Assembly: GCA_040143965.1 (NCBI GenBank)
Contig: JASJQH010000044.1
Location: 1-39,109 of the forward strand
DNA length: 39,109 nucleotides
From: Basidiobolus ranarum
Taxonomy: Eukaryota
Direction of reading: 5' to 3'
Each line of letters begins with the position of its first letter. The first letter of the stretch is position 1. Of this stretch, positions 1-39,109 are shown piece by piece. Below the pieces are notes generated by a model that saw nothing but the letters and a program-made list of their open reading frames with translations, searched no databases and was not told where the DNA came from. The position numbers and the translations under genes were made by a program.

Positions 1-372
1 CACTTGGATTACAACCTGAGTTGCATTGTACAGAATCATCAGCATTACAAATGGAATTATTATATTCATAAAGTTACAAGTGATCACAGTAAATATCTAT
101 CTCCATGCTACTATTGTAGATGATACTGAGTATTGATATACAAATATATAAAGCAGCCTATACCAAAGATAGAAGTATAGAAGCTCATCTGAAATATATC
201 AAGAATGAAAGTATCTGGATAAACAAAAATTGACAGACAATCTTTCAACGAGATTGTGCTTGCATTCTACAAACATGGCAATAGGAATGATGTAGAAGCA
301 CTTTAAGTAAGATATTTTAATAAGCACGACTTTATTACATTCTATCAACATATAGTGGCAACTGTGAATAAT

Positions 373-1228
373 TTATATGCATTCGGATATTGGAAATTTC
401 TCTTCATAAGCACGTTCCTCTTCACACTATACACACATCATTTAGTATACTTGACGAGGAATATTCATTCAATCAAAAAATATGAATCTTTACTAACCAA
501 AAGATTGTACTGCTCAACGAACCACTCTGGAAGTTCTGCAGGCAATGTGACCAAGTCCATATCAAAGAGTTCAATAAATTGTTCATTAACATAACGAGCC
601 TTATTACCAGAGTAACTACGATACTATGAAGTGAATATAAGTGAGTATGTAATTTGGTTTCATTAAATTTACTATAGATTCTTTCGACCACTTTACCTCC
701 ACAATGATAGAGTTGAAATTCCAAGTTTGAAGCTTTCGAAGACAACCAAGAAAAGTACCAGTTTCATGAATACCAGAACTAAGTAGAAAGGAAGAGTTAA
801 ACAGATAGTACTATCATATTTGATAGGTTACTTATTTTATGGCTAAAGTTACATACGTGCACATAATGATGATCGGATAGTTGATGTTATTAAGAACCAA
901 TTCTAAACCCTCTTTGACCAATTCCTCACTTAAAGGTTTCCAACCTAAATCTGGCTTCCAAGCTCTAAGACCCAAGTGAAGCTATCGAGTAAATGAAGGT
1001 TAGAAAAGCAAATGGAAACTAAAGTTAACTGATAAATAAAGTCACCAAAGTTATATCATTTTCGTCGAAAAAATTTAATACCGCTCTTGAAGGTACTTCA
1101 GGTGATAAAACGATAGCAGTTTTTAGGTTTAAAGTCTTTATGAAGGGGAAATGACTTGGCTGTAATAGATCTGAACGATAAAGACCTTTTTCAACTATAC
1201 CAAAGGCCTCCGGTGGAGTGAATAACAT
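373..1228 (-). CDS. Oca/Siw14-family (Y_phosphatase2) tyrosine-phosphatase-like protein, probably catalytically inactive (Oca2/Oca4-like); spliced, about 5 exons
   Basis: Exon 1 from ATG 1228 reads MLFTPPEAFGIVEKGLYRS, typical of the family N-terminus. Spliced continuation reads LHLGLRAWKPDLGWKPLSEELVKEGLELVL...PIIIMCT/SGIHETGTFLGCLRKLQTWNFNSIIVE/YRSYSGNKARYVNEQFIELFDMDLV. Last exon and stop at 373-375 are inferred. Confidence 0.85.
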
Positions 1229-2167
1229 GGTGAAGGCCAAGGTTTTAGGATTCGTTTACTGAGGAATGATACATACAAATTTCCTAAATTCTAAATAGCC
1301 CTAAAATTTACACCTCTCCATGATAAAATATGTGATTCCCATAAACTTGGGAAGAAGTGGATGTTTATTGATAAAAATTGACCAAAAGATCAGAAAATAT
1401 TTACTATAAATTGAACCTACTCTGAATCCACGCTCTCCGGAGTTGACCATCAGAGAAGTAATGCGAGTGAATGAATGATTTCTAGGGCCGAAGGAGCTAC
1501 GAGTTACGAGCTACAATCTACATATATCTATCTCTCAACCTGGAAACCCCAATCCATTCTCTCTTGAGGTGTGTCAACATCTCTCTCAAACTGGTTCCTT
1601 CCACGCATAAATGTCTTTCTAACTTAAAGGAATCTTCCGCCGTTACCAATACCATACAAATGAAATGATTCCTATCCACTGTCTGGCTAATGATGCAAAT
1701 CAACTCAAGGGACTCACTAAAGTTCCCACTTTTCTTCAGCGCAACTATCCACGATAATCCAATGAAATCTCACTTGTTGCGTGTTTGTTTATCAATTCAT
1801 AAGCGTGTGTATCTTCTATTTCCACAGAAACAAATCAACGCCTCATCGCATCAACGTAAAAATAAACGATAATAATAATATTAGAAAGTAAACATGTGTC
1901 TAGTGTGTGCTCGAGATATTATTTCGCCATCTTTCTACATCACAAATAGGTTCCACGGTGAAGGTTATTTCATCATCTTCCCTCTCTACCATCTACAAAG
2001 ACATCCTCTTGTCTTTCCAGCTGTGCGTTTGTGTGTAAAATTGATGAAATGTGAAAGAAAGTAAAGGAGAAAGCGTGAAAAGAAAACTTCTAGAAGAGAC
2101 AAAAACCAGAGAAAACAAAATAATAATAAATTTCGATGCAGCAAGATCTCAGATGCCTCTTGCCCAA

Positions 2168-3362
2168 TTAAGAACGATACGGGGGTGGGCTCTGGGAGCG
2201 TCTTGGAGGAGGAACTGGCTCACGATAATTTGGACTGAAGTCGCGAGGAGGTGGTGGGCTACGATCTACTTGAAAAAGGAGTAGTTTGTTAACCAAAGAA
2301 AATATCACTCGCAGAAACATTAAAAAGACTAACATCCGTAAGATTCTTCGCCATACCCAGGGGGGCCTCCACCACGTCTTGGGGGAGGAGGTCTGCGTGC
2401 GTCTTTCTTGTTACGCCCAATATCCCTGTAGAAAGTATGAGTTTTTAATAAATTTCTGTTGCTAATCTCTCAATGGCAGCGAATTTTCTTTACCAATCCA
2501 TCTTCAATCGACGGCCTTCCACTACAAAATTGTGGTATTTATCAAAAGCATCCTCTGCATCACGACGATCTTCGAACTCAACAAAAGCAAATCTGGCGAA
2601 ATATAATCATGTTCCGATGAGAATGGGTTTTGATAAACCGTTGAAAGTAAAAGGCTTACCCTTTGTTACGGCTAGTATAGCGATCGATAGTGACCGTCAC
2701 GTTTCTGAGACGACCAAATCTCTCGAATAGGTCTGCAACATCCCTTTCTCTGAAACTGTAAGGAAGATTGCCGACGTATAATGTAGTGGAAGCAAGACGC
2801 TCGGATTCGGAGCCTCTGAATGATCAAATCCAGTTAATATATGGATTTAACGATTATACATATTTACATAAATATCAGCAATAAATTCGACTATTCACCT
2901 TTCCACGGGTCCTCTGGGCTTTCTTGGGGCGTTACCTCTTCTATTGTCATCACGGTAACGTGGAGAAGGGCTTCGACGACCACGAGGAGAGTATCCACGT
3001 CTTGGGGAATAACCACCACGACCGCGTCTGGGGGAGTAATCTCTACGAGGAGAATAACCACGACGTCTAGGTGAGTAACCTCTTCTTGGGGAGTAGCCTC
3101 CACCACGCCCAGGAGAGTAAGATGGGCGTCTATAAGGTGGTGGAGAGTAACGCTCTCTACCTCTAGAAGGTGAACGTCCTCTTGGAGGGTAGCCACGATC
3201 TTGTGGAGAATTACCAGAATATCCTCCTAAAGGCTCACTACCTCCTACAGGTGGCATACCAGAAGGATCCATGGAAGAAAGTCCGTTAGGATCCGACATG
3301 GATGTATTTGGGTGATTCAAAGATGGTGGAGAGTTTGGATTTATAGGTAGATTGTTATCCAT
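2168..3362 (-). CDS. SR/Tra2-like splicing-associated RNA-binding protein (RS/YSP-rich N-terminus, one RRM, RS/Pro-rich C-terminus); about 5 exons
   Basis: Exon 1 corresponds to ORF 2895..3362 with RRGYSP repeats. Following exons give RNP2 TLYVGNLPY and RNP1 KG/FAFVEF, then ...VEGRRLKMDW/DIG..., ending RSRSPPPPRDFSP...RSQSPPPYRS* (TAA 2168-2170). Confidence 0.85.
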
Positions 3363-3816
3363 AATTTGTTTACGCTTTTTCCGAAATATAAAAAAAGTCT
3401 ACTTGTTTCTGTTTACGACCAGAATATAAAGTCCACAAAATTGCGTCTGACTCGGTTTAAGTGGAAGAGAAAAAGAAAATGTAACTACAGAGATAAGAAC
3501 CACTTCAATTTGAATTCAGTTTGATTGAATATTCTTTTTTTCCCTCATGATTCGTGGAAATCTGAAAATCTAACCACATCAAAGAAGGGCCAATAAAGAG
3601 GCGATCTACCTTCAATATATTATCGGGAAAGGGTAAATCACCCACTCTTTTGATTAAGATTGCGATCATGTGATGGTGATGAACTTGGATTTTGTTTAAA
3701 ATCAAATCGATTCAAGGATTAAAAATGATGTCCCATTAAATTAACTACTGCATTGATTCATCTCATCTGTGTTCTAGTTGTAGATCTTACGAATTACATA
3801 TCCAAAATAACTTTCA

Positions 3817-4953
3817 ATGGGACTTTTGGGCATTGGCTCTAATGGATATGGTCAACTGTCTCTTGGCCATGGGGAAGATACTTATCTAGCCACAGATTGT
3901 GTGCTATCTGAAGGAGAGGATGAATTTTATCCATCTGACATAGCTTATATTACAGGGGGAGGAAATCACACTGCCGTAGTCACCAATTCTGGAGTGCTTT
4001 ATTTATGCGGACAGAATTCAGATGGACAATTGGGATTACCTTTAGAGATCGCTGACGTACATATATATAAGAGGTTCTCTTCTGTACATAAATGGAAAAG
4101 TGTAGCCTGTGGATGGAATCACACACTGGCACTTACTTCTGAAGGAGTCGTATATAGCTTTGGAAACAATGCCTTTTTACAATTAGGAAATGCTAACGAT
4201 AAAGCATCTACCCATGTTGGATATCTTTTACCACTACCCAAAGTAAAACAAATCTCGTGTGGTTTACGACACTCCATGGCAGTAACTGAAGATGGCCATG
4301 TATATAGTTGGGGCGCCAATAGACATGGTCAAACTGGCCAAAAGTGGGAGAAAACTTCTTCTGTAAATAAAGTAGAAGGGCTAAGCAAGGTTAAAAAAGT
4401 GGTTTGCGGTCAATACCACTCTGTCGTACTCACAGAAACTTCCCAAGTATACGTTTTTGGTTTAAACAAACATGGCCTGCTTGGTATTTCACCTCAGGAG
4501 ATTAATTCTTCCTTTCTACCAGTGGAGATGATATTTTCCACGAGTAGAGATATGGAATCCCCAATTGTAGATATTTCTTCTGGATGGAATCATATTACCG
4601 TGCTTGACCAACAAGGGCATCTTTATACTTGGGGCCGAAACGACCATTTTCAGTTGGGTATGTCAGTTGTGGAAGATAATGAAGAGTGGCTTCGTGTACC
4701 AGTAGCTTTGACATATCGACCTCAGCGCATCCCACTTAGAAGGCCTGTGATAGAGTTTGTTTGCGGAAGCGAGCATACAATTGCGCTTTGTGAAAACGAT
4801 GAATGTTTTACTTGGGGCTGGAATGAACATGGAAATTGTGGCACCGGGAATGTAGTCAATGTATCGTCTCCCACATTGTTGCTCAACGTACGTGATGTCA
4901 AGATGGTCGCATGTGGATATGGACAAACCTTCATCGTTGGTGAACTAGTTTAA
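3817..4953 (+). CDS. ATS1: RCC1/BLIP-II repeat beta-propeller protein, ATS1/KTI13 (SERGEF/DelGEF)-like
   Basis: Intronless 378 aa ORF with about 7 RCC1 repeats (GSNGYGQL, CGWNHT, CGLRHS, CGQYHS, CGSEHT, WGWNEHGNCG). The N-terminal GSNGYGQLSLGHGED and the WGWNEHGNCG motifs resemble Ats1/SERGEF. Family call is firm; orthology is less so. Confidence 0.75.
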   Translation: MGLLGIGSNGYGQLSLGHGEDTYLATDCVLSEGEDEFYPSDIAYITGGGNHTAVVTNSGVLYLCGQNSDGQLGLPLEIADVHIYKRFSSVHKWKSVACGWNHTLALTSEGVVYSFGNNAFLQLGNANDKASTHVGYLLPLPKVKQISCGLRHSMAVTEDGHVYSWGANRHGQTGQKWEKTSSVNKVEGLSKVKKVVCGQYHSVVLTETSQVYVFGLNKHGLLGISPQEINSSFLPVEMIFSTSRDMESPIVDISSGWNHITVLDQQGHLYTWGRNDHFQLGMSVVEDNEEWLRVPVALTYRPQRIPLRRPVIEFVCGSEHTIALCENDECFTWGWNEHGNCGTGNVVNVSSPTLLLNVRDVKMVACGYGQTFIVGELV

Positions 4954-5248
4954 ACAATCTAGCCCTAAGCTTAACCTATATTTGGATTAGAGTTCATCTG
5001 CTGACTCGAATTAGAGATAGTTATTAGCATGGATAATGAATAAACTTCCATCATTAATTTTTGAAACATTCAACTCTTATTATGTGCAACGCAGCCCAAG
5101 TCTATTATTAATTGTCATACGTAACGAACACTTCATGTTGATCTAATACAGGTAAGGAGTATTTATTCTGGATTCATTTTACATGAGGAAACGTGAGGTT
5201 ATATGAGGGATTCAGTGGTCTTGCTACATAGAATATTTTATCATTAAT

Positions 5249-6458
5249 TTAGAAAGTGTAATTGTTCTCTTTTAAAGCATTCTCAACTGCCTTCAATGCA
5301 GTATCCATATGACCACGCTCAGGTTCAAGTACAGAGATACTCATATGACCCAAACGGAAGTATTTGGCACCGATTTCAGCATGAAGACCACCGGCGGCAA
5401 CAACTCCGTTAGCAGAGATCTTGGGTAAAAGATCAGTGGCAACGATGCCTTCTGGGTAATAGACGGCAGACATGGTGTTGGCAGCAATGTCACGGCTGGT
5501 AGGAACCAACTTAAGACCCCATGATTCTAAAGTATCTTTGAATTTCTTGGAAGCCTCACGGTGAGCTTGGAAAACATTATCCATACCACGGTCAGTCAAT
5601 TGCTTTAAGGCAACGTGAAGAGCCTTGACTAGTTGAACGGCAGGAGTAGCAAAATAAGCAGGCTTACGGGATTCATAAGCGTTCATGATGGGCAACCAAC
5701 GAGACCAACCAGCATAGTAGTTAGGAACGGGAGTGCTACGGTTCTTGAACACCTCAATAGCTTGCTTGGAAGCGGCGATGACAGCCAAACCAGGGGGAAC
5801 ACCTAAGGCCTTTTGGGAGGCGGTAAGAGCAACATCAACACCCCATTCATCCATACGGAATTCTTCAGCACCAAGAGAGCAAACACCATCAACGGCAACA
5901 AGAGTATCTGGTGACTTCTCCTTGACAAGTTTGGTGATCTCCTTGACTCTGTTTAATACACCAGTAGAGGTATCTACTTGAGTGATAGAAACAAGCTTGA
6001 ATTTCTTGGATTCCAAGGCTTTAGCGACGTCTTCTACAGCGGTAGCATTACCAATAGGGCATTTAACATGGGTAACTTTAGCACCGTATGTTTCGAAACT
6101 AGTAGAAGAAGATACAGTAAGCATGTTGTTCCAAATAAAATACAAAAAGTACTATAAACGAAACATACCATTCACCGAAACGGTCACCGAAATAGCCAGT
6201 GTTGCAGACTAAAACATCTTCACCAGCTTCGACCAAGTTGGCGGCGGTCATGTCCCAACCCAAGGTACCGGAACCGCAAATAATGAAAGGTTGGCCGGAA
6301 GTAAGGAAAGCCTTACGAACCATCTCGATACATTCACCAAAGATAGGAACAAAAGAAGGATCTACGTGAGAACAAGCAGGAGTAGCCATAGCGTTCAAAA
6401 CATCTTCATGGAACTCAATGGGACCAGGGATCATACAGAGTTTATGGTTAGCAGCCAT
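5249..6458 (-). CDS. AGX1: Alanine--glyoxylate aminotransferase (PLP-dependent, class V)
   Basis: Motifs MIPGP, GSGTLGWD, VDTSTGV, DGVCS, TASQKALG (PLP lysine) and YFATP. One GT-AG intron at 6099-6168 joins the two ORFs (RFGEC/FETYG). Confidence 0.93.
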
Positions 6459-7261
6459 CTTGGTTATAAAGTGAAAAGAGTAAGGTAGAGCTGAACAAAT
6501 AGCGCAGATGGGGTGGGATATTTATTAGTTTCTGGCGATCAGATGAGGGTATAAATCAAGAGAAATCCAGCGACGTGAACGGATCAACTGCCATTCTAAG
6601 AAGTAAAACATACGGCATTGTTCAACAATTCGATCATCTAGAGTTCTCGATAGATTATCACTGCACCCTTCCCCATGCTGAAGAGAATATATTGATTGCA
6701 GTTGGAGAGAATAACAATATATTGGTTACATGAATTCCACCTACCCACACTCACCTATCCTAACCCTAAACAGATTATCTAAGGATAAAATTTCTACAAA
6801 ATGAGGCTTAGGGCCCGCCGAACCTATCCACAAAGTTAGTAACACGAGGTCAAATGTAGGTGTTGAAAATGTATAAACCCTCCCCTAGACCAGTGAAATT
6901 TCTTATACGGATTAGTCGTCACCTAACTTCATAACATATTTTAGATTAGCCCACTTTAGTTATAAAATTAATCCCAACCCGCCACATTTCTCTCCTAGTA
7001 ATCCCGATAGTGCACGATAATTTTACCAATTGAGGATTATAAGTGACGACTATTTTCATAGGTGTCAGGGCATGTTAGGGTATATTTGTATGGTATTTGT
7101 TCCGGTCATTTTATAATCACGTGTACGAACCTTTCGAGATTGAGTAAATCACTAGAATTTATTGAAGTTTATATCATACAAAATGGAAATGAAACAAGAG
7201 TTATGAATACAGCTGGGAGGGCTTCAGATGTGCCCGATGAGATTCACTACAATAAAATAAT

Positions 7262-10200
7262 CTAACATGTTTTGGGTGGTAAATTGGCCTCTTCTATGTC
7301 CACTTCATCTTCCAATGACTTTTGCTTCTTGGAAGAATCAAGAGTGACACTAGAGGATCTCTTTCGGCTTCTTCCTCTAGCTATTTTGGAATCAACCATA
7401 GAAATCAATAAATCCGAATATTTTTGCAGCAATAAATGGGTGAATTCAACTTTAGCAGGCTCAGAGCCATCATCCAATCCCAATACTGGGCTATCTCGCT
7501 GTGATTCTCCTGGTGTTGGCAGACCTGAGGAGGATTGCGATAATATGTCGCTAACATCCTCCTCCGAGTCAGCCTCCCGGTTTGGTACCATATCCATGAG
7601 TCGTGTTTGTAACGAAGAGAATCCTTTTTCAATGGCGACAACCAAGCCATCTCGTTCTGCTTTCACCAATTCAGTCTTCAACAAACGTTCGTGGGATTCT
7701 ATTTCTTTTTCCAGAGAATGTTGTAAGGCCAGGATATTACGAAGAGTACGCTCTCTAGGAGACATGGTGGCGTGGGAGGAGAGTGTTTCTTCAGGAACCG
7801 CCATTTCTTTAATCAATGATCTGCGAATTACCGATGGACTATCAGCAAATCTGACTGCAGGTGAATCCAGTTCCATACGATCTACACTTTCCAATCCTAG
7901 TCGGGATCGGAAAGGTGAGAAATTGTCTGATTCACTGAAATTACCCATCTTTCTAGCAGACAAAACACCCATGACACCCAAGGGACGTCTTGCCGAGGTG
8001 GCAACTCTAGGAGTATTTCTGCGTCTGCTGTTTACACTGGTGGGCACAGATTTGGGGGTTAATGGTGAGTCAACAGAGTTTGCTCTTTTGCGCCTAAATG
8101 TGGCTGGTGATTGATGAGGTGTATCGTTGCCTGAGCCCTTCGCTCCATCTTCACCTAAGGAGACAGCAGTGAATTTGTGGACCAATTCTTTTTTCCCAGG
8201 GGTATCTACATCTTTACTACCTGGTATAACCGAAGCGGAAAGGAATTTGGCACTGATACTCTTACGCAAGTCTTCTCTGGTTGCACCACTAGGGCTAGTC
8301 TCAGGACTTTCATCGATGTCAAAGTAATTGTATAAGTGTGCTGCAGGTGTCTTGAATATTTCATCTTCCTCTGAACCAGCATGTTCTTCGGATACATTTT
8401 CCTCTTCAGAATTGGGTTGCACTTTAGCCAACTCCTTGGGATCTTGTACGGTGACTTTAAAAGTAGCGGCAGGTGTCGTTGGATCCAGAGCTTTACGGTC
8501 GACATATACGACGCTGTCCAAAGTTTCGTCTTCAGAAGATTCCTCTTGATCTTTTGTAGGGAAAATTTTGGCGACTATAGGTGAACTACTATTTAGTAAA
8601 CCTCGGATCTGAGTACTATCCTCATCATCGTAGTCCATGTAGGATTCAGGTTCAGGAGTGTAGCGAACATCAGGGATACCCATACGAGCAAAAGGTCTAT
8701 TTGGAGAATCTTCTGAGAAGAGTACAATTCCTCCACCAGCTGCCCTTTGTGCCCATTGACCTCTAAGGACGGCTGGATTGATTAGCTCCGAACGCTTAAC
8801 TGTTGGTAAAGAAGAGCCTCCAACTGCCCATAGTGGAAGATCATTTTCGGCTGATGAAAACTCGGGATCTGGAGGCAGCTCACCAGTTGGGTTGAAAGTG
8901 ATACAATCATCAAGATCTTCATCATCTTGTGGTCCGGTTGAACTCCAAGAAATAGTTTTGGGAGCGTAGATCAATTTATGCTTGTTCAATACCATCTGTC
9001 TGGTCCAAGATGGAGCTAGTTTCCATACGAAGACACATCCATCACCAGATGTAGAGATCAGCTTTGAGCAATCATGCGAGAACTTAACAGAAGTTATTTG
9101 CTCAGAGTGGCCGGATAGTTTAGTGACCATCTCTCCTGATCGAATATCATAAACACGAATGCACTTATCAGAGCAACTAATGGCTACAAATGAGCCCGAT
9201 GGATCCATGGTAACTCTGATGAAATTAGTGTCGGAGCCATTTTCATCCAGAGACTTGGGTCGGTGAGATATCTCTTGCTTTCCAGTTTCCACATTGAATA
9301 CATGGAACCTCTTATCTTGAGTAATAGGTGTGATGTAGTTTTCAGTAGGATCGATGTCCATATCGTAAATGGATGCCTTAGCACAGTGCTTCTTGTAACT
9401 GACAAAATAAGGGGTATCGAAGTGCTCCGATGCTTTTCTAAAGATAATACTTTGATCCGTTGCGGTACTAATTAACACTTGGCCACCCATGGCGAATTTT
9501 GTGGACGTGATTGCCGCTGAATGATCATCCAATGTTTGAATTAGTTTCAACGATTCGTTGACGTCGAATACATGAATCAATCGATCACGACCTGCAGTGG
9601 CTACTAAAAAGCTGTTTTGTTCATAGGGTTTGGAGAAGTCAATGGACAAGATATCCCCATTATGAGCTTCTTGGAAGGCAATCTGTTCCATGGTTGATAA
9701 ATCATGTAATCGAAGATTACCTTCTCTGTCTCCCGATGCAATGTACCTGCCATCGGGACTGATAGACAGGGTTCTTATACCACCAGGCTTACGATTTTGG
9801 ACTTGCGCAGCTGATCCATCATTCGCATCTGAAGTAGCCTTCTTAGGTTGCGCCTTGTCTGTTCCCGTGTAGATGATTTGCAGAAGCTCTCGACTGTAAA
9901 GATTCCTCTTTGAAGAGTTCTTAGCAGATACTACGGAACTAGGGGAACTAGCTTTGTTTGGTGTGGTAATGTTTTGATGAGATACACCATCTAAGTTCCA
10001 GAAACGAATAGTGCCATCAGCCGAGTAAGTAACGAAAGAGTTCTGCGGAACATCGGCTGACTGTGAATTAGATTCAATCACGGTAGAGTCATCGATATTA
10101 GGGAATAGCTCTACACCCCACACACAACTACTGTGGTACAAGAAGCTACGATACTTTCCGATCATATCAAGACTCTTAATATCCCAAATATAAATACTCC

Positions 10201-11421
10201 TGTCACTGTACACACAAGCAACCTTATCACCATCATGGGCAATACGAACAGCCACTGTATCGGGGAAAACATCGGTAGATTCGGGTTCTTGAAGGAAATT
10301 TTGGGTAGTAATATCAACACCTAATGGATGAGGCTTTGGTAGAGTTCCGATGTAACTCAAACTTTCGGGTTCGAACAAGCGTACCACACCATTCTCACAT
10401 CCACAGATGATATACTTCTCATTAATAGAAATGGAATAAGCCTTGCCAACTTGAAGATCGATCCATTTCTCCACAACTCTTTTGTCACCAAATTGGCAGA
10501 GTAACCCGGAGGATGTTAAGAAATAGGTGTAGTTGGCACCATCGGCAGATTTACGTGTAGCGGCATCAATGAATGTATTATTGCTCAAGTCACCAAGTAC
10601 TCCAGGTCTGCCGGTCATGAGCTTCAATTGAGAATTCTTACCACAGTTTGGTTTATCTTCGAAGTACCAATACTTGATGTGACGTAAACCAGCAGTAACA
10701 CAGTAACTACTATCGCTAGCGAAAGTAAGTGCGTGAACTTTGGAACTGACTTTGTTAGAGGCAACTTTAGCACCGGATTTCCAATTCCAAGCGTTCAAAA
10801 ACCCATCATGTTGGAATCCAACTGAAACCAAAATCTTTCCATTTGGTGAGAAAGCGAGATTCAAGATACCATATTTGTGCCCTTTCAACTCGGATACCAG
10901 GGAGTCATTACGCCAATCCCAAACCAAAACTCTTGGTTGAAATCCGGTCTCTCCAACAGCAAGGTGAGTTCCATCTGGTGAAAAAGTCAAACAAGAGATA
11001 GCTTTCGGGGAGTTTATTAATGCCATTTTGGCCTGTGCCTGATTGGGAGTATTCTCAGTATTAGAACTTTCATTGGCGATACTAGCGGCATCGGGGTCGA
11101 CTTGGAGAAAGTGAAGTTGCTTATTTTTTCTATAGTTGTATAGTACAACGGCGCAGCCGGCTGCGTAAGCGACTATATCCTGAGAAGGATGTACAGCAAA
11201 ATTACTATTCTTTGTCGTAGTCAAACCTAGAACATGCTCGAGAACAGCCTGGGTAATTATCATGGGTTTAGTAAAGAAGGCAATGAATACAGTTGAATTG
11301 GATATACCAGCATACGTACATTAGGTGGTTTTGCGTCCTTTCTCTTGCGTTTTGTGGAAGTTGGCAACGGGGGCCGGGAGGGAGTACGTTTTTTAGGGAC
11401 AGGTTCAAAGTAGTTGAACAT
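7262..11421 (-). CDS. MAPKBP1: WD40-repeat protein of the WDR62/MAPKBP1 family, with a long disordered C-terminal half
   Basis: ORF 7262..11263 has family-typical LEHVLGLT, VAYAAGCAVVLY, CVTAGLRHIKYW, LPKPHPLG, CVYSDRSIYIWD, HSSCVWGVE, SGDREGNLR, TAGRDRLIHV and QTLDDHS. A 34-codon upstream exon (ATG 11421, MFNYFEPVPKKRTPSR...KPPN) joins in phase through intron 11249-11319. Confidence 0.88.
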
Positions 11422-11829
11422 ATTCGAATAAGCAGAAGTGTAGTTTCAAAAAAGGTATGAGATTAAGGGGATAGAAATACTAAAGTCTCAGTCTAAACAA
11501 CAAAAGATGGTAGAAAGTGTAGAACTACTTGGAGATACCTATGCAAAAAGGATATGTCTACGAGGTAAAAATGTAGTGTGAATGTCAAAAGTACGAGTAC
11601 ACTTTGAACTGATAATTCCACTTTCTCTTATATATCAACTAGAAATAAACAATCCCTACAATTGGCCAATCAGCACCTAGTCGTTACAAGACAAACAAAA
11701 CAACTATTTTTCGAGAAAAACAAAGAATTGTTATTGTTTACGAGTAGCATTCTAGGGTGAATGAAATGGGGCAACAAGGATGCCTTATTAGGGTATAAAA
11801 TGTTAATTAATTGCTAGTGATTATGACTA

Positions 11830-11846
11830 TAGGGTTAGGGTTAGGG
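11830..11846 (+). repeat. Short interstitial telomere-type repeat, about 3 x TTAGGG (possible Myb/Tbf1-type binding site)
   Basis: TAGGGTTAGGGTTAGGG read directly from the sequence. Confidence 0.6.
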
Positions 11847-11991
11847 CTACCAATTGCCAAGTCATGACCTAATCAAAGAGGCGTATTTTTATTAACAAAG
11901 GTTGAGGGTGTATGCTATGTAATGATCATTCTCACTAAATTTATAATGTGAAATCCAATAAATATAGAAACAATGAATCGCTAGTGACGGA

Positions 11992-12920
11992 TTAGTAGCG
12001 GATACCAAACCATTTCTTAGGTTTTTTATCTTGTCGAGTATCATCTTGACTACTATTTGAACAAGAGGGATTTATGGATGTAGATGAAACGTGATCTTTA
12101 GCTAGTGATTTTGCTTTATCAAATGGATGGTCTTTCTCCCATTGTAAGTCTATCTGGTATGCCTGTAGAGCATTCTCCATTATATAGTTGTTAGTAGCCA
12201 TATAGTACTTTGCCTCATTCGGATCAACACATTTACTTAATAGTTGGAATCGTTTGACTGCAGCTTTTAGTTCTGTAAGAGAGTTAAAAAAAGCAAAGAA
12301 AAAATCCACTTTTTTCAAGTCATACCTTCGTCTGGTGTAGGTTCCGACTCGGTGGGTCCAAAATACCCCGGAATCAGAAGATAACGACGAGCGATAACGT
12401 TATTGTCAAACATTCTATTGACTTTCTTTAAATCGGTAATCTGCACCGAAAGTCGAAAGTGTAAGCTGAAAAGTATTCACGTAGATGAAATGAAAATAGG
12501 ACCATCAAGTTTATTTGTTCTTACCTCAACCCCATATTTCAAAGCAATGCCAAACAGAGTATCTTTTGGCTTGACATAATGAACGACATTATCGTCAATG
12601 AAACTACTTTTCTCATCTTTGTCAGTATATTTCTCAGAACCTCCATACTGTGGGAGCTCTTCTTCATAAGGAGGTGGACTGCGAAATTCCTTGGTGTCTA
12701 ATGAGTCTGGATTATTTTCCTGGAGAGGAGGTTGACGTACTTGTAAACATAAAGGACAATATTCCAAAAGGCGAGGATTCTCTGCTAAGCAGCTTGGGCA
12801 TACTATGCGGCTACAGCAGGGAGTAAGGTAAAGATCTTCGAGTTTCAAACTAACTCCAGAAACCGGGTCACACAGTGTTTTTAGCTCTTGGTAGCAGACA
12901 AGACAAGTTGGAGCAACCAT
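11992..12920 (-). CDS. LysM (CBM50) domain protein with N-terminal Cys8 RING-like zinc finger, PY motifs and C-terminal UBA-like domain; 3 exons
   Basis: Exons 12920-12525, 12440-12326 and 12272-11992. LysM: HYVKPKDTLFGIALKYGVE/ITDLKKVNRMFDNNVIARRYLLIP. Zinc finger: CLVC...CC...CPSC...CPLC. PY motifs: PPPY and LPQY. UBA-like: VKRFQLLSKCVDPNEAKYYMATNNYIMENALQAY. Confidence 0.8.
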
Positions 12921-13740
12921 GATAAATGCTTTTTATGTTCGGTACTGATAGTTTAGTTGGAAAAATAGTCGGGTTAAAAGAAGAAAGAGAGTGAGTTAAT
13001 AAGCTATTCAGTCACAAGATAGGTAGGTAAAGCTTTCCCGTCACAAGACAATGAGGTAAAGTTTTCATACTTGACTAGTACATCGACCCTTCTATTTTTA
13101 CCGAATCGGGAAACCATATGTCAGTCACTCATCCAACCAGCATGCAAAGTTACGGGCATACGGCTCAACTCTACTGTCATCAATCAGCCTAGGTGACTGT
13201 TTTGTGATCATCTCAAACCATCGATTTGAGCATAAAGCAAAACTAATTCCGCCGGTTCATGTCTAAGGGCAATGATCTCAAGAGTAACTTTATGCCCGCT
13301 GCGCCACTTGAGATGTACTTTCGGTTGAGACATACCGAAATCTATGATTCTCGAATAAAATCAATCCTGAATATTGTCCAATTAAAATGGATCATAAATA
13401 ACCCAAACTCCATACCACATTACGGGTTATGATTGGTTGAGGATTTTGAGTTTGATCAGTAAATTCGGTAGTAATAACAAACGTTAGGCCAAACACATTC
13501 CGTAAAAATAAACAATCTTTGACAAAAATAATTCTCAAATGCCAACATCAATACCGATTTGAACCATTCAAAAAGAATATCATGGAAGCGATCCAGAGTC
13601 CCACTAATTTGAATATGAAATTTCGGTGGTGTCACTGTTGGCCAAGTGCTTTATCTAGCATTATTTCTTCGATATTCCTTTTCTCTTTACGTTAACTCGT
13701 TCTTTTCTCCTTTGGTTTTTTGATCCAGTTATATTCTTTA

Positions 13741-15290
13741 ATGATGGCAACCAACACCACCACCCAAACTCAAAAGAGGGTTAGCAAGCCTGATCAAGAA
13801 GTCTATAGAAAAAATCTTGATGAGATTGATGCTAGCATCGAAGCAGTCAAGGAAAAATTGGTAAATAATCCCTTTCTTTTATACCTATTCGAGAAGAGAA
13901 GCCTAAAGTTCAAACAATTTCCGATAGACTCTTATCAAAGAAAAGATTGGCGGTGCCGATAGCAAAGGTCCCAGTGGTGACAGACGTTCCCAATTACTCG
14001 ATAAACTCCAAGAGATTCGCACACAACAAGCTGAGATTAAAAAATCTAAGCAATCTGTTCGCGACCAGATGAACGTTTTCAATGCCAATATCAGGAGAAA
14101 GGTATGTTGTCTATTATATATCTGAGTAAACAGGCTTGGACTAACTGGTGCTCATTTGTGTTCTAAAGGTTGGTGAAATGAAGGATTCCAAGGACAAATC
14201 TCCCTTCAAAACTCTCAAGGAAATTGAAACCCAAATTGAGTAAGCACTCTTTGTTTACCCCTATACCTTGATAATAATCGAAGTACTTAATTGATTTCAT
14301 GGTAGAACTCTAGAAAACCAACTTGAAAGTGGTTCCCTCAAGCTCATTGAGGAGAAACGTGTAGTTAATGAGATCTCCAACCTTAAGAAATCTAGAAAGA
14401 ATGCTGAATCTTTCGAAGCTCAACAGCAATCTATCGACGAAGACAAGAAGAAGATTGAAGAATTAAAAGTACTTCTCGATGACCCTAAGAACAAGGCCTT
14501 AAATGATGAATATAACGCCATTCAAGCCGAACTTGATACCCTCAGCAAGGGACGCGAATCTGAGCGTGCCAAGAGAAACGAATTATTTAATGAACGTAAC
14601 AAACTTCAAAAGGAACTCGATGCTATTTACAACAATAAGCGCGCCGTTCAAGATGCCTATAGAAATGCCAACAATGAATACTACAAATGGCAACAAGAGG
14701 ATCGTACCCGTCGCCAGGAACAATTCCGTTTAAAGAAGCAACAGGAAGTTGAAGAGAAGAAGGCTGCTATTGCTGCTCAAGAAAGAGAATTGGCTGAAGT
14801 CCCAGCATACCTCGATGAAATTAATTCCTGTGATACTCTTCTCAACTATCTTCAACAGTATTCTTCCGATCAATCCGCTGCCGAAAAGACCGAAGAAGTT
14901 AGCGCACCTTCTACCTTGAACATCCGTGAGCCTGACACCAACAACAATGTACCTGAAGGATTTGTTCTCAAGAAGAAGTCCGATGACGAATACTTTGTCG
15001 GTGGCAAAGCATCCAAGAAGAACAAGAATAAGAACAAGAACGAGCCCAAGGCTTCTACTTTCAAGCTTCCTCTTAGTATTATGGAGCAAATGTGGGAGTT
15101 GAAGTTGGACGTCCCTGTTTCTGCTGGTGATGCTGATAAATCTATCGTTGCTATCAAGGAGAAGAAACAATGGTTCAAAGAAAACCAAGAACGCGTCACT
15201 GCTGAAAACAAAGCTAAGGCTGAAGCTAAGATTGCTGCTTTGAACAAAAACCAAGAAACTGCCACTGAAGCTGTCGAAGCCACCAACTAA
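13741..15290 (+). CDS. BFR1: Nuclear segregation protein Bfr1-like coiled-coil mRNP protein; 4 exons
   Basis: KPDQEVYRKNLDEIDASI N-terminus, SPFKTLKEIETQI, LESGSLKLIEEKRVVNEISNLKKSRK, PAYLDEINSCDTLLNY, DEYFVGGK..KK, and WFKENQERVTAENKAKAE. GT-AG introns at 13861-13927, about 14102-14168 and about 14240-14305. Confidence 0.85.
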
Positions 15291-15593
15291 AAAGGGGTAC
15301 TTGTCCTACCAAACAAACCTCACAATTCAAAAAAGCACCATTACATTCTATCTTGTTCAACTAATAATAAAAGTAATGTCTAGACTGCGTATAGGTTCAA
15401 GCTATTCCATTATTAGTCAGTTTTATATATCTTTGCCGTGACAACCTATTTACGATTTAAAGTGTTTTTTCTAAAGAGTGTACTAACGTATATTGGCAAA
15501 TAAGGAGGGGAAAAATTGGGGGATTAAGGGCATATAAAAATTTCATCATAGGAAGGCAGGAAGTGTGGGAAAGTCAACAACAGAGTGGTACAT

Positions 15594-16553
15594 CTATTTG
15601 CACTGTGGTCCAGGTGTATTTGTAATTTCGTTTCCAGTAATGTTTACTCCATAATTGGGCAGAAAGATGGGATGTTGCAAATCTAGATCTCCTATGGAGA
15701 GAACATCTTGTAAATCAGATACTCTATCGGCAGAAGGTGGCCAAGTATCATCTGGATAGCAGCAGAGAAGTTGGCGTCTTGTTTTCAGGAATTTCGCAAG
15801 ATAATCTTTTTCTGACAGATAGCCTTTACTTCCAGTGACTGTGATTATTTTAACAAGATTGATATCAGCTTCATTCATTTGCCAGCCGTGTTGAATGATT
15901 GTGTCATAAAAGATCGCCTTCCCCAGGTTACTCTCGACGCCCACTCTTTTGGCGAACTTTAATGCTGGTGTAAAGTACATATCATCATTGATTTGATCTT
16001 GTATCCCGTTAAAGTTGGAGTTTTTACATGAAGTCGCGGTCCAGGTCTTATCAAAATCAACCAACTCACTTGTGTCATCTCTTTTAGAGTCACATTGAGC
16101 TAGTGTATCTATTTTTTCCAAAGTGGGTATATATTTAGAAAGTGCGGAACGTGGGTTAACCTCTTCATATTTGTGTAGTACCGTCAAAGCGTCTCCGGTC
16201 CCAGTGGTGAAGCCTATTCTGCCGCAAGTGAATCCCCTACCATCGTTAAGTTTTTCACAGGCTGCATATCCGTAGATCTCGTTGCCATTTTCAAATACGT
16301 TAGTGATGATCTCCGCGTATTTTTTAGCTCTTGAAGAGATCTCGGCGATAGGCCATGTCTTGATATTATAAAATTCTCTAGTCATCTTCGCGTTTGGGTT
16401 ACAGTTGGCCTTTTTCGCTACGAATTGGAACTTCCCGCAGTTTTTGGGAGATTTTTCGTATTCTTTCGTGCAAAAAGGGGTTTCTTTTGCCTGCACATTA
16501 GACTGATAAATACTTGGCCAGGCAACCAGTACTAAACAAATGGACTTGAACAT
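15594..16553 (-). CDS. csn: Secreted GH46 chitosanase (copy 1), intronless
   Basis: VFENG (catalytic Glu), EKLNDGRGFTCGRIGFTTGTGDAL (catalytic Asp and Thr) and IFYDTIIQHG closely match the Bacillus subtilis Csn-type motif as I recall it. The N-terminus is moderately hydrophobic and is a likely signal peptide. Confidence 0.9.
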   Translation of the reverse strand: MFKSICLVLVAWPSIYQSNVQAKETPFCTKEYEKSPKNCGKFQFVAKKANCNPNAKMTREFYNIKTWPIAEISSRAKKYAEIITNVFENGNEIYGYAACEKLNDGRGFTCGRIGFTTGTGDALTVLHKYEEVNPRSALSKYIPTLEKIDTLAQCDSKRDDTSELVDFDKTWTATSCKNSNFNGIQDQINDDMYFTPALKFAKRVGVESNLGKAIFYDTIIQHGWQMNEADINLVKIITVTGSKGYLSEKDYLAKFLKTRRQLLCCYPDDTWPPSADRVSDLQDVLSIGDLDLQHPIFLPNYGVNITGNEITNTPGPQCK

Positions 16554-17127
16554 ATGAATTGGGTTTAAGCGGTTGTTCGGTATTTAAAGGTTTGAATTAA
16601 GCTTCGACTGCTCCGTTAAGTCTTCACCTTCCCTAATATATACTACGACTTGGATGTACTAGTGAGGTAGGAGAAATCCCCCTTATAGAGCGATACTTAT
16701 GTAAAATGATGCTGAGCATCTAAGGTGATAATAAATCTCGGGAATTGAGAAGCCCCTACTTTCTGCCTCAAGGGACATTATCCAAACGGTTGTGGAAATT
16801 CATTCGTCAACTACCGACGGAGATTTTCTTCCAGTCTATACATAGTGAGGATTCGACCTGCTATCTCGGAAATATTGGAAAGCTTTAGTGATTCTCGGTA
16901 AATTCCTAGCACCATGTGTACCTTGCATACGGAATCTGCTAGTCGCTGATCCAGAGATAATATCTTACTAGATAAATGAATGATGTCATACGTCCACTTC
17001 CGATAGCTAAACTGGATTTTATCCCTGTTCAAGCAATTCGGTCAAAGTAAAAGAGCCAGAACAAGGTTTATGTGAGATTTTATTGACTTGTATCTTACAT
17101 TTTGAATATCTAACAAAACTCTGATAT

Positions 17128-18090
17128 CTAATAACCCTTACATAGTGGGCTCTTTTTGTTTACCTTTTCTTTTCCCGTTACTGTGGCCCCGTAGTTTGGC
17201 AGTTTTAATGGCCGTGTTAGGTTTAGATCATTCGATGTTACTTTCTCTTTAAGAACTGATTGTAGATCAACAATTCTATCTGCTGATTGTGGCCATGTGT
17301 TGTCGGGATAACAGCAAAGCATCTGACGCCTAATGAGTAGGAATTTGGAAAGATATTCAGCCTCTGTTAGGTTTCCTCTTTGACCAGTTAGGTTCATTAT
17401 TCGGACAATATTGATTTCCTCTTCATTCACTTGCCATCCATGCTGAACGATGGTATCGTAAAAGATCGATTTACCAAGATTTGTCTCCAAAGATACGCTT
17501 TTCGCAAATTTCATTGCTGGCGTGAAGTACATATCGTCATTGACATTATCTTGTGCTAGCCTAAAGCTGGCATCTTTACAAGCAGTTTGGATCCATACTT
17601 TGTCGAAGCTCTCAAGTCCTGTAGTGCCATTTCTCTTATTGTCACAAAGACTGAGCTGATCCAACTCCTTTAGACGCTCAGTGTATTTACTGAGCGCTGA
17701 AGGTTTCGTGGTACCTTCACTGTGTTTGTTAATCACCACCAATGCATCCCCAGTTCCAGTAGTAAATCCAACTCTACCACATGTATAACCTCTCTTGTCT
17801 CCCAAGATTTCGCAGTTGGGATAACCAAACACGGTGTTCCCATTTTCAAATACATTTGTAATTATTTGTGCTTTAAGTTTACCTTCCTTTGAGATGTTCG
17901 CCGCCGGCCAGTCTTTAAGATCGTAAAACCTTTGATCCGGTGGGATATCCTTACATTTGGCTGATGTAAATGCGAATTTAGAACAATTTTCTGGAGTATT
18001 GGCATACTCTTTCTGACAGAAATTCTCCTCCGCCAGTGCAGAAGCTGCTAGTGCCACAAGGATAAGTAGAGAAGGGAGGCTGTATGTCAT
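17128..18090 (-). CDS. csn: Secreted GH46 chitosanase (copy 2), intronless
   Basis: VFENG...EILGDKRGYTCGRVGFTTGTGDAL...IFYDTIVQHG, with a clear signal peptide MTYSLPSLLILVALAASALA. Collinear paralogue of copy 1. Confidence 0.92.
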   Translation of the reverse strand: MTYSLPSLLILVALAASALAEENFCQKEYANTPENCSKFAFTSAKCKDIPPDQRFYDLKDWPAANISKEGKLKAQIITNVFENGNTVFGYPNCEILGDKRGYTCGRVGFTTGTGDALVVINKHSEGTTKPSALSKYTERLKELDQLSLCDNKRNGTTGLESFDKVWIQTACKDASFRLAQDNVNDDMYFTPAMKFAKSVSLETNLGKSIFYDTIVQHGWQVNEEEINIVRIMNLTGQRGNLTEAEYLSKFLLIRRQMLCCYPDNTWPQSADRIVDLQSVLKEKVTSNDLNLTRPLKLPNYGATVTGKEKVNKKSPLCKGY

Positions 18091-18666
18091 CTCTGAATGA
18101 GTTGCTTTACAACATCATTGCTCCCCTCTCATTATATATTTGACTGTTGGATTGTCTAATCCTGTCAATAATCAATTGTACTCCACGAAATAGTCTACAT
18201 ACTGGTGCGAACTCATTGGACGTTCTTTCATTTTCGTTTAATAATTACCAAACCAGGAATTGATCAGCTTCATTCTAGCCCAATCAAGTAAATCAATAAT
18301 AAAGTATATTTCATTAAGGAAGTATACCAGGTTAGCAGATATCCTGGTTAATTCGATGGCATAATCCATAAACTCAAACCTGCAAGGTGTGAGGAGAAGG
18401 AAAGGAGAGGGTACAGAGCAATTGATTGTGAACAGTGGAGCATACGAATTAAGGTTTCCATTTGAAGAATCCATCATTTAGGTACTAATTGGTTTCAATT
18501 TTGTATACAAATGAGCGTTTCTACCGGGTCACTTGGTGGGAATTGTACTTTGCATGAAACACACATTGTCTTGAATTCAATTGACTAATACACGTTTAAT
18601 GTTGAAAAATAAACAAACAATTTACATTGGTCAAGTAGTAAAAGAAATCATTCATAGTCGGGATAC

Positions 18667-19218
18667 TCATTTTAACAAAGCCATTTCTACTGCAGCGGCT
18701 CCCCAGTCTTCTCCGTGGTTATGCCCCTTGTTGCTTCCCTTGCCCATACCAGCTCTCTCTAAAGCCTGGTCATCGGTGAGACAAGTAAGAACTCCAAAAA
18801 TAACCGGTATTCCGGTATCGAGTCCAACACGCATGAGTCCTTGACTAACTGCGTCACAGATATATTCAAAGTGCATGGTACTGCCTTTAATCAGGACTCC
18901 AATACAAATAACTGCGTCAAAGGGACGTTCAGTATCCTCCTCGGGAGTGGTACCACCTAATAGATCATTATTGGTGACAGATTGAACTTGAGAGTTACTA
19001 ATTAGACGCTTGGCTGCGAAAGGAAGCTCATAAGAACCAGACACTTCCTTAGTCACGATATTTTCTGCTTTGACATTATACTTGGAGACCATGGTGTCAT
19101 GAGCCCCTTTAACTAAACCGTCCACTATTTCTTTGTTCCAACGGGCATGAACGATAAGTACGCGAAGATTAGAACCATCATGGCTTTGAGTTGATGAGGC
19201 GACACCCTTTTCGAACAT
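18667..19218 (-). CDS. RIB4: 6,7-dimethyl-8-ribityllumazine synthase (riboflavin biosynthesis)
   Basis: [42 protein letters not shown] and [15 protein letters not shown]; fungal type with an internal insertion. Confidence 0.96.
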
Positions 19219-19716
19219 GTTGGATAATAGAAATAAAGTAGAAGTAACGAAAAAATTTCGATTGATAAAATTTCTGGTTTATTCACTAAAATATACGTCA
19301 TCAAGCGTACCCCTTCCCCCAAATTACAGGAATCTCCAATATTTTAATGATTGGCTAACTAGATTTTTAAAAATTGGCTGTCGAATGGTTTTTGAATACT
19401 AAAGAGATGCAGTCTAAAAGACCCAATCTACTTGAAAATGCAACTTGGGCTAAAAAACTATTAATGTCTCAGAGTAATATGGACTTCCAAGAAATGGATA
19501 TTAATTATAATGGTACAAACCTGAATACTTTATATAAACAATAAACAATTAAAAGAATTAATCGATAGATTTAGAAATAAAAAATATAATAAAAAAGGAA
19601 AGGGAATGGGAATGAGAGAGGGAGTGTTAATTAGAAAGGCTTACTACCAATATTGTTAGTAAGTATGAACTCTATATGTTGATGACTGGTGGTAGGGATT
19701 GGAAGTAACGATCCAT

Positions 19717-22700
19717 TTACTCGATCTCGGAATCTTCGTCTAATAAAGGTCGACGACGAGATTGCTTAGAAGCATCGATTCTCGGTGATGATCGGAGTGC
19801 TTTGGTGCGTAGTTTTTTCCCTTTAATTGAACCTACATTTCGATGTTAGTAGAATACTGCGTGTTTAGTATGGCATAGCTACAACGTACCCAAACTAATT
19901 GTTTCCTCCGATCCTGCTCTATCACTGTTCTTTCGGGTCGAGGATTCCGAGGCTATACTTACACTATCCTCGGGAGCTTCAGTAAGTGCAGCAGGGATAT
20001 GGCCTCCGGGGAAAAGCTCCTCAAACTTAGCATCGAAAGCCTCTTGCATTTTGTCAGCATCTACATACACCCATGATCCTTCTTCATTGAAAGTCCGAGC
20101 ATTGTTGAACATTAAATGGAAATCCTCACGGATTTGGTTGACATTCTTGTAGTAGCTTGTCTTCATCCTCTTTCGGATAATATCCATGGCAATGGGTTGC
20201 TTAATCATGGTATAGTACTGCGGGTACATCTTTTTGCTTGGTAATTCCAAAAACAACAGACAACGTTGGCGATTGCTGCAAAAGAAAGTACAATTAGACA
20301 CATGTAAGTGAGTATATAACTATCTCGATAGAACTATACTCTTCTTCAGGATCAACGCAGTCTTCAACAGCGGAGTACAATTCTTGGAACAAATGATCCA
20401 AGTTACGCTTCACTTGAGAGGGTGTATCCGATAAACCAGCATCCTTTTCTTTGGCTACTCTACGTTTTTTTCTAGCTGGAGTCTGTTGGGAATAAATCAA
20501 TATAAAAGCCATCAAGATACTACTATTCAATAGAGACATACAGGAGTAGGAGTTTCTGCGGTTTTCTTTTTGGATCTACCTCGTCTAGGGGTTTCACTAC
20601 TAGCAACGCTAGCTGTATCATCAATATCTTCTTGCAGCTGTACACGCTTAGAGGATTTCGGTTCAGGAGTATCAACCTCTTCTTTCGAGGACTTGTTCTT
20701 CTTTCGCTCTTCACGACGTCTTCGTCTTTCTTTTTTCTTCGCAATCACCTCATCAACGTCAAGATTATCGTCCTCGATAGCCTAACGAAGGATAAATGAT
20801 TTTAGAAATTATTATGATAATAAATGAGCAATCAGACCATACCTCAAGCCACTGCTCCTCAGTAAGACCATCATCATAGTGAATCTCTCCCTTAGAACGA
20901 TGTCCACGCCCACGATGTCCATCATCTTCTTCTTGCTTACGTAGATCCTCTTCATGATCCCGCATGTAGATGTCTGGTAATTCATGCTCTTGAATTAATC
21001 GTTCAGGCTTCTTGCCACGTCCACCTGAACGCTTCCAAGCCTTCTCAGCTTCAAGCTCTCGATCCTTATCCATCTGCTTGAAGATGGCAAGTTCTTCATC
21101 AGAACGGGCTATGATCTCATTCAAATCATCATCGTTCAGCTCCTCATCCATATCGCTTTCATTCGAATTGTCCACCTCTAGTAAAGTTCGCAAGAATGCC
21201 TCACGTTCCTCCGCGGTACTTTTATTATCGAATTTACCTGCTTGAATAACTTTCCCATCCATATCCAATTTGTATTGCGCTCTGGCTAGAATGGTTTCTT
21301 CGACCGAGTTTTCTGAAATTAATCGGAGAATTCGAACTTCTTTCGTCTGACCGATACGATGAGCACGATCTTGTGCTTGAAGATCTTGATGTGGATTCCA
21401 ATCAGAATCGAATATAATAACTGTATCCGCAGTCTGAAGATTCAACCCAAGCCCACCAGCTCGGGTACTCAAGAGGAACATTTTATAGGGTGAGTCGGGT
21501 GCGTTAAACTGCTTCAATAGCAGAGAACGATCGTCTGATTTCACAGTACCGTCCAATCTAAGGTATTCAATTCCTTTATAAACGAGGAAATCTTCCATGA
21601 TACTCATGATGGTTGTCATTTGAAAGAACATTAGTATCCGATGTCCAGTAGCAAAGTATTTCGGTAGAATTCTGTCCAGTAGTTCAAATTTTCCCGACAC
21701 ACGGTACAAACACTCGTCGTTAGTGCGGGATGGATTGATGGCTCGTTCTACATCTTCAAAGACAAATGGATGGTTACAAATCTTCCTGAGTTGCATGATT
21801 GTATTGTTGAGTCCTCGGATACCAGTAGCGCTGTGGAAGTGGGTGTTTTCAGTTAGCATATGTCAATAAAGATTATCAATGCAAGGATGATTTACCCTTT
21901 TTCATCATCGGTTGTGAACAACATTCCGTGCTTTCGCATTTGATTGTAAAGCTTCGTTTGTAGAGCTGAAAGTTTGCATTTCACCACTGTTTCTACTTTA
22001 TCGGGTAACTCAGATTCAACATCCTTTTTCAAACGTCTCAGTAAAAATGGTCGAAGGACCTAATGAATGGTTAGCATTGGGCCAAGTGATTTGCTATAGG
22101 AGGTGACTTAGATGATACCTTGTGTAAGCGTCTGATAATCAAGAGTGCCTCCTCTTCATTTAATTCAATCTTGTCTTGACCTCCAGCATTGGCAAACGGT
22201 GTGTTGAACCACTCATCAAAGCTCTTAACTGAGTTAAAGATCTTGGGCAAGACAAAGTTAAGTAACGCCCACAATTCTGGAAGATTGTTCTACGCATTAT
22301 TCAGGAAAGGTTAGCTGAGTATCTATGGGAATGAACTGGGATGTATACTAACTTGAAGCGGCGTGCCGGTAAGAATCAGGCGATACCTTGTCGAATAATA
22401 TTGAGTTAATGTGTAGGTAAGCTTGGAGTTGACATTTTTCATACGGTGACCCTCGTCGATGATCATATGAACCCATTTGATTTTTCCCAAAATGTGCTTA
22501 TCCTTGATGATATATTCGAACGTCGTCAAGAGCACCTGGAAATTGCCATGCTTAATTTGCATTTGTTGGATTTCACGACGCTCATTAGGCGGGCCTTTGT
22601 ATACTACTTTGACAACGGACGGCGCCCATTTCTCAAACTCTAGTGTCCAATTGGTAAGCGTTCTGAATTGGTAGATTTGGATTAGACTTGGGCACATTTT

Positions 22701-24818
22701 TTAGAAGATAAGGATTACTTACGATAGAGGAACAATAATCAAAAATGGGCCATTTTGATGTTTTTTCTCAATAAGATAAGTAATAAGTGATAGTGTTTGG
22801 ATGGTTTTGCCAAGTCCCATCTCATCGGCGAGAATTCCATTCAGACGATTATTGTACAAAGATACCATCCACTGGAGTCCTTTAATCTATAAGCAGCATT
22901 AATAAAAGCCAATATATTGCCTATCCTCTGACTCTAATACCTGATATTCTTTCAGCTTGCCACCAATAAGTATTGAAGGTTGCTCCACTTCTTCGTGAAT
23001 CTTATGGGCAATGGCAAAGTAATCTATTTTCGATACCTTTCCGTATATGTTAGCTCGTCATCCTATGATCACGGACATAAATATTGCAACTTACATCGGT
23101 TTCTTCGTCACTAATTTGATCCATAAGCTCCTCGCCTCCGCGCGTCGAAGGGTCATAATGTAAGGTATCGGATTGTTGGATTTGCACTGCCATGGCCAAG
23201 TCTCCTAAATAAGAATCCGTTTGTTTCAGCAAATGAGTAATACGGGTGTCTTTAGTCTGGTCAATAAGCTTCAAGTACGCTTCTTCGTCATCAGCCTAGC
23301 AATATATGTTTGAATGTGTGTGTCTTCAATAAAAAAACTCTTCGATGAACTCTCACCTTAAGTGCCTTCAAACGCTCCTTGGAGACTCTTTCAATCCGCT
23401 TTTGCTCCTCTCGCTCTGCATACGAATGATACTGTAGTACAGCCCTTCCTAGGCGAGTTTGTTTAGCCTGCTGAGTGCGATGCCATTGCAGTAATTCGCG
23501 ACCATGAGTAATAATGCTTTGTAGGCGATTATAATGACTTTGTTTCTCTCGGCGCTCACGGTCAATCCTCTGTTGTAGTTCCAATTTCTCCATGACTCTA
23601 GCCTCACGAAACGCTTGCTTCTTAGTACGTTTGAATGCAGATCGATCAGCCGAAGTTTCAAGTGTAGTGGTTTTCTTCATTCCATCCATGATTTCCCCTC
23701 TGAGCTATACGAGAAATATTCTTGAATATCCAAATGCAACTTGGTAAAATTTTAACTAGCACACAATACCTTCTTTTGCCTTTCTAGTAAACGTAAGGCT
23801 TTTAACTCGATCAGGGCTTTTATTTTTGAATTGGCATTTGCTCCATTGAGAGTGGATTTTTCTTGCAGCATATCGCCCCTTAATCTTCCAAAACATTCAT
23901 TTGAAAGATTACTTGGTAGACTTTCAAGCTCATTAATTCTATATTGTATGCGATTTCTAATTTTATCTTGGCGAATTTTCAGTACAGAAAACGAATCTAA
24001 TGCATTCAAAATTTTCTCTTCCATCTTGGACGATTTGGTTTCAACGTCGATTGCTGCTTCCTGAACATTCACATCCTTAGGATCACTTTCTTTTTTCATG
24101 TTCACGAATAAGACCTTGCGTAAATTGTCGGGCAAAGGTAAATTTTTCGATAACAATTTGTAAGCATATATTTGATATTTTAAAGCCGTCAGTTGTTCTT
24201 GCGAGAATATAGGGGGTGTTTTGGGCAAATTGATAGGAACAACGGGTGAAGAGGGCGGCACTGGCACCTTTGAACTTGCTATTTGTGAGGTCGAAGGTAC
24301 GGTATGTTCACTTAGTTGGTCACCAGATTGAGGATCATTCATCACTAAAATTATATCCCTGCATATTAGTAATTGGTTTTGAAATAAAGTAAACCTTGCA
24401 AAATACAAACGTTGAGTAGAAGGAAGTTGCGGTGTTAGCAACTGTGGTGATGCCTCAGCAACTTTATTCAAACGGATTAGATTCTGAGCAGATAATTCCT
24501 GTTGCATTCCTAAAGTAGGGGTAGATTGGTTGACAATTGGATTCTGACAGTTTTGTTGCATCTTCGAATGAAAACGGATTATTTGCATCAACTGAGCGTA
24601 TTCAGCGTTAGTCGCTTCAGTTGCTCCCATTTCTTTCAAACTCTTGATTTTCTTATTTATAAAAGGAAAAAACTTTTTAGTCCCTTAAGCAAAACAAGTA
24701 TGAATAGTGAATTTACCATGATAATTGCTCGTAATTTTTCGGAGGTCATAGTAGGATTTTGTGAAAACGACCTCTCAGATGGTTTCTGTGATACATGAGG
24801 CGGACTTGTTGGATTCAT
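19717..24818 (-). CDS. SNF2: SWI/SNF-RSC chromatin-remodelling ATPase (SNF2/STH1/Snf21, BRG1-like): QLQ, HSA, SNF2_N, helicase C, SnAC, bromodomain; many introns
   Basis: QLQ ([19 protein letters not shown]), HSA region, [60 protein letters not shown] and bromodomain ([12 protein letters not shown]). Start ATG 24818 (MNPTSPPH) and last exon ...LLDEDSEIE* (TAA 19717-19719) are inferred from splice sites. Confidence 0.93.
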
Positions 24819-25302
24819 TATGCCTCAGATCAGAAGGTTCAAAGAGTATCAAGAAAAGTACAATCCAAAAAGGTAGCTACTCTCACTTAAACGAATCACA
24901 ATATAACAACCAAAAATAAATTACTTATCGCGAGTAATTTACGCGAACTAATATACAACTCGCGATCCAAACAAATCTCCCTATAATATAGGATTAAATT
25001 ACTGTAGTCATTGGATGCGAATGATGTCCAAGTCTATAATTTATCTAGAATAATATCGAATTCGGTAATAATAGCCTAAAAAATTGCTTCCTCTACCAAA
25101 TCACTGATCGGATATTAAATCCTCAATTGACCTGATAAATCTTTACCGAATGTTTATCATCATTATCTGCACAATAAAGGAAGTAGATTACATGAACCAA
25201 GTTTTGAAAAACGTTAAGACTATAATTACACCCATCAATAATATGAGATTCGATTTATTTATCTTATAAAAGGTTAGAGATGGACTTATACAATCCGTCG
25301 AA

Positions 25303-26115
25303 TTAGTATTCACGAGAGTATTGTTTGCCGTTTTCTTATTGACGACCAGCTCCGGAACCATAACGGTTGCGGGGGAATTCTTCATTATCGTTACGTTGGC
25401 CAGCTCCACGGCCATAACGGCGGTTGCGGGGATATTCTTCATCATCTTCATATTGACGGCCTGAGCCACGGCCATAGCGGCGGTTGCGAGGATATTCCTC
25501 ATCATCTTCATATTGACGGCCTGAACCACGGCCATAACGGCGGTTGCGAGGATATTCATCATCATCTTCGTATTGACGGCCTGAACCGCGTCCATAACGG
25601 CGGTTACGAGGATATTCCTCATCATCTTCGTATTGGCGACCTGAACCACGGCCATAACGGCGGTTTCGAGGATATTCTTCATCATCATCCTATTGACGCC
25701 CCGATCCACCTCCTTATCTGCGGTTGCGAGGATATTCTTCATCATCCTCATATTGACGGCCTGAACCGCGTCCATAACGGCGGTTACGAGGATATTCCTC
25801 ATCATCTTCGTATTGGCGACCTGAACCACGTCCATAACGGCGGTTGCGAGGATATTCTTCATTATCGTTATGCTGGTGGCTTGAACCACGACCATAACGG
25901 CGGTTGCGAGGATATTCCTCATCATCTTCGAATTGACGACCTGATCCGCGACCATAGCGACGATTACGAGGATATTCATCTTGGTCACCGAATCGGTTGT
26001 TGTTGCCAGAGTGATGTCCATTGCGTTCATTTCTTCTATTCAAACCTTTCTCGTGTTTATCGTCATGATGGTGACGACTATGGTGGTTAGAGAACGAAGA
26101 TTTTGAGAAAGTCAT
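25303..26115 (-). CDS. Tandem-repeat, highly charged low-complexity protein (20-aa unit EEYPRNRRYGRGSGRQYEDD), interrupted by in-frame stops; possible pseudogene or assembly error
   Basis: ATG 26115 with a TATATATA element at about 26173-26181. The frame continues in register through the whole array, but has TAA at 25714-16, TAG at 25690-92 and TAA at 25336-38, with a further TAA at 25303-05. Variation between units is mostly synonymous in this frame. Confidence 0.6.
25336..25980 (-). repeat. Coding tandem repeat (minisatellite), 60-bp unit, about 10 full copies plus one partial
   Basis: Near-identical consecutive 60-nt lines from 25381 to 25980. Confidence 0.97.
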
Positions 26116-26979
26116 GGTTTGATAGGTAAGATACAGAATGTTGGACTGTCTAATAAGCTGGGAATCTTCAAGTATATATATTAGGCATGAGATAGCCCTG
26201 AGATGTCGTAACTCCTAAGCCACCGCAATATTTTGAGAGTATGTTTTTCGTAATTTCAACAAAATATTACAAATATCACATTATTTGACATCAAAACGCT
26301 ACTAAGCCACTCCAGTAGCGCATTCCCATTCACTTTAATTAACAAAGAGGTTTTGAGATTTATAATTTATCTTGTATTAGAGCTCTGATAGTATCAACGA
26401 TAAGCGGTATATAATTAATCATTTATCTCATTTATATTAAGCAGTTTTAGATTTATTCATGCAGAGTGAACCATCTTCTGAAACCGTTAGTGCAAGTGAT
26501 ATTCCTAGATGAACACCTAAGAATATACCAATGCTACAATGTGATGTTTCATCGTAGAACTATAGTGAAGTTTCAACCTAATAGGCTAAGTTTATGAATG
26601 ACTTCGTACGTAATGAGCCCGTTGTTTTCCTGATCGGTGACTACGTATACATGTACATATTAAAGTGTATAACTCTAGTACTAGTACTAGTCTTAACCCT
26701 AACCCTTGAAAGCCATATTTTTACCTCTAAACCGATCACGGTTTTCTTGTTCTCCATTATTGACATATTTACATAAATATCCCTTAACTCATATTGATTT
26801 TCGCCCTTTTTAAGCTATATTGGCTCAAGGCTAATACACAATAAGCTGGAGATGGTTTAAATTTTAGCTCAGTGGCCAATCTTTGGGAATAGAATACTCT
26901 TATCCTCAATATAGATAGACCTAGATTTCAATAGTTCACTACGCGCTCCTGACATTAACAAATGGAATAGTTGCTTTCA

Positions 26980-27004
26980 ATATATATATATATGTATATA
27001 TATA
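26980..27004. repeat. (TA)n microsatellite with one interruption
   Basis: atatatatatatatgtatatatata read directly from the sequence. Confidence 0.8.
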
Positions 27005-27085
27005 GAAAATATTTAGTGTATCTACCATCGAGTTAGCTGTGTAAAATAGAACCACCGATATCGTTCAACTTCGAACGCACTTAGA

Positions 27086-30674
<3,589 letters not shown>

Positions 30675-31226
30675 CTCTCGCCAGTAGCTCCCCCGTCATT
30701 GATGTACTAATAGAGCATTTTACAAATTAGTATCCTACTAGAGCACACGCTGATGAGCAGTTCTTGCACTATTGTTTCTCATACTCCAGTTACTGCATAT
30801 TCTTGACCACAATTATCTATCTTCTTATGTTCATATTAGTTATTACTTAATAATTGCAAAATGAGTTTTAGAAATAAACCCATTGGATTCAACAATTCGC
30901 GACTCACCTTTCATCTACCACTCTTTGTAAACTGACTTCGGAATAATGAAAATCGAAAATCCAGGAACCTGGTAACGCTAGTATTTCGTTCATCTTTTGA
31001 CTAAAATAGACAAGTTAGTAACTATGTTGAGCATGAAACTGACTATTTAAACAATGGAGGGTAAAATTTTTCGATTTCCGAAGGATCAGTTACCCCTGTG
31101 CATTTGATTGGCAGACTTTGGAATGCCAGTCGACCTCAAAACCGATGAAGGTGCTCCTTGTAACGTTCTCTTTCCGTGTGGAGAATTCCCTCGTCTTTTG
31201 GACTTCATCTGCAGAAACATACCAAC

Positions 31227-31919
31227 ATGGTAAGTATAGTTATAGCCATATTTAGTGTCGGTTACTTGGTTAGAGTGATATAAGATGAGTAAAGTTGGAC
31301 TGGAAGAAACGTCCCATTAAAATATCAAATGAATAGCTATCGTACTTAATCAATCCATCCATCTCCACATATCGTACCAACTCTAAACTTACCGTTATAC
31401 TTTTTGAAGAAATAGCGTCGATTGAACTATGCCAATTTCTAATTAATTGTTATCGTGAATTTTCAGGCCGACAACGACGCTCAACAATCTACTGAACTCA
31501 AGAAGAAGAGAACTTTCCGTAAGTACTCTTATCGTGGAGTTGATCTCGAACAACTTTTGGACTTATCCAGTGAAAAATTCATGGAATTGGTCCACTGTCG
31601 TGCTCGCAGAAAGTTCAACCGCGGTCTTAAGCGCAAGCCTATGGGTCTTATCAAGAAGTTGAGAAAGGCCAAGACTGAATGCCCCGCTAACGAGAAGCCT
31701 GAGGTTGTCAAGACCCACCTTCGTAACATGATCATCGTTCCCGAAATGATCGGCTCCGTTGTTGGTGTTTACAACGGTAAGACTTTCAATCAAGTTGAAA
31801 TCAAGCCTGAAATGATCGGACATTATCTCGGTGAATTCTCCATCACCTACAAGCCCGTCAAGCACGGTCGTCCCGGTATTGGTGCTACCAACTCTTCCCG
31901 TTTCGTTCCTCTTAAGTAA
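31227..31919 (+). CDS. RPS15: 40S ribosomal protein S15 (uS19)
   Basis: First coding exon is ATG only (31227-31229), intron 31230-31466, then [27 protein letters not shown]...[14 protein letters not shown]...[18 protein letters not shown]. Confidence 0.97.
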
Positions 31920-32371
31920 ACTGCAAGTTATGTTTTTCAGACTGTATGCTGATGCATTTAAGCCAATAAATATAATAGTTGGATTTTACTGCAATCCTAG
32001 AATTATTAGTAAATTTTGTAATGCCTCCTAGTAAGGATCCTTTCATTAAAGCCACATGCACATTGGATAAAGATGTTGCTTTTATTTATTTAATCAGTTG
32101 CAGAGAATGTTCACTTTAATGACTACGAGAGAAACTAGGAAATGTGAAAGTCGATGAATACTCCTTCTAGGTCAACCATTAAACTATAAGAAAAAGAATG
32201 TAATATTCGGGAATTAGTGATCAATCAAAAGCTTTCGCAAACTACGAAAATTCTTTCTAGAAACCATCAAACTTGCTCAAAAATATATACGCACGTCGTA
32301 AAACCAATCAAAATAATATTCAACATGCAGAAATAATTACTGTATTCTGATATATACAGCGAGCAAGATAC

Positions 32372-34233
32372 TTATTTGTTGGAAACACCCAAGAGAACTG
32401 AATGTTGTCCACCAGCACCAACAGTAAGAATGCGAACATCGGCAATCTTTTGACCTTCGATCTTCATCGGTGTCTCAACATCCTCCTCAACTCCATTACC
32501 AAGAGCCAAACTTTCACCGAATCCCCAACTATAGGCATCACCGTTGGTGGCAAGGACTACATTGTGATTAGAGCCGCAGGATAAGAATTTGATTGCAGGT
32601 AGGCCAGGGATTTTAGTGGGTGTTCCGACTGCTTTTTTGTGGCTAGCCTCGTTTCCTTCCCCGTCTTGAGTGGCAAGATTGGCGGGAAGACCAAGCTGGC
32701 TAGAGTCAGAACGACCAAACCCATAAACCTCACCTGATTCAGTAAGGGCAAGAGAGTGATGTTCACCACCAATAATTTGTTGAATCTTCATGCCTTCAAG
32801 AGCTTCAATGATAGTTGGAGTAGGAACAATCTCTTCGTCTCCACCGTCTTCAGGCTCCAATCCACATTGATGGAAGTTATTTAGCCCCCAAGCAAATACA
32901 TGTCCATCTTGATCTATGGCAAAACTGTGATAAGATCCAGTACCAATTTTGACAATTTGCTTTAATCCAAGCTTCTCGGGTCTAAGACCGTTGATTTTTC
33001 TTCTTTCAATGATACGACGACCTAACTGGTTTTGTTGACCATTACCCCAACCATAAACATCACCAGTTGAAGTTAAAGCCAATACGTGATCAACACCTGC
33101 TGAAACGTCCACAATCTTAACCTTGGCCTTGACTAAAGGTTCAAGCAGAGTAAGAGTAGCTTGAACCTCTTGTCCTTTGGCAAAACCAAGAATACCTTCT
33201 GCAGACTAAAATTAAAATAATATAAATATCGTGAAAGGAGCAAATAAACAACTAAGGATTCCTTACGCGATATGTTCCACACGTATAGACTTTTCCTTCA
33301 TCAGACAAGGCAACAGTAACCGAATCACCGCAGGCAACTTTCACTATTTTGATGTCGTCCAAACCCTCCATAGCAGCAGGTTCATATTCATCGCCAGCTC
33401 GACCAAGTGCCTTCTGATCGTTACATCCCCAAGAATAAAGCTAACAACAAGGTATAAAAACAGATAAATAAGTAAGTCACTTTAAAAGGAGTAGATAAAA
33501 TGCATTAAAAAAGAGGTACCTTTCCATCCTTAGATAATGCAATATTGTGAAGACCTCCAACAAAAATATCCACAATGTTTTCATCAACTAGATCTTGAAG
33601 TGGCATCGGTTTTTTACGTTCAACCATATCCTCACCAAGGCCAAGTTGAGCACAATCACCAGTACCAATAACAAATACAGTGCCAACTTCAGCAGATGTA
33701 GTTGGGATGGCGTTTATCTCGGAAATCTTTCTACGTTTACCACTAGCAGTAGTTGTAGTGTTTTTTGTGGTTGAAGTTTTAGTGGGAGCAGTTTTTTCAC
33801 GCTTAGCAGGAGCTTGGGGTTTGGCAGGTGATGTGGGAGTTGTGGTGGCTGATGTGGTGTTTTTTCCGCGTTTTGGAGATTTATTATTGGTAGTAACAGG
33901 AGCGGTAGGTTTACTTTTACTTTTACTAGCATTTTTGGAAGCAACTACAGGTTCAACTTTAGGCTCACTTTTGGCAGCTACTGCGGTAGTCTCCGATTTG
34001 GCAGTAACGGTGGTAGTCTCAGTTTTGGCTACGTTTTTGGCAGCAACTACAGCAGTCTTGGTGTTTTTGCCAACTTTTTTAGAAACACCGCCTCCATTGG
34101 TGGAAGGAGTAGCCTTTTTCACTTCAATAACCTTGGGTTGAGTATTTTTGGGAGTTCCTAAAATATATTTGGTTAAAAACAGTAGATTGAAATAAAAAAG
34201 TCTTCAAAGAAACTGACTTCTTGAACGGGCCAT
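32372..34233 (-). CDS. RCC1: Ran guanine-nucleotide exchange factor RCC1 (Prp20/Pim1) with a long basic N-terminal tail; about 4 exons
   Basis: MARSR/RTPK... start via a short first exon, then GTGDCAQLGLG, GGLHN, WGCNDQKALGR, CGDSVT, WGNGQQNQLGRRIIERRKINGL, GSYHS, WGLNNFHQCG, GGEHHS and GAGGQHS. Confidence 0.9.
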
Positions 34234-34815
34234 GGCAACGGAAATTTATAAGATAGTAATATCAAAAAGAAATACGAGTAACATAGATATCCACGAAAAC
34301 TCGAACTTCTATCCTCCGCGTGATATTCATCCAGGTCGTGTTGATTTGATTCAATGGAAAAAAAGAAAAAAAGAGCTAATAAACGAAAATACAATTAAAT
34401 TTCAACATTAATTAGCGAAATCTACGTAGATAGAGAGCGCACACCCCAAAGATTACTGTAATTGAATACTACCTAGCTCATAGGAGCAATATCATTGAAG
34501 GCAAGATTGCTCATCATGGTCATTAAAACTCATACTGGTATTGACATCGTACATGCTAACTACGTGCCAACTGTTTGATCACTACAAGAATATCCAATCA
34601 CCACTTCCATACTGAACAAACGCGTTGGATGCGGGATGGACATTGCCCTTACTAAATGGAATCAAGATTGCATATAATAAGGTGAGCTTTATTGAAACTC
34701 ATCTCACAATAAATTTTCTCAAGTGGAGTTTATTAGGAAAGATTGGTCTATCAGTCAGTAAATAGAGCACATATTTATTCATATAGTAGACGTCGGAATT
34801 AGTTACAGGGTGTAT

Positions 34816-35145
34816 TTACTTTTTCATTGACTTGAATGTTTTCTTGCCATATAATATGTCAACATAATCCCTCTTTGGTGTTGCGCTTGCTTTCTCTGTC
34901 TGTTTTGTGGCTTTGTTTAGTTCGTTCATCTGGCTCATCTCGATATCCCCATCAAAGGGTTTCTTGTGCTTCAGAGTCTTAGCAATCTTACTAGCGGTAG
35001 CGTTCTTAACAACTTTCTTGCTGATACCACCGCTCTTTGATAATGTATCTTTTTTACTTGGAACTGGCTCTGATTCTTTAGTAATTTTAAGCACTTCCTT
35101 CTCCTTACGGTTGGGTCGTTTGAAAAATTTGGCAGATTTACCCAT
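34816..35145 (-). CDS. Small Lys-rich hypothetical protein (109 aa), possibly nuclear/nucleolar
   Basis: Intact ATG-to-stop ORF MGKSAKFFKRPNRKEK...KRDYVDILYGKKTFK; basic composition; divergent from RPL26. Confidence 0.65.
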   Translation of the reverse strand: MGKSAKFFKRPNRKEKEVLKITKESEPVPSKKDTLSKSGGISKKVVKNATASKIAKTLKHKKPFDGDIEMSQMNELNKATKQTEKASATPKRDYVDILYGKKTFKSMKK

Positions 35146-35457
35146 GTTCTAAAATATGACTTGACTTTGAGAAAGAAGGCGTTCTACAGAATCCACCACT
35201 TAAGAGCACTGTGAAAGATTAAAAAAAAACAACGCATATGCTTCAAGGTTGGACGTTTATTTTTCACGAAAATTTCCTTTTTTTACTCATGAATCTAGTA
35301 CAAAAAAGTAGAATGAACTAAAATACCAATCGATCTAAGATTGTCAAATACTTTCATATTTATCTTCCTTTCAATCACGTGATGTCGAAGATCGTCAAAT
35401 ATCAATGAATGCCGATAGACTCACTCTTCTCTCTCACGCATAGTTTTTGGGGTCAAA

Positions 35458-36029
35458 ATGAAGTTTAGCCAAGGTACTTTTTACCTTCATTTATACTGAA
35501 TCTTTAGTCTATAATCATCCATCCAACGATTCACATAAGAGAATGGACATGAGAACTTTACCAATGACTCTGACTTGGATAGATTAATTTTAACGAAGCG
35601 ACATGGACTAACCAAAGCCCCTTCCTATTTTATCTGTTCCTAGACGTTAGTTCCTCCCGTCGTAAGAGTCGTAAGGCTCACTTCGCTGCTCCTTCCAGCA
35701 TTCGTAGAAAGATCATGAGTGCTTCTCTCTCCAAAGAATTGAGAGAAAAGTACAACGCTCGCTCTGTTCCTGTTCGTAAGGATGACGAGGTTCTAGTTGT
35801 TCGTGGTACTTACAAAGGTCGTGAAGGAAAGATCGTTCAAGTCTATCGTAAGAAGTGGGTCATCCACATTGAACGTCTCACTCGTGAGAAAGTCAACGGT
35901 GCCACAACCGCCATCGGTGTCCACCCTTCTAAGGTTGTTGTCACCACTTTGAAGCTCGACAAAGATCGCAAGGCTCTTCTTGCACGTAAGGACCGTTCTA
36001 GCAAGACTTCTGATGCTATGGAGCAATAG
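35458..36029 (+). CDS. RPL26: 60S ribosomal protein L26 (uL24)
   Basis: Exon 1 35458-35473 (MKFSQ), intron 35474-35643, exon 2 [37 protein letters not shown]...[12 protein letters not shown]...HPSKVV. Confidence 0.97.
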
Positions 36030-36291
36030 ATGTTCTTCAATCGTTGACCTATTGATGATCAGATGTTTGAGCAAAAATAAAATTTCAAAGTATCAAAAAA
36101 TAAACCCATAATGTCGCTATTTTTGTACACCCCACACCCCTCAGTGGATTTTACTTTCCTAAATTATTACCTAATCCTGATTGGTAAATATTGTGTGGAG
36201 AAGTTTATTGACAAAGTAGGTGATTTTGAGCGTAATATATATGTAACTTCGAAATGGATGTGTATGATGGAGGTTACACTAGAAGAAACAA

Positions 36292-37876
36292 TCATTTGAC
36301 TTTCTTCGTAAGATGTATGGATTTGCTTTTAGCACTAGAACCAGTTTTAGGCCGCACAAATGAAAAGTAAGCCATCAATGAGAACACAATTACGTGGCCA
36401 ATAAAATAATTAGCCGACCAAATGATGATACTCTCTTTAAAGCTTAAAATGAGGAAGGACATGGTCATGTAATTAACTAGAGTTTGGGTAGCGAACCAAC
36501 CAAGAATGTCGTAGTAGATCTTTCCTGCGGTGGGGGTTTTCATGTCGGATTCGAGGAAGTAAGGGCGTACGGTCTTGCGTATACTATTAGCTACATTCGA
36601 CAAGAACGCACCACTAAGGAACATTAGGTAATATCCCGGATAAAACCCATGCCAGAACGCGGAAACTCCAAAGGTAAGGAAGGTAGAAGCAAATGTTGGT
36701 TTAGTGCCAGGTGGAGTAACGCGAAGGTAAACGTAGTTCTTTAGCCATCTATTGGTTCCAATATTCCAAGCCTCAAGGAGTGCTTTGGTGCTTTGAGCGG
36801 TTTCATAGTTTATGATATTGATGTTGGAAACATGGTTCCACTGAGCTTTCCCATTTATATATCCATTAAATCCTAAACCAGTAACAACACACGCTCCCTC
36901 TGCCATGAGCCAAACTGAGTAGTATTTGAACCGGTTCATCAAAGCAACAACGTTGATATAGAAGAATCGATACAAGAATGATCTGGCTCGATATTCTGCT
37001 GAGAGACACGATTCAATAGGATAGTTTGGACTGATAAACACCGTGCAAACCAAGCATATGATACCATAAACCAAGCACCTTAATCCAGAAGGAATACCGT
37101 TAGGAATGACCAGCTTTCCTGTCTTACTATCCTTGAACATCTTGAGAGTGATGAATTGCCGATAGTCGGCGAATTCAACTGGAGGACCCACCATAAAACT
37201 ACCGAAATAAAAAATATAACCCAAATACTCCAACAGAGAGGGGAATTGTCGAATTACTTTCGATTTCTGGTAATCAGACAAATCCTGAATCCAATGAAAG
37301 GATTAGTTCACATACCAGGGAAAGATAAGAAGCAGTGACTTAAAAGATAAGAAGCAGTGACTTACCTCGTCAGCTTTAGTACCATCATAAACGCTCCAAG
37401 CAAATGATGTCATCTTTATGGTCATGATCATCTGAGGTCCAGAATGATCCATAGTAAAGCCGCCGTAATCATAGATTTGACGGTGGATATGACTGTACAA
37501 TAAAGTGATTAACGGGCCGATCATCAAGCAACATCCAAACTTACTATACTTACGAATATGACATATGGGCCATTGCAATGACGAACACCAGTTTTGGTCC
37601 CAAAGAACCCTTGACAAAGTATGCGATAAAGTAAGAAATCAAAGAGCCAAAAAGGATGTGCAGAACCCCATAAAATTGATTACTGACAACCACGAACAGA
37701 ATGAAAGTGGTTAGTAAAGAGTACAGATGTTTAATGGTGGCGTTGTTTGGAAGTTTGCGAAAAATCAAAGCGAGAGGATAAGTAAATACAATAGAAAAAA
37801 CACATTGCAACTGATCAGTGGGGACACCCCCGAGGATTTGAGATAACCGCTCGAAAGCAGGGTCAAAGAAAAACAT
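36292..37876 (-). CDS. ALE1: MBOAT-family lysophospholipid acyltransferase; 3 exons
   Basis: GPQMIMTIKMTSFAW, PSLLEYLGY, GPP, WNIGTNRWL..YVY, SAFWHGFYPGYY (catalytic His) and a C-terminal KKVK dilysine ER-retrieval motif. Confidence 0.93.
37321..37364. repeat. Perfect 22-bp tandem duplication inside an ALE1 intron
   Basis: AAAGATAAGAAGCAGTGACTTA occurs twice in tandem. Confidence 0.9.
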
Positions 37877-38914
37877 GGATTGGAAAGCTCAGGGAATAGA
37901 AAGAGCTACCCTTCACCACTTTATATTCTCAACACAATACCGGATAAAGAAACAGTTGATTGTACCACAGATAAGATCGCGTAAGTGGGTTATTTAACAA
38001 ACGACGGAAAATCATTGGCAGGTGAGCCCATGCGACCACTCATACGACCACCATCTTTACTTCTTATTTGTCCGCTTCATTGTGACTACGATTTGAATGG
38101 ATAATTTCGCTACAATTTTACTCCAAAATTAGCACATCTCCGGGTGCTTTTGTTCGGGAGGTGTGTTCCGATATGAACTAATCTGAAAACATTCCTTACT
38201 AAATCGACCTTGGTGGTACGAAGAGACATAACAAATGTGGATATTTGTGATTGGTTATTCCTAGGTTTGTTGAGCAAGTTTTATGATTTTCAGAAGTAAT
38301 CTCTGAGCAGCTTCGAATCTATGTTCTCCAACAGTTTGCTGTGATTTTCCATCCTGCTGTTACTTTGAAGGTTTTCCGTCCTCATTGGCCAACAACCATC
38401 GGTTCTAGGATAAACTGGTATAAGGTTACTCACCCCACAGTTAAAGGTTAGGATTGAACTCATTTCTATGACATGTGTTATATGTTGAGCTTTGGCATAT
38501 TTGGGTTGGGAAAAATCTGATAATGTGGCTGAGCATTGTTCAACATCTCTGGTGTTTAGTAACAATTGCTTAACATCACTCTTCTTGGCACTTACGAGAA
38601 TAATGATGATCACCCTGAAGTAATTTGAAAACGTAACCAAGCCTCCCAATGATAACACGCCAATAACATCCTCATCTAATATCCTCATCTTTATCCGTAT
38701 ATAGAGTATTCCGAATGAATATCCCTTCATTTTAGATTTCTATTTGGCTTAATATGTCTTCTATTTTTTGAGAGATTTCATGGCTCGTAAACATGATAGA
38801 TCAAGAGCCGTGTACAAAGCTAGGGGTTCTAGAGCTGTATATAACACTGAAATCGCGCTAGTTTGTATTGTAAGTTAAGCCGGTCAAAAAGTATTTTCTA
38901 TCTACCTCTAAATC

Positions 38915-39109
38915 ATGACCAAACCAAGTGAACTTCAAATAATTGGCGCTGGTTATTGCCGTACCGGTACCATGTCCACAAAAACTGCACTCGATAAACT
39001 AGGCTATAACACCCATCATATGTTCGAGGTGATGAAAAACATGGAGACCCAGGGCCCTCTTTGGCTTGATGTAGTGGCTGGTAGGTCTTGTGTACTCATC
39101 TGAATCTAA
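38915..39109 (+). CDS. 5' part of a sulfotransferase-like P-loop protein (Sulfotransfer_4 type); runs off the window
   Basis: LQIIGAGYCRTGTMSTKTALDKLGYNTHHMFEV matches the IGAGxxRTGTxSLxxAL..LG..xHM pattern. Likely splice donor GTAGGT at about 39081. TATATAA upstream at about 38838. Confidence 0.8.

What the first reader, a model, noticed from the sequence alone, without database searches (positions are those of the whole stretch)
15594..18090. Tandem pair of intronless bacterial-type GH46 chitosanases: probable HGT followed by duplication
Seen: two adjacent same-strand paralogues, both intronless, each with FENG-x-D(G/K)RG(F/Y)TCGRxGFTTGTGD and YDTIxQHG, inserted between the housekeeping genes BFR1 and RIB4. 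Known: GH46 is mainly bacterial and chloroviral, while typical fungal chitosanases are GH75. The 16-residue Glu-Asp spacing and the TCGRxGFTT string match B. subtilis Csn as I recall it. Inference: acquired from bacteria and used to remodel the host's own chitosan wall or to attack other fungi or arthropod material. Lack of introns is weak evidence alone, because RIB4 and the ATS1-like gene are also intronless.
Basis: partly seen in the sequence, partly recalled or inferred. Interest (0 to 1): 0.75.

Follow-up and report, generated by a model that had tools for sequence, protein, structure and literature searches.

The report
Two ordinary fungal-lineage GH46 chitosanase genes
These are two real, neighbouring chitosan-cutting enzyme genes of a gut fungus (Basidiobolus), but they belong to an old family shared by many early-diverging fungi, not to a recent gene transfer from bacteria.

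Summary
Two intronless minus-strand ORFs (17128-18090, 320 aa; 15594-16553, 319 aa; 55% identical) encode GH46 chitosanases with intact catalytic Glu/Asp/Arg/Thr and a GH46 fold. The reading 'bacterial transfer here, then duplication' is not supported. The host is Basidiobolus, and its genome holds 18 GH46 genes. All 26 organism-named hits of the first homologue search are fungal. Trees place both genes in a cysteine-rich clade of Mucoromycota, Zoopagales and Basidiobolus (UFBoot 99/SH-aLRT 93), and grouping them with bacteria is rejected (p-AU 7e-7 to 2e-4). B. meristosporus has an orthologue of each gene, and a collinear duplicate block keeps one beside the same neighbour, so the pair is old. 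Zygomycete GH46 genes are in print since 2011. An ancient bacterial or viral origin of the whole clade stays likely but unrooted. Most likely function: secreted inverting endo-chitosanases. Side result: chytrids and Kickxellomycotina carry a different GH46 lineage.

The parts
17128..18090 (-). GH46 chitosanase A (P0002, 320 aa): predicted signal peptide about 1-20, Cys-rich N-terminal extension about 21-64, catalytic domain about 65-300 with E82, D98, R100, T103 and the D212/R254/R272 network, vicinal C259-C260; no hydrophobic C-terminal tail
   Evidence: orthologue P0003 in B. meristosporus, 76%
15594..16553 (-). GH46 chitosanase B (P0001, 319 aa): same layout, E88, D104, R106, T109, C264-C265; shorter hydrophobic N-terminus
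   Evidence: 76% identical to the copy on G000 C300; partial orthologue P0221 in B. meristosporus, 79%
16554..17127 (.). 574-bp spacer between the two genes; no long repeat and no ORF of 100 aa or more
   Evidence: two short direct-repeat families and five 14-19 nt inverted pairs over 15250-18700, at chance level
13741..15290 (+). Convergent neighbour: three-intron eukaryotic gene, about 443-449 aa (BFR1-like by recall only); its duplicate lies beside the GH46 copy on C300 in the same arrangement
18667..19218 (-). Upstream neighbour RIB4, lumazine synthase; one match in the genome

Best explanation
Both genes are native, long-inherited members of a cysteine-rich fungal GH46 subfamily (Mucoromycota + Zoopagales + Basidiobolus) that Basidiobolus has expanded to at least 18 copies. 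The pair arose by an old tandem duplication, before the split from B. meristosporus. Each encodes a secreted endo-beta-1,4-chitosanase that works by the GH46 inverting mechanism: Glu82/88 is the general acid, Asp98/104 the base, Thr103/109 positions the water and Arg100/106 tunes the base. Shown: sequence, family, residues, fold, clade. Inferred: secretion, disulfides, activity. Biological use is a guess: lacking the anchor-like tail that 7 of the 18 copies have, these two are probably released to digest outside chitosan (deacetylated arthropod chitin, walls of other fungi; about 55%) rather than mainly to loosen or recycle the fungus's own wall (about 40%); both may hold. The subfamily probably came from bacteria or a virus very early in fungal history (about 65%, not shown).
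For: Family and fold: Pfam; AlphaFold model pLDDT 91.2; all 13 Foldseek matches at E<=0.001 are chitosanases, best B. subtilis MY002, TM 0.85 by target. Residues map to those tested by mutagenesis in PMC4663542 Table 1. Relatives: 26 of 26 organism-named hits fungal; best alignments to non-Basidiobolus clade members 46-54% identity, 241-257 bits, against 38-42%, 149-174 bits outside the clade. Trees: SH 97 (82 of 318 rows), SH-aLRT 97 (41 of 76), UFBoot 99/SH-aLRT 93 (24 of 46). Vicinal Cys-Cys in 78 of 82 clade rows (4 are fragments without that region) and 1 of 236 outside. AU tests reject grouping with Bacillota (p 6.7e-7), actinobacteria (1.7e-6) or all 16 non-fungal rows (2.2e-4). Age: synonymous sites between A and B saturated (pS 0.79); B against its C300 copy dN/dS about 0.06; orthologues of both in B. 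meristosporus. GC 41% and GC3 0.38-0.41 lie within the neighbours' 0.32-0.46.
Against: The backbone inside the fungal clade is weak: the data reject neither the window group as the clade's earliest branch (p 0.25) nor Basidiobolus monophyly (p 0.09). The trees are unrooted and hold no chlorovirus, Pythium or cluster D sequence. The 76-row mixture-model search did not finish; only its quick tree was seen. All 18 copies are single frames, which a transfer would also predict. No expression or activity data. Signal peptides and tails rest on hydropathy only.
Confidence: 0.87

Rival explanations
1. Recent or Basidiobolus-specific transfer of a bacterial GH46 into this locus, followed by tandem duplication.
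For: Basidiobolus is reported to be rich in bacterial transfers, 2-5% of genes, 61% of them intronless (PMC7466969 passages). Both genes lack introns. The closest solved structure is B. subtilis Csn.
Against: Fungal proteins score far higher than bacterial ones; AU tests reject bacterial grouping; clade-specific cysteines are shared with Mucorales and Zoopagales; 36% of native genes are intronless in the same paper, and the window has a 4-kb intronless native WD40 gene.
Confidence: 0.04
2. The cysteine-rich clade entered one zygomycete lineage from bacteria and spread among fungi partly by fungus-to-fungus transfer, so its breadth overstates its age.
For: Patchy range: Kickxellomycotina carry a different lineage that groups with chytrids (UFBoot 100/SH-aLRT 99). 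No hit named Mortierella, Glomeromycotina or Entomophthorales appeared. Zoopagales are parasites of Mucorales (recall). One basidiomycete-labelled protein (Athelia sp. TMB) nests in the Mucoromycota branch.
Against: The Mucoromycota branch is ordered Calcarisporiella/Bifiguratus, Jimgerdemannia, Mucorales, with two old paralogue lines. The searches depend on shared words and are capped, so absences are weak.
Confidence: 0.07
3. Assembly chimera or bacterial contamination.
For: The assembly is fragmented (13,754 contigs), and reads were not examined.
Against: A second contig carries a 76% identical copy beside the same intron-bearing neighbour in the same gene order; orthologues exist in another species; base composition matches.
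Confidence: 0.01
4. The proteins keep the GH46 fold but act on another substrate, such as highly acetylated chitosan or peptidoglycan.
For: The substrate-contact loop of Streptomyces N174 (E197, H200, D201) aligns to the fungal CCYPD loop and is not conserved there. NCBI names many members 'lysozyme-like'. No fungal member has been assayed in the papers I found.
Against: All four catalytic positions, the -2 subsite Asp (D115), QHG and the Asp-Arg-Arg network are kept; GH46 is described as holding only chitosanases (PMC3032700 passage).
Confidence: 0.06

Closest known systems
Zygomycete GH46 proteins in print: two in Rhizopus oryzae (PMC3032700), two in Lichtheimia ramosa with 10 and 12 cysteines (PMC4663542), Rhizomucor miehei (PMC4023604), Mucor circinelloides (PMC13301921)
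   Same: Same family and, for Rhizopus and Mucor, the same clade in my trees; same cysteine richness (10 and 11 Cys here).
   Different: Basidiobolus has 18 copies against two in R. oryzae; this pair forms its own branch. Lichtheimia and Rhizomucor sequences were not in my set.
Bacillus subtilis Csn (PDB 7C6C/7C6D; cluster B of PMC4663542)
   Same: Fold (TM 0.85), 16-residue Glu-Asp spacing, D-x-RG-x-TCGR-x-GFTT string.
   Different: 32% identity in the structural alignment; no N-terminal Cys-rich extension, no Cys-Cys loop; grouping with Bacillota rejected.
Streptomyces N174 CsnN174 (PDB 1CHK; cluster A)
   Same: Catalytic E22/D40/R42/T45 and D145/R190/R205 have counterparts.
   Different: 18-residue Glu-Asp spacing; the loop with E197/H200/D201 differs.
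GH46 of Kickxellomycotina and chytrids (Coemansia, Linderina, Ramicandelaber, Synchytrium, Polychytrium); 'numerous GH46' noted in PMC9866270
   Same: Fungal GH46 proteins, often multi-copy.
   Different: A separate clade without the vicinal Cys-Cys, about 30% identical to P0002.
GH46 of mycoparasitic Pythium, proposed transfer from chloroviruses (PMC7720654)
   Same: Eukaryotic GH46 with a proposed foreign origin and a role against fungal walls.
   Different: Restricted to two species there; here shared across two fungal phyla. Those sequences were not compared.

Membership tests
GH46 chitosanase | Match to PF01374 above the curated cut-off | tested here: met
   150 and 131 bits against a cut-off of 27, over nearly the whole profile
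GH46 chitosanase | Two-lobed lysozyme-like alpha fold | tested here: met
   Model of P0002, pLDDT 91; Foldseek TM 0.85 to 7C6D. P0001 was not folded on its own
GH46 chitosanase | Catalytic Glu, Asp, Arg, Thr and the Asp-Arg-Arg network | tested here: met
   All present in both proteins
GH46 chitosanase | Endo-hydrolysis of chitosan with inversion | not testable with these tools
   Needs an assay
Cysteine-rich zygomycete GH46 clade | Falls inside the clade | tested here: met
   position within the clade unresolved
Cysteine-rich zygomycete GH46 clade | Vicinal Cys-Cys loop and N-terminal cysteines | tested here: met
   C259/C260 in 75 of 75 rows (rows were chosen by this motif); C25 in 50 of 51, C36 in 51 of 51, C46 in 44 of 44 filled rows; unselected count
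Recently transferred bacterial gene | Best hits and sister group bacterial | tested here: not met
Recently transferred bacterial gene | Absent from related fungi | tested here: not met
   36 Mucoromycota, 9 Zoopagales and 7 B. meristosporus rows in the clade
Recently transferred bacterial gene | Foreign base composition | tested here: not met
   weak test, since PMC7466969 found little compositional signal in its own candidates
Anciently transferred gene family | Fungal clade nested within bacteria in a rooted tree | tested here: inconclusive
   Nearest rows are unnamed and weakly supported; no root; no chlorovirus or cluster D rows
Secreted protein | N-terminal signal peptide | tested here: inconclusive
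   Hydrophobic N-termini, best 8-residue hydropathy 3.4 and 3.0; no dedicated predictor was available

The most novel reading that the evidence does not exclude
The pair marks an unrecognised, biochemically untested GH46 subfamily of zygomycete fungi. It is stapled by disulfides (C171 and C317 co-occur in 60 of 60 cases among 63 rows), has an ordered N-terminal extension and a rebuilt substrate loop, and may cut chitosan in a new acetylation pattern. Basidiobolus has diversified it into free, anchor-tailed and signal-less forms. Fungi would then hold two separate GH46 lineages, this one and a chytrid + Kickxellomycotina one, whose split cuts across the phylum Zoopagomycota and implies two ancient acquisitions, or one followed by reciprocal loss.
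Probability: 0.45. Interest if true: 0.42.

Novelty: new member of a known kind. Interest (0 to 1): 0.22.

Why it matters
As a recent-transfer story it does not matter: the genes are ordinary members of a family already recorded in zygomycete genomes. The residual value is modest. I found no phylogeny or assay of fungal GH46 in nine literature searches, so the two-lineage pattern, the 18-copy expansion in a gut fungus, and a disulfide-rich secreted chitosanase scaffold would interest specialists in cell walls of early fungi and in chitosan-oligomer enzymology.

Tried and rejected
Recent bacterial transfer: rejected by hits, trees and AU tests. Chimera: rejected by the collinear duplicate block and orthologues; reads were not examined. 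Mobile-element signature around the pair: none. Viral relatives: a viral-contig scan confirmed 0 of 35 pattern matches, but its patterns were fungal-biased; annotated phages gave 30 Streptomyces phage records at about 27-30% identity in the 20 rows shown; plasmids gave 6 actinobacterial records at 29-34%. Genome contigs gave 8 loci at 30-38%. GH75 in the own genome: no match, but the control was silent too, so inconclusive. The careful 76-row mixture tree did not finish in two runs; I used a 46-row LG+G4 tree instead. Single origin of both fungal clades: not rejected (p 0.27), not shown. dS dating of the C44/C300 duplication is rough: 0.9-1.4 for three flanking exons, one more saturated, 2.5 for GH46, and the BFR1-like exon failed on a frame slip. 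The BFR1 name could not be confirmed. Disulfides could not be measured because model coordinates are not exposed. Earlier scan notes: nothing found.

Full report
1. Observation. The window holds two minus-strand single-frame genes, A at 17128-18090 (P0002, 320 aa) and B at 15594-16553 (P0001, 319 aa), 574 bp apart. They align at 55% identity over 301 residues, and each matches Pfam GH46 far above the cut-off. RIB4 is confirmed. The other neighbour is a eukaryotic gene that opens with three GT-AG introns; the name BFR1 is recalled and unconfirmed. GC and GC3 match the neighbours.

2. Host and copy number. A protein search and a Pfam search of the own genome each gave the same 18 places, 18 of 18 candidates scored. 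In all 18 the catalytic domain lies in one open frame. The copy on contig C300 reads the same as P0004, which NCBI names Basidiobolus ranarum, so the host is taken to be Basidiobolus. Twelve of the 18 fall into six reciprocal pairs at 70-82% identity, and four of these pairs share flanking sequence within the 1.5 kb fetched or, for C300, along the contig. C300 is collinear with the window: P-type ATPase, SNF2 remnant, GH46 of type B, BFR1-like gene, class V aminotransferase. It shows no type A gene and no RIB4. This points to an old large-scale duplication; PMC3281927 (abstract and passages) only suggests gene or genome duplication in B. ranarum. Gene B therefore sat beside its neighbour before that event, and it is under purifying selection (dN/dS about 0.06 with dS near saturation).

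3. Age of the tandem. Synonymous sites between A and B are saturated (pS 0.79). B. meristosporus has an orthologue of A (P0003, 76%) and a partial orthologue of B (P0221, 79% over 138 aa). Both are listed with a longest contig of 287,976 bases, which suggests one scaffold; adjacency was not shown. A, B and these relatives form one branch (UFBoot 100/SH-aLRT 99).

4. Relatives. Of 38 hits in the first search, 2 are the window's, 26 carry an organism name and all 26 are fungal; the lowest 7 are unnamed or just 'chitosanase', at 27-39%. The exhaustive representative search found 901 proteins at E<=0.001; 8 of the 10 top ones that I looked up carry names, all fungal, and named bacteria begin near 128-130 bits. 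Profile searches added more fungi and named bacteria. The Atlas's two best clusters by features are 100% eukaryotic, mostly Zoopagomycota.

5. Trees. The FastTree set had 318 rows. Left out were 7 B. ranarum proteins taken as duplicates of own-genome loci (checked by eye for 4), about 16 near-duplicates, and rows covering under 170 (first set) or 150 (second set) profile columns, with 5 fragments kept. Eighty-two rows form one clade (SH 97): 18 own, 36 Mucoromycota, 9 Zoopagales, 7 B. meristosporus, 1 Athelia and 11 unnamed; no named bacterium. A vicinal Cys-Cys occurs in 78 of these 82 (4 fragments lack the region) and in 1 of the 236 others, 15 of which have a gap there. A 76-row mixture-model quick tree gives SH-aLRT 97 (the careful run did not finish). 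A 46-row careful LG+G4 tree gives 99/93, or 87/97 without the unnamed basal row. On those 46 rows AU tests reject the window group with 4 Bacillota (p 6.7e-7), with 2 actinobacteria (1.7e-6) or with all 16 non-fungal rows, which include a mite and unnamed rows (2.2e-4). They do not reject the window group as the first branch of the clade (0.25), Basidiobolus monophyly (0.09) or a union of the two fungal clades (0.27). The Mucoromycota part is ordered Calcarisporiella/Bifiguratus, Jimgerdemannia, Mucorales, much as I recall the species tree; PMC10079182 (passages) calls Calcarisporiella an early split. Chytrids and Kickxellomycotina form a second clade (100/99). No chlorovirus, Pythium or cluster D sequence was available and the trees have no root, so the donor and direction of any ancient transfer are open. 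PMC4663542 places the Lichtheimia proteins near clusters C and D, whereas my profile matches cluster B structures far better than cluster D (E 1.5e-62 against 1e-8 to 1e-9).

6. How it works. The AlphaFold model of A has pLDDT 91 and pTM 0.88, with residues 21-64 ordered. All 13 Foldseek matches at E<=0.001 are chitosanases. Mapped on Table 1 of PMC4663542 (section 4.1 and passages), E82 is the acid, D98 the base, T103 positions water, R100 tunes the base, D115 is the -2 subsite, and D212/R254/R272 form the stabilising network. Both proteins keep all of them. The inverting endo mechanism follows from established GH46 work; it is inferred, not measured. The loop that carries E197/H200/D201 in N174 is replaced by CCYPD, so subsite preference may differ. 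C171 and C317 co-occur perfectly (60 with both, 3 with neither; related rows are not independent), which suggests a disulfide. Both proteins have hydrophobic N-termini and no hydrophobic tail. Of the 18 copies, 7 have a hydrophobic C-terminus like a GPI signal, 2 lack a signal-like start, 1 is cut by a contig end, and 2 have lost the catalytic Arg. I therefore favour released enzymes acting on outside chitosan (about 55%) over own-wall remodelling (about 40%). [quoted passage not shown]

7. What is known. GH46 genes in zygomycetes are in print: PMC3032700 (two in R. oryzae, no GH75, only distantly related to bacterial enzymes), PMC4023604 (passage), PMC4663542 (two Cys-rich Lichtheimia proteins, uncharacterised in 2015), PMC9866270 (passage), PMC13301921 (passages), and one chytrid entry in a table of PMC6690862. 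PMC7466969 (passages) defines Basidiobolus transfer candidates as genes with no fungal hits, a test these genes would fail against the fungal hits found here. PMC7720654 (passages) covers Pythium. Nine searches turned up no phylogeny or assay of fungal GH46 and nothing on Basidiobolus GH46. The library lacks most subscription papers and I read no supplements; CAZyme tables in the supplements of PMC9866270 or PMC9391592 (search listing only) may already count these genes.

8. Verdict. Real genes, right family, but the surprising claim fails. They are new members of a known kind, interest 0.22. The boldest reading left is an untested, disulfide-rich zygomycete subfamily and two separate GH46 lineages in fungi (probability 0.45, interest 0.42). 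A read-level check of the assembly remains open.

Noticed in passing
G000 C300 (L019, L020) against window 5.2-29.2 kb: Collinear duplicate block (P-type ATPase, decayed SNF2, GH46, BFR1-like, aminotransferase) at 67-81% DNA identity with gene loss; with six GH46 pairs at 70-82% it suggests an old whole-genome duplication or hybridisation in Basidiobolus.
   Followed up: partly
L013:1381-2367 and L016:1444-2451: A pair of GH46 copies without a signal-like N-terminus, with Glu for the -2 subsite Asp; each lies near a gene with weak AA9/LPMO_10 hits below cut-off (AA11-like by recall).
   Followed up: partly
L006, L008, L009, L010, L012, L014, L018: Seven GH46 copies end in a hydrophobic tail like a GPI-anchor signal; L014 and L018 have lost the catalytic Arg.
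   Followed up: partly
P0008: A GH46 labelled Athelia sp. TMB (a basidiomycete) nests inside the Mucoromycota branch: contamination of that assembly or fungus-to-fungus transfer.
   Followed up: no
P0181, P0075, P0151, P0175, P0280-P0327: Kickxellomycotina and chytrid GH46 proteins form their own clade apart from other Zoopagomycota; some Coemansia hits are about twice the usual length.
   Followed up: partly
P0314: A chitosanase-like GH46 of the mite Dermatophagoides pteronyssinus, on a 5.9-Mb contig, falls outside both fungal clades among bacterial and unnamed rows.
   Followed up: no
P0049, P0115, P0279: Unnamed metagenomic proteins with the Cys-Cys loop form the deepest branch of the clade; their host would help to date it.
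   Followed up: no
window 25188-26115 (-): Tandem repeat coding region (units such as DDEEYPRNRRYGRGSGRQYE) with long open frames in two overlapping phases and no Pfam match.
   Followed up: no
window 12477-12920 (-): Small Cys-rich gene with a partial LysM match at the end of the frame, probably continued after an intron.
   Followed up: no
window 7262-11263 (-): Intronless 1333-aa MABP1/WDR62-like WD40 gene, showing that long native genes here can lack introns.
   Followed up: no
L050 and hits H1-H20: Thirty Streptomyces phage records carry GH46-like glycoside hydrolases.
   Followed up: no
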